A DNA stretch of 64,000 nt, taken from NCBI RefSeq assembly GCF_003018255.1, contig NZ_CP027440.1; one strand, given 5' to 3'. The translations under genes were made by a program, and so were the position numbers. The stretch comes from Escherichia coli (GTDB lineage Bacteria > Pseudomonadota > Gammaproteobacteria > Enterobacterales > Enterobacteriaceae). Positions 1 through 64,000 of the stretch are shown in pieces. The notes beneath the pieces were generated by a model. The model saw only the letters and a list, made by a program, of their open reading frames with translations, was not told the origin of the DNA and ran no database searches. How positions within the stretch are numbered: the first letter of the stretch is position 1; every line of letters starts with the position of its first letter.

Positions 1-253
1 AAAACGATTAAATGCGAGAGTGCGACATGCCAGAATGATTAATGAAATATCAATATGAGAAAATTACAGATAATTCCATTGTCAGGTTCTCTTCTCATTT
101 TCGTGGTTTAACCACGATTATGTGATTACCTCCGCAATTCCTGTCTCTAACTCCCCTTCCTCGCAAAACTGGCACTCCACGAGCATGTATTTAGACAGTT
201 TCATGAACGTAAACGGTTGCTTTTTACTCTGGCGGGCGAAAGGAGAAACACTG

Positions 254-1702
254 ATGAGCGCCATAGATTCCCAACTTCCCTCATCTTCTGGGCAAGACCG
301 CCCAACTGATGAGGTTGACCGCATATTATCACCAGGAAAGCTGATCATACTCGGTCTGCAACACGTCCTTGTCATGTACGCAGGTGCAGTCGCTGTTCCT
401 CTTATGATTGGCGACCGACTGGGCCTCTCAAAAGAAGCTATTGCGATGCTCATTAGCTCGGATCTCTTTTGCTGCGGGATCGTCACATTATTGCAATGTA
501 TCGGTATCGGCCGCTTTATGGGGATCCGCCTGCCGGTGATTATGTCGGTGACCTTCGCCGCTGTAACACCAATGATAGCCATTGGGATGAACCCGGATAT
601 CGGCCTGCTGGGGATATTTGGTGCCACTATCGCCGCGGGTTTTATCACCACATTATTAGCGCCACTTATCGGTCGCTTGATGCCTTTATTCCCGCCACTG
701 GTTACCGGTGTGGTTATTACTTCTATCGGACTTAGCATCATTCAGGTGGGTATTGACTGGGCCGCAGGAGGTAAAGGGAATCCGCAATATGGTAATCCCG
801 TTTATTTAGGTATCTCCTTTGCCGTCTTAATTTTTATCTTGCTCATTACTCGCTATGCGAAAGGATTTATGTCCAACGTCGCCGTATTACTGGGGATTGT
901 ATTTGGCTTTTTACTTTCGTGGATGATGAATGAAGTCAATTTATCCGGGCTACATGATGCCTCGTGGTTTGCGATTGTCACCCCGATGTCGTTTGGTATG
1001 CCGATTTTTGATCCCGTTTCCATTCTGACCATGACTGCCGTGTTAATCATCGTGTTTATCGAGTCGATGGGGATGTTCCTGGCACTGGGTGAAATAGTTG
1101 GTCGTAAACTCTCTTCACACGATATTATTCGCGGGCTGCGTGTCGATGGCGTAGGGACAATGATAGGCGGAACGTTTAACAGCTTCCCCCATACGTCATT
1201 TTCACAAAACGTTGGCCTGGTTAGCGTGACGCGCGTTCATAGCCGCTGGGTGTGTATTTCTTCGGGAATTATATTAATCCTGTTTGGCATGGTGCCAAAA
1301 ATGGCGGTGCTGGTCGCCTCCATTCCGCAATTTGTGCTGGGCGGTGCTGGGCTGGTGATGTTCGGCATGGTACTGGCGACAGGGATTCGAATTCTGTCGC
1401 GCTGTAACTACACCACCAACCGTTACAACCTCTATATTGTGGCGATCAGTCTCGGCGTTGGCATGACGCCAACGCTCTCTCACGATTTCTTTTCTAAGTT
1501 ACCGGCCGTACTGCAACCGTTGCTGCATAGCGGCATTATGCTCGCAACCCTTAGCGCCGTTGTGCTGAACGTCTTCTTTAATGGCTATCAGCATCATGCT
1601 GATCTGGTGAAGGAATCCGTCTCTGATAAAGATTTAAAAGTCAGGACAGTACGTATGTGGCTTCTGATGCGCAAGCTGAAGAAAAATGAGCATGGAGAAT
1701 AA
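254..1702 (+). CDS. uacT: Uric acid/xanthine permease, NCS2 nucleobase:cation symporter family (482 aa)
   Basis: ORF 122-1702 trimmed to the ATG at 254, preceded by AAGGAG; polytopic membrane protein with the NCS2 fold; sits upstream of idi as ygfU/uacT does in K-12. Confidence 0.8.
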   Translation: MSAIDSQLPSSSGQDRPTDEVDRILSPGKLIILGLQHVLVMYAGAVAVPLMIGDRLGLSKEAIAMLISSDLFCCGIVTLLQCIGIGRFMGIRLPVIMSVTFAAVTPMIAIGMNPDIGLLGIFGATIAAGFITTLLAPLIGRLMPLFPPLVTGVVITSIGLSIIQVGIDWAAGGKGNPQYGNPVYLGISFAVLIFILLITRYAKGFMSNVAVLLGIVFGFLLSWMMNEVNLSGLHDASWFAIVTPMSFGMPIFDPVSILTMTAVLIIVFIESMGMFLALGEIVGRKLSSHDIIRGLRVDGVGTMIGGTFNSFPHTSFSQNVGLVSVTRVHSRWVCISSGIILILFGMVPKMAVLVASIPQFVLGGAGLVMFGMVLATGIRILSRCNYTTNRYNLYIVAISLGVGMTPTLSHDFFSKLPAVLQPLLHSGIMLATLSAVVLNVFFNGYQHHADLVKESVSDKDLKVRTVRMWLLMRKLKKNEHGE

Positions 1703-1703
1703 T

Positions 1704-1829
1704 ATGAATCTTTTAATGCGCGCTATATTCAGTCTGCTGTTGATTTTTACTCTCTCTATTCCTGTCATTTCTGATTGTGTTGCAATGGCCATTGAAAGTC
1801 GCTTCAAATATATGATGCTGCTTTTTTAA
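1704..1829 (+). CDS. yqfG: Small hydrophobic protein (41 aa), YqfG-like
   Basis: ATG 2 nt after the uacT stop; read from sequence as MNLLMRAIFSLLLIFTLSIPVISDCVAMAIESRFKYMMLLF; below the ORF-track size cutoff; position matches the small K-12 gene between ygfU and idi. Confidence 0.35.
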   Translation: MNLLMRAIFSLLLIFTLSIPVISDCVAMAIESRFKYMMLLF

Positions 1830-1951
1830 ATGGTTTTTACCTGTCGACATCCGCTCAAAACGGGCGGTTGTCGATAAACGCTCACTTGGTTAATCATTTC
1901 ACTCTTCTATTATCTATAATGATGAGTGATCAGAATTACATGTGAGATATT

Positions 1952-2500
1952 ATGCAAACGGAACACGTCATTTTATTGAATGCACAGGGAGTTCCCACGG
2001 GTACGCTGGAAAAGTATGCCGCACACACGGCAGACACCCTCTTACATCTCGCGTTTTCCAGTTGGCTGTTTAATGCCAAAGGGCAATTATTAGTTACCCG
2101 CCGCGCCCTTAGCAAAAAAGCGTGGCCTGGCGTGTGGACTAACTCGGTTTGTGGGCACCCACAACTGGGAGAAAGCAACGAAGACGCGGTGATCCGCCGT
2201 TGCCGTTATGAGCTTGGCGTGGAAATTACGCCTCCTGAATCTATCTATCCTGACTTCTACTATCGCGCCACCGATCCGAATGGCATTGTGGAAAATGAAG
2301 TGTGTCCGGTATTTGCCGCACGCACCACCAGTGCGTTACAGATCAACGATGATGAAGTGATGGATTATCAATGGTGTGATTTAGCAGATGTATTACACGG
2401 TATTGATGCCACGCCGTGGGCGTTCAGTCCGTGGATGGTGATGCAGGCAGCCAATAGTGAAGCAAGAAAATTGTTGTCTGCTTTCGCGCAGCACAATTAA
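1952..2500 (+). CDS. idi: Isopentenyl-diphosphate delta-isomerase (182 aa)
   Basis: ORF 1952-2500; Nudix-type IPP isomerase sequence; conserved position upstream of convergent lysS. Confidence 0.9.
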
Positions 2501-2502
2501 AA

Positions 2503-2524
2503 AACCCCGACATTTGCCGGGGTT
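2503..2524. terminator. Bidirectional rho-independent terminator between idi and lysS
   Basis: Hairpin AACCCCG-acatttgc-CGGGGTT with an A-run on the + side and a T-run on the - strand; lies between convergent stops at 2500 and 2543. Confidence 0.55.
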
Positions 2525-2542
2525 GTGAGCATAACGTAATGC

Positions 2543-4060
2543 TTATTTCACCGGACGCATCGCCGGGAACAGAATAACGTCGCGGATGGTATGACTGTTG
2601 GTGAACAGCATTACCATACGGTCGATACCAATTCCCAGACCTGCTGTCGGCGGTAAGCCGTGTTCCAGTGCGGTGACGTAATCTTCGTCGTAGAACATCG
2701 CTTCGTCGTCACCTGCATCTTTCGCGGCAACCTGATCCAGGAAGCGCTGCGCCTGATCTTCCGCGTCATTCAGCTCGCTAAAGCCGTTACCGATTTCACG
2801 CCCACCAATGAAGAACTCAAAGCGGTCTGTGATTTCCGGGTTAACGTCGTTACGACGCGCCAGAGGAGAAACTTCTGCCGGATATTCAGTAATGAAGGTC
2901 GGCTGGATCAGATGTGCTTCTGCCACTTCTTCGAAGATCTCGGTAACGATACGGCCCAGACCCCAGCTCTTCTCAACGTGGATGCCGATAGATTCAGCAA
3001 TCGCTTTCGCAGAGTCGAAGTTGTCCAGATCCGCCATGTCGGTTTCCGGGCGATATTTCTTGATCGCTTCACGCATGGTCAGTTTTTCGAACGGTTTACC
3101 GAAGTCCAGCGTTACGTCGCCGTAGGTCACTTCCGTCTTACCGAGAATATCCTGTGCCAGAGTACGGAACAGCGATTCGGTCAGCTCGATCAGATCTTTG
3201 TAATCTGCGTAAGCCATATAGAGTTCCATCATGGTGAACTCTGGGTTATGACGTACGGAAATACCTTCGTTACGGAAGTTACGGTTGATTTCGAATACAC
3301 GCTCGAAGCCACCGACCACCAGACGCTTGAGGTACAGTTCCGGCGCGATACGCAGGTACATGTCGAGATCCAGCGCATTATGGTGGGTGATGAACGGACG
3401 CGCAGCGGCACCGCCAGGGATCACCTGCATCATCGGCGTTTCAACTTCCATAAAGCCGCGGTTCACCATGAACTGGCGAATACCAGAGAGGATCTGCGAG
3501 CGCACTTTAAAGGTGTTGCGGGATTCATCGTTAGAGATGAGATCCAGATAACGCTGACGATAGCGCGCTTCCTGATCCTGCAAGCCGTGGAATTTATCCG
3601 GCAGCGGACGCAGTGCTTTGGTCAGCAGACGCAGCTCGGTACAGTGGATAGACAGTTCGCCGGTTTTGGTTTTGAACAGTTTACCTTTCGCGCCGAGGAT
3701 ATCGCCGAGGTCCCATTTTTTGAACTGCTCGTTGTAAACGCCTTCCGGCAGATCGTCACGGGCAACGTACAGCTGAATGCGGCCCCCCACGTCCTGCAGG
3801 GTAACGAAAGACGCTTTACCCATAATACGACGGGTCATCATGCGGCCGGCAACGGCGACTTCGATGTTCAGCGCTTCCAGTTCTTCGTTCTCTTTACCGT
3901 CGAATTCTGCGTGCAATTGGTCAGAGGTATGATCGCGACGGAAATCGTTCGGGAAGGCAATCCCCTGCTCGCGCAGGTTCGCCAGCTTCTCACGACGCGT
4001 TTTCAGTTCATTGTTAAGATCGACTACCGCGTCAGCGCCCTGTGCGTGTTGTTCAGACAT
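2543..4060 (-). CDS. lysS: Lysyl-tRNA synthetase, constitutive (505 aa)
   Basis: ORF 2543-4060; class II aaRS sequence; start lies 10 nt downstream of the prfB stop, as in the prfB-lysS operon. Confidence 0.95.
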
Positions 4061-4069
4061 GTTGGTTCC

Positions 4070-5168
4070 TCATAACCCTGCTTTCAAACTTGCTTCGATA
4101 AATTGATCCAGGCTGCCGTCCAGCACGGCCTGCGTGTTACGGGTTTCTACCCCGGTACGCAGATCTTTAATGCGGGAGTCATCAAGGACATAAGAACGAA
4201 TCTGGCTGCCCCAGCCGATGTCGGATTTGTTATCTTCCATCGCCTGCTTCTCGGCATTTTTCTTCTGCATCTCCAGTTCATAAAGCTTCGCTTTCATCTG
4301 CTTCATGGCCTGGTCTTTGTTCTTGTGCTGGGAACGGTCGTTCTGGCACTGGGTCACGATCCCAGTTGGGATGTGAGTAATACGCACCGCAGATTCGGTA
4401 CGGTTAACGTGCTGACCGCCCGCGCCGGACGCGCGATAAACGTCAATGCGCAGATCCGCCGGGTTGATTTCGATATCAATATCATCATCAACTTCCGGGT
4501 AAACAAACGCAGAGCTGAACGACGTGTGGCGACGACCGCCGGAGTCAAACGGGCTCTTACGCACCAGGCGGTGAACGCCAGTTTCTGTACGCAGCCAGCC
4601 GTAAGCGTAATCGCCGGAGATTTTGATCGTCACGGATTTAATACCCGCCACTTCACCTTCCGACTCTTCGATGATTTCAGTTTTGAAACCACGCGATTCT
4701 GCCCAGCGCAGATACATACGCTCAAGCATGCTCGCCCAGTCCTGTGCTTCCGTACCGCCAGACCCCGCCTGAATATCGAGGTAGCAGTCGGCGCTGTCAT
4801 ATTCGCCAGAGAACATACGGCGGAACTCAAGCTGCGCCAGTTTTTCTTCCAGAGCGTCGAGTTCAGCAACGGCTTCGTTAAAGGTTTCTTCGTCGTCAGC
4901 TTCTACAGCCAGTTCCAGCAGACCAGAAACATCTTCCAGCCCCTGTTTCATTTGGTCGAGGGTATCGACAACGGCTTCGAGAGAGGAACGCTCTTTACCC
5001 AGCGCCTGTGCGCGTTCGGGTTCGTTCCAGACATCCGGCTGTTCCAGCTCGGCGTTTACTTCTTCCAGACGCTCTTTCTTGGCGTCATAGTCAAAGATAC
5101 CCCCTAAGAACGTCGGAGCGTTCCGTGAGGTCCTGAATGCGATTATTTACCGGATTAATTTCAAACAT
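4070..5168 (-). CDS. prfB: Peptide chain release factor 2 (365 aa) with programmed +1 ribosomal frameshift
   Basis: ATG at 5168; 25 codons in frame 0 end in CTT followed by in-frame TGA (plus-strand 5091-5096), with an AGGGGG SD-like element just upstream; the +1 frame continues to the stop at 4070; track ORF 4070-4951 is the downstream part. Confidence 0.9.
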
Positions 5169-5258
5169 GGTCTGATTTCTTTTATTGAGCTAGTCAAAAT
5201 GCGGTGATAAGAGCGGGATTGTACCCAATCCACGCTCTTTTTTATAGAGAAGATGACG

Positions 5259-6992
5259 CTAAATTGGCCAGATATTGTCGATGATAATTTGCAGGCTGCG
5301 GTTGCCGCGAAACTCGTTGATATCGAGCTTGTAAGCCAGTTGCACTTCGCGCACGCCGTTATCCGGCCAGAGGGCGGTATCGACATTAAAAGCAATACCA
5401 TCCAGCAGCGGACCGCCGCCGACCGGCTCGACCATGACTTTCAAATGACGCTCGCCCACCAGCCGCTGTTGCAGCAGACGGAAATGACCGTCAAACAGCG
5501 GCTCCGGGAACATCTGCCCCCACGGGCCAGCATCGCGCAGCAGCTGCGCCACTTCCATAGTCATTTCGGCCGGGCTTAACGGACCGTCTGACACCACTTC
5601 GCCTTGCAATAGTGAAGGATCCAGCCACTCGGTAACCAGCTCGCCAAACCGTTGTTGAAAGAGTTCGAATTTATCCTCTTCCAGCGACAAACCCGCCGCC
5701 ATCGCATGGCCGCCAAACTTGAGCATCATGCCGGGGTAGAGTGTGTCTAATCGCTCCAGCGCATCACGCATATGCAGCCCCTGAATGGAGCGACCGGAAC
5801 CTTTCAGCGTACCGTCACCTGCTGGCGCAAACGCGATAACCGGACGGTGAAAACGCTCTTTGATGCGCGAAGCCAGAATACCGACAACGCCCTGATGCCA
5901 TTCGGGGTGGTACATTGCCAGCCCGCCGGGTAACGTGTCGCGGCTGCGCTCCAGTTTCTCGCACAGGGTCAGGGCTTCAATCTGCATTCCTTGTTCGATC
6001 TCTTTTCGCGTCTGGTTTAGCGCATCGAGTTCATTTGCCAGCACGCGCGCTTCGCCGATGTTGTCGCACAGCAACAGCGCCACACCGACGGACATATCGT
6101 CCAGTCGCCCGGCAGCATTGAGACGTGGCCCCAGCGCAAAACCTAAATCGCTGGCGGCGAGTTTTAGTGCATCACGGTTTGCCACTTCCAGCAGCGCTTT
6201 AATCCCTGGACGGCACTTTCCGGCACGGATGCGACTCATCCCCTGCCAGGTGAGGATGCGGTTATTGGCGTCCAGCGGCACGACGTCCGCCACTGTCCCC
6301 AACGCTACCAGATCCAGCAGTTCTGCCAGGTTAGGAATTGCGACGCCGCGCTCATCAAACCAGCCCTGATCGCGCAAAAAGGTGCGCAGCGCCAGCATCA
6401 GATAAAACGCCACACCCACGCCTGCCAGTGATTTCGACGGAAAATTACAGTCGCGCAAGTTAGGGTTAATGATCGCTTCCGCCGCGGGTAATGTTTCGCC
6501 CGGCAAATGGTGATCGGTAACAATAACCGGAATGCCCAACGAGCGAGCGTGTTCAACGCCCGAATGGGAGGAAATACCGTTATCCACCGTGACAATTAAC
6601 TGCGCGCCACGGGCATGGGCCTGATCGACCACTTCCGGGCTTAAGCCGTAACCGTCTTCGAAACGGTTTGGAACCAGGTAGTCGATATTGCTGCAACCAA
6701 GCGAGCGCATCGCCAGCACGCTTAGAGCCGTGCTGGTCGCACCGTCGGCGTCGAAATCACCGACCACAATAATCCGCGTTCCTTCGCGAAAAGCGTTGTA
6801 AAGGATCTCAACGGCCTTTTCGACGCCGCTCAGTTGCTGCCAGGGCAGCATGCCTTTAACACTGCGTTCCAGTTCCTGCGCGCTACGCACACCCCGGCTG
6901 GCATATAAACGGCGCAGCAAGGGAGGCAATTCAGCGGGCAAGTCGGCCGTTTCATCGACTTCTCGGCGACGAAGTTGTATCTGTTGTTTCAC
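5259..6992 (-). CDS. recJ: Single-stranded-DNA-specific 5'-3' exonuclease RecJ (577 aa)
   Basis: ORF 5259-6992; DHH/DHHA1 phosphoesterase sequence; position between prfB and dsbC. Confidence 0.9.
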   Translation of the reverse strand: MKQQIQLRRREVDETADLPAELPPLLRRLYASRGVRSAQELERSVKGMLPWQQLSGVEKAVEILYNAFREGTRIIVVGDFDADGATSTALSVLAMRSLGCSNIDYLVPNRFEDGYGLSPEVVDQAHARGAQLIVTVDNGISSHSGVEHARSLGIPVIVTDHHLPGETLPAAEAIINPNLRDCNFPSKSLAGVGVAFYLMLALRTFLRDQGWFDERGVAIPNLAELLDLVALGTVADVVPLDANNRILTWQGMSRIRAGKCRPGIKALLEVANRDALKLAASDLGFALGPRLNAAGRLDDMSVGVALLLCDNIGEARVLANELDALNQTRKEIEQGMQIEALTLCEKLERSRDTLPGGLAMYHPEWHQGVVGILASRIKERFHRPVIAFAPAGDGTLKGSGRSIQGLHMRDALERLDTLYPGMMLKFGGHAMAAGLSLEEDKFELFQQRFGELVTEWLDPSLLQGEVVSDGPLSPAEMTMEVAQLLRDAGPWGQMFPEPLFDGHFRLLQQRLVGERHLKVMVEPVGGGPLLDGIAFNVDTALWPDNGVREVQLAYKLDINEFRGNRSLQIIIDNIWPI

Positions 6993-6997
6993 GCGAA

Positions 6998-7708
6998 TTA
7001 TTTACCGCTGGTCATTTTTTGGTGTTCGTCGAGGAATTCTTTCATCTCTTTCGGCGGCTGGTAACCCGGAACAAGTGTGCCATTGCTCAGCACAATTGCC
7101 GGAGTGCCGCTAACGCCAAGCTGGACGCCAAGTGCGTAATGATCGGCAATATCCACGTCGCAGCTGGCTGGTGCGACGCTTTTACCTGCCATCACATCAT
7201 CAAACGCTTTGTTTTTATCTTTCGCACACCAGATAGCTTTCATTTCTTTCTCTGCATCGCTGTCCAGCCCCTGGCGCGGGAAAGCAAGATAACGCACGGT
7301 GATCCCCAGCGCGTTATAGTCTGCCATTTGCTCATGCAGTTTGTGGCAGTAACCACAGGTAATATCAGTAAACACGGTGATGACGTGTTTTTCCTGCGGC
7401 GCTTTATAAACGATCATCTCTTTTTCAAGCGCATTCAACTGCTTTAACAGCATCTTATTGGTGACATTGACCGGAGCCGTGCCACTAACGTCATACATTG
7501 GCCCCTGAATGATATGTTTACCATCATCGGTGATGTACAACACACCGCTGTTAGTCAGAACTGTCTTCATGCCAGCTACGGGCGCGGGCTGAATATCGCT
7601 GCTTTTGATGCCCATTTTGGCTAACGTTTGTTGAATTGCCGCGTCATCAGCCTGAACAAAGCCTGAAAACGCTGCCAACAAGGTAAATAACATAAAACCT
7701 TTCTTCAT
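6998..7708 (-). CDS. dsbC: Periplasmic thiol:disulfide interchange protein DsbC (236 aa)
   Basis: ORF 6998-7708; signal peptide and CGYC active-site motif visible in the translation. Confidence 0.9.
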   Translation of the reverse strand: MKKGFMLFTLLAAFSGFVQADDAAIQQTLAKMGIKSSDIQPAPVAGMKTVLTNSGVLYITDDGKHIIQGPMYDVSGTAPVNVTNKMLLKQLNALEKEMIVYKAPQEKHVITVFTDITCGYCHKLHEQMADYNALGITVRYLAFPRQGLDSDAEKEMKAIWCAKDKNKAFDDVMAGKSVAPASCDVDIADHYALGVQLGVSGTPAIVLSNGTLVPGYQPPKEMKEFLDEHQKMTSGK

Positions 7709-7732
7709 AAATTTTCCTGTTCTTTTCAGACA

Positions 7733-8629
7733 TCACGCCCGCGGGTGATGCTGTTGATGAAGTTGCCGCAGACGCTCGGTAGCGACATGCGTATAAATTT
7801 GCGTGGTGGAGAGATCGCTGTGGCCCAGTAGCATCTGCACCACGCGTAAATCCGCACCATGATTTAATAAGTGAGTGGCAAAAGCGTGACGCAACACATG
7901 CGGTGACAGCTTTTCGCTGTCGATACCCGCCAGCACGGCATAATGTTTAATGCGGTGCCAGAAGGTCTGTCGCGTCATCTGCTGCGCACGCTGGCTGGGA
8001 AACAACACGTCAATTGACACACCATTCAACAGCCACGGACGCCCATGTTCCAGATAGGTTTCCAGCCAGTAAACCGCCTCTTCACCTAACGGCACCAGGC
8101 GCTCTTTGTTGCCTTTACCAATGACCCGCACTACGCCCTGACGCAGGCTGATATCACTCATTGTCAGCCCGACCAGTTCAGAGACACGCAGTCCGGTAGC
8201 ATACAACACTTCAAGCATGGCTTTATCGCGTAGCTCCAGTGGCTGATCAATTAATGGTGCCTGTAATAAACGTTCGACCTGCGCTTCGCTTAAATCTTTT
8301 GGCAAACGCTGGGGCAATTTCGGTGAAGCGAGATGCGCACTGGGATCATCTTCACGAAACTTTTCGCGATAAAGATACTGGAACAATCGGCGCACTGCAC
8401 TCAGCAAACGCGCTGAGCTGGTGGCTTTATACCCGCCCTCCAGCCGTTCTGCCAGTAATGCCTGCAAATCGTCACTTTGCGCCGTCGCCAGCGTCAACCC
8501 GCGGTGATGCAACCACTCCACCATCATTGACAGATCGCGACGGTAAGCGTTCAACGTATTTTCAGCCAGATTTTTTTCCAGCCACAGAGCATCAAGAAAC
8601 TGCTCGATGCGTGCCAGATCCTGTTTCAC
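7733..8629 (-). CDS. xerD: Site-specific tyrosine recombinase XerD (298 aa)
   Basis: ORF 7733-8629; C-terminal catalytic region ending HxxRHxxAThLL...GHsdLsTTQIYTH; chromosomal dif recombinase, not a mobile-element integrase. Confidence 0.9.
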   Translation of the reverse strand: MKQDLARIEQFLDALWLEKNLAENTLNAYRRDLSMMVEWLHHRGLTLATAQSDDLQALLAERLEGGYKATSSARLLSAVRRLFQYLYREKFREDDPSAHLASPKLPQRLPKDLSEAQVERLLQAPLIDQPLELRDKAMLEVLYATGLRVSELVGLTMSDISLRQGVVRVIGKGNKERLVPLGEEAVYWLETYLEHGRPWLLNGVSIDVLFPSQRAQQMTRQTFWHRIKHYAVLAGIDSEKLSPHVLRHAFATHLLNHGADLRVVQMLLGHSDLSTTQIYTHVATERLRQLHQQHHPRA

Positions 8630-8740
8630 TTGCGCCCCTTATGGTCACTCATTTGATCCATTATGCCTTATTGTGCCGTGACTAAAGCGATTCTGATACA
8701 CTAGCCGCAAAAGCCACAGCAGAATCGAGAAGCTTACGTT

Positions 8741-9262
8741 ATGAATATGGGTCTTTTTTACGGTTCCAGCACCTGTTACACCGAAATGGCGGCAGAAAAA
8801 ATCCGCGATATTATCGGCCCAGAACTGGTGACCTTACATAACCTCAAGGACGACTCCCCGAAATTAATGGAGCAGTACGATGTGCTCATTCTGGGTATCC
8901 CGACCTGGGATTTTGGCGAAATCCAGGAAGACTGGGAAGCCGTCTGGGATCAGCTCGACGACCTGAACCTCGAAGGTAAAATTGTTGCGCTGTATGGGCT
9001 TGGCGATCAACTGGGATACGGCGAGTGGTTCCTCGATGCGCTCGGTATGCTGCATGACAAGCTCTCGACCAAAGGCGTGAAGTTCGTCGGCTACTGGCCA
9101 ACGGAAGGATATGAGTTTACCAGCCCGAAACCGGTGATTGCTGACGGGCAACTGTTCGTGGGTCTGGCGCTGGACGAAACTAACCAATATGACCTTAGCG
9201 ACGAGCGTATTCAGAACTGGTGCGAGCAAATCCTCAACGAAATGGCAGAGCATTACGCCTGA
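8741..9262 (+). CDS. fldB: Flavodoxin 2 (173 aa)
   Basis: ORF 8741-9262; long-chain flavodoxin sequence. Confidence 0.85.
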
Positions 9263-9301
9263 TGTCACTGACGGCTTAGCGCATATGCTTTGCCGTCATC
9301 T

Positions 9302-9968
<667 letters not shown>

Positions 9969-10198
9969 TCACGAAAATCCAGTACCTGGCTATTGTAACG
10001 TGTTTTTCGACTTCTTTTGCGGGAATATCAGTAAACACAATCGCGATCGCGAAATTAATTCACAACAATTCAAGGGCTTCATTTTTTTGGAAGTCGCCTC
10101 GCAGAAGGCACAGATCGCGTAGTGAAAGCACTTGCATTGCCTCATAGCTCTTTTACCATTAGTCATTAATACGCCGTTAAGCAACTCAGGACTCTATT

Positions 10199-11179
10199 AT
10201 GGCTTTTACACCTTTTCCTCCCCGTCAGCCTACGGCGTCTGCCCGTTTACCGCTGACGCTGATAACGCTTGATGACTGGGCGCTTGCCACCATTACTGGC
10301 GCGGACAGCGAAAAATATATGCAGGGTCAGGTGACAGCAGATGTCAGCCAGATGACAGAAAATCAGCATCTGCTCGCCGCCCATTGCGACGCCAAAGGTA
10401 AAATGTGGAGCAATTTACGTCTGTTCCGCGACGGCGATGGCTTTGCATGGATTGAACGGCGCAGTGTGCGTGAACCGCAGCTGACTGAACTGAAAAAATA
10501 TGCGGTGTTCTCTAAAGTGACCATCGCGCCGGACGATGAGCGTGTGCTGCTTGGTGTTGCCGGTTTTCAGGCGCGCGCCGCGCTGGCAAATATCTTTAGT
10601 GAACTGCCTTCGAAAGAAAAACAGGTAGTTAAAGAAGGCGCGACCACTTTGCTATGGTTTGAACACCCTGCAGAACGTTTCCTGATCGTAACCGATGAAG
10701 CCACTGCCAATATGCTGACCGATAAACTGCGCGGTGAAGCGGAACTGAACAATAGCCAACAGTGGCTGGCATTAAACATTGAAGCGGGTTTCCCGGTGAT
10801 TGATGCCGCCAACAGCGGGCAGTTTATCCCACAGGCGACCAACCTCCAGGCGCTGGGCGGCATTAGCTTTAAAAAAGGCTGCTATACCGGACAAGAGATG
10901 GTGGCGCGAGCAAAATTCCGTGGTGCCAACAAACGCGCGCTCTGGTTGCTGAAGGGTAGCGCCAGCCGACTGCCGGAAGCGGGTGAAGACTTAGAGCTGA
11001 AAATGGGCGAGAACTGGCGTCGTACCGGTACGGTGCTGGCTGCGGTCAAACTGGAAGATGGTCAGGTTGTGGTGCAGGTTGTCATGAATAACGATATGGA
11101 ACCGGACAGCATCTTCCGCGTGCGTGACGATGCGAATACATTGCGTATCGAGCCACTGCCATATTCGCTGGAAGAGTAA
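10199..11179 (+). CDS. ygfZ: Folate-binding tRNA-modifying / Fe-S cluster repair protein YgfZ (326 aa)
   Basis: ORF 10199-11179; GcvT-like fold with the KGCYxGQE motif. Confidence 0.85.
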
Positions 11180-11185
11180 ATCTCT

Positions 11186-11243
11186 GTATCGCATCAGGCA
11201 TTTATCGCCTGATGCGACACTGGTGTGTCTTTTCAGGCCTACA
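11186..11243. repeat. REP-type palindromic element downstream of ygfZ
   Basis: GTATCGCATCAGGC ... GCCTGATGCGACAC inverted repeat followed by ...TTTTCAGGCCTAC, matching REP consensus features. Confidence 0.55.
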
Positions 11244-11255
11244 ACGACGCACCAA

Positions 11256-11918
<663 letters not shown>

Positions 11919-12078
11919 TTACTCCGGAAAAACGTACACGCACATGTATACCTCTCCAGCGTAACTGAGAATAGTTCCAGTGAACACCTGTTAGCTAAAA
12001 TAAATTCTGATTTGAGATTAATCTCCGAAAAATCATGAAATTAAATGCGAAATTTCAACTAACAGGCGTGAGTTCAAT

Positions 12079-12390
12079 TTAAAGGCATTTAAATTCAATC
12101 ACATAAAACTGTGTCTGGTCGGGATAGATGTCGGCAATGACCTTTTTCAGTTCAGTCAGGGTCATATTTTCCTGCTTTGCATGTTTTTCCGTCAGCGTAT
12201 CCAGCGTTACGGTTGAGGTTGCGGTGACTTCAATCGTGCAAAAATAACTGTCATCTTCAAACCGTCCGACACGAAGCACATCACCCGTTTTGAAGTGCGA
12301 TTCAGACTCGTCGCGGATGGTGATGGTTTTACGCCCAGCCAGAATGTCATCCTGGAAACGTTGAAAAAAAGTGATGTCGTTTGGCTGCAT
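12079..12390 (-). CDS. yqfB: ASCH-domain protein, N4-acetylcytidine amidohydrolase (103 aa)
   Basis: ORF 12079-12390; position between yqfA and bglA. Confidence 0.75.
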
Positions 12391-12407
12391 GGTACTATTT
12401 CCTGTAA

Positions 12408-13868
<1,461 letters not shown>

Positions 13869-14032
13869 TTAGCCGATGTGCCTGATGTGCTCCGCTCATC
13901 AGGCCTGGCACTCTTTTAATATATTGAGCTCGCAATATTTTATATTACGCCTCAGTCGAAACACACAAAGCGCACTTTATTAACAAGCTAAAAGGCGCCG
14001 AAGCGCCTTTAGAAAATAGTCGAATCAGTGAA

Positions 14033-16906
14033 TTACTGGTATTCGCTAATCGGTACGCAGGAGCAGAACAGGTTACGGTCGCCGTAAACATCATCCAGAC
14101 GTTTCACTGTCGGCCAGTATTTGTCTGCCACGCCTGCCGGGAATACCGCAACTTCACGGCTGTACGGATGCGCCCACTCGGCGACCAGTTCGCTCTGAAT
14201 GTGCGGCGCGTTCACCAGCGGGTTATCTTCCAGCGGCCAGACACCGGCTTTCACCTGGTTAATTTCTGCGCGGATAGCCAGCATCGCGTCGATAAAGCGA
14301 TCCAGTTCCACTTTGCTTTCGGATTCGGTCGGTTCAACCATCAGCGTACCCGCCACCGGGAATGACATGGTCGGCGCGTGGAAACCGTAGTCGATCAGAC
14401 GCTTGGCAATATCCAGTTCGCTGATGCCGGTTTCTTCTTTCAGCGGACGAATATCAAGAATACATTCGTGCGCCACGCGACCGTCGCGACCGGTATACAG
14501 CACCGGGAAAGCATCCTGCAGGCGGCTGGCAATATAGTTGGCGTTAAGAATTGCCACCTGGCTTGCTTTTTTCAGCCCTTCTGCGCCCATCATGCGGATG
14601 TACATCCAGCTGATTGGCAGGATAGAGGCACTACCGAACGGTGCCGCAGAAACCGCGCCCTGACGGGTTAACATGCCTTCGATTTGCACCACGCTATGAC
14701 CCGGTACAAACGGTGCCAAATGCGCTTTCACACCGATCGGTCCCATACCTGGGCCGCCGCCACCGTGCGGAATGCAGAAAGTTTTATGCAGGTTAAGGTG
14801 CGAGACGTCCGCGCCAATAAAGCCCGGTGAGGTGATGCCGACCTGGGCGTTCATGTTCGCGCCATCAAGGTAAACCTGACCGCCGAACTGATGCACGACT
14901 TCACACACTTCACGGATCGTTTCTTCGTACACGCCGTGGGTGGAAGGATAAGTCACCATGATGCAGGAGAGATTATCGCCCGCCTGTTCCGCTTTCGCGC
15001 GCAGGTCAGTCAGATCGATGTTGCCATTTTTATCACATGCCACAACCACCACCTGCATTCCTGCCATATGTGCAGAAGCGGGGTTAGTTCCGTGCGCAGA
15101 AGCCGGGATCAGGCAGATATCGCGATGCCCTTCGTTGCGGCTTTCATGATAATGACGAATCGCCAGCAGGCCCGCATATTCGCCCTGTGCACCAGAGTTC
15201 GGCTGCATACAAACGGCGTCGTAACCGGTCAGTTTCACCAGCCAGTCAGCCAACTGCGCAATCATCTGCTGATAACCTTCTGCCTGTTCCGGCGGGCAGA
15301 ACGGGTGCAGTTCGGCAAATTCCGGCCAGGTGATGGGGATCATCTCGGCGGCGGCGTTCAGTTTCATGGTGCAGGAACCCAGCGGGATCATCGCCTGATT
15401 CAGCGCCAGATCTTTACGCTCCAGCGAGTGCATATAGCGCATCATTTCGGTTTCGCTGTGGTAGCGATTAAACACCGGATGGGTGAGGATTTCGTCGTCG
15501 CGCAACATTGCAGGCTGAATAGAGCGGCTATCGTGAGCCACGTCTTTGTCCAGCGTGTCGATGTCCAGTCCGTGGTTATCGCCCAGCAGTACGCTGAAAA
15601 GCTGCATCACGTTTTCACGCGTGGTGGTTTCATCAAGGGTGATCCCAACCGCGTTCAGAATATCGCTACGCAGGTTGATTTCAGCCGCTTCGGCACGCGC
15701 CAGTACGCCCGCTTTGTCGGCCACTTCCACACACAAAGTGTCGAAATAGTGCGCATGACGCAGTTTCAGACCTTTTTGTTGCAGGCCCGCCGCCAGGATA
15801 TCGGTCAGACGGTGGATGCGGTTAGCGATACGTTTCAGGCCCACCGGGCCGTGATAAACGGCATACAGGCTGGCGATGTTTGCCAGCAGTACCTGGGAAG
15901 TACAAATGTTGGAGTTCGCTTTCTCACGGCGAATATGTTGCTCGCGAGTCTGCATCGCCATGCGCAGAGCGGTATTGCCAGCTGCATCTTTCGATACACC
16001 GATAATACGGCCCGGCATTGAGCGTTTGTATTCATCTTTCGCCGCAAAGAATGCTGCGTGTGGGCCACCGTAGCCCATCGGCACACCGAAGCGTTGCGCC
16101 GAACCAAAGACAATATCCGCGCCCTGTTTACCAGGCGCAGTTAACAGCACCAGCGCCATAATATCGGCGGCGACACTGACCACAATTTTGCGTGATTTCA
16201 GTTCGCTGATGAGCGCAGTGTAGTCGTGGATTTCACCGGTTGTGCCAACCTGCTGTAACAGCACGCCGAAGACGTCCTGATGGTCGAGCACTTTTTGCGC
16301 GTCATCGACAATCACTTCAAAACCAAAGGTTTCGGCACGAGTACGTACCACATCCAACGTTTGCGGATGGACGTCAGAAGCAACAAAGAAGCGGTTGGCA
16401 TTTTTCAGTTTGCTGACGCGTTTAGCCATCGCCATTGCTTCGGCGGCAGCGGTGGCCTCGTCCAGAAGAGAAGCAGAGGCCATATCCAGTCCAGTCAAAT
16501 CCAGCGTTACCTGCTGGAAGTTGAGCAGTGCTTCAAGGCGGCCCTGGGAGACTTCAGGTTGATACGGAGTATACGCGGTATACCAGCCCGGATTTTCCAG
16601 CATGTTACGCAGAATAACCGGCGGTAGCTGCACGGCGGTGTAACCCATGCCGATGTAAGACGTGAAGCGTTTATTGCGACTGGCAATAGCCTTGAGTTCC
16701 GCCAGCGCGGCGTATTCGGTCGCCGGTGCGCCAACCTGCGGCGGGGTCGCAAGCTGAATATCTTTCGGCACAATCTGGCCGGTCAGCGCGTTTAACGATT
16801 GTGCGCCAACGGCATTCAGCATTTCTTGCTGTTGCGCGGCGTCCGGTCCGATATGGCGTTCAATAAAAGCGCCGCTGTTTTCAAGCTGGCTTAACGTCTG
16901 TGTCAT
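14033..16906 (-). CDS. gcvP: Glycine dehydrogenase (decarboxylating), glycine cleavage P protein (957 aa)
   Basis: ORF 14033-16990 trimmed to the ATG at 16906 ([10 protein letters not shown]...); PLP-dependent P-protein. Confidence 0.95.
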
Positions 16907-17024
16907 GAGCGATGGTTCCTGAAACGTGCAGTGAATTGTGAACCTCTCTCCTTGCGAAGAGAGTGAGGGTGAGGCGTAAAAGTTCCTCACCCTGATCCTC
17001 TCCCGCAGAAGAGGAATAAAGCCG

Positions 17025-17414
17025 TTACTCGTCTTCTAACAATGCTTCGTATGCGATCGCATCCAGCAGTGATTCCAGTTCGCTTTCATCGCTGGCTTTG
17101 ATTTTAAAGATCCAGCCACCTGCATACGGTTCGCTGTTCACCAGTTCCGGGGAATCGCTCAGTGCGTCGTTTACCGCCACGATTTCACCGCTTACTGGCG
17201 CATAAATGTCTGACGCCGCTTTTACTGACTCAGCAACCGCGCAGTCATCGCCCGCGCTAACCGTTGCGCCTACTTCCGGCAGGTCAACAAACACCATATC
17301 GCCTAACAGCTCCTGAGCGTGTTCGGTGATGCCAACGGTGTAAGTGCCGTCGGCTTCTTTACGCAGCCATTCGTGTTCTTTGCTGTATTTCAGTTCTGCT
17401 GGTACGTTGCTCAT
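17025..17414 (-). CDS. gcvH: Glycine cleavage system H protein, lipoyl carrier (129 aa)
   Basis: ORF 17025-17417 using the second Met (MSNVPAEL...); lipoyl-attachment region present. Confidence 0.9.
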
Positions 17415-17437
17415 CAATCAATCTCCAAAAAAGTAAA

Positions 17438-18532
17438 TCACGCGACGGCTTTGCCGTTACGCACAAAAACAGGTTTCGTCACTTTAACCGGCATTTCACG
17501 GTTGCGAATTTGCACAATCGCTGTTTCACCAATACCTTCCGGCACGCGCGCCAGCGCAATGCTGTAACCCAGCGTCGGGGAGAAAGTCCCGCTGGTGATA
17601 ATGCCTTCATGCTGGTTGCCCTGCGCATCAGTAAAACGTACCGGCAGTTCATTACGCAGCACGCCTTTTTCGGTCATCACCAGACCAACCAGTTTTTCTG
17701 TGCCATGCTCACGCTGCACTTCCAGGGCTTCACGACCGATGAAGTCACGATCTGCCGGTTCCCAGGCGATAGTCCAGCCCATATTGGCGGCTAAAGGAGA
17801 GATGGTTTCGTCCATCTCCTGACTATAAAGATTCATACCCGCTTCCAGACGCAGCGTGTCACGCGCGCCCAGGCCGCATGGCTTAACGCCCGCTTCCACC
17901 AGCGCGCGCCAGAAATCCGCCGCTTTTTCATTGGGCAGCGCAATTTCATAGCCCGCTTCACCGGTATAACCAGTGGTGGCAATAAACAGATCGCCCGCCT
18001 GCACGCCAAAGAACGGTTTCATCCCTTCCACCGCCTGACGCTGAGCGTCATTAAACAGTGTGGCAGCTTTTGCCTGCGCATTCGGCCCTTGCACGGCAAT
18101 CATGGAAAGGTCATCACGAACGGTAATTTCGATGCCGAAAGGTTCAGCGTGTTGGGTAATCCAGGAGAGGTCTTTTTCGCGGGTGGCGGAGTTTACAACG
18201 AGGCGGAAGAAATCTTCAGTAAAGTAGTAGACGATGAGGTCATCTATCACACCGCCAGAGGCATTCAACATCCCCGAGTAAAGGGCTTTGCCGCTTTTGG
18301 TGAGCTTCGCCACATCGTTCGCCAGCAGATAACGCAGAAACTCCCGGGTGCGGCTGCCGCGAAGATCGACGATGGTCATATGTGACACATCAAACATTCC
18401 GGCATCGGTACGTACCGCATGATGTTCGTCGATTTGCGAACCGTAATGCAGCGGCATCATCCAGCCGTGGAAATCTACCATGCGAGCGCCGCAAAGCGTG
18501 TGTTGTTCGTACAAAGGAGTCTGTTGTGCCAT
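17438..18532 (-). CDS. gcvT: Aminomethyltransferase, glycine cleavage T protein (364 aa)
   Basis: ORF 17438-18532; first gene of gcvTHP. Confidence 0.9.
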
Positions 18533-18539
18533 CTTGTCC

Positions 18540-18900
18540 TCATTGAATAAGCGGGGCTGACAACTTTTTCATGGTGAAATTATCACCACGAAACCCAGCA
18601 TCGGAGCCACTCCCGGTCCCCAACGCAATCGTTCTCTTTTGCCTGAACTTACCACCGAAACAGACTGTTAACCATAAGGTAAAATTGATCATCACATTAG
18701 CTTATGGTTAAAAAGCGCCAAAATCGCAACAGAATAAAAAACCAAAAAATGAACAAATCTCTATATAAAGATAAATAGATGAGAAAGTTAATTTGAATAA
18801 GACAACATTAAGAACTAAAAAAATGTCAAAAAACACTAAATAAAAAATTCGTAACATTAGAAAATATAATGCGAAATCGCAGGTGAAATTAGTTTATTTC
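18540..18900 (-). promoter_or_regulatory. gcvTHP upstream control region, very AT-rich with phased A-tracts
   Basis: About 0.4 kb non-coding and strongly AT-rich, directly upstream of gcvT; the K-12 gcv promoter is known to be controlled from a long upstream region (GcvA, Lrp and other factors); individual sites not mapped here. Confidence 0.4.
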
Positions 18901-18911
18901 AAATGAGGAAA

Positions 18912-18937
18912 ATCTCCCGGCGAAAAAACCGGGAGAT
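18912..18937 (-). terminator. Rho-independent terminator downstream of ubiI
   Basis: Hairpin ATCTCCCGG-cgaaaaaa-CCGGGAGAT; on the - strand the stem is followed by a T-run. Confidence 0.5.
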
Positions 18938-18979
18938 GAAAGTGTGATGGGTATCAAATAAACAGCAGAAGAGAAATTT

Positions 18980-20182
18980 TTAACGCAGCCATTCAGGCAA
19001 ATCGTTTAATCCCATTGCCTGGCGGATAAGTTGCGGCTTAACGCCTGGAAGCGTGTCGGCCAGTTTCAGACCAATATCACGCAGCAGTTTTTTCGCCGGA
19101 TTGGTACCGGAAAACAGATCGCGGAATCCCTGCATACCAGCCAGCATCAGCGCCGCACTGTGCTTACGGCTACGCTCATAGCGGCGTAGGTAAATGTACT
19201 GCCCGATGTCTTTCCCCTGACGATGCAACCGTTTCAGTTCAGCAATCAGCTCTGCAGCATCCATAAAGCCGAGATTTACCCCCTGCCCCGCGAGCGGGTG
19301 AATGGTATGCGCGGCGTCGCCCACCAGCGCCAGACGGTGCGCGGCAAACTGGCGCGCATAACGCCCCGTCAGTGGGAACACCTGACGTGCGCTCTCAACC
19401 TTGCATAAGCCCAGGCGATTATCAAAAGCGATATTTAACGCGCGATTAAATTCGTCTTCACTTGCCTGCTGCATCCGCTGCGCTTCCTCTGGCGACAGTG
19501 ACCAGACAATCGAGCAAAGATGCGGATCGCTAAGCGGTAAAAAGGCCAGAATGCCTTCGCCATGGAAAACCTGCCGCGCCACCGCATCATGCGGTTCTTC
19601 CGTGCGAATGGTCGCTACCAGCGCGTGATGCTGATAATCCCAGAAAGTCAGCGGAATATCGGCTTTGTTGCGCAACCAGGAATTAGCACCGTCCGCGCCA
19701 ATCACCAGACGCGCCGTTAACATGCTGCCATCTTTCAGCGTCAGGAAGGTTTCATTTTCTCCCCAGGCGACCTGCTGTAATTCTGCGGGGGCCAACAGAG
19801 TGATATCTGACGACTGCTGCGCTTTGTTCCACAGCGCGTAGTGAATCACTGAGTTTTCAACGATATGCCCAAGATGGCTATAGCCCATGCTTTGATCGTC
19901 AAACGAAATGTGACCAAAACTGTCTTTGTCCCACACTTCCATACCGTGATAACAACTGGCCCTACGAGAGAGAATGTCCTGCCAGACGCCAAGACGGGTG
20001 AGTAATTTTTCGCTGGCGGCATTGATAGCCGAAACGCGCAGTTGTGGTGGTGCATCCGCCGCCAGAGGTTCCGGTACGCGCTGCTCCAGTACGGCAACGC
20101 GTAAGCCGCTACCCTGCAAGCCGCAGGCAACCGCCAGCCCCACCATGCCGCCGCCAACAATGGCTACATCAACACTTTGCAT
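18980..20182 (-). CDS. ubiI: FAD-dependent 2-octaprenylphenol hydroxylase (400 aa)
   Basis: ORF 18980-20182; GxGxxG FAD-binding N-terminus; paralogous to the adjacent ubiH. Confidence 0.85.
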   Translation of the reverse strand: MQSVDVAIVGGGMVGLAVACGLQGSGLRVAVLEQRVPEPLAADAPPQLRVSAINAASEKLLTRLGVWQDILSRRASCYHGMEVWDKDSFGHISFDDQSMGYSHLGHIVENSVIHYALWNKAQQSSDITLLAPAELQQVAWGENETFLTLKDGSMLTARLVIGADGANSWLRNKADIPLTFWDYQHHALVATIRTEEPHDAVARQVFHGEGILAFLPLSDPHLCSIVWSLSPEEAQRMQQASEDEFNRALNIAFDNRLGLCKVESARQVFPLTGRYARQFAAHRLALVGDAAHTIHPLAGQGVNLGFMDAAELIAELKRLHRQGKDIGQYIYLRRYERSRKHSAALMLAGMQGFRDLFSGTNPAKKLLRDIGLKLADTLPGVKPQLIRQAMGLNDLPEWLR

Positions 20183-20204
20183 TGTTTATTCCTTAAAACC
20201 GCCT

Positions 20205-21383
20205 TCAACGCGCCACCCACCCGAGGGTGCGCTGCGCCAGCACATCGCGTGCTGGGGTGAATAATTCCATTGCCATCAGCCCGATGTTGCGCCCGACAAC
20301 CAGCGGCCCCCAACGGTTGGCAAAAAGATGTACAAGGCTGTCCGTGACGCCGATGGTTGCTTCGCGATCGCGCTGTCGACGCTGCTGATAACGGCACAAT
20401 ACGCCGTAATCACCCATGTCTTCTCCGCGCTCCTGCGCCTGAGTCAGGGTTTCCGCAAGGCTCATGACATCTCGCATACCGAGGTTGAACCCTTGCCCGG
20501 CAATCGGGTGCAGAGTTTGCGCCGCATTGCCCACCAGCACGGTACGATGGGTAATAGGTCTGGCGGCGCGGGTTAACGCCAGCGGATAAGCACTGCGTTT
20601 ACCAGCGTGGGTAATTTTCCCAAGTCGCCAACCAAAGGCCGACTGGAGTTCACGGCAAAACTTCTCGTCGCTCCAAGACAGTACCTCTTCGCGCCGTTCC
20701 AGTGGATGACACCAGACCAGCGAACAGCGTCCGTCAGACATCGGCAACATCGCCAGCGGGCCATATTGTGTAAAGCGTTCAAAAGCGCGCCCTTCATGCG
20801 CAACGGAAGTCGCAACGTTGGCAATCACAGCCAGTTGTTCGTAAGGCTCCTGCTGCCAGTCAACGCCGCACACGGTGGCTAACGCTGAATGGGTGCCATC
20901 AGCGGCTACCAGCACGCAGCCCGTCAGCGTCTCGCCACTCTCCAGCGTCACTTCAACGTGACTCTGAGTACGGGCAACGTTAGCCACGCGATCAGGACAA
21001 TGCAGCGTTACGCCAGGTGCTTTGCGCAGCAATGCAAACAGCCGTTGCCCGACATTATGCAATTCGACAACCTGCCCCAGCGCCGCCAGTTGGTAATCTT
21101 CTGCGGCGAGGGTGACGAATCCGGCATGACCACGATCGCTGACATGCACGGTAGTGATGGCGGTTGCGCAATCCGCCAGAGATTGCCAGACGCCGATGCG
21201 CGCCAGTTGCTGACAGGTACCCGCCGCCAGCGCTATCGCTCGTCCATCAAAGCCCGGATGAGCATGTGACTCTGGCGCAGTCGCTTCAATCAAATGTACC
21301 GGCAGCGCCCCGTGACTTAACCGGGAAATAGCCAGCGCCAGCGTCGCGCCCGCCATGCCGCCACCGACGATGATTACGCTCAT
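20205..21383 (-). CDS. ubiH: 2-octaprenyl-6-methoxyphenol hydroxylase (392 aa)
   Basis: ORF 20205-21383; FAD monooxygenase; start overlaps the pepP stop (ATGA). Confidence 0.85.
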   Translation of the reverse strand: MSVIIVGGGMAGATLALAISRLSHGALPVHLIEATAPESHAHPGFDGRAIALAAGTCQQLARIGVWQSLADCATAITTVHVSDRGHAGFVTLAAEDYQLAALGQVVELHNVGQRLFALLRKAPGVTLHCPDRVANVARTQSHVEVTLESGETLTGCVLVAADGTHSALATVCGVDWQQEPYEQLAVIANVATSVAHEGRAFERFTQYGPLAMLPMSDGRCSLVWCHPLERREEVLSWSDEKFCRELQSAFGWRLGKITHAGKRSAYPLALTRAARPITHRTVLVGNAAQTLHPIAGQGFNLGMRDVMSLAETLTQAQERGEDMGDYGVLCRYQQRRQRDREATIGVTDSLVHLFANRWGPLVVGRNIGLMAMELFTPARDVLAQRTLGWVAR

Positions 21384-22705
21384 TGCTTTCTCGCAGCAGC
21401 CATCAACGCTTCGATTTCTTCCGGCTTTTTCACCACGCTGGCGGTGAGGTTTTCGTTGCAGGTTTCGGTAATCACAATGTCGTCTTCAATACGAATGCCG
21501 ATACCGCGATATTGTTCTGGCACATCCGCATCCGGCGCGATATACAGACCAGGCTCTACGGTCAGTACCATCCCCGGTTCCAGAATGCGCGAGCGATCCT
21601 GACCATAAACGCCAACGTCATGGACATCCAGTCCTAACCAGTGGCTAAGGCCATGCATAAAGAAAGGACGATGGGCGTTCTGAGCGATCAGTTCATCAAC
21701 ATCACCCTTCAGGATGCCGAGTTTTACCAGGCCGCTAACCATGATACGCACCACTTCACCAGTGACTTCCTGCATGGAAGTTCCCGGACGATACAGGCGC
21801 AGGCTGGTTTCAAGAGACTCCAGCACAATGTCATAGATTTCACGCTGAGCCTGAGTGAATTTGCCGTTGACCGGGAAGGTGCGGGTAATGTCGCCAGCGT
21901 AACCTTTGTATTCACAACCCGCGTCAATCAACACCAGATCACCGTCACGCAGTTCACACTCGTTTTCGGTGTAGTGCAAAATGCAGCCGTTTTCACCGCT
22001 GCCAACAATGGTGTTATAGGAAGGGTAACGCGCACCGTGGCGGTTAAACTCGTGGTGAATTTCGCCTTCCAGATGGTACTCGAACATCCCCGGACGGCAT
22101 TTTTCCATCGCCCGGGTATGCGCCAGTGCGGTGATTTCACCCGCGCGGCGAAGTACGGCAATCTCTTCTGGTGATTTGAACAGGCGCATTTCATGAACAA
22201 CAGGACGCCAGTCGATCATCGTAGCCGGGGCAGTGAGATTCTGTCGCGAGCCTTTACGCAGCTTTTCCAGCGCGCTGTTCACGATTTCATCAGCATAGGT
22301 ATATTCGCCCTGAGCGTGATAAACCACATCCAGACCATTAAGCAGTTGATAAAGTTGCTGATTGATTTCGCTGAATGCCAGTGCGCGGTCAACGCCCAGT
22401 TTCTCTGGCGCGGCATCCTGGCCTAAGCGACGACCAAACCAGATCTCTGCCGTCAGGTCGCGAACGCGGTTAAACAAAACGCTGTGGTTATGAGTGTCGT
22501 CGCTTTTAATCAGCACCAGCACCGCTTCCGGTTCGTTAAAGCCGGTGAAGTACCAGAAGTCACTGTTCTGACGATAGGGGTATTCGCTGTCGGCGCTACG
22601 TGTTACTTCTGGTGCAGCAAAAATCAGCGCGGCGCTGCCGGGTTGCATTTGCTCCACCAGGGCCTGACGGCGACGCTGAAACTCTTGCCGGGATATCTCA
22701 CTCAT
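21380..22705 (-). CDS. pepP: Xaa-Pro aminopeptidase P (441 aa)
   Basis: ORF 21380-22918 trimmed to the internal ATG (MSEISRQEFQRRRQAL...); M24B metallopeptidase. Confidence 0.85.
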   Translation of the reverse strand: MSEISRQEFQRRRQALVEQMQPGSAALIFAAPEVTRSADSEYPYRQNSDFWYFTGFNEPEAVLVLIKSDDTHNHSVLFNRVRDLTAEIWFGRRLGQDAAPEKLGVDRALAFSEINQQLYQLLNGLDVVYHAQGEYTYADEIVNSALEKLRKGSRQNLTAPATMIDWRPVVHEMRLFKSPEEIAVLRRAGEITALAHTRAMEKCRPGMFEYHLEGEIHHEFNRHGARYPSYNTIVGSGENGCILHYTENECELRDGDLVLIDAGCEYKGYAGDITRTFPVNGKFTQAQREIYDIVLESLETSLRLYRPGTSMQEVTGEVVRIMVSGLVKLGILKGDVDELIAQNAHRPFFMHGLSHWLGLDVHDVGVYGQDRSRILEPGMVLTVEPGLYIAPDADVPEQYRGIGIRIEDDIVITETCNENLTASVVKKPEEIEALMAAARKQ

Positions 22706-22730
22706 AACACTCTCCTTACGTTTTTTGTTT

Positions 22731-23309
22731 TTAGTGTAGAGTCGGTTTTTGTACTTCTGGCGCGGTCGGTTGCGGATGAGTAAAGGTGTCGTGGCATAAC
22801 AGCGCGGCAACACGAACGTATTCGATGATCTCTTCAAGCGACATTTCAAGCTCTTCCTGATCTTCGTCTTCGTCGTAGCCCAGCTGCGCGATGTTACGCA
22901 GATCGTCGATGGCTTCACCGGTTTCTCCGGTCACTTTGTCCAGCTTCGGTTGCGTAACGCCAAGACCAAGCAGGAAGTGATTGACCCAACCTGCCAGCGC
23001 ATCAGCCCGATCGAAAACGCTGACATCATCGCCATCAGGCAGATAAAGCTGAAAAAGGAAGCCGTCATCCTGCAGGGCATCGCTGGTGGCAGAGTGCATT
23101 TTACGCAGTGCCTGTGCCAGCTCATGACCGAAAGCCATGCCTTCGTTCGTCAGGTCGTGAAGTAGCGGCAGCCATGAGCTGTCATCGTTACCGCCACATA
23201 TCATCCCGCTGATTAAACCATGCATCTCAGCAGGGGTCAGACCCGTCCCTTGTTGGTTCAGATACTGGTTCATTTCGTTGTAACCAGGCATTTCGTTCTG
23301 TATAGACAT
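22731..23309 (-). CDS. ygfB: UPF0149 family protein YgfB (192 aa)
   Basis: ORF 22731-23315 trimmed to [13 protein letters not shown]...; acidic C-terminal region. Confidence 0.75.
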
Positions 23310-23410
23310 AAGCATTCGTCGTCAAAGGGAGGAATATTCATGATATGCTACCACTTTGGGCCCTGGTGGACCAGAAAAGGGCTTGTCTCTTCTCATCAGG
23401 GTAGCTATAG

Positions 23411-23806
<396 letters not shown>

Positions 23807-23847
23807 CACTTTTCGGTTTACTGTGGTAGAGTAACCGTGAAGACAAA

Positions 23848-24033
23848 ATTTCTCTGAGATGTTCGCAAGCGGGCCAGTCCCCTGAGCCGATATTTCATAC
23901 CACAAGAATGTGGCGCTCCGCGGTTGGTGAGCATGCTCGGTCCGTCCGAGAAGCCTTAAAACTGCGACGACACATTCACCTTGAACCAAGGGTTCAAGGG
24001 TTACAGCCTGCGGCGGCATCTCGGAGATTCCCT
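23848..24033 (+). ncRNA. ssrS: 6S RNA, RNA polymerase sigma-70 holoenzyme regulator
   Basis: Sequence ATTTCTCTGAGATGTTCGCAAGCGGGCCAGTCCCCTGAGCCGATATTTCATACCACAAGAATGTGGCGCTCCGCGG... matches E. coli 6S RNA as I recall it; lies between zapA and ygfA. Confidence 0.9.
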
Positions 24034-24105
24034 TCTTATCTGGCACCAGCCATGACGCAACTACCAGAACTCCCACTGACATTATCCCGACAAGAAATCC
24101 GCAAA

Positions 24106-24654
24106 ATGATTCGGCAACGTCGTCGTGCGTTAACGCCGGAACAACAGCAGGAAATGGGTCAACAAGCCGCTACCCGGATGATGACTTATCCCCCGGTGGT
24201 GATGGCACATACGGTCGCTGTATTCCTCTCTTTTGATGGCGAACTCGACACCCTGCCACTCATAGAACAACTCTGGCGCGCCGGTAAGCGCGTATATCTT
24301 CCAGTTTTGCATCCCTTCAGTGCCGGTAATTTGCTGTTCCTGAATTACCATCCGCAAAGCGAACTGGTGATGAACAGGTTGAAGATCCATGAGCCCAAAC
24401 TGGATGTGCGTGACGTGCTACCCCTTTCCCGATTAGACGTGTTGATCACACCGCTGGTCGCCTTTGATGAGTACGGTCAGCGCCTGGGAATGGGCGGTGG
24501 TTTTTATGATCGGACCTTACAAAACTGGCAGCACTATAAAATGCAACCGGTGGGTTATGCGCATGATTGTCAGTTGGTGGAAAAACTCCCCGTTGAAGAG
24601 TGGGATATCCCTCTTCCTGCGGTGGTTACACCGTCGAAAGTCTGGGAGTGGTGA
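24106..24654 (+). CDS. ygfA: 5-formyltetrahydrofolate cyclo-ligase (182 aa)
   Basis: ORF 23908-24654 trimmed to the ATG at 24106 (MIRQRRRALTPEQQQ...), downstream of the 6S RNA 3' end. Confidence 0.8.
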   Translation: MIRQRRRALTPEQQQEMGQQAATRMMTYPPVVMAHTVAVFLSFDGELDTLPLIEQLWRAGKRVYLPVLHPFSAGNLLFLNYHPQSELVMNRLKIHEPKLDVRDVLPLSRLDVLITPLVAFDEYGQRLGMGGGFYDRTLQNWQHYKMQPVGYAHDCQLVEKLPVEEWDIPLPAVVTPSKVWEW

Positions 24655-24711
24655 GGGCGACACACCTGCATCGCCCTGATTGACATCGTTGATTCTTTAA
24701 CCTAATTTAGT

Positions 24712-24856
24712 GAGTAAGGGTAAGGGAGGATGACTCCTCCCCTGAGACTGACTGTTAATAAGCTGGGAAACTTATGAGTAACAGTACAATCAGTATGATG
24801 ACAAGTCGCATCATAACCCTTCTCCTTCAAGCCCTCGCTTCGGTGAGGGCTTTACC
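24712..24856 (+). ncRNA. sibC: SibC-type antisense sRNA (type I antitoxin); boundaries approximate
   Basis: + strand region fully antisense to ibsC, ending in the hairpin GCCCTC-gcttcggt-GAGGGC followed by TTT; K-12 has sibC/ibsC between ygfA and serA. Confidence 0.5.
24755..24814 (-). CDS. ibsC: Type I toxin IbsC, 19-aa hydrophobic peptide
   Basis: Minus-strand ORF read from sequence: ATGATGCGACTTGTCATCATACTGATTGTACTGTTACTCATAAGTTTCCCAGCTTATTAA = MMRLVIILIVLLLISFPAY; GGAGAAGGG SD upstream. Confidence 0.7.
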   Translation of the reverse strand: MMRLVIILIVLLLISFPAY

Positions 24857-24991
24857 GTTACAGCCCCATGCTGCCCTGCCATCGTAAATCCCCATTAAAT
24901 AAACACAACGCATTGATCTGACTTTGATTTATTTTCTGGAGCAGACTCGCAAAGTAGAATGCGCAATGCGGCAACGGTGTGGAGAAGGGAT

Positions 24992-25023
24992 AAAAAAACG
25001 GGCAAGTCAGTGACCTGCCCGTT
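24992..25023 (-). terminator. serA rho-independent terminator
   Basis: Hairpin CGGGCA(A/G)G...CTGCCCG; on the - strand the stem is followed by TTTTTTT, about 20 nt after the serA stop. Confidence 0.55.
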
Positions 25024-25042
25024 GATTTTCAGATAAGGGGAT

Positions 25043-26275
25043 TTAGTACAGCAGACGGGCGCGAATGGTACCCGGAATAGCTTTCATTGCCTGCAGCGCT
25101 TTTTCGGCAACGTCTTCGTCGGCTTCAATATCAATAACTACATAACCCATCTGGGCGGAAGTTTGCAGATATTGCGCGGCGATGTTGACGCCCTGCTCGG
25201 CAAAAATTTTGTTGAGCGCAGTCAGCACACCCGGACGGTTTTCGTGGATGTGCATCAGACGACGACCACCGTGCAGTGGCAGCGAGACTTCCGGGAAGTT
25301 CACCGCAGAGAGCGTTGAACCATTATCAGAATACTTGATCAATTTACCCGCAACTTCCAGACCGATATTCTCCTGCGCTTCCTGAGTCGAACCACCAATG
25401 TGTGGCGTCAGAAGGACATTGTCGAATTCACACAGCGGAGAGGTAAATGGATCGCTATTGGTCGCCGGTTCCGTCGGGAATACGTCGATTGCCGCCCCTG
25501 CCAGATGTTTGCTCGCCAGCGCGTCACACAGCGCTGGAATATCCACCACAGTACCGCGCGAAGCATTAATCAGCAGCGAGCCGGGCTTCATTAGCGAAAT
25601 CTCTTTCGCGCCCATCATATTTTTGGTGGACGGATTCTCTGGTACATGCAGACTCACCACATCGCTCATATTCAGCAGGTCAGAAAGATGCTGTACCTGA
25701 GTGGCGTTGCCCAGCGGCAGTTTGTTTTCAATATCATAAAAGTAAACATACATTCCCAGCGATTCAGCCAGAATGCCCAATTGCGTACCAATATGACCGT
25801 AGCCGATGATACCCAGCTTTTTGCCGCGCGCTTCAAAAGAACCCGCCGCCAGTTTGTTCCACACGCCACGATGCGCTTTAGCATTGGCTTCCGGCACGCC
25901 GCGCAATAGCAGCAGCAGTTCGCCAATCACCAGCTCCGCAACAGAGCGCGTATTTGAGAACGGTGCGTTAAATACCGGGATCCCGCGTTTTGCCGCCGCA
26001 TCCAGATCAACCTGGTTTGTTCCGATACAGAAACAGCCAATAGCGACCAGTTTTTCTGCGGCGTTGATCACGTCTTCAGTCAGATGGGTACGGGATCGCA
26101 GGCCGATGAAGTGGGCATCGCGGATGGATTCTTTTAATTGTTCATCATCCAGCGCGCCTTTGTGAAATTCGATGTTGGTGTAACCCGCTGCACGAAGGCT
26201 TTCCAGCGCCTTTTGGTGCACGCCTTCTACCAGCAGAAACTTAATCTTGTCTTTCTCCAGCGATACCTTTGCCAT
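25043..26275 (-). CDS. serA: D-3-phosphoglycerate dehydrogenase (410 aa)
   Basis: ORF 25043-26275; 2-hydroxyacid dehydrogenase with C-terminal ACT domain. Confidence 0.95.
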   Translation of the reverse strand: MAKVSLEKDKIKFLLVEGVHQKALESLRAAGYTNIEFHKGALDDEQLKESIRDAHFIGLRSRTHLTEDVINAAEKLVAIGCFCIGTNQVDLDAAAKRGIPVFNAPFSNTRSVAELVIGELLLLLRGVPEANAKAHRGVWNKLAAGSFEARGKKLGIIGYGHIGTQLGILAESLGMYVYFYDIENKLPLGNATQVQHLSDLLNMSDVVSLHVPENPSTKNMMGAKEISLMKPGSLLINASRGTVVDIPALCDALASKHLAGAAIDVFPTEPATNSDPFTSPLCEFDNVLLTPHIGGSTQEAQENIGLEVAGKLIKYSDNGSTLSAVNFPEVSLPLHGGRRLMHIHENRPGVLTALNKIFAEQGVNIAAQYLQTSAQMGYVVIDIEADEDVAEKALQAMKAIPGTIRARLLY

Positions 26276-26530
26276 TTACCCAATCCTGTCTTTTGAAATG
26301 TTGTGTGCGGATTTGCATCCGCCTTTCAACATATCAAAAAATAATATTGCGGCAATATGAACGTTTGCGTCACGATATTGAGGAAATATCACGCAAAGGT
26401 ATTTCTTGGATGAATATGCTGGTTTAGAGGGTTTATTTAGAGCAATCGACAATAGCCAGGTAAAAACGTGACACATGTCACCAAATTTAATGAAGAGAAT
26501 TTTTTTAACGGGGGAGGTTCCCCCGTCAGA

Positions 26531-27190
26531 TCATTTCACAATGGTTTTGACACCGTCAGGTGTGCCAATCAGCGCAACGTCCGCGCCACGGTTAGCAAAC
26601 AAGCCAACAGTCACCACGCCAGGAATCGCATTTATGGCGTTTTCCATCGCTATCGGGTCAAGGATTTCCATGCCGTGGACGTCGAGGATCACGTTGCCGT
26701 TATCGGTCACCACGCCCTGACGGTATTCCGGACGACCGCCCAGTTTCACCAGCTGGCGCGCCACTGCACTACGTGCCATCGGGATAACTTCTACTGGCAG
26801 CGGGAATTTGCCCAGAATATCAACCTGCTTGGAGGCGTCGGCAATACAGATAAATTTTTCCGCAACCGAAGCAATGATTTTTTCACGGGTCAGCGCCGCG
26901 CCGCCGCCTTTGATCATTTGCATGTGGCCGTTGATTTCATCTGCGCCATCAACGTAGATGCCAAGGCTGTCGACTTCGTTGAGATCAAAAACGTGAATGC
27001 CGAGGCTTTTCAGTTTTTCAGTGGAAGCATCTGAACTGGAAACGGCCCCTTCAATCTGGCCTTTCATCGTGCCGAGCGCGTCAATAAAGTGTGCGGCGGT
27101 GGAACCTGTACCTACACCAACAATGGTGCCGGGCTGAACATACTGAAGTGCCGCCCATCCTACTGCTTTTTTCAATTCATCCTGCGTCAT
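26531..27190 (-). CDS. rpiA: Ribose-5-phosphate isomerase A (219 aa)
   Basis: ORF 26531-27262 trimmed to [15 protein letters not shown]... Confidence 0.9.
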
Positions 27191-27571
27191 GATCGTTTCG
27201 CCTGTGGTATGAAATTTCACACGCATTATATACAAAAAAAGCGATTCAGACCCCGTTGGCAAGCCGGGTGGTTAACTCATCCATAAAATATCGCGCAATG
27301 GCGGGCATCCCCTTTCGCCCCGCAAATAAAGCATACAACGGTCTGGGTATGCCGCTCCACGATGCGAACAGAGGCAATAACGCCACGCCATTCAACACAA
27401 CCAGGGCGCGAACTCGCTGAGCGAAATGCATTAGCGCAAATCCCTGATCTTTTAAGCTGCGCGTTAACCACTGATACAAATGTTACCCGCCAACGACTTC
27501 GGTATATGCAACCTGACACAAAATTGTGTCATAGTGCAGGAAAAAGCATTTACCAGGAGCAGACAACAGCA

Positions 27572-28465
27572 ATGAAACGCCCGGACTACAGAACATTACA
27601 GGCACTGGATGCGGTGATACGTGAACGAGGATTTGAGCGCGCGGCACAAAAGCTGTGCATTACACAATCAGCCGTCTCACAGCGCATTAAGCAACTGGAA
27701 AATATGTTCGGGCAGCCGCTGTTGGTGCGTACCGTACCACCGCGCCCGACAGAACAAGGGCAAAAACTGCTGGCACTGCTACGCCAGGTGGAGTTACTGG
27801 AAGAAGAGTGGCTGGGCGATGAACAAACCGGTTCAACTCCGCTGCTGCTTTCACTGGCGGTCAACGCTGACAGTCTGGCGACGTGGTTGCTTCCGGCGCT
27901 GGCTCCTGTGTTAGCTGATTCGCCTATCCGCCTCAACTTGCAGGTAGAAGATGAAACCCGCACTCAGGAACGTCTGCGCCGCGGCGAAGTGGTCGGCGCG
28001 GTGAGTATTCAACATCAGGCGCTGCCGAGTTGCCTTGTCGATAAGCTCGGTGCGCTCGACTATCTGTTCGTCAGCTCAAAACCGTTTGCCGAAAAATATT
28101 TCCCTAACGGCGTAACGCGTTCGGCATTATTGAAAGCACCTGTGGTCGCTTTTGACCATCTTGACGATATGCACCAGGCCTTTTTGCAGCAAAACTTCGA
28201 TCTGCCTCCTGGCAGCGTACCCTGCCATATCGTTAATTCTTCGGAAGCGTTCGTGCAACTTGCTCGTCAGGGCACCACCTGCTGTATGATCCCGCACCTG
28301 CAAATCGAGAAAGAGCTGGCCAGCGGTGAACTGATTGACTTAACGCCAGGGCTATTTCAACGACGGATGCTCTACTGGCACCGCTTTGCTCCTGAAAGCC
28401 GCATGATGCGTAAAGTCACTGATGCGTTGCTCGATTATGGTCACAAAGTCCTTCGTCAGGATTAA
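27572..28465 (+). CDS. argP: LysR-family transcriptional regulator ArgP/IciA (297 aa)
   Basis: ORF 27362-28465 trimmed to the ATG at 27572 ([15 protein letters not shown]...); N-terminal HTH. Confidence 0.85.
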
Positions 28466-28668
28466 TCCATCAAATAATGCCTGATAGCACATATCAGGCG
28501 TTATCCTCACTTCTTTTTGTATTCCTTGAATCACATCACAAAATAGACAAATCTCAGGCGGCAAAAAACGACGTCTGAATGCATTTTTTTTGCTGGCGAC
28601 AAACCCACGTAAAAAGCTCACCGTAAGCGCAAATACCCTCATTTTGATTGCGTTTTACGGAGCAAATA

Positions 28669-30813
28669 ATGTCTAAGGTGCAGGAGTGGCAACAGCTTGC
28701 CAACAAGGAATTGAGCCGTCGGGAGAAAACTGTCGACTCGCTGGTTCAGCAAACCGCGGAAGGGATCGCCATCAAGCCGCTGTATACCGAAGCCGATCTC
28801 GATAATCTGGAGGTGACAGGTACCCTTCCTGGTTTGCCTCCCTACGTTCGTGGCCCGCGTGCCACTATGTATACCGCCCAACCGTGGACCATCCGTCAGT
28901 ATGCTGGTTTTTCAACAGCAAAAGAGTCCAACGCTTTTTATCGCCGTAACCTGGCCGCCGGGCAAAAAGGTCTTTCCGTTGCGTTTGACCTTGCCACCCA
29001 CCGAGGCTACGACTCCGATAACCCACGCGTGGCGGGCGACGTCGGCAAAGCGGGCGTTGCTATCGACACCGTGGAAGATATGAAAGTCCTGTTCGACCAG
29101 ATCCCGCTGGATAAAATGTCGGTTTCGATGACCATGAATGGCGCAGTACTACCAGTACTGGCGTTTTATATTGTCGCCGCAGAAGAGCAAGGTGTTACAC
29201 CCGATAAACTGACCGGCACCATTCAAAACGATATCCTCAAAGAGTATCTTTGCCGCAACACCTATATTTACCCGCCAAAACCGTCAATGCGTATTATCGC
29301 AGACATCATCGCCTGGTGTTCCGGCAACATGCCGCGATTTAATACCATCAGTATCAGCGGTTACCACATGGGTGAAGCGGGTGCCAACTGCGTGCAGCAG
29401 GTAGCATTTACGCTCGCCGATGGGATTGAGTACATCAAAGCAGCAATCTCCGCCGGGCTGAAAATTGATGACTTCGCTCCTCGTCTGTCGTTCTTCTTCG
29501 GCATTGGCATGGATCTGTTTATGAACGTCGCCATGTTGCGTGCGGCACGTTATTTATGGAGCGAAGCGGTCAGTGGATTTGGCGCACAGGATCCGAAATC
29601 ACTGGCGCTGCGTACCCACTGCCAGACCTCAGGCTGGAGCCTGACTGAACAGGATCCGTATAACAACGTTATCCGCACCACCATTGAAGCACTGGCTGCA
29701 ACGCTGGGCGGTACTCAGTCACTGCATACCAACGCCTTTGATGAAGCGCTTGGTTTGCCTACCGATTTCTCAGCACGCATTGCCCGCAATACCCAGATCA
29801 TCATTCAGGAAGAATCAGAACTCTGCCGCACCGTCGATCCACTGGCCGGATCCTATTACATTGAGTCGCTGACCGATCAAATCGTCAAACAAGCCAGAGC
29901 TATTATCCAACAGATCGACGAAGCCGGTGGCATGGCGAAAGCGATCGAAGCAGGTCTGCCAAAACGAATGATCGAAGAGGCCTCAGCGCGCGAACAGTCG
30001 CTGATCGACCAGGGCAAGCGTGTCATCGTTGGTGTCAACAAGTACAAACTGGATCACGAAGACGAAACCGATGTACTTGAGATCGACAACGTGATGGTGC
30101 GTAACGAGCAAATTGCTTCGCTGGAACGCATTCGCGCCACCCGTGATGATGCCGCCGTAACCGCCGCGTTGAACGCCCTGACTCACGCCGCACAGCATAA
30201 CGAAAACCTGCTGGCTGCCGCTGTTAATGCTGCTCGCGTTCGCGCCACCCTGGGTGAAATTTCCGATGCGCTGGAAGCCGCTTTCGACCGTTATCTGGTG
30301 CCAAGCCAGTGTGTTACCGGCGTGATTGCGCAAAGCTATCATCAGTCTGAGAAATCGGCCGCCGAGTTCGATGCCATTGTTGCGCAAACGGAGCAGTTCC
30401 TTGCCGACAATGGTCGTCGCCCGCGCATTCTGATCGCCAAAATGGGCCAGGATGGGCACGATCGCGGCGCGAAAGTGATCGCCAGCGCCTATTCCGATCT
30501 CGGTTTCGACGTAGATTTAAGCCCGATGTTCTCTACACCTGAAGAGATCGCCCGCCTGGCCGTAGAAAACGACGTTCACGTAGTGGGCGCATCCTCACTG
30601 GCTGCCGGTCATAAAACGCTGATCCCGGAACTGGTCGAAGCGCTGAAAAAATGGGGACGCAAAGATATCTGCGTGGTCGCGGGTGGCGTCATTCCGCCGC
30701 AGGATTACGCCTTCCTGCAAGAGCGCGGCGTGGCGGCGATTTATGGTCCAGGTACACCTATGCTCGACAGCGTGCGCGACGTACTGAATCTGATAAGCCA
30801 GCATCATGATTAA
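28669..30813 (+). CDS. scpA: Methylmalonyl-CoA mutase, B12-dependent (714 aa)
   Basis: ORF 28648-30813 trimmed to [15 protein letters not shown]...; C-terminal B12-binding region. Confidence 0.9.
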
Positions 30814-31801
30814 TGAAGCCAAGCTAGCAGAAAGTATTCGCCGCTTACGTCAGGGTGAGCGTGCCACGCTCGCCCAGGCCATGACGTTGGTGGAAAGCCG
30901 TCACCCGCGTCATCAGGCGCTAAGTACACAGCTGCTTGACGCCATTATGCCGTTCTGTGGTAACGCCCTGCGACTGGGCGTTACCGGCACACCCGGCGCG
31001 GGGAAAAGTACCTTTCTTGAAGCCTTTGGCATGTTGTTGATTCGTGAGGGATTAAAGGTTGCGGTTATTGCGGTCGATCCCAGCAGCCCGGTCACTGGCG
31101 GTAGCATTCTCGGGGATAAAACCCGCATGAATGACCTTGCGCGTGCCGAGGCGGCGTTTATTCGCCCGGTACCCTCCTCCGGCCATCTGGGCGGTGCCAG
31201 TCAGCGAGCGCGGGAATTAATGCTGTTATGCGAAGCGGCGGGTTATGACGTAGTGATTGTCGAAACGGTTGGCGTCGGGCAGTCAGAAACGGAAGTCGCC
31301 CGCATGGTGGACTGTTTTATCTCGTTGCAAATTGCCGGTGGCGGCGATGACCTGCAGGGCATTAAAAAGGGGCTGATGGAAGTGGCAGATCTGATCGTTA
31401 TCAACAAAGACGATGGCGATAACCATACCAATGTCGCCATTGCCCGGCATATGTACGAGAGTGCCCTGCATATTCTGCGACGTAAATACGACGAATGGCA
31501 GCCACGGGTTCTGACTTGTAGCGCACTGGAAAAACGTGGAATCGATGAGATCTGGCACGCCATCATCGACTTCAAAACCGCGCTAACTGCCAGTGGTCGT
31601 TTGCAACAAGTGCGGCAACAACAATCGGTGGAATGGCTGCGTAAACAAACCGAAGAAGAAGTACTGAATCACCTGTTCGCGAATGAAGATTTCGATCGCT
31701 ATTACCACCAGACGCTTTTAGCGGTCAAAAACAATACGCTCTCACCGCGCACCGGCCTGCGGCAGCTCAGTGAATTTATCCAGACGCAATATTTTGATTA
31801 A
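30806..31801 (+). CDS. argK: MeaB-like G-protein chaperone for methylmalonyl-CoA mutase (331 aa)
   Basis: ORF 30806-31801; P-loop GTPGAGKST; start overlaps the scpA stop by 8 nt. Confidence 0.85.
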
Positions 31802-31811
31802 AGGAATTTTT

Positions 31812-32597
31812 ATGTCTTATCAGTATGTGAACGTTGCCACTATCAACAAAGTGGCGGTCATTGAGTTTAACTATGGCCGAAAACTTAATGCCTTAAGTAA
31901 AGTCTTTATTGATGATCTTATGCAGGCGTTAAGCGATCTCAACCGGCCGGAAATTCGCTGTATCATTTTGCGCGCGCCGAGTGGATCCAAAGTCTTCTCC
32001 GCAGGTCACGATATTCACGAACTGCCGTCTGGCGGTCGCGATCCGCTCTCCTATGATGATCCATTGCGTCAAATCACCCGCATGATCCAAAAATTCCCGA
32101 AACCGATCATTTCGATGGTGGAAGGTAGTGTCTGGGGTGGCGCATTTGAAATGATCATGAGTTCCGATCTGATCATCGCCGCCAGTACCTCAACCTTCTC
32201 AATGACACCTGTAAACCTCGGCGTCCCGTATAACCTGGTCGGCATTCACAACCTGACCCGCGACGCGGGCTTCCACATTGTCAAAGAGCTGATTTTTACC
32301 GCTTCGCCAATCACCGCCCAGCGCGCACTGGCTGTCGGCATCCTCAACCATGTTGTGGAAGTGGAAGAACTGGAAGATTTCACCTTACAAATGGCGCACC
32401 ACATCTCTGAGAAAGCGCCGTTAGCCATTGCCGTTATCAAAGAAGAGCTGCGTGTACTGGGCGAAGCGCACACCATGAACTCCGATGAATTTGAACGTAT
32501 TCAGGGGATGCGCCGCGCGGTTTATGACAGCGAAGACTACCAGGAAGGGATGAACGCTTTCCTCGAAAAACGTAAACCTAATTTCGTTGGTCATTAA
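31812..32597 (+). CDS. scpB: Methylmalonyl-CoA decarboxylase, crotonase fold (261 aa)
   Basis: ORF 31770-32597 trimmed to MSYQYVNVATINKVAVIEFNY... Confidence 0.85.
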   Translation: MSYQYVNVATINKVAVIEFNYGRKLNALSKVFIDDLMQALSDLNRPEIRCIILRAPSGSKVFSAGHDIHELPSGGRDPLSYDDPLRQITRMIQKFPKPIISMVEGSVWGGAFEMIMSSDLIIAASTSTFSMTPVNLGVPYNLVGIHNLTRDAGFHIVKELIFTASPITAQRALAVGILNHVVEVEELEDFTLQMAHHISEKAPLAIAVIKEELRVLGEAHTMNSDEFERIQGMRRAVYDSEDYQEGMNAFLEKRKPNFVGH

Positions 32598-32620
32598 TCC
32601 CTGCGAACGAAGGAGTTAAA

Positions 32621-34099
32621 ATGGAAACTCAGTGGACAAGGATGACCGCCGATGAAGCGGCAGAAATTATCCAGCATAACGACATGGTGGCATTTAGCGG
32701 CTTTACCCCAGCGGGTTCGCCGAAAGCCTTACCCACCGCGATTGCCCGCAGAGCTAACGAACAGCATGAGGCCAAAAAGCCGTATCAAATTCGCCTGCTG
32801 ACGGGGGCGTCAATCAGCGCCGCCGCTGACGATGTACTTTCTGACGCCGATGCTGTTTCCTGGCGTGCGCCATATCAAACATCGTCCGGTTTACGTAAAA
32901 AGATCAATCAGGGCGCGGTGAGTTTCGTTGACCTGCATTTGAGCGAAGTGGCGCAAATGGTCAATTACGGTTTCTTCGGCGACATTGATGTTGCCGTCAT
33001 CGAAGCATCGGCACTGGCACCGGATGGTCGAGTCTGGTTAACCAGCGGGATCGGTAATGCGCCGACCTGGCTGCTGCGAGCGAAGAAAGTGATCATTGAA
33101 CTTAATCACTATCACGATCCGCGCGTTGCAGAACTGGCAGATATTGTGATTCCTGGCGCGCCACCGCGGCGCAATAGCGTGTCGATCTTCCATGCAATGG
33201 ATCGCGTCGGTACCCGCTATGTGCAAATCGATCCGAAAAAGATTGTCGCCGTCGTGGAAACCAACTTGCCTGACGCCGGTAATATGCTGGATAAGCAAAA
33301 TCCCATGTGCCAGCAGATTGCCGATAACGTGGTCACGTTCTTGTTGCAGGAAATGGCGCATGGGCGTATTCCGCCGGAATTTCTGCCGCTGCAAAGTGGC
33401 GTAGGCAACATCAATAATGCGGTAATGGCGCGTCTGGGGGAAAATCCGGAAATTCCTCCGTTTATGATGTATTCGGAAGTGCTACAGGAATCGGTGGTGC
33501 ATTTACTGGAAACGGGCAAAATCAGCGGGGCCAGCGCCTCCAGCCTGACTATCTCGGCCGATTCCCTGCGCAAGATTTACGACAATATGGATTACTTTGC
33601 CAGCCGCATTGTGTTGCGTCCGCAGGAGATTTCCAATAACCCGGAAATCATCCGTCGTCTGGGCGTCATCGCTCTGAACGTCGGCCTGGAGTTTGATATT
33701 TACGGGCATGCCAACTCAACGCACGTAGCCGGGGTCGATCTGATGAACGGCATCGGTGGCAGCGGTGATTTTGAACGCAACGCGTATCTGTCGATCTTTA
33801 TGGCCCCGTCGATTGCTAAAGAAGGCAAGATCTCAACCGTCGTGCCAATGTGCAGCCATGTTGATCACAGCGAACACAGCGTCAAAGTGATCATCACCGA
33901 ACAAGGCATCGCCGATCTGCGTGGTCTTTCCCCGCTTCAACGCGCCCGCACTATCATTGATAATTGTGCACATCCTATGTATCGGGATTATCTGCATCGC
34001 TATCTGGAAAATGCGCCCGGCGGACATATTCACCACGATCTTAGCCACGTCTTCGACTTACACCGTAATTTAATTGCAACCGGCTCGATGCTAGGTTAA
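32621..34099 (+). CDS. scpC: Propionyl-CoA:succinate CoA-transferase (492 aa)
   Basis: ORF 32621-34099; last gene of the sbm operon. Confidence 0.85.
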   Translation: METQWTRMTADEAAEIIQHNDMVAFSGFTPAGSPKALPTAIARRANEQHEAKKPYQIRLLTGASISAAADDVLSDADAVSWRAPYQTSSGLRKKINQGAVSFVDLHLSEVAQMVNYGFFGDIDVAVIEASALAPDGRVWLTSGIGNAPTWLLRAKKVIIELNHYHDPRVAELADIVIPGAPPRRNSVSIFHAMDRVGTRYVQIDPKKIVAVVETNLPDAGNMLDKQNPMCQQIADNVVTFLLQEMAHGRIPPEFLPLQSGVGNINNAVMARLGENPEIPPFMMYSEVLQESVVHLLETGKISGASASSLTISADSLRKIYDNMDYFASRIVLRPQEISNNPEIIRRLGVIALNVGLEFDIYGHANSTHVAGVDLMNGIGGSGDFERNAYLSIFMAPSIAKEGKISTVVPMCSHVDHSEHSVKVIITEQGIADLRGLSPLQRARTIIDNCAHPMYRDYLHRYLENAPGGHIHHDLSHVFDLHRNLIATGSMLG

Positions 34100-34992
34100 T
34101 GACTCGTCCCGTCACGATCTTCAGCAATATGCTGAAGCATCGTGGCGGTATAACGATGATTTCTGATTGAATAAAGATATTCCTGCATATACATCGGCCT
34201 GTGCGGCGCATCAAAATATTTCAGCGTTGCCGGATTCACCAGTCGCCAGGCAAAATGCGGGATCACCGTCAGAAAATGTCCGCGCTCCACGGCGCTGATT
34301 TTGGCCATAAAACTGTAGGGACGATAAATAATGGTTGGATTGATCCCACAAGGACGCATATTCGCATCAATCATTGCTTCGAAGTTAGCCCGGTTCTGAA
34401 AGCGCATTTGTAGCCAGGGTAGCTCCTGAAGCAACTCTTGCTCTTGTCGCTCTTCATAACGACGAGAAACGAGAAAGCCCAATCGCAGCGGCGGTAGTTC
34501 ACTGATAGTCAGGTTTTCCAGTTCCTGAACTCGTGCAGATACATGCTGTGGGGAGATAATAAAATCTAACTGACGGTCAAAAAGATTATCGATAACGCCA
34601 TTTTCGCTGAACTCAACTGGCTGGGCGGTCACGCCTTCATACTTATCTCCGAGACTAATCAACTGATCGAAAATAATTGTCGGATAAGTATTATCTATGC
34701 CAATCACAATTTCTCGTGAACGACGCCCTGAGTTATGGATTTCATTATCAATCGCAGAAAGCCGTTGATAAACCGGGAACAGTTTTTGATACAGTTCCTG
34801 TCCGGCTTTATTGAGGCTGATATTATTATCTTTGCGGGTAAATAGCGTATAGCCAATTTGTTCTTCCAGCGCGGCAATGCTTTTACCAAATGGCGAAGCT
34901 GTCATATGGATTTTTTCTGCCGCCCGGGCAATATTATTGGTTTGCGCTAATAAAATGAAATTGCGCATCTTTTTCGAAATAAAAATGTCCAT
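34096..34992 (-). CDS. ygfI: LysR-family transcriptional regulator (298 aa)
   Basis: ORF 34096-34992; N-terminal HTH; convergent with scpC, stop codons overlap. Confidence 0.75.
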   Translation of the reverse strand: MDIFISKKMRNFILLAQTNNIARAAEKIHMTASPFGKSIAALEEQIGYTLFTRKDNNISLNKAGQELYQKLFPVYQRLSAIDNEIHNSGRRSREIVIGIDNTYPTIIFDQLISLGDKYEGVTAQPVEFSENGVIDNLFDRQLDFIISPQHVSARVQELENLTISELPPLRLGFLVSRRYEERQEQELLQELPWLQMRFQNRANFEAMIDANMRPCGINPTIIYRPYSFMAKISAVERGHFLTVIPHFAWRLVNPATLKYFDAPHRPMYMQEYLYSIRNHRYTATMLQHIAEDRDGTSH

Positions 34993-35159
34993 ACCCCCTC
35001 CCCCGCATCCTTGTCCGCTTAACCGTTTCAGTCAGCCTATCCTTGATGAAACCGCGAGCAAAGATAGGTGATTACGTCATGGTTTTACAGAAAATTACAG
35101 AAAAAGGAGGCAATATCGGGTAAAGGCATTAGCCCGACGAATACGTCGGGCTACAAATA

Positions 35160-35900
35160 TTATTGTGCTGCAGGTGTTTTAGCGGGTTGTTGATCCACAG
35201 GTTCTAACTGGAAGACCACATCGACCTGATCATCAAACTGAATAGCGGCCTGCTCGTAAGTTTCCTGGGCGGACACCGGCGCGGCATCGGCTTTCATCAT
35301 CCGCACCATTGGGCTGGGCTGATAGTTGGAAACATGGTAGCGCACACTATATACCGGCCCCAGTTTACGATGAAAGCCGTTCGCCAGTTCCTGCGCCTGA
35401 TGAATCGCGTTATCAATCGCTGCCTTACGCGCTTTGTCTTTATAGGCATCCGGCTGCGCCACGCCCAGCGATACAGAACGAATTTCGTTAAGACCCGCCT
35501 TCAGCGCGCCATCCAGCAAGGAATTCAGTTTGTCTAACTGACGGAGCGTGACTTCCACCGTTCTCACAGCACGGTAGCCTTTCAGGATACTTTTACCATC
35601 CTGATAATCATAATCTGGCTGGGTGCGTAAGTTCGCTGAGCTGATATCTTTTTTCGCGATCTGATTGAGTTCAAGGAAGGAAATGTATTGTGCGACGCGC
35701 TCATCCGCCTGTTTCTTGGCAGTAGCGGCATCCTTCGCGGCCACGTTGACTTCAATCGCAAGAGTGGCAATGTCTGGCACCGCATCCACGCTTGCCGTAC
35801 CGGAGGTGACAATATGCGGTCCATCCGGCAATTCGTTAGCCTGCGCTGCCATCCCGCTAATACCCATTAATGCCGCCAGGGCGATAACTTTGAACTTCAC
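35160..35900 (-). CDS. yggE: SIMPL/DUF541 periplasmic protein YggE (246 aa)
   Basis: ORF 35160-35900; N-terminal signal peptide. Confidence 0.8.
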   Translation of the reverse strand: MKFKVIALAALMGISGMAAQANELPDGPHIVTSGTASVDAVPDIATLAIEVNVAAKDAATAKKQADERVAQYISFLELNQIAKKDISSANLRTQPDYDYQDGKSILKGYRAVRTVEVTLRQLDKLNSLLDGALKAGLNEIRSVSLGVAQPDAYKDKARKAAIDNAIHQAQELANGFHRKLGPVYSVRYHVSNYQPSPMVRMMKADAAPVSAQETYEQAAIQFDDQVDVVFQLEPVDQQPAKTPAAQ

Positions 35901-35992
35901 GTTAGTCTCTCCGTGTTAATTGACTTGCCTAAAATTCAGGACCTCTGGAGGCAAGCTTAGCGCCTCTGTTTTATTTTTCCATCAGATAGCGC

Positions 35993-36628
35993 CTAACTGA
36001 GCAAGGCTTGTGCATGAGCAATACCGTCTCTCGCCAGCTGCAAGGCAATAAACCACATAACACATCCCACTACCAGATTGATAATGCGCTGTGATTTTGC
36101 CGTGCGCAGGCGCGGTGCCAGCCAGGCTGCGAGAATAGCCAGACCAAAGAACCACAGGAAAGAGGCGCTAATTGTCCCGAGCGCAAACCAACGTTTTGGT
36201 TCCACATCAAGTTGCCCGCCAAGGCTGCCCAGTACAACAAAAGTATCCAGGTAAACATGCGGATTCAGCCAGGTCACTGCCAACATGGTGGCGATAATTT
36301 TCCATCTGCCTTGTTTCAGAACTTCGGCACTGGCTAACTCAATGTTACTGCTCATCGCTGTTTTAAAAGCGCCAAAACCATACCACAGCAAGAAGGCTAC
36401 GCCGCCCCAGGTGACCAGCGCCAGCAACCACGGCGACTGCATCAATAACGCGCTGCCACCAAAAATCCCGGCGCAAATCAGGACCAAATCGCTGATAGCA
36501 CAAAGTAAGGCAATCATAATGTGGTACTGACGACGAATGCCCTGATTCATCACAAAAGCATTTTGTGGGCCGAGCGGCAGAATCATAGCTGCCCCAAGAG
36601 CAAGACCTTGAAAGTAATAAGAAAACAC
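35993..36628 (-). CDS. argO: Arginine exporter, LysE family (211 aa)
   Basis: ORF 35993-36628; polytopic membrane protein. Confidence 0.85.
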
Positions 36629-36766
36629 GTTGGATATTCCGAATTAAGTATCTGATGCAGAGACTATATCGCGGGATTGTTATTAGCGGAAATTGATAAT
36701 ATTAATTGGCAATCAGAAAAACTAATAAGAGAGAGGCCAGAGAGTATTATCTGGCCTCAGCGTTGA

Positions 36767-37627
<861 letters not shown>

Positions 37628-37770
37628 TCAATATTCCTTTTCAACTGACTCAAAATGGAGAAATACACTCCGCCGCCTTATGACGGGCAGTCTGACAAGG
37701 GTAAACAATAAAGCATAATTTTGCCAAATAGATCACAGATTTCTCATCTGCATCACCTTGCTTTTGGCGA

Positions 37771-37793
37771 AAAAAAGACCCGCAGAGCGGGCC
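37771..37793 (-). terminator. fbaA rho-independent terminator
   Basis: Short hairpin CCCGC-aga-GCGGG; on the - strand followed by TCTTTTTTT, about 25 nt after the fbaA stop. Confidence 0.5.
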
Positions 37794-37817
37794 TTGAGAT
37801 AAGCAGAAAGGAATGAC

Positions 37818-38897
37818 TTACAGAACGTCGATCGCGTTCAGTTCCTGGAATGCTTTTTCCAGACGAGCGATCATAGAAGTCTGACCTGCACGCAGCCATA
37901 CGCGCGGATCGTAGTATTTCTTGTTCGGCTGATCTTCGCCTTTCGGGTTACCCAGCTGACCCTGCAGGTAAGCTTCGTTCGCTTTGTAGTAGTTCAGAAC
38001 GCCTTCCCAGGTTGCCCATTGGGTATCGGTATCAATGTTCATTTTCACTACGCCGTAGCTTACGGAGTCTTTGATTTCCTGAGCAGTAGAACCGGAACCA
38101 CCGTGGAATACGAAGTTCAGGCTGTTGTGCGGCAGGTTGTGTTTCTTAGAAACATATTCCTGAGAGTCGCGCAGGATAGTCGGAGTCAGAACAACGTTAC
38201 CCGGCTTGTAAACACCGTGTACGTTACCGAAGGACGCTGCGATGGTGAAACGCGGGCTGATTTTGCTCAGCTCGGTATACGCATAATCAACGTCTTCCGG
38301 CTGGGTGTACAGTGCAGAAGCGTCCATGTGGCTGTTGTCCACGCCGTCTTCTTCACCACCGGTGCAACCCAGTTCGATTTCCAGAGTCATGCCGATTTTG
38401 GACATGCGCTCCAGGTATTTAGAGCAGATTTCGATGTTCTCTTGCAGAGATTCTTCTGACAGGTCGATCATGTGAGAAGAGAACAGCGGCTTGCCGGTAG
38501 CTGCGAAGTGTTTTTCACCCGCGTCCAGCAGACCGTCGATCCACGGCAGCAGTTTCTTCGCGCAGTGGTCGGTGTGCAGGATAACCGGAACACCATAATG
38601 TTCAGCCATCTGGTGAACGTGATGCGCACCAGAGATCGCGCCCAGGATAGCAGCACCCTGCGGAACGTCAGATTTCACGCCTTTACCAGCGATAAAGGAA
38701 GCACCACCGTTGGAGAACTGAACGATAACCGGCGCTTTAACTTTAGCAGCGGTTTCCAGCACGGCGTTGATGGAGTCAGTACCGACGCAGTTTACTGCTG
38801 GCAGTGCGAAGTTGTTTTCTTTTGCTACCTGGAAAACTTTCTGTACGTCATCACCAGTGATTACGCCAGGTTTTACGAAATCAAAAATCTTAGACAT
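37818..38897 (-). CDS. fbaA: Fructose-bisphosphate aldolase class II (359 aa)
   Basis: ORF 37818-38981 trimmed to MSKIFDFVKPGVITGDD... Confidence 0.95.
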   Translation of the reverse strand: MSKIFDFVKPGVITGDDVQKVFQVAKENNFALPAVNCVGTDSINAVLETAAKVKAPVIVQFSNGGASFIAGKGVKSDVPQGAAILGAISGAHHVHQMAEHYGVPVILHTDHCAKKLLPWIDGLLDAGEKHFAATGKPLFSSHMIDLSEESLQENIEICSKYLERMSKIGMTLEIELGCTGGEEDGVDNSHMDASALYTQPEDVDYAYTELSKISPRFTIAASFGNVHGVYKPGNVVLTPTILRDSQEYVSKKHNLPHNSLNFVFHGGSGSTAQEIKDSVSYGVVKMNIDTDTQWATWEGVLNYYKANEAYLQGQLGNPKGEDQPNKKYYDPRVWLRAGQTSMIARLEKAFQELNAIDVL

Positions 38898-39110
38898 GTC
38901 TCTTGTCCTGTATCGTCGGGCCTTATACTCGTCATACTTCAAGTTGCATGTGCTGCGTCTGCGTTCGCTCACCCCAGTCACTTACTTATGTAAGCTCATG
39001 GGATTCACTCTCTTGTCGCCTTCCTGCAACTCGAATTATTTAGAGTATGAAAAAGTGCGTGCTTTAAAAGCGCGCTGCAACAAGGGCAGGTTTCCCTGCC
39101 CTGTGATTTT

Positions 39111-40274
39111 TTACTTCTTAGCGCGCTCTTCGAGCATCGCTACTGCAGGCAGTACTTTACCTTCCACGAATTCGAGGAATGCACCGCCGCCAGTGGAGAT
39201 GTAGGAGATTTTGTCAGCAATGCCGAACAGGTCGATTGCTGCCAGAGTGTCGCCGCCGCCAGCGATGGAGAACGCTTCGCTGTCTGCGATAGCGTTAGCC
39301 ACGATTTCAGTACCTTTGCGGAAGTTCGGGAATTCGAACACGCCAACCGGACCGTTCCACAAAATGGTTTTCGCATTCTTCAGGATTTCAGCCAGTTCCT
39401 GAGCGGAAGCATCACCGATATCCAGGATCTGCTCGTCAGCTTTCACATCGTTAACAGATTTCAGGGTAGCCGGTGCAGTTTCAGAGAACTCAGTTGCTAC
39501 ACGAACATCAGACGGAACCGGGATGTTGCAGGTGGTCAGCAGACGTTTTGCTTCGTCAACCAGATCAGCTTCGTACAGGGATTTACCCACATCGTGGCCT
39601 TGTGCCGCGATAAAGGTGTTAGCGATACCACCACCAACAATCAGCTGGTCAGCGATTTTAGACAGGGAGTCCAGAACGGTCAGTTTGGTAGATACTTTAG
39701 AACCACCAACGATAGCCACCATCGGGCGAGCAGGTTCTTTCAGTGCTTTACCCAGCGCGTCCAGTTCAGCTGCCAGCAGCGGGCCTGCGCACGCAACGTC
39801 AGCGAATTTACCGATACCGTGAGTAGAAGCCTGCGCGCGGTGAGCAGTACCGAATGCGTCCATTACGAACACGTCACACAGTGCAGCGTATTTTTTGGAC
39901 AGGGTTTCGTCGTCTTTCTTCTCGCCTTTGTTGAAGCGAACGTTTTCCAGAACAACCAGTTCACCTTCAGCAACGTCAACGCCGTCGAGGTAATCTTTAA
40001 CCAGACGAACCGGGTTAGACAGTTTGTCTTTCAGGTAGTTAACAACCGGCAGCAGAGAGAATTCTTCGTTGTACTCGCCTTCGGTAGGACGACCCAGGTG
40101 GGAAGTTACCATCACTTTTGCGCCTTGTTTCAGGGCAAGTTCGATGGTCGGCAGAGAAGCACGGATACGCGCGTCGCTGGTTACTTTCCCGTCTTTTACT
40201 GGTACGTTCAGATCCGCACGGATAAATACACGTTTCCCAGCAAGATCCAGATCGGTCATCTTAATTACAGACAT
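39111..40274 (-). CDS. pgk: Phosphoglycerate kinase (387 aa)
   Basis: ORF 39111-40337 trimmed to [25 protein letters not shown]... Confidence 0.95.
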
Positions 40275-40323
40275 GGTGAATCCTCTCGTTGATTCTAAAA
40301 GTTTTGCAGACGCTGCTTGCGTC

Positions 40324-41343
40324 TTACCTGAAAGCAACAGTAGCCATAGCTAACGTCGTGTCGAGCATTCGGTTAGCAAAGCCCCATTCGTTATCGCACC
40401 AGACCAACGTTTTGATCAGGTGTGCGCCACTAACCCGGGTTTGGGTGCCATCGACAATGGCACTGTGCGGATCGTGGTTAAAATCTACAGAGACCAACGG
40501 CAATTCCGTATAGTCAACTATACCATGAAATGCACCTTGTGCTGCTTTTTGCAGCAACAGGTTGACTTCATTGGCTTTTACAGGTTTCTTCACCGTCACG
40601 CTTAAATCGATTGCCGTCACATTTATGGTTGGCACACGTACCGCAATCGCTTCAAAGCGATCGTTAAATTGCGGAAAAAATCGTGTGATACCGGCGGCCA
40701 GTTTAGTATCGACCGGAATGATCGACTGGCTGGCTGCCCGGGTGCGACGCAGGTCAGGATGGTATGCATCAATAACCTGTTGATCGTGCATGGCGGAGTG
40801 AATTGTGGTCACAGTGCCGGACTCAATACCGTACGCATCATCTAACAATTTGATGACGGGAATTATGCAATTCGTGGTACAGGAAGCGTTAGAAACGATG
40901 CGGTGTTCCGCACGAAGTTGATCCTGATTGACGCCGTAAACAACGGTCGCGTCGAGATCGTTACTGCCAGGATGTGAAAAGAGCACTTTTTTGGCCCCGG
41001 CGGCAATATGCGCTTCGCCATGCTCGCGGGAGCCATATACGCCGGTGCAGTCGAGGACTACATCAACGCCAAGTTCACGCCAGGGGAGCGATTGCAGTGA
41101 ACGTTCATGCAATACACGGATGGCGTCATCACCAACAAAAAGTTGATCGCGTTCCTGTCGTACTTCCCATGCAAAACGGCCATGGCTGGTGTCATATTTC
41201 AACAAATGCGCCATGCCCGCAGCATCCGCCAGTTCGTTGATTGCCACCACGGTAATTTCCGCCCGGCGTCCGGATTCATACAAAGCACGAACCACATTAC
41301 GCCCGATGCGACCGAAGCCATTTATCGCTACGCGTACGGTCAT
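40324..41343 (-). CDS. epd: D-erythrose-4-phosphate dehydrogenase (339 aa)
   Basis: ORF 40324-41427 trimmed to [21 protein letters not shown]...; GAPDH family. Confidence 0.9.
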
Positions 41344-41627
41344 AGATCTCCTGCAAGGTTTTCCCTGAGCAAATTTGCCAGACAGAGTAATCCAGCAAAT
41401 CGTCCGGGGAAACCTTACCTGTCGCAAACTGCGACTGATTGGTTAATTGTCGAACATTTAATCGACTGAAACGCTTCAGCTAGGATAAGCGAAACGTGGA
41501 ATAAAAGGAATGATTGTCCAGTCAAAGAAGACATTTATCTGACTTACATCACACTTTTATCCCCTTTTGTAGGGGGCTTTATTCCAGGCTGGCGTAATAA
41601 TACCCCTGCAATAACTGGAATAAATTG

Positions 41628-42341
41628 TCAGCTTTTGAAGTGATATCTGCCTTCTTCGGTCATCTCTAATATCAGATTGGCCTGACGACTATTCACCAGC
41701 ACACGCTCGACATTGGGACCATCGGTTCGGGCATAAAAAGCTTCGGCTTCTTGCCGCGATAATCCTCCCGCAATTTTACGACTAATCAAGCGCTCCCGCA
41801 GAATTTGAGCAGGTGCATGAATAAAAATAGAAAAATCGCAGAAAGATGCCAACTCCTGCCACTTTTCATCATCCAGTAATAGCCAGTTTCCTTCGACGAT
41901 GACGAGGGGTGCGGTAACGTGCAGCGCATCTTCAACAGGATCATGCTTTTGTCGATCGTACTGCGGCCACGTACAATCCCCTTCCACAACCCGGCACAGA
42001 TTTTCCGCCAGTTTCGCAACGTTGAATGTCTCTGGTGCGCCTTTGAAGGGGCGCAATTGATGCGCATCCAGCCAGCTATTGTAATGGTGAAAACCATCCA
42101 TCGGCAGCGTCTGTATAGCGGGTAGTTCCGGGTCTTGTTGCGCGAGATATTCCCAGAAGGTGGTTAGGGTAGATTTACCCGTCCCCGGCGGAGCGCAAAG
42201 AAAAACCACCGTACGCCGCTGCGGATTTACCGTCTGTAAGGCCGCCAACATGCGCAGCAACGGTTTATGTACATTTTCTATCTCATCAACATGGTACTGT
42301 GCTTGTACCTTCAGACCATTCACCGTTAATTCAATTTTCAC
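41628..42341 (-). CDS. yggC: P-loop nucleoside/nucleotide-kinase-like protein YggC (237 aa)
   Basis: ORF 41628-42341; Walker A GTGKST; apparent GTG start overlapping the yggD stop. Confidence 0.75.
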   Translation of the reverse strand: MKIELTVNGLKVQAQYHVDEIENVHKPLLRMLAALQTVNPQRRTVVFLCAPPGTGKSTLTTFWEYLAQQDPELPAIQTLPMDGFHHYNSWLDAHQLRPFKGAPETFNVAKLAENLCRVVEGDCTWPQYDRQKHDPVEDALHVTAPLVIVEGNWLLLDDEKWQELASFCDFSIFIHAPAQILRERLISRKIAGGLSRQEAEAFYARTDGPNVERVLVNSRQANLILEMTEEGRYHFKS

Positions 42342-42847
42342 GGCGTTAATTCCTTTAAGGTGGTCGTTACTGCCAGCGTCAGCGCCGTTTTGACCATCCC
42401 GCTAAAACGCGCCTCTGACCAGACGGCGAAATCGGCGAACTTCATCGCTTTCAACGCGTCATAGAGAGTCGCATTGCGGGTTATGCTATTGACGTTGCTT
42501 ATAAAATCCCAGGTCATGTCATCGGCAAATCCGGGCGTTTCATCCTGTTCGTTCAGGTAATGCCAGAACTGGGAAAAATGCGTGATATCGGCGTACAGCC
42601 ATTTATCCATTTTCCCCAGCGCATAAATCAAACGCAGCGCAACATCAATATCGTCAAGCGGGCCGCTTTGGGCGAGTAACGGCTTCACTGCATATTCGAC
42701 GATCTCTTCATCATTATCGACAAACAGCGACGGCAGAAACTGGCGTATCCCCTGGAGCAAAATAGAATGCGCAGTTTTCATAAATGAAAATAAATTGTCC
42801 TGTGCCTCCAGTTGCTCAAGCACATCATCTTCTGTCAGCGTCGCCAT
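42338..42847 (-). CDS. yggD: MtlR-like transcriptional regulator YggD (169 aa)
   Basis: ORF 42338-42847; position between yggC and the yggF remnant. Confidence 0.75.
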   Translation of the reverse strand: MATLTEDDVLEQLEAQDNLFSFMKTAHSILLQGIRQFLPSLFVDNDEEIVEYAVKPLLAQSGPLDDIDVALRLIYALGKMDKWLYADITHFSQFWHYLNEQDETPGFADDMTWDFISNVNSITRNATLYDALKAMKFADFAVWSEARFSGMVKTALTLAVTTTLKELTP

Positions 42848-42868
42848 TGGTCTTCCGATAGATCACCA

Positions 42869-43184
42869 TCAATGCAGGGAGTCTATTATATTACACGTTT
42901 GGTCCGCGCCGCCGATCAGTAATGTCTGCGTCCGCACCCCATTCGCCGTCTGTTGGATACCGTTCACCAACTCGCCGCCCGTCACGCCCGTAGCGCTAAA
43001 GAGGATATCGTTCCCCCTCGCCGATAACCACTCGCCCACGAAAAGCGACGTCGTTTAATGCCTGGCGCATCGCGGTGACCGCCAGGCCATCAATTTTATT
43101 TTTGTCGCCACATCCGGTTTGCGGCCAGGCAGCCAACGCTGCCTGTTCCGTAACGCGAAATAATGGCCACGCCAGGGACATCAT
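42869..43184 (-). pseudogene. yggF: Remnant of class II fructose-1,6-bisphosphatase gene yggF (GlpX family): about 56 N-terminal codons joined out of frame to about 40 C-terminal codons
   Basis: Track ORF 42996-43184 ([20 protein letters not shown]...VVIGEGE) is a GlpX-type N-terminus ending in a premature TAG; the +1 frame of the same DNA continues ...[49 protein letters not shown] to a stop at 42869; only about 0.33 kb remains where a roughly 1-kb gene is expected. Confidence 0.6.
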
Positions 43185-44458
43185 TGCGCGGCCTCCCCGA
43201 TATCAACGCCAAATTGCGCCAGCAGATATTTCTCGGCCTGCTCATTCCAGATGCCGTGCGTTTCCTCAACCAGCCGCGCCAGCTCTTTAAACAGCGGATC
43301 GGTTTTGCCTTTTTCGGCAAAATCGGCAATGGCAGTGAGCGGCATGGTGACGCCGTTATAAATGAGTTTTTTACCGCCGGGGATATCCGGCAGATTGAGC
43401 ACGGTATCAGGCACCGCATCCAGCCCACCGATATGGGTCACCATAAACGACGGCTGCAACTGCCCTGTGGCGCTAAGCGCAATCGCCTCTTTCATGTCGT
43501 CCGTTGAACCGCCGGACGTACCGACGACATGCGTGCTGTTGTAATGGACGTTGTAGAAATTAAACGGCACTTTGAAGTTTTTATCCGTCGGCCCGGCAAA
43601 GAAGTTCAGGCAGCCATCTTCCGCCAGTAATTCATCAGCCATCTCGACGACTGAAGGCACCGCTGCATAGACAAATACGTCATCAAATCCGGCATCATCC
43701 GTCAGCGCCCGCAGCGTCTGGACCGGATCGCTCATCCCTTTGGTATTCATATACACCAGCTCAATGCCTTTACTGGCCGCCAGTTCCACCGGCAGCAGCT
43801 TTTGTACCTGCGCCAGGCGTTTGTCGTCGATATCGACCACCACCACCCGCGACGGTTGTATGCCGCCGTTAATAGCATAATCGATAGCGCCAATGCCCAT
43901 CGGACCAGCACATGCCAGCAGCGCAATATTGCCGCCAGGTTTAACGCCCATGCGATGCTCATAAACATATTGCGTGGTGTGATAATTGGCATGATAAGCG
44001 CCAATAATGCAGCACATAGGCTCTGCCAGCGACGCCGCAGCAAAATAAGAGCCGTGATACGGTAATACGCAGCCCAGGTTAATGGCTATTTCAGGAATAA
44101 TCATATAGGTGGCGTTACCGCCAAAATATTCGTAGCTGTAGCCTGCTGAATATCCGCTTGGTAACCCCATTGCCGGTTGCAATACAAAACGCTGGCCTTT
44201 TTTATATTTGTCGGTGAGATTTTTACCCACTTCGACAATAACCCCGGCGCATTCATGCCCGGTAATGACCGGATGATTTTCTAAATCGTCGGGTACGCGT
44301 TTATGTTCACTACCGAGTAGCGCCGCTTTCCAGGTGGATAAACACACGCTGTCAGAAATCACACTCACCAGCAGTTCATTATCGGTAATTTCTGGCAGTT
44401 CAAATTCGCGCAGACGGACATCCCGCTTGCCATAAATAGCAGCAACTTTGGTTTTCAT
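43181..44458 (-). CDS. yggP: Zinc-binding MDR-family dehydrogenase YggP (425 aa)
   Basis: ORF 43181-44458; N-terminal GroES-like and Rossmann regions. Confidence 0.75.
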
Positions 44459-44472
44459 TTTTACCTCGGCAA

Positions 44473-45861
44473 TCAGTTTTTATGTTCGGCGGTTAATTGA
44501 TTAAATAAAGTGTCGAGTTTTGGATCGCCAATATAGTTATTAATCAGTATCAGCGGTTTATCCGTCACACGTTTCACGCGCCCTTCCAGACTGGCATGAG
44601 TAACAACGATATCCGCATCCGCAGGCACGTTTTCTATCGCGTAATGTTTTACTTCTATTGCCAGCCCCGCCTTTTCCAGGCGTTTACGGAAGGTGGTCGC
44701 GCCCATCGCGCTGGAGCCCATCCCCGCATCGCAAACAAAGGCGATACGCTTAACCCTGCTTAACGAGAATGCACCTTCTTGTTTCATCGCCTTAACCGCA
44801 TTGGCTGACTGAGCAAACTCATCTTCGCTCTCCGTTTCCACCGTTTTTTCCATCTTCAGTATTACGGAAGTGATAGCAAAGGACACCAGGGTACCTACCG
44901 TAACACCGGCAATTGTCGCCAGGAACGAGCCTTTCGGCGTCAGTGCCAGGTAAGCAAAGATAGACCCCGGACTTGGGCCAGCCACCAGACCACCGTCCAG
45001 TAAGTTAAACATCCAGGTGCCAGACATACCGCCCGCAATCATGGCAATAATGGTCAGCGGCTTCATCAGCACATACGGGAAATACAGTTCGTGGATCCCA
45101 CCGAGGAAGTGAATAATCATCGCCCCGGGCGCAGAACGTTTACTCATCCCTTTACCAAACAAAGTAAACGCCAGCAACAGTCCTAAGCCAGGCCCAGGGT
45201 TGGACGCCACCATAAAGAAGATGGATTTACCGTTAACTGAAGCCTGTTGCATCCCCAACGGGTAATAGACGCCCTGATCTATCGCGTTATTGAGGAAAAG
45301 CACTTTCGCCGGTTCATTGATGACTGACAGCAAAGGCAGATAACCCGCATGTACCAACGCCTCAATACACTCTTTGACGAAAGTATTGGCAATTAACACC
45401 GCCGGGCCGATAACTTCAAAACCCAGCAGACAAAGGAGCATCCCCGCAATACCTAATGAGAAGTTATTGATAACCATCTCAAAACCAGCAGGGATCCGCT
45501 TTTCCAGCGCCTTGTCGATATATTTAATCACCAGACCACCGAGCGGCCCCATAATCATTGAGCCAAGGAACATCGGGATCTCTGCGCCGACGATCACACC
45601 AATAGTACCTATTCCGCCCATGACCGCGCCGCGTTTACCGCCGACCAGATGACCACCGGTAGAACCAATCATCACGGGCAATAAATAGGTAATCATCGGG
45701 CCGACAATTTTGGCGAAATGTTCGTTAGGCAGCCAGCCGGTGGGAATAAATAACGCCGTTATAAAACCCCAGGCTATAAAAGCGCCGATATTGGGGATGA
45801 CCATTGCAGTCAAAAAGCCCCCAAAAGCCTGGACCTTTGCACGAGCAGACTTGTTTTCCAT
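44473..45861 (-). CDS. cmtA: Cryptic mannitol-family PTS enzyme IICB (462 aa)
   Basis: ORF 44473-45861; MtlA-like polytopic membrane domain with C-terminal IIB. Confidence 0.8.
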   Translation of the reverse strand: MENKSARAKVQAFGGFLTAMVIPNIGAFIAWGFITALFIPTGWLPNEHFAKIVGPMITYLLPVMIGSTGGHLVGGKRGAVMGGIGTIGVIVGAEIPMFLGSMIMGPLGGLVIKYIDKALEKRIPAGFEMVINNFSLGIAGMLLCLLGFEVIGPAVLIANTFVKECIEALVHAGYLPLLSVINEPAKVLFLNNAIDQGVYYPLGMQQASVNGKSIFFMVASNPGPGLGLLLAFTLFGKGMSKRSAPGAMIIHFLGGIHELYFPYVLMKPLTIIAMIAGGMSGTWMFNLLDGGLVAGPSPGSIFAYLALTPKGSFLATIAGVTVGTLVSFAITSVILKMEKTVETESEDEFAQSANAVKAMKQEGAFSLSRVKRIAFVCDAGMGSSAMGATTFRKRLEKAGLAIEVKHYAIENVPADADIVVTHASLEGRVKRVTDKPLILINNYIGDPKLDTLFNQLTAEHKN

Positions 45862-45888
45862 AATATTATCCTGTAGAGGAGAGAGTAA

Positions 45889-46332
45889 TTATCCGCGGCT
45901 GATTATGTCCGCTAATTGTTTTTCTGATGCTGCTGTTAATAATTGGTTGAGTATTTCTTCTTCACACAATAATTCACTTAACGCCTGAATAGCGCCAATG
46001 TGCGAATCGGCATCGGCAGCAGAAAGCCCGATGAGTAATTTTATCGGTTCGTCATTCCCCGGAAAATAAACGCCTTGTTTAAGTAATGTTAAAGACATCC
46101 CGGTTTTAAGCGCCCCACATTCCGGTCGAGCATGAGGCATTGCCACGCCTGGTGCGAGAATATAATAAGGGCCATTGTTAATGGTGGAATCTTTAATTGC
46201 CTGAATGTAATTCTCGCTGATATAGTTTTTATCCAGCAATGATGCCATCGAGAAATCGATAGCTTCCTGCCAATCTTTTGCTGAATGTATAACTGAGATT
46301 GATGATTCTGGAAAATAATCAAGAAGCCGCAT
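45889..46332 (-). CDS. cmtB: Cryptic mannitol-family PTS enzyme IIA (147 aa)
   Basis: ORF 45889-46332; PTS EIIA-2 fold; AAGGA SD upstream of the start. Confidence 0.8.
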   Translation of the reverse strand: MRLLDYFPESSISVIHSAKDWQEAIDFSMASLLDKNYISENYIQAIKDSTINNGPYYILAPGVAMPHARPECGALKTGMSLTLLKQGVYFPGNDEPIKLLIGLSAADADSHIGAIQALSELLCEEEILNQLLTAASEKQLADIISRG

Positions 46333-46708
46333 AAATAATCCTTATTTTATTTTTAGGGCACCGTCCGGCGGTAAAAATAAAATACTCGTGCGGTTTAATG
46401 AAAGCAATTGGGTACGCGAGAAGAAAAACCCCATGAACAAAAATAATAAAACTTTAAATAACAACAACATGAAATTGATATTTTTAAAGTCAACTTTGTA
46501 TTTGTTATGTTTATCACAAAATCAACATTTTGATTGTTGTTGTATTTGTGATACATATCGCCATTTATTTATTGAATGTCCGAAAGCATACTTTTCTAAT
46601 GCAATGTTTTTTCGCTATACCCCTTTATAGATTCTGAATTCTCACCTGTCGGCTATTTTCTCCTCACCTCATGTGACATATTCCCCACTTTACTCAAGGA
46701 AGATTCAT

Positions 46709-47617
46709 ATGAAAGCACCTGTTTCAATAACCTCATTTCGCCCACAAAAATCTATTGCTATCGTCATTGGCGTGCTTGCCGTGGTTGTGCTGCCATTTCT
46801 CTCGTATTACACCGTTAATGAAGGTGAACGCGGCATTTTGCTGCGCTACGGAAAAATCGTAAAAGTTGCCGAGCCGGGTCTGGGTTTTAAGATCCCTTTT
46901 ATGGAAAGCGTGGAGAAAATTTCCACGCGTAATCAGGCTGTGGTTTATCAGGGATTACAGGCCTACAGCCGCGACCAGCAACCGGCACAAATGACAGTAT
47001 CAGTCAGCTTCCACATTAAACCTTCAGAAGCAGGCGCGGTTTATACCACCTACAACACCATTGAAGCATTAAAAGATCGTCTGATTGTCCGTCAGTTGCC
47101 AACTCAACTGGAGAACGTTTTCGGCCAATATACCGCCATCAGCGCCGTACAGGATCGTACAAAACTGGTTCAGGATCTACAAAATGCAATGCGTAAAGCC
47201 GTTGTTGGCCCGGTGGTGATTGATGGTGTCCAGATTGAAAATATTGATTTTTCTGACGCTTATGAAAAATCGATTGAAGATCGAATGAAAGCAGAAGTCG
47301 CCATTGCCACACGTAAGCAAAATCTGGAAACAGAGAAAATCCAGGCGCAAATAGCGGTAACTCAGGCCCAGGCAGAAGCAGACAGTAAACTGGCGGCAGC
47401 CAAAGCAGAAGCTGAGACTATTCGCGTAAGAGGCGCGGCAGAGGCTGAAACTATTCGTTTAAAAAGTGCGGCTGAAGCAGAAGCGATCCGCCTGCGCGGT
47501 GAAGCTCTGCGGGATAATCCCGGACTTGTTGCCCTCACCACTGCTGAGCGTTGGGACGGTAAGCTACCCGATACCATGATCCCCGGCAGTACAGTTCCGT
47601 TTATCTCTACTAAGTAA
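46709..47617 (+). CDS. SPFH/band-7 (stomatin/prohibitin/flotillin/HflKC-like) membrane protein, 302 aa, stand-alone
   Basis: ORF 46673-47617 trimmed to the ATG at 46709 with AAGGAAG 6 nt upstream; one N-terminal TM helix, SPFH core, C-terminal Ala/Glu-rich tail with tandem AEAETIR-like repeats; not at this position in K-12 as I recall. Confidence 0.8.
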   Translation: MKAPVSITSFRPQKSIAIVIGVLAVVVLPFLSYYTVNEGERGILLRYGKIVKVAEPGLGFKIPFMESVEKISTRNQAVVYQGLQAYSRDQQPAQMTVSVSFHIKPSEAGAVYTTYNTIEALKDRLIVRQLPTQLENVFGQYTAISAVQDRTKLVQDLQNAMRKAVVGPVVIDGVQIENIDFSDAYEKSIEDRMKAEVAIATRKQNLETEKIQAQIAVTQAQAEADSKLAAAKAEAETIRVRGAAEAETIRLKSAAEAEAIRLRGEALRDNPGLVALTTAERWDGKLPDTMIPGSTVPFISTK

Positions 47618-47645
47618 AAAAAGGGCCGCTTTCGCGGCCCTTCTC
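47616..47645. terminator. tktA rho-independent terminator, also abutting the SPFH gene stop
   Basis: Hairpin GGGCCGC-tttc-GCGGCCC flanked by A7 on the + side; on the - strand followed by TTTTTTT. Confidence 0.6.
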
Positions 47646-47662
47646 ACAAAGCATCTTACCGA

Positions 47663-49654
47663 TTACAGCAGCGCTTTCGCTTTCGCAACAACGTTGTCAA
47701 CGGTGAAGCCGAACTCTTCAAACAGCAGCTCTGCCGGAGCAGATTCACCGAAGGTGGTCATGCCGACGATAGCACCGTTCAGGCCAACATACTTGTACCA
47801 GTAGTCAGCAATACCCGCTTCCACCGCAACGCGTGCAGTAACCGCTTTCGGCAGTACAGACTCACGGTAAGCCGCATCCTGCTTGTCGAACGCGTCGGTA
47901 GACGGCATGGAAACCACGCGCGCTTTCACGCCTTCAGCAGTCAGTTTTTCGTAGGCAGCAACCGCCAGTTCAACTTCAGAACCGGTCGCGATGAAGATCA
48001 GTTCCGGCTGACCGGCACAGTCTTTCAGCACATAACCACCGCGCGCGATGTTTGCCAGCTGCTCTTCAGTACGTTCCTGCTGCGCCAGGTTCTGACGGGA
48101 GAGGATAAGCGCAGTCGGGCCGTCCTGACGCTCAACGCCGTATTTCCACGCGACCGCGGATTCAACCTGGTCACACGGACGCCATGTGGACATGTTCGGG
48201 GTCACGCGCAGTGAAGCGACCTGCTCAACCGGCTGGTGAGTCGGGCCATCTTCGCCCAGACCGATGGAGTCGTGGGTGTAAACCATCACCTGACGCTGTT
48301 TCATCAGCGCAGCCATACGTACGGCGTTACGTGCGTATTCCACGAACATCAGGAAGGTGGAGGTGTACGGCAGGAAGCCACCGTGCAGGGAGATACCGTT
48401 AGCAATCGCGGTCATACCGAACTCGCGAACACCGTAGTGGATGTAGTTACCCGCAGCATCTTCGTTGATTGCTTTAGAACCAGACCACAGGGTCAGGTTA
48501 GACGGTGCCAGGTCAGCAGAGCCGCCGAGGAATTCCGGCAACAGCGGGCCGAACGCTTCAATCGCATTCTGAGACGCTTTACGGCTGGCGATTTTCGCCG
48601 GGTTAGCCTGCAGTTTAGCGATGAACTCTTTCGCTTTGGCGTCGAAGTCAGACGGCATTTCGCCTTTCATACGGCGGGTAAATTCAGCGGCTTCCTGCGG
48701 ATAAGCTTTCGCGTAAGCAGCGAATTTCTCGTTCCATGCGGATTCTTTCGCCTGGCCTGCTTCTTTCGCATCCCACTGAGCATAGATTTCAGACGGGATT
48801 TCGAACGGTGCATATTTCCAGCCCAGCTGTTCGCGGGTCAGGGCAATTTCAGCGTCGCCCAGCGGCGCACCGTGGGAGTCGTGCGTACCGGCTTTGTTCG
48901 GGGAACCGAAACCGATGATGGTTTTGCACATCAGCAGGGACGGTTTGTCAGTCACTGCGCGCGCTTCTTCTACTGCGCGTTTGATGGATGCCGCGTCATG
49001 ACCGTCGATGCCGCGAATAACGTGCCAGCCGTAAGCTTCGAAACGCATTGCGGTGTCGTCGGTGAACCAGCCTTCAACGTGACCATCGATAGAGATACCG
49101 TTGTCATCGTAGAACGCAATCAGTTTACCCAGCTTCAGCGTACCCGCCAGAGAACAAACTTCGTGGGAGATGCCTTCCATCATGCAGCCGTCGCCCATGA
49201 AGGCGTAGGTGTAGTGGTCGACGATGTCGTGGCCCGGACGGTTAAACTGCGCCGCCAGCGTTTTTTCTGCAATCGCCATACCGACTGCGTTGGCAATACC
49301 CTGACCCAGCGGACCTGTAGTGGTTTCCACGCCAGCGGTGTAACCCACTTCCGGGTGGCCCGGAGTTTTAGAGTGCAGCTGACGGAAGTTTTTCAGTTCT
49401 TCCATCGGCAGATCGTAACCGGTGAGGTGCAGCAGGCTGTAGATCAGCATGGAGCCGTGGCCGTTGGACAGCACGAAGCGGTCACGGTCAGCCCAGGACG
49501 GATTCTGCGGGTTGTGTTTCAGGAAATCACGCCACAGGACTTCGGCAATGTCAGCCATACCCATAGGGGCACCCGGGTGACCGGATTTGGCTTTCTGTAC
49601 TGCGTCCATGCTCAGCGCACGAATAGCATTGGCAAGCTCTTTACGTGAGGACAT
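47663..49654 (-). CDS. tktA: Transketolase 1 (663 aa)
   Basis: ORF 47663-49684 trimmed to [22 protein letters not shown]... Confidence 0.95.
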
Positions 49655-49931
49655 TTTGACTCCAGATCGGATGATGAAGGGCACGCCCTTAACGACTTGA
49701 CGACAGCGCGTTTTGGGCTACGCCGGAAAATTTGCCAACAATTTACCGCAAGCCGCGCGTCATGTACATGGAACATCCTTTTGCCGCTTCAGAAATCTCT
49801 GGATCATGCTCGCATGTTGCGCAATCTGCTCGCCCGTCCGCTGCGCTTTTCCTTATACTGAGACTGAGCGTCGATTCACCTGCAAACGGCGCATTTTTAG
49901 AATAATCCTGACCTTGTGCGGAAGAGAAAAC

Positions 49932-50690
49932 ATGAAAATTCGCGCCTTATTGGTAGCAATGAGCGTGGCAACGGTACTGACCGGTTGCCAGAATATGGAC
50001 TCCAACGGACTGCTCTCATCAGGAGCGGAAGCTTTTCAGGCTTACAGTTTGAGTGATGCGCAGGTGAAAACCCTGAGCGATCAGGCATGTCAGGAGATGG
50101 ACAGCAAGGCGACGATTGCGCCAGCCAATAGCGAATACGCTAAACGTCTGACAACTATTGCCAATGCGCTAGGCAACAATATCAACGGTCAGCCGGTGAA
50201 TTACAAAGTGTATATGGCGAAGGATGTGAACGCCTTTGCAATGGCTAACGGCTGTATCCGCGTCTATAGCGGGCTGATGGATATGATGACGGATAACGAA
50301 GTCGAAGCGGTGCTCGGTCACGAAATGGGGCACGTGGCATTAGGCCATGTGAAGAAAGGAATGCAGGTAGCACTTGGTACAAACGCAATTCGCGTTGCGG
50401 CGGCCTCTGCAGGCGGAATTGTCGGCAGTTTGTCACAATCACAACTGGGAGACCTGGGCGAAAAGCTAGTCAATTCGCAATTTACCCAACGTCAGGAATC
50501 AGAGGCCGATGATTACTCCTACGATTTGCTGCGCCAACGCGGTATCAGCCCGGCAGGTCTTGCCACCAGCTTTGAAAAACTGGCGAAACTGGAAGAAGGC
50601 CGCCAAAGCTCAATGTTTGACGACCATCCTGCATCCGCCGAACGCGCCCAGCATATTCGCGATCGTATGAGCGCGGATGGAGTTAAGTAA
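49932..50690 (+). CDS. loiP: M48-family metalloprotease lipoprotein LoiP/YggG (252 aa)
   Basis: ORF 49713-50690 trimmed to MKIRALLVAMSVATVLTGC...; HEMGH zinc motif. Confidence 0.85.
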   Translation: MKIRALLVAMSVATVLTGCQNMDSNGLLSSGAEAFQAYSLSDAQVKTLSDQACQEMDSKATIAPANSEYAKRLTTIANALGNNINGQPVNYKVYMAKDVNAFAMANGCIRVYSGLMDMMTDNEVEAVLGHEMGHVALGHVKKGMQVALGTNAIRVAAASAGGIVGSLSQSQLGDLGEKLVNSQFTQRQESEADDYSYDLLRQRGISPAGLATSFEKLAKLEEGRQSSMFDDHPASAERAQHIRDRMSADGVK

Positions 50691-50706
50691 AGCCAGGTAG
50701 TGCCGA

Positions 50707-50743
<37 letters not shown>

Positions 50744-50780
50744 TTAATGGCACATCACCCGTGCGCCTCTTATCTGGCGC

Positions 50781-51701
50781 TTACTCGCCCTTTTTCGCCG
50801 CCTGAATATACAGCATCTCCAGCGCCAGCGTCGCCGCTGCCAGAGCGGTGATTTCCGACTGATCGTATGCCGGAGCCACCTCCACTACGTCCATCCCAAC
50901 GATGTTGAGATCTTTCAGGCCGCGTACCAGTTTAATGGCGCGATCGGAGGTCAGGCCGCCAATTACCGGCGTACCGGTGCCTGGTGCAAATGCAGGGTCC
51001 AGGCAATCGATATCAAAGGTCAGGTAAACCGGCATATCACCCACAATCTGTTTCACCTGGGCGATAACGTCATCCACGCTGCGATCGTTCACCTGGCAGG
51101 CGTCCAGCACGGTAAAGCCGTTGTCTTTATCAAACTCGGTACGAATACCAATCTGCACGGAATGATTCGGGTCGATCAGACCTTCTTTCGGCGCGGTATA
51201 GAACATGGTGCCGTGGTCAAATTCACAACCGTTCGCATAGGTATCGGTGTGGGCGTCAAAGTGTACCAGCGCCATTTTGCCGAAATGCTTCGCATGAGCA
51301 CGCAGCAGCGGCAGCGTAACAAAGTGGTCACCACCGAAGGAGAGCATACGCTTACCGGCAGCCAGCAGCTTCTCGGCGTGTGCCTGCAGCTTCTCGCTCA
51401 TCTCACGGGCATCGCCGAAGGCATATACCAGATCACCGCAGTCCACCACGTTCAGGCGCTCACGCATGTCGAAATTCCACGGGAAGCGGTTGTGTTCCCA
51501 GGCCAGATTCGTCGAAACCTGACGGATCGCTGCCGGACCGTGGCGCCCCCCCGCACGGCCAGAAGTGGCCATATCGAACGGCACGCCAGTAATCACCCAG
51601 TCAGCATCGCTGTCATACGGCTGGAAGTTCATCGGCAGGCGTAAAAAACCAAAGGCGTTGGAAACCAGTGAGTTATCGTATTGATGACCTAAGGTGCTCA
51701 T
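50781..51701 (-). CDS. speB: Agmatinase (306 aa)
   Basis: ORF 50781-51701; arginase-family metal-binding motifs; AGGAGT SD upstream. Confidence 0.9.
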
Positions 51702-51730
51702 GGATGGACTCCTATTACAAAGTCGATATA

Positions 51731-51769
51731 AAAAAACCCTTCCGCGTCGTTAGGCCCGACGAGGAAGGG
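51731..51769 (-). terminator. Rho-independent terminator between the lipoprotein gene and speB
   Basis: Hairpin CCCTTCC...GGAAGGG; on the - strand followed by TTTTTTT; lies 68 nt past the lipoprotein gene stop and about 30 nt before the speB start. Confidence 0.5.
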
Positions 51770-51836
51770 TTGGATTTGCGAAACACAATTTTGTGCTAAT
51801 TATCGCCTTAAATGGGCGAGGCATCAAGCGAGGTTG

Positions 51837-52568
51837 CTATTTCCGACACGGTGGCGGCGCATAGCCATTGTTATCTGCCGGAAAGGCTTGTCCAGAGCAC
51901 GGCGGCAGCGCGTTTTGCGCCGGGCCTTGTAATTCAAAGGCGGCAAAGCCGATTACACCGGTATTACGCACATCGCCTTGCGCCGAATTGGCTGCGTAGG
52001 AATCAGCAACGTTGGCGAACTGAAAAGCCGCTTCGGTATGTTTATCTTTGCGGAATCCTTTAATCGCTAACGAATCTCCGGCATTCACAATATAGCCGTT
52101 GTTATTCAGCGAACCTTGCTTGCCGTTCAGCACATCCAGGCCATCAACCGTAGCAACGATCTCGTAGTTGGTGTTACGACTGTAATTGCGGACATATAAT
52201 TGATAATTCATTCCTACTCTGGCATGGACAATATAGCGTGGTTCATTATTTGACGAATCATAAACCCGCGTAATAGGTAGAGAATTAAAATTACCATCGC
52301 GAATAGCATATTCAAGTTCGTTAATACGAATGCTATAAACGCGGTCATAGCCGGAAGGAACAGTAGTCGAATAACTAATAACGATCATCTCTGCCGGATC
52401 GCGCCAAGCTCGCTCAGCAGATACGCCCTGAACCGTTGAGTGCACATCCCCACCCCAGGCGGTGCCGACATTGCCTGATGCACTGCTATTATACTGCGCA
52501 TTACTGGAACAACCGGCCAGCAGCACGGCTAATGCTATCAACGCGCTACGTACTTTCCCTTTTTTCAT
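51837..52568 (-). CDS. Lipoprotein of unknown function (243 aa)
   Basis: ORF 51837-52568; signal peptide with lipobox LLAG-C (MKKGKVRSALIALAVLLAGCSSN); GAGGGA SD upstream; Asn/Ser/Tyr/Gly-rich mature region with two C-terminal Cys; not at this position in K-12 as I recall. Confidence 0.75.
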   Translation of the reverse strand: MKKGKVRSALIALAVLLAGCSSNAQYNSSASGNVGTAWGGDVHSTVQGVSAERAWRDPAEMIVISYSTTVPSGYDRVYSIRINELEYAIRDGNFNSLPITRVYDSSNNEPRYIVHARVGMNYQLYVRNYSRNTNYEIVATVDGLDVLNGKQGSLNNNGYIVNAGDSLAIKGFRKDKHTEAAFQFANVADSYAANSAQGDVRNTGVIGFAAFELQGPAQNALPPCSGQAFPADNNGYAPPPCRK

Positions 52569-52655
52569 AACCGTTCCCTCTGCATTTAATTAATGCAGCG
52601 ATTGTAGGGAGATTATTTAATAAGAAAAGCAGCTAAATTATTTTTAAGAATATAT

Positions 52656-52696
52656 AAAAAGAAAGCGGGCCGATTTACGTAAATAAATCGACCCGC
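52656..52696 (-). terminator. speA rho-independent terminator
   Basis: 13-bp stem GCGGGCCGATTTA / TAAATCGACCCGC with one mismatch; on the - strand followed by TTTCTTTTT, about 20 nt after the speA stop. Confidence 0.55.
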
Positions 52697-52713
52697 CAGC
52701 GGAATAATCTTAA

Positions 52714-54690
52714 TTATTCATCTTCAAGATAGGTATAACCGTACAAACCTGCCTCGAACTCTTCAAGGAACTGTTGTTGCAGTTCAGCATCAAGATCGGT
52801 TTTCTTCACTTGATCACGGAACTGGGTTAACAACGTTTTCGGATCGAGCTGTACATATTGCAGCATATCCGCCACGGTATCGCCTTCGTCAGACAGTTCT
52901 ACTTCTACGCTGCCGTCAGGGAAGACGAACACGTCAACCGCTTCGGTATCACCGAACAGGTTGTGCATGTTGCCGAGGATCTCCTGATATGCGCCGACCA
53001 TGAAGAAACCGAGCATCGGCGGATTCTCTGGATCGTACTCCGGCATTGGCATTGTCGTGGCAATACCATCACCATCGATGTAGTGATCAATAGCACCGTC
53101 AGAATCACAGGTAATATCCAGCAGCACAGCGCGGCGCTCCGGCACTTGATCCAACCCTTCCAGCGGCAGAACCGGGAACAACTGGTCGATCCCCCATGCG
53201 TCCGGCATCGACTGGAACAGCGAGAAGTTGACGTACATTTTGTCAGCCATACGTTCCTGCAGCTCGTCGATAATCGGACGATGCGCACGGTTTTGCGGAT
53301 CCAGTTGCTTCTGCACTTCATGGCACATGCTCAGATAGAGTTGTTCTGCCCATGCACGTTCTTGCAGGCTAAAGGTGCCGGAAGAGTAGCCGATATGAAT
53401 ATCGTGCAGATCCATCTGGCTGTCGTGTAACCATTCACGCAGAGAACGACGAGTTCCCGGTTCGTGCATCTCCTGCCAGGTTTCCCACATGCTTTGCAGG
53501 GCGCGCGGTGCGTCTTCTGCAGGCGCGGTCGGCACCGTGTATTCGTTACGTTCCACGCCGATGATATTCGACACCAGCACGGTGTGATGCGCAGTCACCG
53601 CACGACCCGACTCGGTGATTACCGTCGGATGTGGCAGACCATTTTCTTCACACGCATCACCAATCGCCCAGATGATGTTGTTGGCGTATTCATTGAGGCC
53701 GTAGTTCACCGAACAGTCGGACTGCGAACGGGTGCCTTCATAGTCCACGCCCAGACCGCCGCCAACGTCGAAGCACTGAATATTGACGCCCAGCTTGTGC
53801 AGTTCCACATAGAAACGCGCGGATTCACGAACGCCTGTCGCGATATCGCGAATATTCGCCATCTGCGAACCGAGGTGGAAGTGCAGCAGTTGCAGGCTGT
53901 CGAGACGCCCGGCTTCACGCAGCGTTTCAACCAGTTGCAGTACCTGAGTCGCCGCCAGGCCGAACTTCGATTTTTCCCCGCCAGAGGACTGCCATTTACC
54001 CGAGCCCTGCGAAGCCAGACGTGCACGCACGCCCAGACGAGGAACGACATTCAGACGTTCTGCTTCATCCAGCACAATGGCAATTTCTGACATCTTCTCA
54101 ATGACCAGATAGACCTTGTGGCCCATCTTCTCGCCAATTAATGCCAGGCGGATATATTCGCGGTCCTTATAACCGTTGCAGACGATGACGCTACGGGTCA
54201 TGCCAGCATGTGCCAGCACCGCCATCAACTCCGCTTTGGAACCGGCTTCCAGGCCCAGCGGTTCGCCCGAATGAATCAGGGACTCAATCACGCGGCGGTG
54301 CTGGTTAACTTTGATCGGATAAACGAGGAAGTAATCGCCGTTATAGCCGTAGGATTCCCGCGCACGTTTGAACGCGGCGTTAATAGAACGCAAACGGTGC
54401 TGCAGGATCTGTGGGAAACAGAACAGTGCAGGCAGACGCTGGCCCTGTGCTTCACGAGTTTTCACTAACTGCGCGAGATCGACGCGAGCTTCCGGGACGT
54501 CCGGGTCCGGGCACACGCTAATGTGGCCCAGCTCGTTAACGTCATAGTAGTTATTGCCCCACCAGGCAATATTGTAAGTACGCAGCATCTTGCTGGCTTC
54601 CTGGGAGCTCATTGCAACCTCCTGCATGGAGCGTAGTACACCGTGTTCGCCCGCTGACGAAGGCAAACCCATAGACATGTCGTCAGACAT
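52714..54690 (-). CDS. speA: Biosynthetic arginine decarboxylase (658 aa)
   Basis: ORF 52714-54702 trimmed to [21 protein letters not shown]...; PLP-dependent fold-III decarboxylase. Confidence 0.95.
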
Positions 54691-54698
54691 AGCGAACC

Positions 54699-54830
54699 TC
54701 AAATTATTTTATTAAGTGTAAAACAGTTAACGACTATCGCAGCCTGGAACTGCGATAACAACCCATAAGCACATGGATTTTCCAGCAGTGAATGCTGACG
54801 CTCCAACTGCGCAATCGGTTTCTTTTTCAT
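54699..54830 (-). CDS. yqgB: Small upstream ORF YqgB (43 aa)
   Basis: Read from sequence on the - strand: [43 protein letters not shown]; its stop lies 8 nt before the speA ATG. Confidence 0.5.
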
Positions 54831-54965
54831 AACATTATTAAGCACATAACCGAACGTAAGTGTGACAGTTCGGCGAAACCACGAGAAAACTCTTGTTTTT
54901 ACAAGAGCGCCCTTGTTCAGTCCTCAGTAGCTGTAACCAGCTCTTGAATCCTGAGAAGCGCCGAG

Positions 54966-55181
54966 ATGGGTATAACATCGGCAGGTATGCAAAGCAGAGA
55001 TGCAGAGTGCGGGGAACGAATCTTCACCAGAACGGTGAGACAGGTTAAGCAGCAGACAACGGTTCATTATTTCGTATCACCTCCACGGCCGCCTGTTAAG
55101 ACGAACCCACAAGCCAAAACTCTGTTTTCAACCCGGCTGGAAGTGGCAACACGAAAGAAACGTCGTGTGCTTTTTATTTAA
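54966..55181 (+). CDS. yqgC: Small ORF, YqgC-like (71 aa), doubtful
   Basis: ORF-track entry in the speA-metK spacer matching the position and size of a K-12 hypothetical; no other support. Confidence 0.25.
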
Positions 55182-55444
55182 GCCGCGCGCCGCGTTTTAT
55201 ACCCCACAATGGCAGAAAATTGCAAAAGATAAATACGCAGAATGCCAGCATTGTCAGGAAAAATTTCCAGCCACGTTTTTAACAGAATGAGACACAATTC
55301 AAAAAAAAGTGGAAATCGGGTGAAGAATTGACCTAAAATAGCCATCCAGATGTTAATCCATCCATACCGATTAACACTCAGACTGCCAGTGTTTTTAACC
55401 TGCAGAGTCGTGGTAGGATCCGCTACCACAGAAAATCCACACAA
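55178..55444 (-). CDS. yqgD: Small ORF, YqgD-like, doubtful; start uncertain
   Basis: ORF-track entry in the speA-metK spacer matching the position of a K-12 hypothetical; no other support. Confidence 0.25.
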
Positions 55445-55484
55445 CAGTTTGAGCTAACCAAATTCTCTTTAGGTGATATTAAAT

Positions 55485-56639
55485 ATGGCAAAACACCTTT
55501 TTACGTCCGAGTCCGTCTCTGAAGGGCATCCTGACAAAATTGCTGACCAAATCTCTGATGCCGTTTTAGACGCGATCCTCGAACAGGATCCGAAAGCACG
55601 CGTTGCTTGCGAAACCTACGTAAAAACCGGCATGGTTTTAGTTGGCGGCGAAATCACCACCAGCGCCTGGGTAGACATCGAAGAGATCACCCGTAACACC
55701 GTTCGCGAAATTGGCTATGTGCATTCCGACATGGGCTTTGACGCTAATTCCTGTGCGGTTCTGAGCGCTATCGGCAAACAGTCTCCTGACATCAACCAGG
55801 GCGTTGACCGTGCCGATCCGCTGGAACAGGGCGCGGGTGACCAGGGTCTGATGTTTGGCTACGCAACCAATGAAACCGACGTGCTGATGCCAGCGCCTAT
55901 CACCTATGCACACCGTCTGGTACAGCGTCAGGCTGAAGTGCGTAAAAACGGCACTCTGCCGTGGCTGCGCCCGGACGCGAAAAGCCAGGTGACTTTCCAG
56001 TATGACGACGGCAAAATCGTTGGCATTGATGCTGTCGTGCTTTCCACTCAGCACTCTGAAGAGATCGACCAGAAATCGCTGCAAGAAGCGGTAATGGAAG
56101 AGATCATCAAGCCGATTCTGCCCGCTGAATGGCTGACTTCTGCCACCAAATTCTTCATCAACCCGACCGGTCGTTTCGTTATCGGTGGCCCGATGGGTGA
56201 CTGCGGTCTGACTGGTCGTAAAATCATCGTTGATACCTACGGCGGCATGGCGCGTCATGGTGGCGGTGCGTTCTCCGGTAAAGATCCATCAAAAGTGGAC
56301 CGTTCCGCAGCCTACGCAGCACGTTATGTCGCGAAAAACATTGTTGCTGCTGGCCTGGCCGATCGTTGTGAAATTCAGGTTTCCTACGCAATCGGCGTGG
56401 CTGAACCGACTTCCATCATGGTAGAAACTTTCGGTACTGAGAAAGTGCCTTCTGAACAACTGACTCTGCTGGTACGTGAGTTCTTTGACCTGCGTCCATA
56501 CGGTCTGATTCAGATGCTGGATCTGCTGCACCCGATCTACAAAGAAACCGCAGCATACGGTCACTTTGGTCGCGAACATTTCCCGTGGGAAAAAACCGAC
56601 AAAGCGCAGCTGCTGCGCGATGCTGCCGGTCTGAAGTAA
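55485..56639 (+). CDS. metK: S-adenosylmethionine synthetase (384 aa)
   Basis: ORF 55473-56639 trimmed to [18 protein letters not shown]... Confidence 0.95.
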
Positions 56640-56658
56640 TCTTTCTTCACCTGCTTTC

Positions 56659-56690
56659 AAAGGCCAGCCTCGCGCTGGCCTTTTTCTTTT
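56659..56690 (+). terminator. metK rho-independent terminator
   Basis: Hairpin GGCCAGC-ctcgc-GCTGGCC followed by TTTTTCTTTT, about 20 nt after the metK stop. Confidence 0.65.
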
Positions 56691-57072
56691 ACCTCACCGC
56701 GGTGGATAGACATTCACGCCGCATCCGGCAAAAAAACGCCCGCAATAACATCATTCTTCCTCAACACGTTTTACCGCAAATTATCATCACGACTGAAACC
56801 GATTACACCAACCACACCAGCCAAATATTTGTAATATTTTCATATTATTATTCGGCTTTCACAGTTGTTACATTTCTTTTCAGTAAAGTCTTAATTGCAG
56901 ATAACAGCGTTTAATCTATGATGATATAACTCAATTATTTTCATGCACTTAAATCATAACTAAGATAAATGTTAGTGTAAGCGATTACACTGATGTGATT
57001 TGCTTCACATCTTTTTACGTCGTACTCACCTATCTTAATTCACAATAAAAAATAACCATATTGGAGGGCATC

Positions 57073-58467
57073 ATGCCTGACGCTAAAAAACAGGGGCGGT
57101 CAAACAAGGCAATGACGTTTTTCGTCTGCTTCCTTGCTGCTCTGGCGGGATTACTCTTTGGCCTGGATATCGGTGTAATTGCTGGCGCACTGCCGTTTAT
57201 TGCAGATGAATTCCAGATTACTTCGCACACGCAAGAATGGGTCGTAAGCTCCATGATGTTCGGTGCGGCAGTCGGTGCGGTGGGCAGCGGCTGGCTCTCC
57301 TTTAAACTCGGGCGCAAAAAGAGCCTGATGATCGGCGCAATCCTGTTTGTTGCCGGTTCACTGTTCTCTGCGGCTGCGCCAAACGTTGAAGTACTGATTC
57401 TTTCGCGCGTTCTGCTGGGGCTGGCGGTGGGTGTGGCCTCTTATACCGCACCGCTGTACCTCTCTGAAATTGCGCCGGAAAAAATTCGCGGCAGTATGAT
57501 CTCGATGTATCAGTTGATGATCACTATCGGGATCCTCGGCGCTTATCTTTCTGATACCGCCTTCAGCTACACCGGTGCATGGCGCTGGATGCTGGGTGTG
57601 ATTATCATCCCGGCAATTTTGCTGCTGATTGGTGTCTTCTTCCTGCCAGACAGCCCACGTTGGTTTGCCGCCAAACGCCGTTTTGTTGATGCCGAACGCG
57701 TGCTGCTACGCCTGCGTGACACCAGCGCGGAAGCGAAACACGAACTGGATGAAATCCGTGAAAGTTTGCAGGTTAAACAGAGTGGCTGGGCGCTGTTTAA
57801 AGAGAACAGCAACTTCCGCCGCGCGGTGTTCCTTGGCGTACTGTTGCAGGTAATGCAGCAATTCACCGGGATGAACGTCATCATGTATTACGCGCCGAAA
57901 ATCTTCGAACTGGCGGGTTATACCAACACTACCGAGCAAATGTGGGGGACAGTGATTGTCGGCCTGACCAACGTACTTGCCACCTTTATCGCAATCGGCC
58001 TTGTTGACCGCTGGGGACGTAAACCAACGCTAACGCTGGGCTTCCTGGTGATGGCTGCTGGCATGGGCGTACTCGGTACAATGATGCATATCGGTATCCA
58101 CTCTCCGTCGGCGCAGTATTTCGCCATCGCCATGCTGCTGATGTTTATTGTTGGCTTTGCCATGAGTGCCGGTCCGCTGATTTGGGTACTGTGCTCCGAA
58201 ATTCAGCCGCTGAAAGGCCGCGATTTTGGCATCACCTGCTCCACCGCCACCAACTGGATTGCCAACATGATCGTTGGCGCAACGTTCCTGACCATGCTCA
58301 ACACGCTGGGTAACGCCAACACCTTCTGGGTGTATGCGGCTCTGAACGTACTGTTTATCCTGCTGACATTGTGGCTGGTGCCGGAAACCAAACATGTTTC
58401 GCTGGAACATATTGAACGTAATCTGATGAAAGGTCGTAAACTGCGCGAAATCGGCGCTCACGATTAA
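57073..58467 (+). CDS. galP: Galactose:H+ symporter, MFS sugar porter (464 aa)
   Basis: ORF 57061-58467 trimmed to [32 protein letters not shown]...; GGAGGG SD upstream. Confidence 0.95.
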
Positions 58468-58543
58468 TCTCCTCAGGCTTCCTCCCGTCGTGGAGGAAGC
58501 CACCTCTTGCAGTCATCTTTTCTTCGCTCTATCCTCTGCCGCT

Positions 58544-59041
58544 ATGAAAACATCCCGTCTCCCTATCGCCCTCCAACAGGCCGTTATGCGTCGCCTGCGG
58601 GAAAAACTCGCCCAGGCGAACCTGAAGCTAGGGCGTAACTACCCGGAGCCAAAACTCTCTTACACCCAGCGCGGAACCTCTGCCGGAACAGCCTGGCTGG
58701 AAAGCTATGAAATTCGCCTCAATCCCGTTTTGCTGTTGGAAAACAGTGAAGCCTTTATTGAAGAAGTGGTGCCGCACGAACTGGCACATTTGCTGGTATG
58801 GAAACATTTCGGCCGCGTAGCACCACATGGCAAAGAGTGGAAGTGGATGATGGAAAGCGTGCTGGGCGTTCCCGCCCGTCGTACGCATCAGTTTGAACTG
58901 CAATCCGTGCGCCGCAACACCTTCCCCTACCGCTGTAAGTGCCAGGAACATCAGCTTACCGTACGCCGCCATAATCGCGTAGTTCGTGGCGAAGCCGTCT
59001 ATCGCTGTGTTCACTGCGGCGAACAGCTGGTTGCGAAATAA
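58544..59041 (+). CDS. sprT: SprT-family zinc metallopeptidase-like protein (165 aa)
   Basis: ORF 58490-59041 trimmed to the ATG at 58544 ([18 protein letters not shown]...); HExxH motif (HELAH) and C-terminal Cys cluster. Confidence 0.8.
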
Positions 59042-59135
59042 CCACCTGAACTATCAGGAACTTTCCTGATCTGGCTGATTGCATACCAAAACAACTTTCG
59101 CTACGTTGCTGGCTCGTTTTAACACGGAGTAAGTG

Positions 59136-59843
59136 ATGTACCGTTATTTGTCTATTGCTGCGGTGGTACTGAGCGCAGCATTTTCCGGCCCGGCGTTGGC
59201 CGAAGGTATCAATAGTTTTTCTCAGGCGAAAGCCGCAGCGGTAAAAGTCCACGCTGACGCGCCCGGTACGTTTTATTGCGGATGTAAAATTAACTGGCAG
59301 GGCAAAAAAGGCGTTGTTGATCTGCAATCGTGCGGCTATCAGGTGCGCAAAAATGAAAACCGCGCCAGCCGCGTAGAGTGGGAACACGTCGTTCCTGCCT
59401 GGCAATTCGGTCACCAGCGCCAGTGCTGGCAGGACGGTGGACGTAAAAATTGCGCCAAAGATCCGGTCTATCGCAAGATGGAAAGCGATATGCATAACCT
59501 GCAGCCGTCAGTCGGTGAGGTGAATGGCGATCGCGGCAACTTTATGTACAGCCAGTGGAATGGCGGTGACGGCCAGTACGGTCAATGCGCCATGAAGGTC
59601 GATTTCAAAGAAAAAGTTGCCGAACCACCAGCGCGTGCACGCGGTGCCATTGCGCGCACCTACTTCTATATGCGTGACCAATACAACCTGACACTCTCTC
59701 GTCAGCAAACGCAGCTGTTCAACGCATGGGACAAGATGTATCCGGTTACCGACTGGGAGTGCGAGCGTGATGAACGCATCGCGAAGGTGCAGGGCAATCA
59801 TAACCCGTATGTGCAACGCGCTTGCCAGGCGCGAAAGAGCTAA
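59136..59843 (+). CDS. endA: Periplasmic endonuclease I (235 aa)
   Basis: ORF 59133-59843 using the ATG at 59136; signal peptide [22 protein letters not shown]. Confidence 0.9.
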
Positions 59844-59922
59844 CCTACACTAGCGGGATTCTTTTTGTTAACCCCTACCCCACGCGTACAACCGCGTGGG
59901 GAGACGACGCGGATTTTTAACT

Positions 59923-60654
59923 ATGCGTATCCCCCGCATTTATCATCCTGAACCACTGACCAGCCATTCTCACATCGCGCTTTGCGAAGATGCCGCCAAC
60001 CATATCGGGCGCGTACTGCGTATGGGGCCGGGACAGGCGCTGCAATTGTTTGACGGCAGCAACCAGGTCTTTGACGCCGAAATTACCAGCGCCAGCAAAA
60101 AAAGCGTGGAAGTGAAGGTGCTGGAAGGCCAACTCGACGATCGCGAATCTCCGCTCCATATTCACCTCGGTCAGGTGATGTCGCGTGGTGAAAAAATGGA
60201 ATTTACTATCCAGAAATCGATCGAACTCGGTGTAAGCCTCATTACGCCACTTTTTTCTGAGCGCTGCGGCGTTAAACTGGATAGTGAACGTCTGAACAAG
60301 AAGCTCCAGCAGTGGCAGAAGATTGCAATTGCTGCCTGTGAGCAGTGTGGTCGTAACCGGGTGCCGGAAATCCGTCCAGCGATGGATCTGGAAGCCTGGT
60401 GTGCAGAGCAGGATGAAGGACTGAAACTGAATCTTCACCCGCGCGCCAGTAACAGCATCAACACGTTGCCGTTACCGGTTGAACGCGTCCGCCTGCTGAT
60501 TGGCCCGGAAGGCGGTTTATCGGCAGATGAAATTGCCATGACTGCCCGCTATCAATTTACTGATATCCTGTTGGGACCTCGCGTTTTGCGTACAGAGACA
60601 ACTGCGCTCACCGCCATTACCGCGCTACAAGTACGATTTGGCGATTTGGGCTAA
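59923..60654 (+). CDS. rsmE: 16S rRNA m3U1498 methyltransferase (243 aa)
   Basis: ORF 59896-60654 trimmed to [10 protein letters not shown]... Confidence 0.85.
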
Positions 60655-60666
60655 CGGAGAAGAATA

Positions 60667-61617
60667 ATGATCAAGCTCGGCATCGTGATGGACCCCATCG
60701 CAAACATCAACATCAAGAAAGATTCCAGTTTCGCTATGTTGCTGGAAGCACAGCGTCGTGGTTACGAACTTCACTATATAGAGATGGGCGATCTGTATCT
60801 GATCAATGGCGAAGCCCGCGCCCATACCCGCACGCTGAACGTGAAGCAGAACTACGAAGAGTGGTTTTCGTTCGTCGGTGAACAGGATCTGCCGCTGGCC
60901 GATCTCGATGTGATCCTGATGCGTAAAGACCCGCCGTTTGATACCGAGTTTATCTACGCGACCTATATTCTGGAACGCGCCGAAGAGAAAGGGACGCTGA
61001 TCGTTAACAAGCCGCAGAGCCTGCGCGACTGTAACGAGAAACTGTTTACTGCCTGGTTCTCTGACTTAACGCCAGAAACGCTGGTTACGCGCAATAAAGC
61101 GCAACTAAAAGCGTTCTGGGAGAAACACAGCGACATCATTCTTAAGCCACTGGACGGTATGGGCGGCGCGTCGATTTTCCGCGTGAAAGAAGGCGATCCA
61201 AACCTCGGCGTGATTGCCGAAACCCTGACTGAGCATGGCACTCGCTACTGCATGGCGCAAAATTACCTGCCAGCCATTAAAGATGGCGACAAACGCGTGC
61301 TGGTGGTAGATGGCGAGCCGGTACCGTACTGCCTGGCGCGTATTCCGCAGGGGGGCGAAACCCGTGGCAATCTGGCTGCCGGTGGTCGCGGTGAACCTCG
61401 TCCGCTGACGGAAAGTGACTGGAAAATCGCCCGTCAGATCGGGCCGACGCTGAAAGAAAAAGGGCTGATTTTTGTTGGTCTGGATATCATTGGCGACCGT
61501 CTAACTGAAATTAACGTCACCAGCCCAACCTGTATTCGTGAGATTGAAGCAGAGTTTCCGGTGTCGATCACCGGAATGTTAATGGATGCCATCGAAGCAC
61601 GTTTACAGCAGCAGTAA
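60667..61617 (+). CDS. gshB: Glutathione synthetase, ATP-grasp (316 aa)
   Basis: ORF 60667-61617. Confidence 0.95.
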   Translation: MIKLGIVMDPIANINIKKDSSFAMLLEAQRRGYELHYIEMGDLYLINGEARAHTRTLNVKQNYEEWFSFVGEQDLPLADLDVILMRKDPPFDTEFIYATYILERAEEKGTLIVNKPQSLRDCNEKLFTAWFSDLTPETLVTRNKAQLKAFWEKHSDIILKPLDGMGGASIFRVKEGDPNLGVIAETLTEHGTRYCMAQNYLPAIKDGDKRVLVVDGEPVPYCLARIPQGGETRGNLAAGGRGEPRPLTESDWKIARQIGPTLKEKGLIFVGLDIIGDRLTEINVTSPTCIREIEAEFPVSITGMLMDAIEARLQQQ

Positions 61618-61657
61618 CCCACCTTAGCGAGAAGGATCTCGTTGAGACTCTGAGTGA

Positions 61658-61700
61658 CAGCGCCCTTCTTTCCACGCATACTGGGCGCTGTTGCTTTTTT
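61658..61700 (+). terminator. Candidate terminator or attenuator between gshB and yqgE
   Basis: Stem CAGCGCCC / GGGCGCTG with a long loop, followed by TTGCTTTTTT. Confidence 0.4.
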
Positions 61701-61725
61701 GAACCAGGAAACAGAACCTCTGACA

Positions 61726-62289
61726 ATGAATTTACAGCATCACTTTCTTATTGCCATGCCTGCTCTCCAGGATCCGATTTTCCGTCGTTCCGTGGTCTAC
61801 ATTTGCGAACATAATACCAATGGTGCAATGGGGATCATCGTCAACAAGCCGCTGGAAAATCTCAAAATTGAAGGGATTCTGGAAAAGCTGAAGATCACGC
61901 CGGAGCCGCGTGATGAATCAATCCGTCTGGATAAACCGGTTATGCTCGGTGGTCCGCTGGCTGAAGATCGCGGGTTTATTTTGCATACTCCGCCCTCTAA
62001 TTTTGCTTCCAGCATTCGCATTTCAGACAACACGGTGATGACCACTTCCCGCGATGTGCTGGAAACGCTCGGCACCGATAAACAACCGTCTGACGTATTG
62101 GTGGCTCTGGGCTATGCCTCCTGGGAGAAAGGTCAACTGGAACAAGAAATTCTTGATAACGCATGGCTAACGGCCCCGGCAGATCTGAATATTCTGTTCA
62201 AAACGCCGATTGCCGACCGCTGGCGCGAGGCGGCAAAACTGATTGGTGTGGATATTCTCACCATGCCTGGTGTGGCAGGGCACGCCTGA
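61726..62289 (+). CDS. yqgE: UPF0301 protein YqgE (187 aa)
   Basis: ORF 61654-62289 trimmed to [14 protein letters not shown]...; stop overlaps the ruvX start (TGATG). Confidence 0.8.
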
Positions 62290-62705
62290 TGAGTGGAACC
62301 TTACTCGCCTTCGACTTCGGCACCAAAAGCATTGGCGTAGCGGTCGGCCAACGCATTACCGGCACCGCTCGTCCTTTGCCTGCAATTAAAGCGCAGGACG
62401 GTACGCCGGACTGGAACATTATCGAGCGTTTACTGAAAGAGTGGCAGCCTGACGAAATCATCGTCGGTTTGCCGCTGAATATGGACGGCACCGAACAGCC
62501 GTTAACCGCCAGAGCGCGTAAATTTGCCAACCGTATTCATGGTCGTTTCGGTGTTGAAGTAAAGCTCCATGACGAGCGTCTTAGCACCGTGGAGGCACGT
62601 TCCGGTCTGTTTGAACAGGGCGGCTATCGGGCGCTCAACAAAGGCAAAGTCGACTCTGCCTCTGCGGTTATTATTCTCGAAAGCTATTTCGAGCAGGGAT
62701 ATTAA
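62289..62705 (+). CDS. ruvX: YqgF/RuvC-like nuclease, pre-16S rRNA processing (138 aa)
   Basis: ORF 62163-62705 trimmed to [21 protein letters not shown]... Confidence 0.85.
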
Positions 62706-62753
62706 GGCGATTTACTAGCGCACAGATTTCTGACAATGTGCTCGTTGTTTCAT

Positions 62754-62851
62754 GTTGGATGCGGCGTAAACGCCTTATCCAACCTACAGTGAGTGCGAAT
62801 TCAAAGTTACGCTTCCCTTGTAGGCCCGATAAGCTTGCGCATCGGGCCTAT
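62754..62851. repeat. BIME: two REP elements in inverted orientation
   Basis: GTTGGATGCGGCGTAAACGCCTTATCCAACCTAC and, about 30 nt on, GTAGGCCCGATAAGCTTGCGCATCGGGCCTAT, between convergent ruvX and yggR. Confidence 0.6.
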
Positions 62852-62878
62852 TTACAATTCGTATCAGACACAGCAACG

Positions 62879-63859
62879 TCACAAGCGCCCTTCTTTCACC
62901 CGCTGCTGATAACTCTGCTGAAACGTTATCATCCCCACCTGCTGCCCGGTTTGAATAACATGCGGTAACTGGTGGGTTTTCCCTTCACGAATCAAATTCC
63001 CCACCGCGGGTGTGTTAATCAGCAATTCAAACAACGCCACGCGTCCTTCCTGTTTATCCACTTCCAGCTTTTGTGACAACACCGCCCGTAAACTACCTGC
63101 CAGTTGATTACGCACGGGATCTTTTTCCTGCGCCGGAAATGAATCTACCAGTCGCTCAACTGCCTGCGCCGCACCACGCGTATGTAATGTTGCCAGCACC
63201 AAATGCCCGGTTTCTGCCGCCGTCAGCGCCAGACGGATTGTCTCGCTGTCACGCAGCTCTCCGAGCAAAATCACATCAGGATCTTCCCGCAATGCAGCCC
63301 GCAATCCCGATGCGAACGTCATACAATGCAAACCGATTTCCCGCTGCTGGATCAAACATCGCTGGCTTGCATAGAGATATTCGACAGGATCTTCCAGCGT
63401 CAGAATATGCGCATCGGCATGTTGATTGAGATAGCCAACCATCGCCGCCAGCGTGGTAGATTTGCCGCTCCCCGTCGCCCCCGTCACCAGAATCAGGCCA
63501 TTCTCGCTCTTGAGTAATTCCGGCAATACCGGTGGCGCACCAAGCTGTTCGAGCTGTGGACAGTGCGAAGGTAACAACCGTAATGCCAGAGAAATACCTT
63601 GCCGTTGCGCGAACGCACTGCCACGCAACCGCTGGTTTTCCGCCAGCGACACAGCAAAATCCAACTGACCATTCTCCAGCAATATTGTCCGCTGATCGTC
63701 ATCCAGCCACTCCCGCAGTAGCTCTTCGACGTCCGGCGCATCAAACGGCGCAGCTTCCATTCGCCCGCGAATGCGCCATCGTGCGGGCCAGGCGCTGCAC
63801 AGGTGTAGATCCGAGACGTTATGCTTTACACTAAGGGCCACAATTTCTTCCATATTCAT
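62879..63859 (-). CDS. yggR: PilT-like type IV pilus retraction ATPase homologue (326 aa)
   Basis: ORF 62879-63934 trimmed to MNMEEIVALSVKHNVSDLHL...; Walker A GATGSGKST. Confidence 0.8.
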   Translation of the reverse strand: MNMEEIVALSVKHNVSDLHLCSAWPARWRIRGRMEAAPFDAPDVEELLREWLDDDQRTILLENGQLDFAVSLAENQRLRGSAFAQRQGISLALRLLPSHCPQLEQLGAPPVLPELLKSENGLILVTGATGSGKSTTLAAMVGYLNQHADAHILTLEDPVEYLYASQRCLIQQREIGLHCMTFASGLRAALREDPDVILLGELRDSETIRLALTAAETGHLVLATLHTRGAAQAVERLVDSFPAQEKDPVRNQLAGSLRAVLSQKLEVDKQEGRVALFELLINTPAVGNLIREGKTHQLPHVIQTGQQVGMITFQQSYQQRVKEGRL

Positions 63860-63876
63860 ACTAAGATCCTCGGAAA

Positions 63877-64000
63877 ATGAACGATATTGCGCATAACCTG
63901 GCACAGGTCCGGGACAAAATCTCAGCGGCTGCAACGCGTTGCGGCCGTTCTCCAGAAGAAATTACGCTGCTTGCAGTCAGTAAAACAAAACCTGCGAGCG
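63877..64000 (+). CDS. yggS: PLP-homeostasis protein YggS, 5' fragment (runs off the window)
   Basis: ATG at 63877; reads MNDIAHNLAQVRDKISAAATRCGRSPEEITLLAVSKTKPAS; divergent from yggR. Confidence 0.7.
   Translation, partial: MNDIAHNLAQVRDKISAAATRCGRSPEEITLLAVSKTKPAS

Follow-up and report, generated by a model that had tools for sequence, protein, structure and literature searches.

Organization of the prfB locus

The window, i.e. the whole 64,000-nucleotide stretch of Escherichia coli DNA that was analyzed, carries on its minus strand a complete prfB gene encoding release factor 2 (RF2) (4070..5168), whose 1099 nt correspond to 25 + 340 codons with nucleotide 5093 skipped. The start codon, read directly from the sequence, is the ATG at 5168–5166. 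It opens a first reading frame (ORF0, 5094..5168, minus strand) of 25 codons, corresponding to residues 1–25 of the crystallized E. coli RF2, after which a stop is encountered. A second reading frame (ORF1, 4070..5092, minus strand), shifted by +1, begins at 5092 with GAC (Asp26) and runs without a stop for 340 codons up to Leu365, ending with the TGA at 4072–4070. Joining frame 0 (5168–5094) with the +1 frame (5092–4070) thus gives a protein of 25 + 340 = 365 amino acids. When prfB is read through in a single frame, 26 stops are met, and the program-made list of open reading frames contains the gene as two pieces, an ATG-initiated one of 293 amino acids (4070–4951) and one of 25 amino acids (5091–5168). 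A previous reading of the sequence only (hereafter the sequence-only reading) had stated that the ORF track gives the downstream 293-amino-acid part only and that the true gene spans 4070–5168, and these limits match the ends of the prfB CDS annotated by RefSeq on identical DNA. As naive ORF calling fragments RF2, prfB needs a joined CDS annotation (5168–5094 with 5092–4070). The value of this point is one of annotation only: a naive ORF caller reports fragments of 293 and 25 amino acids and not the essential 365-amino-acid RF2.

Downstream of prfB and in the same orientation lies lysS (2543..4060, minus strand), identified from the RefSeq annotation of a related genome and from the ORF list, the two genes forming a prfB-lysS pair. 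The start of lysS is found 9 nt past the prfB stop (TTATGAGGAACCAACATG), and its GAGG Shine-Dalgarno sequence overlaps the prfB TGA (4060–4075, minus strand). Such an arrangement points to an operon in which prfB and lysS are closely packed and may be translationally coupled.

On the other side, a 90-nt spacer separates the recJ stop (5259) from the prfB ATG (5168) and contains, on the minus strand, a strong hairpin (AAGAGCG-GGAUUG/CAAUCC-CGCUCUU, 5209–5239). The spacer folds with −23.4 kcal/mol (z = −3.1), a value reached by 1 of 200 shuffled sequences; the hairpin is identical in K-12 and its stem is not directly followed by a U-run. It could correspond to a recJ terminator or attenuator, or to a stabilizer of the mRNA end. 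A scan of 3900–5500 for promoter and terminator consensus sequences did not reveal any convincing sigma-70 promoter between recJ and prfB; it returned one internal 9-of-12 match and one terminator-like match on the plus strand, both at chance frequency.

The frameshift cassette of prfB

The sequence-only reading had described the series AGGGGG-TAT-CTT-TGA-C on the minus strand, with CTT as codon 25 followed by an in-frame UGA, and each element was found where it had been placed, inside the span 5085–5110 proposed for the site. The first element is an internal Shine-Dalgarno-like AGGGGG (5100..5105), separated by 3 nt from the CUU shift codon downstream of it, in agreement with the reported consensus and spacing (PMC12421855). 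The 3-nt spacer (5097..5099) is the codon UAU (Tyr24), which according to the literature occupies the E site when the shift takes place. It is followed by the slippery CUU-U (5093..5096), which directly precedes and overlaps the stop: the P-site tRNA-Leu is described as re-pairing from CUU (5096–5094) to UUU (5095–5093) (PMC12421855). CTT and TGA are codons 25 and 26, respectively, when counted from the ATG. The stop (5093–5091) is close to the 5′ end of the gene and is TGA, the type read by RF2, as expected for a cassette in which TAG never occurs; together with the C at 5090 it forms the last element (5090..5093), a UGA-C known as a weak termination context (PMC12421855). In Bacteria, the consensus of the motif consists of AGGGGG, a 3-nt spacer, then CTTTGA, which hardly varies, and after it a conserved C (PMC12421855).

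The exact 16-nt cassette has a single occurrence in the 64-kb window, also when up to two mismatches are allowed, with 0.02 occurrences expected, and the loosened pattern GGNGGNNNCTTTGA, in which the core is degenerate, is likewise encountered once, with 0.12 expected. We also looked for an additional stimulatory RNA structure around the site: the segment 5140–5040 folds with −26.5 kcal/mol, which is at chance level compared with shuffled sequences (z = −0.43) and thus fits a mechanism that requires no downstream structure. Scanning the complete window against Rfam revealed no curated family at the frameshift site and no rRNA gene; the 16S rRNA tail carrying the complementary anti-Shine-Dalgarno sequence is expected in E. 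coli.

Identity of the product

To establish what the two frames encode together, we translated 5168–5094 in frame 0 and 5092–4070 in the +1 frame and compared the fusion with known proteins. The phmmer search against PDB sequences gave a colinear alignment with E. coli RF2 (1gqe, E-value 8e-241) from residues 1–365 to residues 1–365 with no gaps, spanning the Leu25-Asp26 junction; the match with the K-12 protein (1ml5 and others, E-value 1e-240) differs at residue 246 only. The prediction that a +1 shift at CUU-U yields a continuous 365-amino-acid RF2, which a lack of colinearity with RF2 would have contradicted, is therefore borne out. The NCBIfam model TIGR00020 (prfB) matches residues 12–362 of the fusion with 525.9 bits for a cut-off of 370, whereas the RF1 models score under their cut-offs on the same protein, and both Pfam domains, PCRF and RF-1, are present. 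The sequence and its alignment with RF2 also place an SPF tripeptide at residues 205–207 (4547..4555, minus strand), the stop-codon recognition motif of RF2. By the same means, the GGQ motif responsible for peptidyl-tRNA hydrolysis (PMC5373646) was located at residues 250–252 (4412..4420, minus strand). Model, domains, alignment and both motifs agree that the gene hosting the cassette encodes the class-I release factor 2.

The gapless junction also bears on the way in which the frame is restored. A −2 ribosomal shift would land in the same frame as a +1 shift, and the path taken is invisible in the sequence alone; such a shift would, however, insert an additional residue where the two frames meet, in conflict with the gapless alignment of the one-base-skip fusion with the solved RF2, and it was rejected on this ground. 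Transcriptional slippage on the T run would dispense with a slip of tRNA-Leu as well, but a run of three T is established to be too short for efficient slippage. The conserved spacing of the Shine-Dalgarno-like element, the CUU-U and the RF2-specific UGA-C rather fit the +1 autoregulatory model of the literature, and we consider restoration of the frame by one of these other routes very unlikely.

The same alignment is relevant to a reading of the locus as two cistrons, in which a 25-codon leader peptide would precede an independently initiated, shorter RF2 and AGGGGG would be an ordinary ribosome-binding site. AGGGGG is indeed strongly Shine-Dalgarno-like and an ATG-initiated ORF of 293 amino acids is listed in the +1 frame, but this frame lacks any ATG, GTG or TTG at Shine-Dalgarno distance after AGGGGG: its first listed start is at 4951, about 150 nt downstream, and the ATG at 5088 belongs to the third frame. 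Moreover, residues 1–25 are contiguous with Asp26 in the solved E. coli RF2 chains, and the N-terminal 72 residues fall in the region covered by the prfB model (match 12–362). Without a +1-frame start at the proper distance and with residues 1–25 joined to Asp26, two independent cistrons appear extremely improbable, and this organization was rejected in favor of a single gene decoded through a programmed +1 frameshift.

Conservation of the frameshift site

A 1.5-kb query (window 3900–5400) matches E. coli DETEC-S792 (NZ_CP116067.1) with 100% identity and was found once in 5425 of the 5426 complete E. coli genomes, in every case across a prfB flanked by recJ and lysS. On the identical DNA, RefSeq annotates prfB as a joined CDS in two pieces, marked "programmed frameshift", its ends corresponding to window positions 5168 and 4070, and the K-12 MG1655 gene carries an annotation of the same form. 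With an 80-nt query centered on the site, a match of at least 95% identity was obtained in 5423 of the 5426 genomes; the other three probably have an assembly gap or a local variant there. The first 81 nt of prfB, which include the cassette, are the same as in K-12, and the 16 nucleotide differences between the two genes are all 3′ of the frameshift site. Read in the +1 frame, 15 of these 16 substitutions are synonymous, against a single one when the +2 frame is used and zero with frame 0; this bias indicates that the +1 frame, which contains no stop between the site and the gene's own end and is colinear with RF2, is under purifying selection downstream of the site.

Beyond the prfB region, the whole window is about 98.7% identical to DETEC-S792. 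It lacks, at about 41552–41698, some 3.3 kb of sequence that follows epd in DETEC-S792 and contains genes for a PPC-domain protein and an ECF transporter, and the adjoining 1.3 kb (41698–43019) shows 92.9% identity to that genome. The interval from about 41552 to 43019 is the boundary of a strain-variable island, and the window comes from a strain different from DETEC-S792. The Rfam scan of the whole window also returned two RNAs on the plus strand, 6S RNA (ssrS, 23848–24031, 139.8 bits) and a Sib antitoxin RNA (24680–24830, 136.5 bits), the latter opposite the type I toxin gene ibsC annotated in a related genome.

We then scanned one genome per species (298 Gb) for the exact 16-mer and retrieved at least 120 loci. 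By our own arithmetic, about 140 chance matches are expected in 298 Gb on both strands, and genomic context was therefore tested locus by locus. Because only loci with the exact motif entered the set, it informs on the specificity of the motif to prfB and on the divergence of its flanks, and not on the frequency of the motif among prfB genes. For 115 of the 120 matches listed, the +1 frame after the motif is in register with RF2 residue 26; together with the 5423 of 5426 E. coli genomes, this places the cassette at the homologous position in orthologs. The other five of the 120 listed comprise three matches truncated at the locus end and two that are chance-like: in L041 (637–652, plus strand) and L062 (7240–7255, plus strand), the exact 16-mer lies outside any RF2-like frame, the +1 ORFs being 19 and 11 codons long, which is consistent with chance matches in 298 Gb.

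The matches listed include prfB genes of diverse Gammaproteobacteria, Betaproteobacteria, Bacteroidia and others, and RF2 identity at the confirmed loci among them goes down to 43% (Bacteroidia and others). At these confirmed loci, again among the matches listed, the upstream ORF0 has mostly 24–27 codons, and the downstream ORF is 340 codons long in 80 cases of the matches listed. Third-codon positions flanking the motif are about 40–53% conserved in the same motif-selected set (among the matches listed).

The 26 stops of the single-frame reading and the splitting of the gene in the ORF list could also be attributed to an inactivating frameshift (pseudogene) or to a sequencing or assembly error, but this explanation was rejected as exceedingly unlikely, given that the identical break is present in essentially every complete E. 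coli genome and, among the matches listed, at the same codon in 115 loci of other species, that it sits within a complete canonical cassette, that the downstream substitutions are synonymous in the +1 frame in 15 of 16 cases, as under purifying selection, and that the fused protein is the crystallized RF2.

Proposed mechanism

Results of the present analysis are the presence of the sequence elements, the arrangement of the reading frames, the nature of the product and the conservation; the occurrence of the shift, its response to the level of RF2 and the roles of the Shine-Dalgarno-like element and of the E site are taken from the literature. On this basis, translation would start at the AUG (5168) and proceed for 25 codons, at which point the P site would hold tRNA-Leu paired with CUU and the A site would contain UGA. 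UGA-C is a poor stop signal, read by RF2 alone. With plentiful RF2, termination would occur at the UGA and a 25-residue peptide would be released, whereas with scarce RF2 the ribosome would pause at this codon. AGGGGG, 3 nt upstream, would then pair with the anti-Shine-Dalgarno tail of the 16S rRNA, the short spacing destabilizing or displacing the E-site tRNA; tRNA-Leu would slip by one base from CUU to UUU, GAC (Asp26) would be decoded next and translation would run on to the 365-amino-acid RF2. The outcome would be a negative feedback by which RF2 sets its own level.

Frameshifting, and its decrease with rising RF2, were shown experimentally for the identical K-12 sequence (PMC12421855, PMC5373646), and we infer that frameshifting would respond to RF2 in this strain as well. 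Taken together, our results, none of which speaks against this reading, make it virtually certain that 4070–5168 (minus strand) is prfB of E. coli, with an intact autoregulatory programmed +1 frameshift cassette, AGGGGG-UAU-CUU-UGA-C.

Given the position of lysS, the decision taken at codon 26 might also set the output of lysyl-tRNA synthetase (LysRS), passing the autoregulation of RF2 on to this enzyme; we regard this idea, drawn from the gene layout only, as unlikely. The route could be translational coupling, or polarity on the prfB mRNA, of which approximately 1 kb stays untranslated when termination occurs at UGA26.

Comparison with known RF2 genes

The programmed +1 frameshift of E. coli K-12 prfB was reportedly described by Craigen et al. 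in 1985, by Craigen and Caskey in 1986 and by Weiss et al. in 1987–88. The K-12 gene has the same 16-nt cassette at codons 25/26, the same 365-amino-acid product and the same neighbors, recJ upstream and lysS downstream. Of the 16 substitutions by which the window differs from it downstream of the site, the one that accompanies the 15 synonymous changes affects residue 246: codon 246 (4432–4430, minus strand) is GCG (Ala) in the window and ACG (Thr) in K-12 MG1655, the two proteins being otherwise identical in amino-acid sequence. Ala or Ser at position 246 is the canonical, more active form, whereas Thr246 is a peculiarity of K-12 with lower release activity (PMC5373646), and this less active variant goes with a higher expression of RF2 (PMC5373646). 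The presence of Ala246 instead of the Thr246 of K-12 thus assigns the window to a non-K-12 strain and suggests that its RF2 has the full activity typical of E. coli other than K-12, for which the published comparison would imply less frameshifting and a lower steady-state level of RF2 than in K-12.

The RF2 of E. coli B type (e.g. PDB 1gqe) resembles that of the window in having Ala246, a length of 365 amino acids and an alignment over the full length. The two differ at one position of the C-terminal helix, at about residue 298, where 1gqe has Val and the window Leu, with no bearing on frameshifting.

The +1 frameshift of prfB has been described as a textbook case, with its elements and mechanism laid out (PMC12421855), and its motif was found in 64% of 12,753 genomes (PMC12421855). 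The site reported here is already known and has nothing unusual: it is a classic autoregulation by recoding, whose presence is expected in E. coli. Compared with the prfB cassettes described across Bacteria (PMC12421855), that of the window is the consensus form, with no difference.

What the first reader, a model, noticed from the sequence alone, without database searches (positions are those of the whole stretch)
21378..21385. Overlapping stop/start junctions indicating translational coupling
pepP's stop and ubiH's start share ATGA at 21380-21383. Similar junctions occur at yqgE/ruvX (TGATG at 62287-62291), yggD/yggC (42338-42341) and yggP/yggF (43181-43184). They mark these as co-translated units and constrain start-codon choice.
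Basis: seen in the sequence. Interest (0 to 1): 0.15.

Follow-up and report, generated by a model that had tools for sequence, protein, structure and literature searches.

The report
Ordinary stop/start gene overlaps in operons
Four pairs of neighbouring E. coli genes share a few bases between one gene's stop and the next gene's start, a very common and well-described arrangement, so the finding is real but ordinary.

Summary
The window is E. coli chromosome (uacT to yggR). All four junctions exist at the stated coordinates:
- pepP/ubiH: ATGA at 21380-21383, minus strand.
- yggD(fumE)/yggC: 42338-42341, but GTGA rather than ATGA.
- yggP/yggF: ATGA at 43181-43184, actually ATGATG.
- yqgE/ruvX: TGATG at 62287-62291.

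Corrections:
- In this strain yggF is a pseudogene. A 650-bp frameshifting deletion leaves 62 codons.
- ruvX has an in-frame upstream ATG, and K-12 was once annotated with the 180-aa form.

The motif alone means little. Thirteen of 20 TGA stops in the window read [A/G/T]TGA, but only 3 open a gene.

The pepP/ubiH overlap is kept in 16 of 17 related Enterobacterales loci. ubiH never has a canonical Shine-Dalgarno sequence there. The yqgE/ruvX overlap is kept in 4 of 4 relatives.

Co-transcription is well supported: an IS1 insertion in pepP is polar on ubiH in the literature. Translational coupling is plausible, since 4 of 5 tested E. coli -4 pairs were coupled. It is untested for these pairs, and its mechanism is disputed. 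The arrangement is already known; about 24% of E. coli same-strand pairs lie within -8 to +6 nt. Interest is low.

The parts
21380..21383 (-). pepP stop (TGA) / ubiH start (ATG) overlap, ATGA, distance -4
   Evidence: The overlap is conserved at -4 in 15 of 17 Enterobacterales loci and at -1 in one.
21380..22705 (-). pepP (Xaa-Pro aminopeptidase, 441 codons), the upstream gene of the main pair
   Evidence: Pfam AMP_N plus Peptidase_M24. The PDB chain 1a16_A (440 aa) covers residues 2-441, up to the last codon before this TGA.
20205..21383 (-). ubiH (2-octaprenyl-6-methoxyphenol hydroxylase, 392 codons), the downstream gene. It has no canonical Shine-Dalgarno sequence.
   Evidence: Its ATG is the first start after an in-frame stop 35 codons upstream. 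Pfam FAD_binding_3 starts at residue 2. The N-terminus MSVIIVGGGM is conserved.
62287..62291 (+). yqgE stop (TGA) / ruvX start (ATG) overlap, TGATG, distance -1
   Evidence: The overlap is retained in Buttiauxella, Pluralibacter and Kosakonia at -1, and in Yokenella as ATGATG.
61726..62289 (+). yqgE (AlgH-like/DUF179, 187 codons), the upstream gene
62289..62705 (+). ruvX/yqgF (138 codons), the downstream gene. The ORF is open upstream to an ATG at 62163.
   Evidence: The Pfam RuvX domain begins at residue 46 of the 180-aa ORF, which is residue 4 of the 138-aa form. The solved structures 1nmn, 1ovq and 1nu0 are of the 138-aa form.
42338..42341 (-). yggD(fumE) stop (TGA) / yggC start (GTG) overlap, GTGA, distance -4
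41628..42341 (-). yggC (nucleoside/nucleotide kinase family, 237 codons). It has a GTG start, with AAGGA 9 nt upstream.
42338..42847 (-). yggD/fumE (MtlR-family fold, 169 codons), the upstream gene
43179..43184 (-). yggP stop / yggF start junction, ATGATG. ATG at 43184 gives -4 and ATG at 43181 gives -1. A strong GGGGAGG SD lies 7 nt upstream.
43181..44458 (-). yggP (zinc-binding dehydrogenase, 425 codons), the upstream gene
42996..43184 (-). yggF remnant: 62 codons followed by a premature stop. A 650-bp frameshifting deletion has its junction near 43019/43020.
   Evidence: Pfam FBPase_glpX matches only profile positions 2-58 of 307. RefSeq marks the locus as a pseudogene in the near-identical genome.
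30806..30813 (+). scpA stop / meaB(argK) start overlap, ATGATTAA, distance -8. meaB has no SD.
9690..9709 (-). sdhE / ygfX 20-nt overlap with a GTG start.

Best explanation
These are ordinary stop/start overlaps between adjacent genes within operons of the E. coli chromosome: ygfB-pepP-ubiH-ubiI, cmtBA-yggP-yggF-yggD-yggC and yqgE-ruvX.

Shown here: the genes of each pair abut with -4 or -1 geometry. The downstream start is the conserved N-terminus. The arrangement is retained across Enterobacteriaceae.

Shown in the literature: pepP and ubiH share a transcript.

Inferred: a ribosome finishing the upstream gene promotes initiation at the overlapping start. It could do so by re-initiating without leaving the mRNA, or by keeping the start region unfolded for a fresh 30S subunit. 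This dependence is most likely for ubiH, and also for ruvX and meaB, which lack a canonical Shine-Dalgarno sequence. It is least necessary for yggF, which has a strong SD and is a pseudogene in this strain. yggC, with a moderate SD, is intermediate.
For: - Geometry and gene identity.
- ubiH start: it is the first start codon in its ORF. The Pfam FAD_binding_3 domain starts at residue 2. The N-terminus M-S/N-V/I/M-I-I-V/I-G-G-G-M is identical or nearly so in 17 loci, including Moellerella, where the genes do not overlap.
- pepP stop: solved PepP chains run to the last codon before the TGA.
- Conservation: the overlap is -4 in 15 of 17 loci and -1 (TAATG) in one. Meanwhile the PepP C-terminal residues vary (RKQ, RKK, QKA, QQS, SRS, RKS, ART). 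The last pepP codon always ends in A, as the ATG requires.
- SD strength: ubiH scores -3.0 kcal/mol, against a window gene median of -5.6 and a random-site median of -2.1. Its operon neighbours pepP (-9.2, gap +25) and ubiI (-6.1, gap +22) have proper SDs in real spacers. ubiH's SD is weak or non-canonical in all 17 relatives.
- yqgE/ruvX overlap is retained in 4 of 4 other Enterobacteriaceae.
- Literature: IS1 in pepP reduces ubiH expression (PMC4999529). Four of 5 native E. coli -4 pairs were coupled (PMC6728339). Coupling collapses when about 20 nt of spacer is introduced, and -4, -1 and -8 are the commonest distances (PMC10666635).
Against: - No experiment on these particular pairs was found. 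Supplements of N-terminomics and ribosome-profiling papers either did not mention the genes or were not held.
- bioBF shows that an overlap can coexist with independent initiation.
- Depleting ribosome recycling factor (RRF) does not change ribosome-density ratios at overlapping pairs. This argues against re-initiation as the general mechanism (PMC7538156).
- Local RNA folding around each junction is no more stable than shuffled sequence (z from -1.5 to +0.85). There is therefore no positive sign of a structure that upstream ribosomes would need to melt.
- Moellerella has a 108-nt pepP-ubiH spacer, so the overlap is not obligatory.
- PepP and UbiH are not known partners, whereas overlapping pairs are enriched for subunits of complexes.
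Confidence: 0.75

Rival explanations
1. The overlaps are real but functionally neutral. They would be a by-product of genome compaction and of how easily ATGA or TGATG arises when stops or starts drift. Each downstream gene would be initiated de novo by free 30S subunits, independently of upstream translation.
For: - bioBF initiates independently despite a 4-nt overlap and a weak SD.
- RRF depletion leaves ribosome-density ratios at overlapping pairs unchanged, and the authors favour de novo initiation.
- yggF has a strong, well-spaced SD and yggC a usable one.
- Thirteen of 20 TGA stops already carry a potential -4 start by chance.
- Moellerella tolerates a 108-nt spacer.
- The yggP/yggF junction persists unchanged although yggF is dead in about 10% of E. 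coli genomes.
Against: - ubiH, meaB and ruvX lack a canonical SD, whereas neighbours with true spacers have one.
- The overlap persists across Enterobacteriaceae while the PepP tail residues change.
- Four of 5 tested E. coli -4 pairs were coupled, and coupling was lost with about 20-nt spacers.
Confidence: 0.2
2. One or more overlaps are annotation artefacts. The true start would lie elsewhere, so the stop and start do not really overlap.
For: - ruvX has an in-frame ATG at 62163, and K-12 was once annotated with the 180-aa form.
- yggC starts with GTG and has a second GTG at codon 7.
- yggF has two adjacent ATGs.
- No N-terminal proteomics data were found for any of these proteins.
Against: - ubiH, yggC, yggF, meaB and ygfX have no in-frame start upstream of the annotated one.
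- Pfam domains begin at residue 2 (UbiH, YgfX), residue 3 (YggF) or residue 4 (138-aa RuvX).
- A later ubiH start (Met10) would remove the first strand and part of the GGGMAG dinucleotide-binding motif.
- The N-termini are conserved across genera.
- The 138-aa RuvX folds and was solved.
- The 42 extra codons of the 180-aa form lie inside yqgE in another frame.
Confidence: 0.05

Closest known systems
Unidirectional gene pairs with -4 (ATGA/GTGA) or -1 (TGATG/TAATG) stop/start overlap, translationally coupled by termination-reinitiation (Huber et al. 2019, PMC6728339; 2023, PMC10666635)
   Same: The geometry is identical: same strand, a 4- or 1-nt overlap, and any SD lying inside the upstream coding region. 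[quoted passage not shown]
   Different: None of the pairs here was among those tested. PepP/UbiH and YqgE/RuvX are not known subunits of one complex. One downstream gene (yggF) is a pseudogene in this strain.
trpB-trpA and other classical coupled pairs of E. coli (cited in PMC6728339 and PMC7538156)
   Same: The stop and start overlap or abut within an operon. In those cases downstream translation depends on upstream translation.
   Different: For the classical pairs, dependence was shown genetically with nonsense mutations. Here it is only inferred from sequence.
bioB-bioF of E. coli (PMC6728339)
   Same: A 4-nt overlap with a weak SD, as at pepP/ubiH.
   Different: bioF was initiated de novo with no coupling in the reporter assay. 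It is the documented counter-example and shows that the inference from overlap is not safe for any single pair.

Membership tests
Short stop/start-overlapping unidirectional gene pairs (-4 / -1 class) | Two adjacent protein-coding genes on the same strand | tested here: met
   Annotation transfer and ORF checks. Pfam domains were found for all partners. The exception is yggF, which in this window is a 62-codon remnant.
Short stop/start-overlapping unidirectional gene pairs (-4 / -1 class) | The upstream stop codon and the downstream start codon share 4 nt (NTGA) or 1 nt (TGATG/TAATG) | tested here: met
   ATGA 21380-21383, GTGA 42338-42341, ATGA(TG) 43181-43184 and TGATG 62287-62291
Short stop/start-overlapping unidirectional gene pairs (-4 / -1 class) | The overlapping codon is the true start of the downstream protein | tested here: inconclusive
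   Supported by ORF boundaries, Pfam domain starts and conserved N-termini. No direct N-terminal or initiation-site data were found. Alternatives exist for ruvX (ATG at 62163), yggC (GTG at 42323) and yggF (ATG at 43181).
Translationally coupled gene pair | Both genes lie on one mRNA | not testable with these tools
   Not measured here. For pepP/ubiH the literature reports polarity of IS insertions in pepP on ubiH (PMC4999529). Consensus promoter and terminator scans were at chance level and uninformative.
Translationally coupled gene pair | Blocking translation of the upstream gene lowers translation of the downstream gene at constant mRNA level | not testable with these tools
   This requires reporter or nonsense-mutant experiments. 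No published test of these pairs was found.
Translationally coupled gene pair, RNA-unfolding type | A stable mRNA structure sequesters the downstream start or SD unless the upstream gene is translated | tested here: not met
   Local 93-nt folds around all six junctions are no more stable than shuffles (z from -1.48 to +0.85). Long-range pairings were not examined.

The most novel reading that the evidence does not exclude
The SD-less ubiH start, overlapped with pepP throughout Enterobacteriaceae, might reflect a functional tie between the two proteins rather than mere packing. PepP could, for example, be made next to UbiH and associate with it or the Ubi biosynthetic complex. Overlapping pairs in E. 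coli are 4.5-fold enriched for subunits of complexes, which is the only hint in that direction.
Probability: 0.03. Interest if true: 0.4.

Novelty: already known. Interest (0 to 1): 0.05.

Why it matters
It matters little beyond annotation hygiene. The overlaps help fix start codons and define operons. They also predict that mutations or insertions in pepP, yqgE or yggD will have polar or translational effects on ubiH, ruvX (an essential gene, from my own knowledge) or yggC. The most useful outcomes here are corrections:
- One of the four 'units' ends in a pseudogene in this strain.
- One uses GTG, not ATG.
- Two have ambiguous starts.
- The motif alone is not evidence.

Tried and rejected
- Consensus promoter and terminator scans of the three operon regions gave counts at or below the shuffled expectation. 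They showed no minus-strand promoter-like site inside pepP, so they were uninformative.
- RNA folding of 93-nt windows around six junctions found no structure more stable than shuffles. The RNA-unfolding variant of coupling could be neither supported nor excluded.
- I looked for direct evidence on start sites or synthesis rates. Li et al. 2014 (PMC4006352) is not held. The TRAINSPOTTER and Giess et al. supplements do not mention these genes. The supplements of Meydan et al., REPARATION and Saito et al. are not held.
- Literature searches for yqgE/yqgF overlap and for the yggC/D/F/P genes returned nothing.
- An Rfam scan found only 6S RNA and SibC, with nothing at the junctions.
- I considered that the ubiH start might be Met10. 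I rejected this because the Pfam domain and the conserved N-terminus begin at residues 1-2.
- I considered the 180-aa RuvX form. I rejected it because the family domain starts 45 residues in, and the extension lies within yqgE in another frame.
Full report
**What the window is.** A 3-kb piece around the finding matches 5,425 of 5,426 complete E. coli genomes. The features under the match are annotated ygfB, pepP, ubiH and ubiI. The whole window aligns at about 99% identity to E. coli JNE23-011. I transferred that genome's RefSeq annotation to window coordinates, and every CDS translated cleanly. The window runs from uacT to yggR.

| Pair | Window coordinates | Coding strand | Junction | Distance |
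|---|---|---|---|---|
| pepP / ubiH | 21380-21383 | minus (TCAT on +) | ATGA | -4 |
| yggD(fumE) / yggC | 42338-42341 | minus (TCAC on +) | GTGA | -4 |
| yggP / yggF | 43181-43184 | minus (TCAT on +) | ATGA, in full ATGATG | -4 or -1 |
| yqgE / ruvX | 62287-62291 | plus | TGATG | -1 |

- For pepP/ubiH, TGA ends pepP and ATG starts ubiH.
- The yggD/yggC start is GTG, not ATG.
- At yggP/yggF, two adjacent in-frame ATGs fit either geometry.
- The yqgE/ruvX coordinates match exactly.

**Chance.** The tetranucleotide itself carries no information. ATGA occurs 575 times and GTGA 541 times in the window. Thirteen of the 20 genes ending in TGA have A, G or T before the stop, which gives a potential -4 start. 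Only three of these open a gene. Seven stops carry a potential -1 start, and only those of yqgE and (via the ATGATG) yggP open a gene.

The meaningful fact is that real, conserved ORFs begin exactly at the upstream stop. Of 21 same-strand pairs spaced between -20 and +30 nt, three sit at -4 and one at -1 (crude binomial p about 0.008).

This is the known genome-wide pattern, and the window is not unusual. Seven of 45 same-strand pairs lie within -8 to +6 nt, against 707 of 2,987 (24%) for E. coli as a whole (PMC10666635).

- scpA/meaB(argK): -8, ATGATTAA, 30806-30813.
- sdhE/ygfX: -20, 9690-9709.
- uacT/yqfG: +1.

**Correction on yggF.** Only about 340 nt lie between yggD and yggP in this window. 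Alignment with an intact yggF (966 nt, APEC O2-211) shows a 650-bp deletion between short imperfect repeats (GAGGGAGA / GAGGGGGA). The deletion shifts the frame and leaves 62 codons before a stop. Pfam matches only positions 2-58 of the 307-position FBPase_glpX profile. RefSeq flags the locus as a pseudogene in the near-identical genome.

An 80-nt probe across the deletion junction is covered at 80% or more in 557 of 5,426 genomes. These include Nissle 1917 and the type strain ATCC 11775. The ATGA junction is intact, but in this strain it leads into a dead gene.

**Are the overlapping codons the real starts?**
- **ubiH.** Its ATG is the first start after an in-frame stop 35 codons upstream. 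Pfam FAD_binding_3 begins at residue 2. The N-terminus MSVIIVGGGM is conserved in 17 loci. Starting at Met10 would delete the first strand of the dinucleotide-binding fold.
- **pepP stop.** The pepP end at this TGA agrees with solved PepP chains, which cover residues 2-441.
- **yggC.** Its GTG is the first start in the ORF, but a second GTG lies at codon 7.
- **ruvX.** Its ATG is not the first start. An in-frame ATG lies 42 codons upstream at 62163, and an early K-12 annotation used that 180-aa form (P0002). The Pfam RuvX domain begins at residue 46 of the long form, which is residue 4 of the 138-aa form. The 138-aa protein is the one solved (1nmn, 1ovq, 1nu0).

So the overlap 'constrains' the start for ubiH. 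For ruvX, homology fixed the start, not the overlap.

**Related sequences.** A scan of one genome per species with UbiH returned 17 usable Enterobacterales loci.
- The pepP stop overlaps the ubiH start by 4 nt in 15 of them.
- It overlaps by 1 nt (TAATG) in one Citrobacter MAG.
- The two genes are 108 nt apart in Moellerella (Morganellaceae).
- The PepP tail varies (RKQ, RKK, QKA, QQS, SRS, RKS, ART), while its last codon always ends in A as the ATG requires.

For yqgE/ruvX, loci from Buttiauxella, Pluralibacter and Kosakonia keep the -1 overlap. Yokenella reads ATGATG.

**Ribosome-binding signals.** I scored pairing of positions -21 to -4 with the 16S rRNA 3' end.

| Start site | Score (kcal/mol) | Note |
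|---|---|---|
| All genes in window, median | -5.6 | |
| Random sites, median | -2.1 | |
| ubiH | -3.0 | GAGAAAG |
| ruvX | -6.0 | bulged, non-canonical pairing |
| meaB | -0.7 | |
| yggC | -5.6 | AAGGA |
| yggF | -11.0 | GGGGAGG, 7 nt from the ATG |
| pepP | -9.2 | real spacer, +25 nt |
| ubiI | -6.1 | real spacer, +22 nt |

Within the ygfB-pepP-ubiH-ubiI operon, only the overlapped gene lacks an SD. That holds in all 17 relatives.

**Mechanism.**
- Shown here: the geometry, the conservation of the overlap and the weak SD.
- Shown by others: pepP and ubiH share a transcript. An IS1 insertion at nt 153 of pepP strongly reduces ubiH expression and gives the ubiH phenotype (PMC4999529).
- Inferred: ribosomes terminating at the pepP UGA promote initiation at the overlapping AUG.

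In reporter assays, 4 of 5 native E. coli -4 pairs were coupled and bioBF was not. The SD contribution ranged from essential to none (PMC6728339). Coupling was almost abolished by about 20-nt spacers (PMC10666635).

Against re-initiation as the general route, depletion of ribosome recycling factor did not change density ratios at overlapping pairs. The authors favour de novo initiation helped by mRNA melting (PMC7538156). My local folds show no unusually stable structure at any junction (z from -1.48 to +0.85), so the sequence does not decide between the two routes.

I rate coupling as likely for ubiH, plausible for ruvX and meaB, optional for yggC, and moot for yggF.

**Comparison with what is known.** This is the textbook -4/-1 overlap class. 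The geometric criteria are met. The defining functional criterion, that downstream translation depends on upstream translation, cannot be tested with these tools and has not been published for these pairs. PepP/UbiH and YqgE/RuvX are not known complexes, unlike about 30% of tightly spaced E. coli pairs.

**Verdict.** Nothing here is new, and interest is very low.

Noticed in passing
window 42869-43184 (deletion junction near 43019/43020): yggF (glpX-like class II fructose-bisphosphatase) carries a 650-bp frameshifting deletion between short imperfect repeats (GAGGGAGA / GAGGGGGA). A 62-codon remnant is left. A junction-spanning 80-mer is covered at 80% or more in 557 of 5,426 complete E. coli genomes, including Nissle 1917 and ATCC 11775.
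   Followed up: yes
scpA/meaB(argK) overlap by 8 nt (ATGATTAA), and meaB has no SD. sdhE/ygfX overlap by 20 nt with a GTG start; ygfX matches the Pfam Cpta_toxin family.
   Followed up: partly
window 62163-62288: The ruvX reading frame is open 42 codons upstream to an ATG inside yqgE. A 180-aa form labelled 'ORF_o180' from E. coli K-12 still exists in the protein collection (P0002). The Pfam domain and the solved structures support the 138-aa form.
   Followed up: yes
window 34096-34099 and 1826-1829: Two convergent gene pairs overlap by 4 nt at their ends: scpC/srsR and yqfG/yqfH.
   Followed up: no
window 51837-52568 (minus strand): A 243-aa ORF with no Pfam match lies between speB and speA and is annotated as a hypothetical protein. 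It is present in 3,556 of 5,426 E. coli genomes, so it is an accessory gene.
   Followed up: partly
window 46709-47617 (plus strand): An SPFH/Band 7 (prohibitin family) gene lies between cmtB and tkt. It is present in only 1,830 of 5,426 E. coli genomes.
   Followed up: partly
window 23848-24031 and 24680-24830: 6S RNA (ssrS) and the SibC antitoxin RNA, which lies opposite the ibsC toxin ORF (24755-24814), are the only Rfam matches in the window.
   Followed up: no
window 4070-5168 (minus strand): prfB is annotated as a two-piece CDS with its programmed +1 frameshift. It is followed 9 nt later by lysS.
   Followed up: no
L009 and L017, downstream of ubiH (about 3677 onward): In two Citrobacter loci the sequence after the ubiH stop does not continue into the ubiI start region seen in the other Enterobacteriaceae. 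In those others, ubiI starts 10-22 nt after ubiH.
   Followed up: no
window 50690-50764: The alignment to E. coli JNE23-011 breaks in the loiP-speB intergenic region. The window has about 43 nt more than that genome there.
   Followed up: no

Follow-up and report, generated by a model that had tools for sequence, protein, structure and literature searches.

Three in-frame ATG codons compete as the start of the protein-coding gene that follows the 6S RNA gene of Escherichia coli, and the sources differ on which one is used. In the stretch of DNA analysed here (the window, 64,000 nucleotides of contig NZ_CP027440.1 from assembly GCF_003018255.1), the mechanical open reading frame runs from an ATG at 23908 to 24654 on the plus strand, encodes 248 amino acids without interruption, and overlaps the 6S RNA gene by 124 nt. 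The PGAP annotation starts fau (ygfA) at 24052, for a product of 200 amino acids, while the K-12 RefSeq protein NP_417387.3 (NC_000913.3) and the Swiss-Prot entry 5FCL_ECOLI start it at 24106, for a product of 182; on NC_000913.3, these two ATGs correspond to 3056187 and 3056241. Where, then, does translation of fau begin, and how does that start stand in relation to the RNA gene just upstream? The locus is E. coli ssrS-fau itself, already known, and nothing is added here on 6S RNA.

The ssrS gene and its neighbourhood

Two RefSeq E. coli chromosomes match the region from 23400 to 24900 at 100% identity, and 5,425 of the 5,426 complete genomes of this species carry it at 95% identity or better. 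The RefSeq gene order is pepP (minus strand), ygfB (minus), zapA (plus), ssrS (plus), fau (plus), ibsC (minus) and serA (minus), to which the K-12 record adds sibC (plus), overlapping ibsC. The 5' neighbour of ssrS, at 23477-23806 on the plus strand, encodes the cell division protein ZapA (PF05164, 8.7e-21; RefSeq annotation) and holds the distal ssrS promoter region. This is the gamma-proteobacterial neighbourhood, with zapA upstream and ygfA/fau downstream of 6S and all three on one strand, a linkage described previously (PMC7641849, PMC4064990). Among the 48 loci that we fetched, a zapA homolog lies 5' of 6S in 45, and 6S lies directly 5' of fau in 46. An Rfam scan of the whole 64-kb window returned two matches above gathering score, one to 6S RNA and one to SIB RNA.

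The SIB match belongs to a type I toxin-antitoxin pair located between fau and serA: the SibC antitoxin RNA occupies 24680-24830 on the plus strand (RF00113, 136.5 bits), opposite ibsC at 24755-24814 on the minus strand, which encodes a 19-residue toxin, MMRLVIILIVLLLISFPAY. SIB matches were found 3' of fau in four of thirteen loci scanned, from E. albertii, Citrobacter, Pseudocitrobacter and Klebsiella.

An earlier note on this DNA, made from the sequence alone, had read a 6S RNA gene here and had named a scan with the Rfam model as the test of that reading. The RF00013 covariance model matches 23848-24031 on the plus strand over its full length (positions 1-187 of 187) with 139.8 bits, against a gathering score of 46.4, and an E-value of 2.2e-28, and both PGAP and K-12 RefSeq annotate the gene, so the reading holds. 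Alignment to K-12 ssrS, a second check the note had proposed, gave 100% identity. The boundary at 23848 was likewise correct, but the 3' end had been placed at 24033, two or three nucleotides too far, since PGAP ends the gene at 24031 (184 nt) and K-12 RefSeq at 24030 (183 nt). In an alignment of 25 enterobacterial sequences, strong conservation stops at column 184, which corresponds to 24031 in the window. Full-length model coverage, identity to K-12, predicted fold and covariation together place the 184-nt gene at 23848-24031.

The predicted fold of this RNA, at -80.5 kcal/mol, has a z-score of -5.62 against dinucleotide shuffles, none of 200 shuffled sequences being as stable. Both the minimum free energy fold and the centroid fold form a long irregular hairpin whose closing and terminal stems flank an unpaired central region. 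Among 25 distinct enterobacterial 6S sequences, 61 consensus pairs were identified; in five, every one of them within the terminal stem, both bases have changed in a compensatory way, and most pairs are invariant because the set is low in divergence.

RNAs of the 6S family mimic an open promoter and sequester sigma70-RNA polymerase. U44, the pRNA initiation site, is at position 23891. For the K-12 RNA, both binding to the sigma70-RNA polymerase holoenzyme and a template role in pRNA synthesis are established (PMC3299989), and because the RNA encoded in the window is 100% identical to it, we infer the same activities here. Compared with K-12 ssrS (b2911, RF00013), the locus has the same 184-nt sequence and the same flanks, zapA on one side and fau, then sibC/ibsC and serA, on the other; there is no difference of substance, the annotated 3' ends (183 nt in K-12 RefSeq, 184 nt in PGAP and Rfam) lying 1 nt apart.

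Two promoter-like sites lie upstream of ssrS on the plus strand. The promoter scan found the first at 23803-23832, ATGACA-18-TAGAGT with a TG-extended -10 element, matching nine of twelve consensus positions. The proximal ssrS promoter, P1, reportedly starts transcription about 9 nt before mature 6S, and we take this site to lie where P1 is expected. The second, TTGCAA-17-TAGAGT at 23588-23616 inside zapA, was read from the sequence; it matches eight of twelve consensus positions, which falls under the reporting threshold of the scan. It presumably marks the expected place of the distal promoter P2, whose start is said to lie about 224 nt before mature 6S. The -10 hexamer TAGAGT (23611-23616 and 23827-23832) is common to both. 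The scan returned no promoter belonging to fau itself between 23850 and 24100.

The fau product and its N-terminal motif

PGAP annotation, profile matches, a conserved ATG and coding periodicity together place fau at 24052-24654 on the plus strand, with a product of 200 amino acids. By family, this product is a 5-formyltetrahydrofolate cyclo-ligase, predicted to perform the ATP-dependent conversion of 5-formyl-THF to 5,10-methenyl-THF, and a role for Fau in removing 5-formyl-THF has genetic support (PMC3223725). It is the same gene as fau/ygfA, the folate-salvage gene of E. coli (NF007661, TIGR02727, PF01812; 5FCL_ECOLI), the start codon differing by source. The earlier note's linkage of 6S to ygfA in a common transcript is borne out by these three models together with published co-transcription of the two genes (PMC2848244, PMC7641849), and its placement of the ygfA coding region downstream of the 6S gene agrees with both PGAP and K-12 RefSeq.

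The profile matches bear on the length of the protein. PF01812 scores 160.6 bits (cut-off 27; 5.4e-47), with its first position at 24088. TIGR02727 scores 177.9 bits (cut-off 84.9) over profile positions 1-182, beginning at residue 13 of the 200-residue form; against the 182-residue form, the first profile position to be matched is 8, and the score is lower by 8 bits. The enterobacterial model NF007661, of 198 positions, scores 444.4 bits (cut-off 343), and the 200-residue form covers positions 2-198. The 182-residue form still exceeds both NCBIfam cut-offs. The longer form begins (M)TQLPELPLTLSR..., the shorter MIRQRRR..., and both are widespread in public databases as exact proteins. A 200-residue protein of the E. 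coli cluster that is labelled Staphylococcus aureus (WP_113608265.1), encoded on a 10.8-kb contig, probably reflects assembly contamination. A terminator-like match on the plus strand at 24481, inside fau, was no better than shuffled sequences yield by chance and was discarded.

Structurally solved homologs, namely the human enzyme (3hxt), those of Bacillus anthracis (2jcb) and Aquifex (1sou), and YqgN of B. subtilis (1ydm), align from residues 12-14 of the 200-residue query with E-values from 7e-23 to 7e-16, and are alignable over nearly the whole length starting from a K/R-x3-R motif. Arg13 and Arg17 of the query are aligned with Lys10 and Arg14 in human MTHFS and with Lys3 and Arg7 in the enzyme from Aquifex. 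The residues of this motif are said to bind ATP, both in structural work on human MTHFS and in its UniProt entry; our literature search for MTHFS ATP-binding residues found no specific statement. Enterobacterial Fau differs in having about eleven extra, poorly conserved residues (MTQLPELPLTL) before the motif, which in the Bacillus and Aquifex enzymes begins at residue 2-3. A complete N-terminus, from profile position 1 onward and with the motif included, is obtained only when translation starts at 24052.

The start codon of fau

We compared the candidate starts on the DNA of 48 loci, one genome per species, independently of gene calls. The genera covered are Escherichia, Citrobacter, Pseudocitrobacter, Enterobacter, Lelliottia, Klebsiella, Raoultella, Kluyvera, Trabulsiella, Yokenella and Superficieibacter, plus one Colwellia; 43 loci form the set outside Escherichia, 42 of them from Enterobacteriaceae. 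An in-frame ATG occurs at the equivalent of 24052 in all 47 Enterobacteriaceae loci, including 42 of 42 outside Escherichia. It is always followed by a Thr codon, and it sits 16 codons 5' of the equivalent of 24106, or 18 in Escherichia and in Superficieibacter electus. The codon equivalent to 24106 is ATG in only six of the 43 loci outside Escherichia (three Pseudocitrobacter and three Citrobacter) and is not a start codon in the other 37, where CTG, TTA, CAG, CAC, CTT, CTA, CTC, CAT, ATA, TTC, ACC, TAC, ATT and GAA are found instead. Over the 41 of these loci that align without gaps, the residue encoded there is Leu in 22, Met in six, His in five, Gln in three, Ile in two, and Phe, Thr and Tyr in one each.

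The codons between the two ATGs behave as coding sequence. In the same 41 gap-free loci, nucleotide entropies at the first, second and third codon positions are 0.71, 0.43 and 1.29 for codons 2-16 of the extension, as against 0.55, 0.56 and 1.44 for the core of the protein; the 18 nt preceding the ATG give 1.41, 1.16 and 1.51, with no periodicity. The equivalents of Met1, Thr2, Arg13, Gln14 and Arg17 are invariant, and all except Met1 are encoded by two to five different codons (four for Thr2); the two arginines are invariant in all 48 loci. Residues that stay constant at the N-terminus while their codons vary indicate purifying selection on the protein.

One genome separates the extension from the RNA gene. 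In S. electus, zapA-ssrS has been replaced, no 6S RNA is detected within 2 kb of fau even at E <= 1, and fau keeps the N-terminus of the 200-residue form, its ATG overlapping the upstream stop codon. Because the extension is retained there in the absence of zapA-ssrS, its coding role does not depend on a neighbouring 6S gene. The replacement, at positions 249-1929 of that locus, exchanged the ygfB-zapA-ssrS segment for a DDE_3 transposase fragment and a gene for a 325-residue SMI1/KNR4 (SUKH) family protein, with serA still 3'. In Colwellia demingiae, no 6S RNA was found within 2 kb upstream of fau (positions 1-2000 of the locus) at a permissive threshold, and linkage of ssrS to fau in that genome is either absent or undetected. 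The only match there was a sub-threshold one to the L20 leader (1795-1923, 27 bits, E 0.05).

With high confidence, we therefore regard the ATG at 24052 as the functional start of fau. The earlier note had made the ATG at 24106 the real start, as do K-12 RefSeq and Swiss-Prot. That choice is not supported by the comparison: the ATG exists in frame, but it gives way to other codons at 37 of 43 loci outside Escherichia, whereas the upstream ATG is present in 42 of 42, is followed by a coding-like extension from whose residues 12-14 profiles and homologs begin to align, and is the start called by PGAP. The codon at 24106-24108 is thus most likely that of an internal methionine, Met19. Our search of the literature found no experimental mapping of the fau start or N-terminus by Ribo-RET, Onc112 or N-terminomics. 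Taken together with the evidence on ssrS, the interval very probably forms one transcription unit with two functions, ssrS-fau of E. coli, with the fau start at 24052 included.

Other readings of the start codons fare less well. Escherichia might use both ATGs, making the 200-residue enzyme along with a 182-residue form that lacks the arginine motif and might be inactive or regulatory. Both codons are in frame in all seven Escherichia loci and in the three Pseudocitrobacter and three Citrobacter loci, and 10.1101/520783 documents internal in-frame starts genome-wide in E. coli. Methionine, however, is one of eight residues tolerated at this position, which suggests neutral variation, and no Shine-Dalgarno sequence precedes 24106; we consider dual use unlikely.

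Less likely again is translation from 24106 alone, with 24032-24105 as an untranslated leader. This would accord with the annotation of NC_000913.3 and 5FCL_ECOLI, with an ATG at 24106 throughout the Escherichia loci, and with the passing of both NCBIfam cut-offs by the 182-residue form. It would also require that the codon chosen as start be one for Leu, His, Gln, Ile, Phe, Thr or Tyr in 35 of 41 aligned loci outside Escherichia, that a leader have the periodicity of coding sequence and residues held constant through purely synonymous change, and that the protein lose TIGR02727 positions 1-7, PF01812 positions 1-6 and the R13-x3-R17 motif kept by every solved homolog. Nor does 24106 have a better Shine-Dalgarno sequence than 24052.

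That the longest frame, 23908-24654, encodes a real 248-residue protein whose 5' part overlaps 6S is next to impossible, despite the uninterrupted frame and one automated 248-residue gene call in a public assembly (P0003, Logan) identical to it, since its residues 1-48 match no protein family, its frame is not kept across genera, and the DNA of its 5' part shows the conservation of a structured RNA, compensatory changes included, and not that of codons. The Pfam match begins only at residue 61 of this frame, so that nothing at the protein level supports at least its first 48 residues. From genus to genus, the frame 5' of the 24052-equivalent ATG shifts among all three possibilities, and Klebsiella and Raoultella have in-frame stops. 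In the other genera, 15-24 nt separate 6S from the ATG, in lengths not confined to multiples of three. We accordingly treat 23908-24051, inside and just past 6S on the plus strand, as an artefactual, non-coding 5' extension; the earlier note had been right both that this reading frame exists and that its overlap with 6S is spurious.

Four Klebsiella and Raoultella loci carry 99-125 nt between 6S and the fau ATG, with in-frame stops, and this insert has no Rfam match in any of the four. On the minus strand, a 108-residue reading frame at 23756-24082 spans the whole 6S gene; it was set aside as purely mechanical, the DNA being that of a conserved structured RNA.

Ribosome and Rho at the 6S-fau junction

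The ATG at 24052 lies 20 nt past the 3' end of 6S and has no Shine-Dalgarno sequence. The spacer is pyrimidine-rich, and neither GGAG nor AGGA occurs in it in any genus. A GGAG at 24022-24025 was considered for this role and rejected, being 26 nt from the ATG and paired in the closing stem of 6S.

The spacer (24032-24051) and the first 18-19 codons of fau together make up a C-rich, G-poor, weakly structured tract on the plus strand, 24032-24110. Between 24020 and 24110, each 40 nt contain 13-16 C as against 4-8 G, with parity afterwards, and the predicted centroid fold of the tract is mostly unpaired. Rho termination reportedly falls about 90 nt past 6S. The composition of 24032-24110 is that expected of a rut site, putative here; such sites are C-rich, G-poor, unstructured stretches of some 70-80 nt in the nascent RNA. 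Rho-dependent termination inside ygfA is published (PMC3299989, which cites Chae et al. 2011), and a C-rich, G-poor, unstructured tract fits it.

These elements can be arranged into a working scheme for the unit. Transcription would start at the proximal promoter-like site, which ends at 23832, and at the distal one inside zapA, and the transcript would fold into the 184-nt 6S RNA (23848-24031). Transcription would run on into fau, where translation most likely begins at ATG 24052 to give the 200-residue cyclo-ligase, including the conserved N-terminal Arg13-x3-Arg17 motif, whose codons lie upstream of ATG 24106. Most ssrS transcripts would, as published, be ended by Rho inside ygfA and then trimmed to the mature 6S 3' end, and those that read through would express fau. 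Weak loading of ribosomes at 24052 may leave the tract open to Rho and so set the amount of Fau. Put in its strongest form, the scheme has the ribosome at 24052 and Rho competing for the same stretch of about 80 nt, the outcome deciding between 6S only and 6S plus Fau, while Escherichia may in addition make a 182-residue form without the motif from 24106. We offer this as a tentative proposal, one that we would sooner expect to fail than to hold. If it is true, placing the start at 24106, as the K-12 reference does, masks an overlap between the start of fau and a rut-like tract.

The only point that goes beyond the textbook account concerns the reference records. Fau/YgfA in the K-12 reference and in Swiss-Prot is probably short by 18 N-terminal residues, the two invariant arginines among them, whereas PGAP and NF007661 already have the longer form. 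Constructs, knock-outs and reporter fusions designed on the 182-residue coordinates could, as a result of the short record, impair the enzyme or misplace its start. With the start moved to 24052, the translation of fau also stands in a different relation to the published site of Rho termination and to the region of 6S 3' processing.

What the first reader, a model, noticed from the sequence alone, without database searches (positions are those of the whole stretch)
24700..24870. Type I toxin-antitoxin locus ibsC/SibC in the ygfA-serA spacer
A 19-codon minus-strand ORF with a strong SD encodes the hydrophobic peptide MMRLVIILIVLLLISFPAY, characteristic of Ibs membrane toxins. The + strand across it carries a terminator hairpin (GCCCTC-gcttcggt-GAGGGC) consistent with the cis-antisense SibC RNA. 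Too small for the ORF track, so it is easily missed.
Basis: partly seen in the sequence, partly recalled or inferred. Interest (0 to 1): 0.45.

Follow-up and report, generated by a model that had tools for sequence, protein, structure and literature searches.

The report
Known E. coli sibC/ibsC toxin-antitoxin locus
This is the well-studied E. coli sibC/ibsC locus, where a 19-residue membrane toxin gene is silenced by a small RNA made from the opposite strand; it is ordinary, and differs from the laboratory strain only by a common natural allele at three bases known to set RNA-RNA specificity.

Summary
The window is E. coli chromosome, collinear with K-12 3.031-3.095 Mb. The fau(ygfA)-serA spacer holds one Sib/Ibs unit. 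Rfam SIB_RNA matches full length (136.5 bits, cut-off 56, E 5e-28). An ungapped alignment to K-12 places SibC at 24716-24856 (+) and ibsC at 24814-24755 (-), encoding MMRLVIILIVLLLISFPAY. RefSeq annotates this exact spacer as ibsC in strain Rb-50.

By homology to published K-12 work, SibC pairs with the ibsC mRNA through two recognition domains. TRD1 lies over codons 11-18 and TRD2 over the ribosome-binding site and start codon. Pairing blocks synthesis of a membrane-depolarising peptide.

This allele differs from K-12 at SibC +49..+51 (UGG instead of GCU, giving Pro17 instead of Ser17). That is the triplet Han et al. 2010 swapped to re-target SibC. The allele is common: an exact 57-mer match occurs in 990 of 5426 complete genomes. 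The spacer also varies in copy number between strains (0, 1 or 2 units).

Verdict: already known, low interest.

The parts
24680..24708 (+). sibC promoter: -35 TTGACA (24680-24685), 17-nt spacer, -10 TAATTT (24703-24708)
   Evidence: Read. The Rfam SIB_RNA model begins at this TTGACA. TTGAC and the spacing are kept in all K-12 paralogues. The strict consensus scan did not call it, because the -10 matches only 3 of 6. One base (24699 A, G in K-12) differs in the spacer. Promoter function is inferred.
24716..24856 (+). SibC antitoxin sRNA, 141 nt
   Evidence: K-12 sibC at 3056851-3056991 was transferred through an ungapped alignment. The MFE fold is -55.3 kcal/mol, z = -4.9. The family consensus structure has 42 pairs, 10 of them with compensatory changes.
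24761..24783 (+). TRD1 (SibC +46..+68), the apical-loop recognition domain over ibsC codons 11-18. The essential core is 24761-24768. The variable triplet is 24764-24766 (UGG here, GCU in K-12).
   Evidence: Domain limits come from Han et al. 2010. The numbering was checked against K-12 G18, G29, G47, G49 and A54.
24814..24830 (+). TRD2 (SibC +99..+115), a single-stranded stretch complementary to the ibsC Shine-Dalgarno sequence and start codon; identical to K-12
   Evidence: Han et al. 2010. C107UCCUUC113 corresponds to 24822-24828. Identity to K-12 is shown.
24829..24852 (+). SibC terminator stem-loop (10 bp, UUCG loop) followed by UUUACC
   Evidence: The fold is. Five compensatory pair changes between paralogues occur in this stem. 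The K-12 3' end maps to 24856. The consensus scan does not call it because only 3 T follow.
24881..24908 (-). ibsC promoter: -35 TTGTGT (24908..24903), 16-nt spacer, -10 TACGAT (24886..24881)
   Evidence: Read, and aligned with TTGCGT/AACAAT upstream of K-12 ibsD and ibsE. It lies 7 nt upstream of the start site deduced from Han et al. Promoter function is inferred. It was not called by the strict scan.
24716..24874 (-). ibsC mRNA, 159 nt (5' end G24874, 18 nt beyond the SibC 3' end; 3' end opposite SibC +1)
   Evidence: Han et al. 2010 report a 159-nt mRNA with an 18-nt 5' overhang, and G50/G51/G53 of the mRNA pairing with C110/C109/C107 of SibC. These numbers fit the window coordinates exactly. 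Transferred by homology, not measured here.
24822..24827 (-). Shine-Dalgarno sequence AAGGAG, 7 nt before the first ATG
24755..24814 (-). ibsC CDS: 19 codons plus TAA, MMRLVIILIVLLLISFPAY
   Evidence: Identical to RefSeq WP_071525914.1, named IbsC, in Rb-50 and MS 16-3. 95% identical to K-12 IbsC and 68-84% to IbsA, B, D and E.

Best explanation
This is the chromosomal type I toxin-antitoxin pair sibC/ibsC of Escherichia coli, present as a single unit between fau (ygfA) and serA. The minus strand makes a 159-nt mRNA for IbsC, a 19-residue hydrophobic peptide. In K-12, overproduced IbsC inserts in the inner membrane, depolarises it and stops growth. The plus strand makes the 141-nt SibC RNA. 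SibC is fully complementary to all but the first 18 nt of that mRNA. Pairing starts at two independent sites. TRD1 is the apical loop, which meets the mRNA over codons 11-18. TRD2 is a single-stranded stretch that meets the ribosome-binding site and start codon. Pairing then spreads, which blocks translation and leads to mRNA decay, so the toxin is normally not made. Shown here: the sequence, the ORF, the RNA family match, the fold, synteny with K-12 and the population distribution. Inferred from published K-12 experiments at 97% sequence identity: transcription of both strands, repression and toxicity. The allele here carries UGG instead of GCU at SibC +49..+51, which gives Pro17 instead of Ser17 in IbsC. 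Both strands change together, so cognate pairing is kept.
For: Rfam SIB_RNA matches full length at 136.5 bits against a cut-off of 56, E 5.4e-28. The ORF and peptide are confirmed. The spacer is 100% identical to strain Rb-50, where RefSeq names the CDS ibsC. At least 80% of the spacer is found in 5421 of 5426 complete E. coli genomes. K-12 carries sibC and ibsC at the same place between fau and serA, with an ungapped alignment. The window is collinear with K-12 3,031,113-3,095,221 at 96-98% identity. The fold is stable, z = -4.9. The family consensus structure has 10 compensatory pairs, and TRD1 falls in a loop. All 11 Sib/Ibs copies compared keep an 18-19 codon ORF with an MM start, an AAGGA ribosome-binding site and a TAA stop. 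The mechanism comes from Han et al. 2010 PMC2943612, the review PMC8309996 and SibC northern blots in PMC4447067.
Against: Nothing contradicts it. There are four limits. No expression data exist for this strain. The strict sigma-70 and terminator consensus scans call neither promoter nor the SibC terminator, since the -10 boxes are weak and only three U follow the stem. The NCBIfam scan of the peptide, padded to 23 aa, gave no hit, but the K-12 IbsC control also gave none, so the test is uninformative. The toxicity of the Pro17 variant itself has not been tested, to my knowledge.
Confidence: 0.97

Rival explanations
1. The unit is the counterpart of the fau-proximal copy ('copy 1', annotated only as 'Ibs family toxin') of strains that carry two tandem units in this spacer, rather than a strict orthologue of the K-12 sibC/ibsC allele. 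It would be the same kind of locus with the same mechanism but a distinct specificity allele. It could have arisen by duplication with divergence, or by unequal crossover between tandem copies.
For: In the alignment of single-copy and two-copy spacers, the window shares the TRD1 triplet TGG, A at 24699 and T at 24667 with copy 1 of TH9F11 and O157:H7 86-24. It also shares C at +113 with copy 1. Downstream of about 24880 it follows the serA-proximal (copy 2 and K-12) flank. About 1886 genomes have two places for the spacer query (7311 places in 5425 genomes).
Against: There are only a handful of informative sites. The P2-loop bases +17/+18 (GA) are shared with copy 2 and with O157 copy 1, but not with TH9F11 copy 1, so gene conversion blurs the history. 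RefSeq names the identical protein IbsC.
Confidence: 0.35
2. The locus is a decayed, non-functional relic of a Sib/Ibs repeat, as seen for some chromosomal hok/sok copies.
For: Some strains have lost the unit altogether: O157:H7 TR01 has a 181-nt deletion. That suggests it is dispensable.
Against: The ORF, ribosome-binding site and start and stop codons are intact, as are the -35 TTGACA, TRD2 and the terminator. The Rfam match is full length, positions 1-147 of 147. The exact allele recurs in 990 genomes.
Confidence: 0.03
3. A chance small hydrophobic ORF next to a chance hairpin.
For: None beyond the small size of the features.
Against: Rfam E-value is 5.4e-28. The sequence is conserved in 5421 of 5426 genomes at the same site. 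The fold z-score is -4.9, with 0 of 200 shuffles folding as well.
Confidence: 0

Closest known systems
sibC/ibsC of E. coli K-12 MG1655 (b4446/b4665)
   Same: It has the same position between fau and serA, the same strands and the same lengths (141-nt sRNA, 19-codon ORF). The spacer is 97.4% identical without gaps. TRD2, the ribosome-binding site, the terminator and the -35 box are identical.
   Different: Six bases differ within the locus. 24699 is A instead of G, in the promoter spacer. SibC +17/+18 are GA instead of UG, in the P2 loop, which lies in the +1 to +29 stretch that is not required for repression according to Han et al.. SibC +49..+51 are UGG instead of GCU, which changes IbsC Ser17 to Pro and alters the TRD1 core.
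The other Sib/Ibs pairs of K-12 (sibA/ibsA, sibB/ibsB, sibD/ibsD, sibE/ibsE)
   Same: They share the architecture and the secondary structure, with compensatory changes. The peptides are 68-84% identical, with invariant M1 M2 I6 I7 L11 L12 S15 F16 Y19.
   Different: They sit at different loci (yegL-mdtA and yqiK-hldE). Their TRD1 and TRD2 sequences differ. The TRD1 triplet is UGG here, against CUG (A), GGG (B), UGC (D) and CGG (E). Pro17 is shared with IbsB and IbsE.
Tandem Ibs/Sib pair in the fau-serA spacer of other E. coli strains (e.g. TH9F11, O157:H7 86-24)
   Same: The same spacer. The window's unit is nearly identical to their fau-proximal copy, including TGG at TRD1.
   Different: Those strains carry a second unit about 392 bp downstream, with TCC at the triplet (Gly17) and U at +113 in TRD2. 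The window has one unit only.
Other cis-antisense type I toxin-antitoxin systems (hok/sok, ldr/rdl)
   Same: Each has a small hydrophobic membrane toxin and an antisense RNA antitoxin, and chromosomal copies are often repeated in tandem (PMC2887945).
   Different: The Sib RNA covers the whole toxin ORF and its translation initiation region, not just a leader or part of the mRNA (PMC2943612). The families are unrelated in sequence.

Membership tests
Sib antitoxin sRNA (Rfam RF00113 SIB_RNA) | Sequence-and-structure match to the family covariance model above the curated gathering score | tested here: met
   136.5 bits against 56, model positions 1-147 of 147, E 5.4e-28
Sib antitoxin sRNA (Rfam RF00113 SIB_RNA) | Conserved fold: closing stem P1, 5' hairpin P2, long hairpin with apical loop (P5, TRD1), hairpin P6, terminator P7 | tested here: met
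   The MFE structure shows all these elements. The consensus of 10 copies has 42 pairs, 10 with compensatory changes.
Sib antitoxin sRNA (Rfam RF00113 SIB_RNA) | Encoded antisense to, and spanning, the whole ibs ORF and its translation initiation region | tested here: met
   SibC at 24716-24856 (+) encloses the CDS at 24755-24814 (-) and the Shine-Dalgarno sequence at 24822-24827
Sib antitoxin sRNA (Rfam RF00113 SIB_RNA) | Accumulates as an RNA of about 140 nt and represses its cognate ibs mRNA | not testable with these tools
   Shown for K-12 only (PMC2943612; PMC4447067)
Ibs type I toxin | 18-19 residue, highly hydrophobic peptide with the family's invariant residues (MM start, SF at 15-16, C-terminal Y) | tested here: met
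   Alignment with IbsA-E shows M1 M2 I6 I7 L11 L12 S15 F16 Y19 invariant. The same holds in 11 copies.
Ibs type I toxin | Recognised as Ibs by curated annotation | tested here: met
   The identical protein WP_071525914.1 is named 'type I toxin-antitoxin system toxin IbsC' by RefSeq
Ibs type I toxin | Match to a protein family HMM | tested here: inconclusive
   The NCBIfam scan of the peptide, padded to 23 aa, gave no hit, and neither did K-12 IbsC as a positive control. The peptide is too short for the Pfam tool.
Ibs type I toxin | Toxic on overexpression, with membrane depolarisation | not testable with these tools
   Reported for K-12 IbsC (review PMC8309996). The Pro17 variant was not tested.
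Orthologue of K-12 sibC/ibsC, same specificity | Same genomic position (fau-serA) | tested here: met
Orthologue of K-12 sibC/ibsC, same specificity | Same TRD2 recognition sequence (+99..+115) | tested here: met
   Identical
Orthologue of K-12 sibC/ibsC, same specificity | Same TRD1 recognition core (+46..+53) | tested here: not met
   +49..+51 is UGG, not GCU. This is the triplet whose replacement by UGC re-targets SibC to ibsD (PMC2943612). Cognate pairing is preserved because both strands change together.

The most novel reading that the evidence does not exclude
The fau-serA Sib/Ibs unit may exist in the E. coli population as a series of specificity alleles. In six units from four strains, 4 of the 11 variable sites fall in the 8-nt TRD1 core, with UGG, GCU or UCC at +49..+51 and G or C at +52, so Ibs residue 17 is P, S or G. 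This pattern would fit selection for orthogonality between co-resident copies. The UGG allele here is one mismatch from SibD's UGC, so it might partly cross-repress ibsD, which the K-12 SibC allele does not.
Probability: 0.2. Interest if true: 0.3.

Novelty: already known. Interest (0 to 1): 0.08.

Why it matters
It matters little beyond correct annotation. The locus is a textbook type I toxin-antitoxin pair, and gene callers miss it because the ORF is only 19 codons. The modest added value is that natural alleles of this locus differ at exactly the three bases shown experimentally to determine which ibs mRNA a Sib RNA recognises. The number of units in this spacer also varies between strains (0, 1 or 2). 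This gives a ready-made natural series for testing how duplicated antisense pairs stay insulated from each other.

Tried and rejected
- The strict sigma-70 and terminator consensus scan of 24550-25100 found no promoter and only the serA terminator. The sib and ibs promoters have weak -10 boxes, and the SibC stem is followed by only three T. I therefore placed these elements by homology and by the published numbering.
- The NCBIfam HMM scan of the peptide, padded with its four in-frame upstream codons to reach the 20-aa minimum, gave nothing. The K-12 control also gave nothing, so the result is uninformative.
- The primary papers Fozo et al. 2008 (PMC2597788) and Mok et al. 2010 (PMC3009890) are not held. 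Statements on toxicity and mRNA decay rest on Han et al. 2010 and a 2021 review that cite them.
- My first guess at the ibsD/E region of strain Rb-50 missed it because of capsule and type II secretion islands. The second guess found it.
- A search for papers linking ygfA transcription to sibC found nothing useful.
- The identity of the locus was settled without them, and a 19-residue peptide is unsuited to them.
- I first mis-indexed the line starting at 24880, and the ibsC -10 box seemed too close to the start site. After re-reading and aligning, the promoter geometry is normal, with the -10 box ending 7 nt before the start.

Full report
**1. What is in the sequence**

The minus strand of 24755-24835 translates to RA*RRRVMMRLVIILIVLLLISFPAY*. 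The ORF of 19 codons plus TAA is therefore 24814..24755 (-). An AAGGAG sits 7 nt upstream of the first ATG, at 24827..24822.

The hairpin GCCCTC-gcttcggt-GAGGGC is at 24831-24850 on the plus strand. It does not lie across the ORF; it starts 15 nt or more beyond the ibsC start codon. The neighbours are fau (=ygfA, stop codon ending at 24654) and serA (25043-26275, minus strand). The 6S RNA gene ssrS lies upstream of fau at 23848-24031.

**2. Is it more than chance**

A scan of the whole window against Rfam gives two hits at gathering threshold. One is 6S RNA. The other is SIB_RNA (RF00113) at 24680-24830 (+), with 136.5 bits against a cut-off of 56, E 5.4e-28, and all 147 model positions matched.

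The 388-bp fau-serA spacer is 100% identical to E. coli strain Rb-50. It is found, with at least 80% of its length covered, in 5421 of 5426 complete E. coli genomes. RefSeq annotates ibsC under the match. The window as a whole is collinear with K-12 MG1655 3,031,113-3,095,221 at 96-98% identity.

**3. Exact anatomy**

K-12 annotates sibC at 3056851-3056991 (+) and ibsC at 3056890-3056949 (-). The window and K-12 spacers align without gaps. This places features as follows:

- SibC at 24716-24856 (+).
- The ibsC CDS at 24755-24814 (-).
- The sibC promoter at TTGACA 24680-24685, then 17 nt, then TAATTT 24703-24708.

The Rfam model starts at the TTGACA, that is, at the promoter, so its coordinates are not the RNA ends.

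I checked the numbering of Han et al. 2010 (PMC2943612) against the sequence. G18, G29, G47, G49 and A54 fall where the paper puts them. The paper's ibsC mRNA is 159 nt with an 18-nt 5' overhang, and its G50, G51 and G53 pair with SibC C110, C109 and C107. Those numbers fit a start at G24874 and an end at 24716.

Seven nt upstream of that start lies TACGAT (24886..24881). A further 16 nt upstream lies TTGTGT (24908..24903). These align with AACAAT and TTGCGT upstream of K-12 ibsD and ibsE.

TRD1 (+46..+68) is 24761-24783, over ibsC codons 11-18. TRD2 (+99..+115) is 24814-24830, over the start codon and Shine-Dalgarno sequence.

**4. Structure**

The 141-nt RNA folds at -55.3 kcal/mol, against -35.5 ± 4.0 for shuffles (z = -4.9). 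The fold has a closing stem, a 5' hairpin, a long hairpin whose apical loop holds the TRD1 core, a third hairpin, a single-stranded TRD2 stretch, and a 10-bp terminator stem with a UUCG loop at 24829-24852.

A consensus fold of ten Sib copies gives the same elements. The ten were the window, the five K-12 paralogues, and copies from Rb-50, TH9F11 and O157:H7 86-24. The consensus has 42 pairs, 10 of which show compensatory double changes. Five of those are in the terminator stem.

The strict terminator scan does not call this stem, because only three T follow it. However, the K-12 3' end maps just after it, and Han et al. call it the terminator.

**5. The peptide**

The peptide is 95% identical to K-12 IbsC (Ser17 replaced by Pro) and 68-84% identical to IbsA, B, D and E. 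M1 M2 I6 I7 L11 L12 S15 F16 Y19 are invariant. All 11 Sib/Ibs units I compared keep an intact 18-19 codon ORF, an AAGGA ribosome-binding site and a TAA stop. RefSeq names the identical protein WP_071525914.1 as IbsC.

An NCBIfam scan of the padded peptide found nothing. The K-12 control also found nothing, so that test says nothing either way.

**6. Mechanism**

The mechanism is inferred from K-12 experiments.

- Sib RNAs of about 140 nt repress only their cognate ibs mRNA.
- SibC has two independent recognition domains, and contacts at TRD1 and TRD2 spread into longer duplexes.
- Repression leads to decay of the mRNA.
- Overproduced IbsC depolarises the membrane within minutes and induces the psp operon.
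- SibC is detected on northern blots, and the sigma-S form of RNA polymerase binds its promoter region.

At 97% identity, with every functional element intact, the same mechanism is by far the most likely here. It has not been measured for this strain.

**7. What differs from K-12**

Six bases differ within the locus:

- 24699 is A instead of G, in the promoter spacer.
- SibC +17/+18 are GA instead of UG, in the loop of the 5' hairpin. This lies in the +1 to +29 stretch that is not required for repression.
- SibC +49..+51 are UGG instead of GCU.

The last change replaces codon 17 of ibsC (AGC Ser to CCA Pro). It is exactly the triplet that Han et al. changed to UGC in order to re-target SibC to ibsD. 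Both strands change together, so cognate pairing is kept, and TRD2 is unchanged.

The triplet differs from all five K-12 paralogues: CUG, GGG, GCU, UGC and CGG. It also differs from the single SibE-like unit of strain Rb-50, which additionally differs in TRD2. It is one base away from SibD's UGC.

The allele is common. The exact 57-mer centred on it occurs in 990 of 5426 genomes, and the K-12 57-mer in 1548.

**8. Population context**

The spacer query hits 7311 places in 5425 genomes, so roughly 1886 genomes have two places for the query. I inspected two of these, TH9F11 and O157:H7 86-24. Both carry two tandem units about 392 bp apart in this spacer. Four genomes cover less than 80% of the spacer. 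The one I inspected, O157:H7 TR01, has a 181-nt deletion that removes the unit between two CAT triplets.

Among six units from this spacer, 11 of 141 positions vary. Four of them are +49..+52, in the TRD1 core, and one is +113, in TRD2. The window's unit resembles the fau-proximal copy of two-copy strains and is joined to the serA-proximal flank.

Variable numbers of ibs genes between strains are already reported: seven in O157:H7 Sakai against five in K-12 (PMC2887945).

**9. Verdict**

The locus is already known and well studied. Interest is low. The only point worth keeping is the natural allele at the experimentally defined specificity triplet, together with the copy-number polymorphism of the spacer.

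Noticed in passing
window 23848-24031 (+): 6S RNA gene ssrS: Rfam 6S at 139.8 bits against a cut-off of 46.4, full length, just upstream of fau as in K-12.
   Followed up: yes
window 24655-24715, with scan range 24550-25100: No intrinsic terminator is detected between the fau stop codon (24654) and the sibC promoter and start. Read-through from the ssrS-fau operon would therefore run antisense across ibsC and could end at the SibC terminator. This is inference only.
   Followed up: no
L007 2419-3198 and L008 2419-3199 (fau-serA spacer of TH9F11 and O157:H7 86-24): Both strains carry two tandem Sib/Ibs units about 392 bp apart in this spacer. Copy 1 has TGG and copy 2 has TCC at the TRD1 triplet (Pro17 and Gly17). 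RefSeq names copy 2 ibsC and copy 1 only 'Ibs family toxin'. About 1886 genomes give two places for the spacer query and so probably have the same arrangement.
   Followed up: partly
L003 2468-2674 (O157:H7 TR01): This is one of four genomes that cover less than 80% of the spacer. It has a 181-nt deletion running from just after the sibC -35 TTGACAT to just before GCTGCC, with CAT at both edges.
   Followed up: partly
L013 20181-20598 (Rb-50 hldE-yqiK spacer): Strain Rb-50, whose fau-serA spacer is identical to the window, has one Ibs/Sib unit (IbsE-like, MMKFVIILVVLLLLSFPTY) where K-12 has the ibsD and ibsE pair.
   Followed up: partly
window 46410-47662; ORF 46673-47617 (+): About 1 kb is absent from K-12 between cmtB and tktA. 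It encodes a 314-aa protein that RefSeq calls 'prohibitin family protein'. At least 80% of the query is present in 1816 of 5426 genomes.
   Followed up: partly
window 51778-52714; ORF 51837-52568 (-): About 0.9 kb is absent from K-12 between speB and speA. It encodes a 243-aa protein with a lipoprotein-like N-terminus (LLAGCSS), annotated 'hypothetical protein'. It is present in 3550 of 5426 genomes.
   Followed up: partly
window 13868-13990 and about 43011-43019: Relative to K-12, ygfF is absent between bglA and gcvP; a short REP-like palindrome is there instead. About 650 bp of yggF are deleted, leaving only about 330 bp between fumE and yggP.
   Followed up: partly
window 24997-25023 (-): A canonical intrinsic terminator of serA, with a 12-bp stem followed by TTTTTAT. 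It is the only terminator-like site the scan found in the spacer.
   Followed up: yes
E. coli genome collection, not in the window: One match to the fau-serA spacer, of the K-12 ibsC type, lies on a record classed as a plasmid. I did not look at it.
   Followed up: no

Follow-up and report, generated by a model that had tools for sequence, protein, structure and literature searches.

The scp (sbm) operon and convergent srsR of an Escherichia coli strain: a common intact allele, with a predicted terminator inside the srsR coding sequence

Introduction

How does the sbm ("sleeping beauty mutase") or scp operon of Escherichia coli stay silent, and does its copy in the DNA analysed here, a stretch of 64,000 nucleotides (the window), differ from that of K-12 in a way that could matter for its expression? 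The pathway and its silence have been described previously (PMC3850637, PMC5512728, PMC10832534). [quoted passage not shown] One study states that the pathway requires methylmalonyl-CoA epimerase, which is absent from E. coli (PMC5512728), and propionyl-CoA was formed in Pseudomonas taiwanensis, to the knowledge of the authors of that work, without an epimerase (PMC10832534). The low expression of the operon may also be related to B12, which E. coli does not make.

Results

We identify the region as the standard E. coli sbm/scp operon with convergent srsR (ygfI), in the intact wild-type state (probability about 0.95; Table 1). Compared base by base with K-12 MG1655, all five genes have the K-12 length (2145, 996, 786, 1479 and 897 nt for scpA, argK, scpB, scpC and srsR, respectively), the same ATG starts and the same TAA stops, and we found no frameshift or internal stop in any of them. 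An earlier note on this DNA, which had described the four operon genes as intact, is thus borne out by the K-12 alignment, and the gene names and order that it gave, scpA-argK-scpB-scpC with convergent ygfI, agree with the RefSeq annotation and with family models. The 8-nt scpA/argK overlap (30806-30813, ATGATTAA) and the argK-scpB gap that it put at about 10 nt (31802-31811, exactly 10 nt) can both be read from the sequence, as can the TTAA in which it had placed the stops of scpC (34097-34099) and ygfI (34096-34098, minus strand). Its overall span of 28648-34992 is correct at the right-hand end only: 28648 is merely the first in-frame TTG of a mechanically called open reading frame, and the annotated ATG of scpA, at 28669, is preceded by a GGAG Shine-Dalgarno sequence. 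The promoter range given in the same note, 28466-28668, already implies a start at 28669.

Table 1. Features of the scp-srsR locus, in window coordinates
Feature	Position	Strand	Remarks
argP	27572..28465	+	upstream neighbour, same direction as operon; named argP in nearest genome
argP-scpA spacer	28466..28668	+	203 nt; presumed scp promoter/leader
hairpin just 3' of argP stop	28479..28499	+	GCCTGATAGCACATATCAGGC; -17.5 kcal/mol, z = -5.3
scpA (sbm)	28669..30813	+	714 aa; adenosylcobalamin-dependent methylmalonyl-CoA mutase (predicted)
equivalent of K-12 Rho-termination region 3060897(+)	28716	+	48 nt into scpA; placed by homology
argK (ygfD/meaB)	30806..31801	+	331 aa; G-protein chaperone of mutase
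scpB (ygfG)	31812..32597	+	261 aa; methylmalonyl-CoA decarboxylase, crotonase fold
terminator-like hairpin, scpB 5' end	31833..31858	+	from terminator scan; adjoins equivalent of second K-12 Rho region
scpC (ygfH)	32621..34099	+	492 aa; propionyl-CoA:succinate CoA-transferase
TTAA common to scpC and srsR stops	34096..34099	.	read from sequence
srsR (ygfI)	34096..34992	-	298 aa; LysR-family regulator, convergent with scpC
compound stem-loop and U-run	34104..34168	+	candidate operon terminator; inside srsR codons ~278-296, opposite strand

The architecture of an sbm/scp locus is present in full: gene order, a single strand, short or overlapping junctions and a convergent srsR. The scpB-scpC gap is 23 nt, and the gaps between scp genes carry Shine-Dalgarno sequences. 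Tight packing of this kind fits a single transcription unit and translational coupling of scpA to argK, as judged by spacing. The gene layout is not a matter of chance: identity in this region reaches 98.3% with K-12 and 99.8% with the nearest complete genomes. Order and spacing are likewise found in E. marmotae and K. grimontii, which retain the 8-nt overlap and the 10-nt gap at 80-87% DNA identity. Nothing in the sequence speaks against the identification.

All five proteins score above NCBIfam equivalog or subfamily cut-offs, and every one of these protein alleles is already public, that of ScpA on at least 1000 contigs. By model and motif, ScpA is a predicted adenosylcobalamin-dependent methylmalonyl-CoA mutase (NF006944, score 1251.4 against a cut-off of 876), with Pfam domains MM_CoA_mutase (PF01642, residues 28-539) and B12-binding (PF02310, 586-701) and a DxHxxG cobalamin-ligand motif, DGHDRG, at residues 595-600; interconversion of succinyl-CoA and methylmalonyl-CoA with AdoCbl is known for the K-12 protein (PMC5512728). 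The two proteins differ at 5 of 714 residues (N3K, H27Q, V537A, S565A, E665K). ArgK (NF006958, 494.3 against 329) has the GTPase motifs GTPGAGKS (P-loop, residues 61-68) and NKDD (NKxD, 200-203), matches PDB entry 2p67 best, over its full length (E = 8.7e-217), and differs from K-12 by T6K, Y50F, T54A and R301H. For ScpB (NF008506, 486.8 against 257; one substitution, V9A), the best PDB match is the solved E. coli enzyme, 1ef8 (residues 1-261, E = 5e-172). ScpC exceeds the cut-offs of TIGR03458 (754.5 against 658.7) and NF053853 (601.8 against 500), contains AcetylCoA_hydro (PF02550) and AcetylCoA_hyd_C (PF13336) domains, and carries two substitutions, N11D and V277E. With the butyryl-CoA:acetate model NF053666, ScpC scores under the cut-off (709 against 740). 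SrsR, which scores 635.2 against a cut-off of 425 with NF047842 and has HTH_1 (PF00126) and LysR_substrate (PF03466) domains, is identical to K-12 SrsR in amino-acid sequence.

The earlier note had singled out the promoter region, 28466-28668, for comparison with K-12 as the place to look for strain-specific differences; we found none. Relative to K-12, the spacer has two SNPs, A for G at 28503 and at 28626, with no indel and no insertion sequence. Neither base is private to the strain, since the nearest neighbour and three genomes of a clade that has lost the operon (see below) have both. The exact 261-nt allele of a query spanning 28440-28700 also occurs in other isolates; at least 80% of the length of this query was matched in 5424 of 5426 genomes, with 97.7-100% identity among the matches sampled. 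The adjoining argP has the K-12 length and encodes a protein with no amino-acid differences. The hairpin at 28479-28499 has no T-run right behind its stem, and the terminator scan reported it on the minus strand only.

Poor expression in laboratory strains, noted earlier for this operon, agrees with published work (PMC3850637, PMC5512728). A promoter scan of the spacer gave no match to the sigma-70 consensus. A sigma-S ChIP-seq peak has been reported upstream of scpA in K-12 (PMC4447067); by our own conversion of the coordinates in that source, it would lie at about 28397-28546 of the window. An Rfam scan of the whole window at gathering thresholds returned 6S RNA and SibC only, and hence no cobalamin riboswitch in the operon leader. 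In Supplementary file 2 of Adams et al. 2021, the K-12 Rho-termination region at 3060897 has 159 reads upstream and 15 downstream in untreated cells, and 543 and 563, respectively, after bicyclomycin treatment, for a Rho score of 10.99 (p = 3.8e-29). Because the 800 nt scored upstream of this site include argP, the signal may come from argP read-through being terminated and not from attenuation of an scp promoter. A second K-12 region, 3064032, with a Rho score of 4.86 in the same file, corresponds to about 31851, at the argK/scpB junction, and the distal scp genes may for this reason be less expressed. Low laboratory expression would be in keeping with a spacer lacking a strong sigma-70 promoter, and, by homology with K-12, Rho-dependent termination near the scpA start would insulate the scp genes against read-through from argP and against a weak promoter of their own, if any.

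At the other end of the operon, the transcript looks as if it ends at a conserved stem-loop and U-run a few nucleotides past the scpC stop, within the last ~20 codons of srsR; this reading is drawn from sequence and predicted folding. A 5-bp outer helix (34104-34108 with 34155-34159) encloses a main 18-bp helix (34109-34126 with 34130-34148), and the U-run at 34160-34168, UUUCUGAUU, is interrupted in E. coli (UUUCU) and reads UUUUU in most other genera. The predicted fold has -31.2 kcal/mol over 70 nt, and z = -3.2 for a 121-nt fold. In the species alignment, 92.5% of main-helix cells are paired, and 7 of the 18 pairs have changed on both sides. Yersinia has a 10-bp stem of different sequence in the same place, followed directly by UUUUU; folds of Yersinia sequences alone were not significant (z = -0.1 to -1.8). 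The hairpin had no Rfam hit, and 34104-34168 is not among the calls of the simple terminator scan.

The operon could be an evolutionary relic, intact here by chance, functionless in nature and decaying, as in the clade that includes ST131. In laboratory strains it is silent (PMC3850637), E. coli is unable to make B12 and the pathway may lack an epimerase (PMC5512728). In addition, one ~4.3-kb operon deletion is shared by the 1114 of 5426 complete E. coli genomes that make up this clade, and what is left of scpA there has lost further small pieces; since about 20% of complete genomes have deleted it, the operon is dispensable in some lineages. However, this loss traces to a single junction and is hence one ancestral event, and the pooled dN/dS of the four scp genes against K-12, from 82 synonymous and 12 non-synonymous differences, is 0.045, which indicates purifying selection on the operon. 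The conserved layout in E. marmotae and K. grimontii, together with intact scpB and scpC beside srsR in 42 species-level genomes, also argues against a relic, which we consider very unlikely. We give just as little credence to the idea that the two spacer SNPs, or a 1-nt insertion relative to K-12 at 34993, directly 5' of the srsR ATG, alter expression. Outside coding sequence, these three changes are all that separates the two control regions from those of K-12, but the spacer bases recur in other genomes, as described above, and neither SNP makes or removes a recognisable promoter hexamer.

The sequence at the end of srsR allows a reading other than a terminator: the palindrome at 34109-34148 might reflect a coding constraint on the SrsR C-terminus, a protein-binding palindrome at the DNA level or structure in the srsR mRNA. 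The palindrome lies within a coding region, divergence in the alignment is no more than moderate (mean column identity 83%), E. coli has an imperfect U-run, and the supplementary files of Adams et al. 2021 have no 3' end at K-12 30662xx-30663xx, an absence that says little because the operon is almost silent in the conditions of that study. Yet amino-acid identity across the hairpin stretch, 0.66, is under the srsR average of 0.84, while synonymous-codon identity is 0.72 against a gene average of 0.535, placing the stretch at rank 1-2 of 286 srsR windows. Over the whole structure of 23 pairs, 10 have changed on both sides, compared with 5.1 ± 1.2 in shuffles, and none of 500 shuffles equalled this. 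There are 82 G.U cells and 18 A.C cells; the G.U pairs of the scp sense would become A.C mismatches in srsR-sense RNA and have no bearing on duplex DNA. The scp-sense fold is also the more stable in 35 of 38 species. We therefore regard the alternatives as improbable and favour a terminator for the operon. Whether SrsR is a dedicated scp regulator, the pair forming one functional module rather than accidental neighbours, is a separate matter, and one on which the earlier note made no claim. In all 42 of the 42 species-level loci, srsR lies directly next to scpC and converges with it; 36 of these loci keep a 4-nt YTAR stop overlap. The pairing holds in Yersinia and Kosakonia too, where srsR has different genes on its far side (yniB-like and HAD hydrolase genes in Yersinia, an H-NS-like gene in Kosakonia). 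Following the operon deletion, srsR has acquired 0, 1 or 2 premature stops (S92*, W193*), depending on sublineage, and 552 genomes contain an exact match to the S92* 61-mer. On the other hand, this co-decay is an observation from a single lineage, and the survey reaches close SrsR orthologues only. A LysR regulator usually stands divergent to the gene that it controls, not convergent with it. The SrsR box, TCAGATTTTGC, allowing up to 2 mismatches, is absent from the regions upstream of scpA and srsR, and its matches across the window are at chance level; moreover, gSELEX with K-12 SrsR gave 10 target loci, none at scp, in a study that never mentions scp (PMC9181523). On balance, a dedicated regulator is possible but doubtful.

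Discussion

This is a textbook operon, fully annotated and in the intact state in which it is commonly found; it is already known, nothing in it is private to this strain, and the copy in the window is of little import. Its sole fresh detail is the conserved predicted terminator hairpin in the end of srsR. As this terminator would be encoded inside the last ~20 srsR codons, transcription of an awakened operon would enter srsR head-on for ~70 nt. The two could then be coupled, either by SrsR regulating scp or by scp transcription damping srsR. Stepwise pseudogenisation in the ST131-containing clade suggests that SrsR would be dispensable once the operon is lost. That all of this holds together, with scp and srsR a co-inherited module, a terminator in the last ~20 srsR codons, coupling of the two and a dispensable srsR after operon loss, is unlikely.

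For those who engineer the "sleeping beauty" pathway, the K-12 data point to Rho termination at the scpA start as a contributor to silence, besides a weak promoter. For E. coli population genomics, about one-fifth of complete genomes have one ancestral operon deletion, with srsR decaying later in the clade. For studies of SrsR, the gSELEX regulon omits a gene cluster that is always attached to srsR across Enterobacterales. The embedded predicted terminator would be a clean example of RNA structure constraining the synonymous sites of a convergent gene.

In K-12, scpA-argK-scpB-scpC (b2917-b2920) and srsR (b2921) have the same order, lengths, starts and stops, overlap, gaps and TTAA as in the window; the differences are 12 amino-acid substitutions over the four enzymes, the two spacer SNPs and the one base 5' of the srsR ATG. 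ScpA resembles the mutases of P. shermanii (1req) and human (MUT, 2xij/8gju), with full-length homology (E ~1e-270 to 1e-278) and the DxHxxG motif, and ArgK, with its G3E GTPase motifs, is similarly homologous over its full length to MeaB/MMAA chaperones such as M. extorquens MeaB (2qm7). Unlike those mutase genes, that of E. coli shares an operon with genes for a decarboxylase and a CoA-transferase, and the direction given for its product in the literature is from succinyl-CoA to methylmalonyl-CoA. Like intrinsic terminators, and like the stem-loops that protect transcripts terminated by Rho (Dar and Sorek 2018, PMC6061677), the scp hairpin is a stable sense-strand structure right past the last stop codon, followed in most genera by a U-rich stretch. 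It differs from such mRNA 3'-end stem-loops in being compound, with a 5-bp outer helix, an internal loop and an 18-bp helix, in its interrupted E. coli U-run, and in lying wholly within the coding sequence of the convergent srsR.

Intactness and identity of the scp locus

A six-frame ORF list and megablast against 5426 complete E. coli genomes placed the locus on the E. coli chromosome. Its gene order is rpiA-argP-scpA-argK/meaB-scpB-scpC, and srsR(ygfI)-yggE-argO comes next on the opposite strand. The four scp genes and srsR were each aligned in full, at nucleotide level, with their K-12 MG1655 counterparts. The earlier note had described all four enzyme genes of the scp (sbm) operon as intact, and the alignment bears this out (see table). 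The tight packing that it reported, an 8-nt scpA/argK overlap and a 10-nt argK-scpB gap, is exact in both cases, and scpB and scpC are separated by 23 nt. The stop codons of scpC and the convergent LysR regulator gene srsR both lie within TTAA at 34096-34099, as claimed and as read from the sequence. The proposed extent, 28648-34992, holds for the genes but not for the start: a mechanically called ORF has its first in-frame TTG at 28648. We rejected this TTG as the scpA start, since it has no Shine-Dalgarno sequence, while GGAG stands 5 nt ahead of the ATG at 28669, which is also the annotated start. At 34993, directly 5' of the srsR ATG, the window has one extra base relative to K-12 (GGGGGAGGGGG-T-ATG versus GGGGGAGGGGG-ATG), which alters the Shine-Dalgarno-to-start spacing of srsR by 1 nt.

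All five products contain the expected Pfam domains, and each exceeds its curated NCBIfam cut-off: methylmalonyl-CoA mutase (ScpA; score 1251, cut-off 876), MeaB GTPase (ArgK; 494, 329), methylmalonyl-CoA decarboxylase (ScpB; 487, 257), YgfH-type succinate CoA-transferase (ScpC; 754.5, 658.7) and SrsR (635, 425). The exact protein sequences are all public under the same names, and the majority occur on 1000 contigs or more. We conclude that the scp locus is in a known, fully annotated and common state that offers nothing new at the gene level, and that the earlier note is accurate and sound in its interpretation.

Coordinates of the scp genes, srsR and the predicted helices downstream of scpC
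Feature	Window position	Strand	Length	Start/stop	Internal stops	Basis
scpA	28669-30813	+	exactly as K-12	ATG/TAA	0	
argK/meaB	30806-31801	+	exactly as K-12	ATG/TAA	0	
scpB	31812-32597	+	exactly as K-12	ATG/TAA	0	
scpC	32621-34099	+	exactly as K-12	ATG/TAA	0	
srsR	34096-34992	-	exactly as K-12	ATG/TAA	0	
Main helix	34109-34126 with 34130-34148	+ (scp sense)	18 bp			fold
Outer helix	34104-34108 with 34155-34159	+ (scp sense)				fold

Linkage of srsR and scpC

We scanned for SrsR in one genome per species and recovered 42 loci, spanning Escherichia, Citrobacter, the Klebsiella oxytoca group, Kosakonia, Yersinia, Pluralibacter, Yokenella, Superficieibacter, Salmonella enterica subspecies arizonae and diarizonae, and a few oddly labelled records. 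At all 42, scpC is abutted by a convergent srsR and scpB is next; hence, srsR travels with the scp genes. The linkage is kept even where the other flank of srsR is not yggE, this flank being occupied by yniB-like and HAD hydrolase genes in Yersinia and by an H-NS-like gene in Kosakonia. A 4-nt stop overlap, YTAR (TTAA, CTAA, TTAG or CTAG), is kept at 36 of the 42 loci. The exceptions are Salmonella (15-nt overlap), two Kosakonia species (30-nt overlap), one record with direct abutment, one with a 128-nt gap, and the E. albertii type strain, which has an early stop.

Regulation of the scp operon by SrsR is plausible but unproven. Published gSELEX identified 10 SrsR target loci, scp not among them, and the operon is never mentioned (PMC9181523). 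We found no SrsR box with up to two mismatches in the scpA or srsR control regions, and matches across the window were at the level of chance (31, with 24 ± 4 expected).

A conserved hairpin downstream of scpC

Immediately downstream of scpC, the RNA in scp sense (the + strand RNA of the operon) is predicted to form a compound hairpin (-31.2 kcal/mol over 70 nt; z = -3.2 in a 121-nt fold) that falls within srsR codons ~278-296 on the opposite strand and matches no Rfam family. In an alignment of 38 species, 92.5% of main-helix cells are paired and both sides change in 7 of 18 pairs; sliding the partner columns reduced pairing to 27-55%. Over the whole structure, both-side changes occur in 10 of 23 pairs, compared with 5.1 ± 1.2 after shuffling, and none of 500 shuffles reached 10 (covariation score 0.152 versus 0.120). 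Read in scp sense, the alignment has 82 G.U and 18 A.C cells, and the scp-sense hairpin is predicted to be the more stable in 35 of 38 species (mean -22.3 versus -16.1 kcal/mol). Nowhere in srsR is synonymous-codon identity higher than in the 13-codon windows that span the hairpin (0.72, gene mean 0.535; ranks 1-2 of 286), yet amino-acid identity in this stretch falls below the srsR average (0.66 versus 0.84). Together, covariation, strand asymmetry and synonymous constraint argue for a functional RNA structure in scp sense.

In E. coli the hairpin runs into UUUCUGAUU, in most other genera into UUUUU, and it is best read as a putative intrinsic terminator of the scp operon, such that the scp transcript would end at a hairpin embedded in srsR. 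Alternatively, the hairpin could be a protective 3' stem-loop of the kind described for Rho-terminated transcripts (PMC6061677). Adams et al. 2021 (PMC7815308) list no 3' ends after scpC; since the operon was nearly silent in their cultures, this is uninformative. On the minus strand, folds over the 3' end of scpC are unremarkable (z = -0.4 and -0.8), and we rejected a counterpart srsR terminator there. Yersinia has, at the same place, a differently sequenced 10-bp stem directly followed by UUUUU; the structure is plausible, but its folding z-scores are too weak for us to count it as independent support.

An operon deletion and decay of srsR in the E. coli population

The region 28000-35500 is covered over at least 80% of its length in only 4275 of the 5426 complete genomes. 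Most of the remainder carry a deletion of ~4.3 kb that starts midway through scpA and stops ~150 nt short of the end of scpC, and what is left of their scpA has further, smaller deletions. A 141-nt probe for the deletion junction gave a full match in 1114 of the 5426, and such a common junction points to a single ancestral deletion, in a clade with O25b:H4-ST131 among its members. ST131 is a phylogroup B2 lineage; our full-text literature search found no paper tying the operon deletion to this phylogroup, or reporting the deletion together with srsR decay. Among four sampled members of the clade (L003-L006, strains R7, ST131, VTB96929v and 2022H047; deletion junction at 3010-3150 of L003), srsR has no premature stop, one (S92*) or two (S92* and W193*), and the exact S92* 61-mer is present in 552 genomes. 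Judged from these sequences, srsR decay in the clade is stepwise.

The window represents the intact, majority state. At 99% identity or more over the scp region it has just 82 matching genomes, which places it in a minority lineage, but nothing about the locus is exclusive to the window. Separately, Escherichia albertii NBRC 107761 (L016, 3001-3579) has an srsR stop at codon 193, the position of W193* in the E. coli deletion clade, with adjoining scpC and scpB that look intact. A plasmid-sized 187-kb record, NZ_CP137739.1, carries an srsR-yggE fragment at 99.3% identity.

Control of scp expression

The 203-nt argP-scpA spacer (28466-28668), presumed to hold the scp promoter and leader, had been proposed as the place to look for strain-specific differences. 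The comparison yielded nothing specific to the strain: relative to K-12 we found two SNPs (28503 and 28626; A for G), no indels and no insertion sequence. Both bases are shared with the closest complete genome (strain 200164) and with three deletion-clade genomes, so the differences are not private to the window strain. A 261-nt spacer query matched over at least 80% of its length in 5424 of 5426 genomes, with 97.7-100% identity in rows sampled across the ranking, and the exact allele recurs in other isolates. With just these two shared SNPs and no indel or insertion sequence, we rejected a strain-specific promoter change. In strain ET5 the query was split over two places (68% coverage), and this promoter region may contain an insertion.

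The spacer has no sigma-70 consensus promoter; a scan of 27300-36200 gave six weak matches, fewer than the 8.3 expected from shuffling, none of them in the spacer. An Rfam scan detected neither a cobalamin riboswitch nor any other catalogued RNA within the operon. Across the window, the only matches at the gathering threshold were 6S RNA (ssrS; 23848-24031) and SibC antitoxin RNA (24680-24830). In K-12, a sigma-S ChIP-seq peak lies upstream of scpA (PMC4447067), which by our own coordinate conversion corresponds to about 28397-28546.

The poor laboratory expression mentioned in the earlier note agrees with reports that the operon is silent in culture (PMC3850637; PMC5512728). Adams et al. 2021 (PMC7815308, Supplementary file 2) list a strong K-12 Rho-termination region at 3060897(+), 48 nt into scpA, with upstream/downstream reads of 159/15 untreated and 543/563 with bicyclomycin (Rho score 11.0, p = 4e-29), and a second at 3064032(+), at the argK/scpB junction (Rho score 4.9); neither is discussed in the text of that paper. 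These regions correspond to about 28716 and 31851 in the window. argP falls within the stretch over which upstream reads were counted, so the first site perhaps reflects termination of argP read-through rather than attenuation of an scp promoter. Under either origin, Rho holds the operon off in K-12, and Rho termination may be a large part of the operon's "sleep". By homology to K-12, Rho-based silencing would also operate in the window strain.

Other differences in the window

Relative to K-12 and strain 200164, yggF (a glpX paralogue; class II fructose-1,6-bisphosphatase) has a ~643-bp internal deletion at 43015-43022. An 8-bp overlap at the junction suggests deletion via microhomology, and yggF looks like a strain-specific pseudogene. 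The putative oxidoreductase gene ygfF, which in K-12 lies between bglA and gcvP, is absent, with ~120 bp (13868-13990) in place of ~1 kb of K-12 sequence; the nearest neighbour is alike. The cmtB-tktA interval has ~1.25 kb extra relative to K-12 (46410-47662), with an ORF (46673-47617, +, 314 aa) annotated in the neighbour genome as a prohibitin-family protein; the neighbour, but not the window, has an IS200C copy in this interval. The speB-speA interval has ~0.9 kb extra, again relative to K-12 (51778-52714), with an ORF (51837-52568, -, 243 aa) that is hypothetical protein WP_000715526.1 in the neighbour genome. At ~27371, K-12 has ~45 bp more of the yqfE remnant that separates rpiA from argP; the nearest neighbour shares the shorter form (ORF of 186 nt versus 231 nt).

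Selection, pathway and related proteins

The four scp genes differ from K-12 by 82 synonymous and 12 non-synonymous changes (12 amino-acid differences over the four enzymes, and none in SrsR), giving a pooled dN/dS of ~0.045 and single-gene values of 0.03-0.05. By this measure, purifying selection on all four is clear. Escherichia marmotae (87% DNA identity) and Klebsiella grimontii (80%) have the same gene order, 8-nt overlap and 10-nt gap. The low dN/dS and the recurring architecture indicate that the operon is maintained in nature, despite its silence in laboratory culture. The putative embedded terminator, the constant pairing of srsR with scpC and the deletion shared across a clade, with decay of srsR, add modestly to this picture and are no surprise.

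The genes would be carried on one transcript, with translational coupling of scpA and argK. [quoted passage not shown] Whether the pathway requires an epimerase is disputed (PMC5512728 versus PMC10832534). ScpA keeps the cobalamin motif DxHxxG as DGHDRG (residues 595-600), and ArgK keeps its P-loop and NKDD motifs. The nearest solved structures are those of E. coli YgfD (2p67), E. coli YgfG (1ef8) and the human and Propionibacterium mutases.

Follow-up and report, generated by a model that had tools for sequence, protein, structure and literature searches.

The yggF locus

The window (the whole 64,000-nt stretch of Escherichia coli DNA analysed here) exhibits on its minus strand the gene order cmtB-cmtA-yggP-yggF-fumE (yggD)-yggC, where yggP/yggF and fumE/yggC each overlap by 4 nt. 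This confirms the cluster order and the tight or overlapping minus-strand junctions proposed in an earlier reading of the sequence alone. The features relevant to yggF are the following.

41628..42341, minus strand: yggC, nucleoside/nucleotide kinase family, last gene of the cluster, intact, of the K-12 haplogroup (NF006742, 504 bits)
42338..42847, minus strand: fumE (yggD), intact (NF007455, 334 bits)
42848..42995, minus strand: untranslated stretch from the premature TAG to the fumE start, 148 nt (21 nt in the intact gene)
42869..43184, minus strand: whole yggF remnant, 316 bp, with the original ATG (43184-43182) and the original TGA (42871-42869), aligned to both ends of the intact 966-bp yggF (K-12, GPEC1210)
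42869..43014, minus strand: C-terminal fragment, YggF residues 273-321, in the +1 frame relative to the start codon
42869..43039, minus strand: GTG-started ORF over the C-terminal fragment, 56 aa, reading ...IIDSLH and then a stop
42996..43184, minus strand: N-terminal fragment ORF, 62 aa, authentic YggF residues 1-58 followed by four out-of-frame residues (RYPL); TAG at 42996-42998
43011..43019, minus strand: deletion junction, where one copy of the 9-bp direct repeat GAGGGGGAA remains; within these 9 bp the breakpoint is unplaceable
43181..44458, minus strand: yggP, zinc-binding dehydrogenase, intact; its stop overlaps the yggF start by 4 nt

The N-terminal ORF starts with MMSLAWPLF and closes with RYPL and the TAG codon. 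Both fragments match the NCBIfam glpX equivalog TIGR00330, the N-terminal one over profile positions 2-59 (E-value = 1.4e-25, 90.1 bits) and the C-terminal one over positions 273-322 of 334 (E-value = 6e-19, 68.4 bits). The sequence-only reading, which had described a GlpX-type N-terminus running into a TAG and a GlpX-type C-terminus in the +1 frame, was thus correct on both ORFs. Both scores are far below the curated full-length cut-off of this profile (259.3 bits, about 334 positions), and neither fragment qualifies as a full-length member. With 650 bp gone and the frame shifted, no single uninterrupted frame of about 320-340 codons with the catalytic core is left. Descent from the GlpX family is evident from the location of the remnant between yggP and fumE, and from the near identity of its kept parts to intact alleles.

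E. coli GlpX, a protein of known structure (1NI9/3D1R), can be aligned with intact YggF over the full length (E-value = 5e-111). The DPIEGT segment of intact YggF and GlpX, which we regard as contributing to the metal-binding core in the Li+-sensitive phosphatase superfamily, falls in the deleted part. Having lost about residues 59-272 and its frame, the remnant is unable to encode a fructose-1,6-bisphosphatase (FBPase), and its 62-aa stub cannot act as one. The window yggF is a pseudogene, a dead gene and not a functional GlpX-family member. On reading the sequence, no Shine-Dalgarno-like sequence was seen 5' of the GTG of the 56-aa ORF (42869..43039), which is most likely an annotation artefact. 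RefSeq labels the N-terminal part a pseudogene ("incomplete; missing C-terminus"). The PGAP call for the C-terminal remnant varies between genomes: in some it is a 56-aa "fructose-bisphosphatase class II" (WP_369808866.1), in others a 32-aa "hypothetical protein" (WP_250146959.1). The two small CDSs of the remnant should become one pseudogene in the annotation.

Deletion end points and a 9-bp direct repeat

Intact yggF is 966 bp long (321 aa) in K-12 MG1655 (b2930, "fructose 1,6-bisphosphatase YggF") and in seven other strains. Explicit prefix/suffix matching of the window to intact yggF alleles sets the end points of the deletion, and its size is exactly 650 bp. As this corresponds to 216 codons plus 2 nt, the reading frame shifts. 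The remnant retains residues 1-58 in frame and residues 273-321 out of frame, and lacks about residues 59-272. The sequence-only reading had estimated a loss of "roughly 200" central codons with a frame change; the frame change stands, and the size is now 216 codons plus 2 nt. It had placed the junction at about 43005-43020 in the G-run, a range that contains the true junction (43011-43019), at which a run of five G is located. The reference gene encodes 321 aa and is not the gene of only about 100 codons that would have spoken against a deletion. The alignment to K-12 yggF and the check for microhomology suggested with that reading yield the 650 missing bp and, in an AR_0055-type allele, a 9-bp direct repeat at the end points.

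The AR_0055/EC958-type intact allele exhibits GGCGAGGGGGAAATT at the left site and GGTGAGGGGGAACGA at the right site, 650 bp apart. In AR_0055 the left site reads GGC GAG GGG GAA and the right site GGT GAG GGG GAA, and the two contain GAGGGGGAA as a perfect 9-bp direct repeat, with copies exactly 650 bp apart. Two synonymous changes (GAA GGA to GAG GGG, codons 56-57) make the AR_0055 left site match the right site. In the other seven intact alleles the left site is GGC GAA GGA GAA, with the exception of GPEC1210 (GAG GGA GAG). The in-register match to the right site is only 3-5 bp in those seven, and only 3 bp in the K-12-type. When GPEC1210-type alleles are taken as the reference, the ambiguity at the junction shrinks to GAGGG (43015-43019). 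The 9-bp repeat is likely to have been the substrate for a single slipped-mispairing deletion.

A nearby substitution is linked to the junction. In a sample of 10 deletion carriers and 8 intact alleles, CDS position 150 (15 nt upstream of the junction) is G in 10/10 carriers and in AR_0055, and A in the 7 other intact alleles; the window has G.

Distribution among E. coli genomes

A 91-nt probe across the junction exhibits a full-length match in 557 of 5426 complete E. coli genomes. A 281-nt junction probe finds 556 of the 5426, half-matches being removed by an E-value cut. The window matches across the junction ungapped and at full length. Deletion carriers include CFT073, UTI89, 536, S88, APEC O1, IHE3034, ABU 83972, Nissle 1917, ATCC 25922 and NC101, as well as the type strain DSM 30083 and an "EcST1193" record. 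The junction string GGCGAGGGGGAACGATATC is identical in the ten sampled carriers (10/10), and the window exhibits this signature of the B2 allele. In their Table 5, Touchon et al. (2009) gave yggF as one of the functions "absent" from group B2 strains specifically (PMC2617782). In the same table yggF is without the flag given to genes that stay B2-specific once E2348/69 is included (PMC2617782). The event, treated in the sequence-only reading as possibly strain-specific or artefactual, is neither: the survey of other lineages proposed with that reading finds the same junction in 556-557 of 5426 complete genomes, RefSeq already annotates a pseudogene, and the loss in B2 is published. The yggF deletion is a real, ordinary and already documented lineage allele, present in about 10% of complete E. 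coli genomes.

A 90-mer of the intact haplotype carrying the 9-bp repeat is found exactly in 546 genomes. This haplotype occurs in EC958, JJ1886, several records titled O25b:H4-ST131, SE15 and E2348/69. B2, with phylogroups and strains assigned here from record titles, Touchon et al. and background knowledge, is divided between strains that keep the deletion-prone intact allele and strains with a deletion that would derive from that allele. Such a split, with E2348/69 on the intact side, fits the missing flag for yggF in the table of Touchon et al. The allele is a handy lineage marker, separating the ST131/E2348/69-type (intact, with the 9-bp repeat) from the CFT073/UTI89/536-type (deleted).

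A different loss is observed in ET210 (NZ_CP100987.1, 3248-4497), where an IS1B abuts a 5'-truncated fumE, and cmtB, cmtA, yggP and yggF are all missing. This is an independent loss of the locus.

Consequences of the loss

FBPase activity in E. coli has been assigned to four proteins, Fbp, GlpX, YggF and YbhA, among which YggF is less efficient than Fbp (PMC8719807). A K-12 yggF knockout exhibits somewhat poorer fermentative growth on glycerol, and its aerobic use of glycerol is unimpaired (PMC8719807). Transcription of cmtB, the first gene of the cluster, starts from a promoter that CRP activates (PMC3105977). Given a minor FBPase and a mild knockout phenotype, the loss of yggF is expected to be nearly neutral under most conditions. 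In itself the loss matters little: the FBPase is redundant, the absence from B2 has been tabulated since 2009, and the pseudogene is annotated in RefSeq. A selective advantage of the loss may be envisaged, in which the allele, having arisen once in B2, reached fixation in major extraintestinal-pathogenic lineages before short-tract homologous recombination spread it to unrelated backgrounds. We consider such an adaptive origin unlikely. If true, it would exemplify the horizontal spread of a loss-of-function allele, with two synonymous substitutions having made the 9-bp deletion substrate beforehand.

An effect beyond yggF is considered unlikely. The premature stop might be strongly polar and silence fumE and yggC, or frameshifting at the run of five G at the junction might rejoin the two fragments into a mini-protein. 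The genes are indeed tightly packed on one strand, and 148 nt are left untranslated instead of 21. However, this untranslated stretch has a G content of 34% and a C content of 23%, and none of its 78-nt windows exceeds a C/G ratio of 0.95. Being G-rich and C-poor, it would be a poor Rho loading site; it is not the long, C-rich and G-poor untranslated stretch associated with Rho-dependent polarity. No terminator-like site or hairpin was found in the yggF remnant or in the untranslated stretch. Furthermore, yggP, fumE and yggC are full-length in 10/10 sampled carriers. Their pN/pS ratios are similar with and without the deletion (0.07, 0.28 and 0.25 in carriers; 0.07, 0.22 and 0.26 where the allele is intact). 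As a test for silencing this comparison is weak, as much of the divergence may predate the deletion or be imported, and recombination mixes old and new variation. In K-12, (yggDC) is listed as a separate operon (Shimada et al. 2014, PMC3946193). A promoter scan of the cluster gave nothing above the shuffled expectation, and literature on the operon or expression of yggF, yggD or yggC in B2 strains was limited, in what we found, to K-12 operon tables. As for a mini-protein, a fused product without residues 59-272 could not be an FBPase. The polarity on yggD and yggC that had been raised as a possibility from the sequence alone is thus without support, strong polarity in particular, and yggP, fumE and yggC are probably still expressed.

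Two yggC haplogroups, about 15-17% apart in DNA, are observed in E. coli. The K-12-type yggC is directly followed by epd in the window, JNE23-011, Rb-50, K-12 and GPEC1210. In CFT073, EC958, STEC379, strain 143 and others, the second type precedes convergent ABC/ECF transporter genes. Both haplogroups occur with intact and with deleted yggF.

The backbone of the window

The window exhibits 97.2-97.4% identity to CFT073 and EC958, being about 2.7% from both of these B2 references, and 98.3-98.7% identity to GPEC1210 and JNE23-011. Over positions 1-25000 no complete genome exceeds 98.7% identity, the closest being JNE23-011 and JNE112863. At 43-47 kb the window is identical to JNE23-011, which is also a deletion carrier, and at 48-59 kb it is near-identical to GPEC1210, whose yggF is intact. 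Within the N-terminal remnant, the window has the general haplotype at positions 72, 102 and 138, yet the B2-type G at 150. The combination of the window's upstream haplotype with the 9-bp repeat is absent from all 4851 genomes whose left region is intact. The backbone of the window, in which no formal phylotyping marker is located, does not look like B2, and the allele most likely arrived by recombination.

As a whole, the window is a mosaic produced by recombination, and its lineage is poorly sampled; blocks identical to JNE23-011 are located at 43-47 kb, 53 kb and 63 kb. Sharp peaks of divergence reach, for example, about 10% from JNE23-011 (50-51 kb) and about 12% from GPEC1210 (61-62 kb). 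Two other differences from K-12 were observed. Between cmtB and tkt the window has a prohibitin-family (SPFH) gene (46673-47617, plus strand); it is also present in CFT073, EC958, GPEC1210 and JNE23-011, and K-12 has only a 314-bp cmtB-tktA gap. Between speA and speB, CFT073, GPEC1210, EC958 and JNE23-011 have a 732-bp "hypothetical protein" gene that K-12 lacks. The K-12 coverage of the window falls at 51-53 kb, which fits the presence of this speA-speB gene in the window too (about 51-52 kb).

The same 650-bp deletion could instead have arisen separately, at a repeat hotspot, in the lineages of the window, JNE23-011 and Rb-50 and in classic B2. Short direct repeats are deletion hotspots, the N-terminal remnant haplotype of the window-type carriers is different (CATGGC versus CCTGTT), and their yggP is far from that of CFT073 (the window yggP, identical to that of JNE23-011, differs from the CFT073 gene at 72 of 1278 sites). 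We nevertheless judge such a recurrence very unlikely. Like all B2 carriers, the window-type carriers have G150, at a distance of 15 nt from the junction. The precursor combination that recurrence would require is found in none of the 4851 intact alleles, and most non-B2 alleles share just 3-5 bp in register. The region is visibly mosaic, so recombination suffices for the observed pattern. As informative sites are scarce in the remnant (7 for its N part and 10 for its C part, over 19 alleles), identity by descent between the window and B2 copies is argued here from the junction, one linked SNP and the absent precursor rather than from a resolved tree. A precursor allele could exist outside the sampled genomes. 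The flank haplotypes (yggP, fumE, yggC) are reshuffled among the carriers, and the flank phylogeny is no proof of a single origin.

An assembly or sequencing artefact, by which an intact yggF would have been collapsed at the G-run, is rejected as highly improbable: the junction does lie in a homopolymer-rich stretch, and one public assembly (HH97) exhibits an obvious poly-C artefact exactly there, but an identical junction is present in 556-557 independently assembled complete genomes, obtained by many technologies, and a 650-bp loss between 9-bp repeats is untypical of homopolymer errors. In HH97 (NZ_CP116409.1, about 2545-2720) a nearly pure poly-C tract of about 130 nt is found at the junction, almost certainly due to assembly or polishing, and leads PGAP to annotate two separate partial pseudogenes. 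HH97 was considered as a second, different deletion allele, and rejected: it has the same junction, interrupted by the poly-C tract.

Discussion

Taken together, we hold with high confidence that yggF was killed by a single repeat-mediated deletion on a B2 haplotype, and that the resulting allele was then recombined into the lineage of the window. Two synonymous changes, on a haplotype found in B2, would have generated the perfect 9-bp repeats 650 bp apart. A single ancient 650-bp deletion between these repeats would have followed, probably by replication slippage or microhomology-mediated deletion. The allele would then have been fixed in a large part of B2 (CFT073, UTI89, 536, Nissle 1917) and not in ST131 or E2348/69. 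Finally, homologous recombination would have carried it into the non-B2-looking lineage of the window, with a breakpoint about 12-150 nt upstream of the junction. We infer the slippage, the single origin and the transfer by recombination from the size of the deletion, its junction and repeats, the distribution of the allele and the mosaic flanks. On this account yggF would be a clean natural case of synonymous changes making a deletion-prone repeat. The presence of the allele in a non-B2-looking backbone would likewise illustrate that recombination moves even dead alleles among E. coli lineages. The origin of the 9-bp repeat from synonymous changes, the split inside B2 and the transfer into a non-B2-looking backbone are details that may be unreported, and are incremental.

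Comparison with known systems

The remnant is orthologous and syntenic to K-12 YggF (b2930), a class II (GlpX-type) fructose-1,6-bisphosphatase, both being located between yggP and fumE. Its 311 retained nucleotides differ from intact alleles at only 0-3 positions. The K-12 gene is intact, whereas the window remnant lacks the 650 bp encoding about residues 59-272, is frame-shifted, and reaches 90 and 68 bits against a 259-bit cut-off.

Another close counterpart is the yggF pseudogene of B2 extraintestinal-pathogenic strains (CFT073, UTI89, 536, S88, APEC O1, Nissle 1917), which exhibits the same junction and the same remnant length, with 98.2-98.9% identity to the window over 281 nt. In contrast to these, the window copy is on another upstream haplotype, with a yggP 5.6% from that of CFT073, and adjoins a K-12-type yggC without the ABC/ECF transporter island downstream.

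Deletions between short direct repeats by RecA-independent slipped mispairing have reportedly been described, as a classical case, for lacI in E. coli. There, as in yggF, one repeat copy and the spacer are lost and one copy is left. For yggF it is the scar in the sequence that points to this mechanism.
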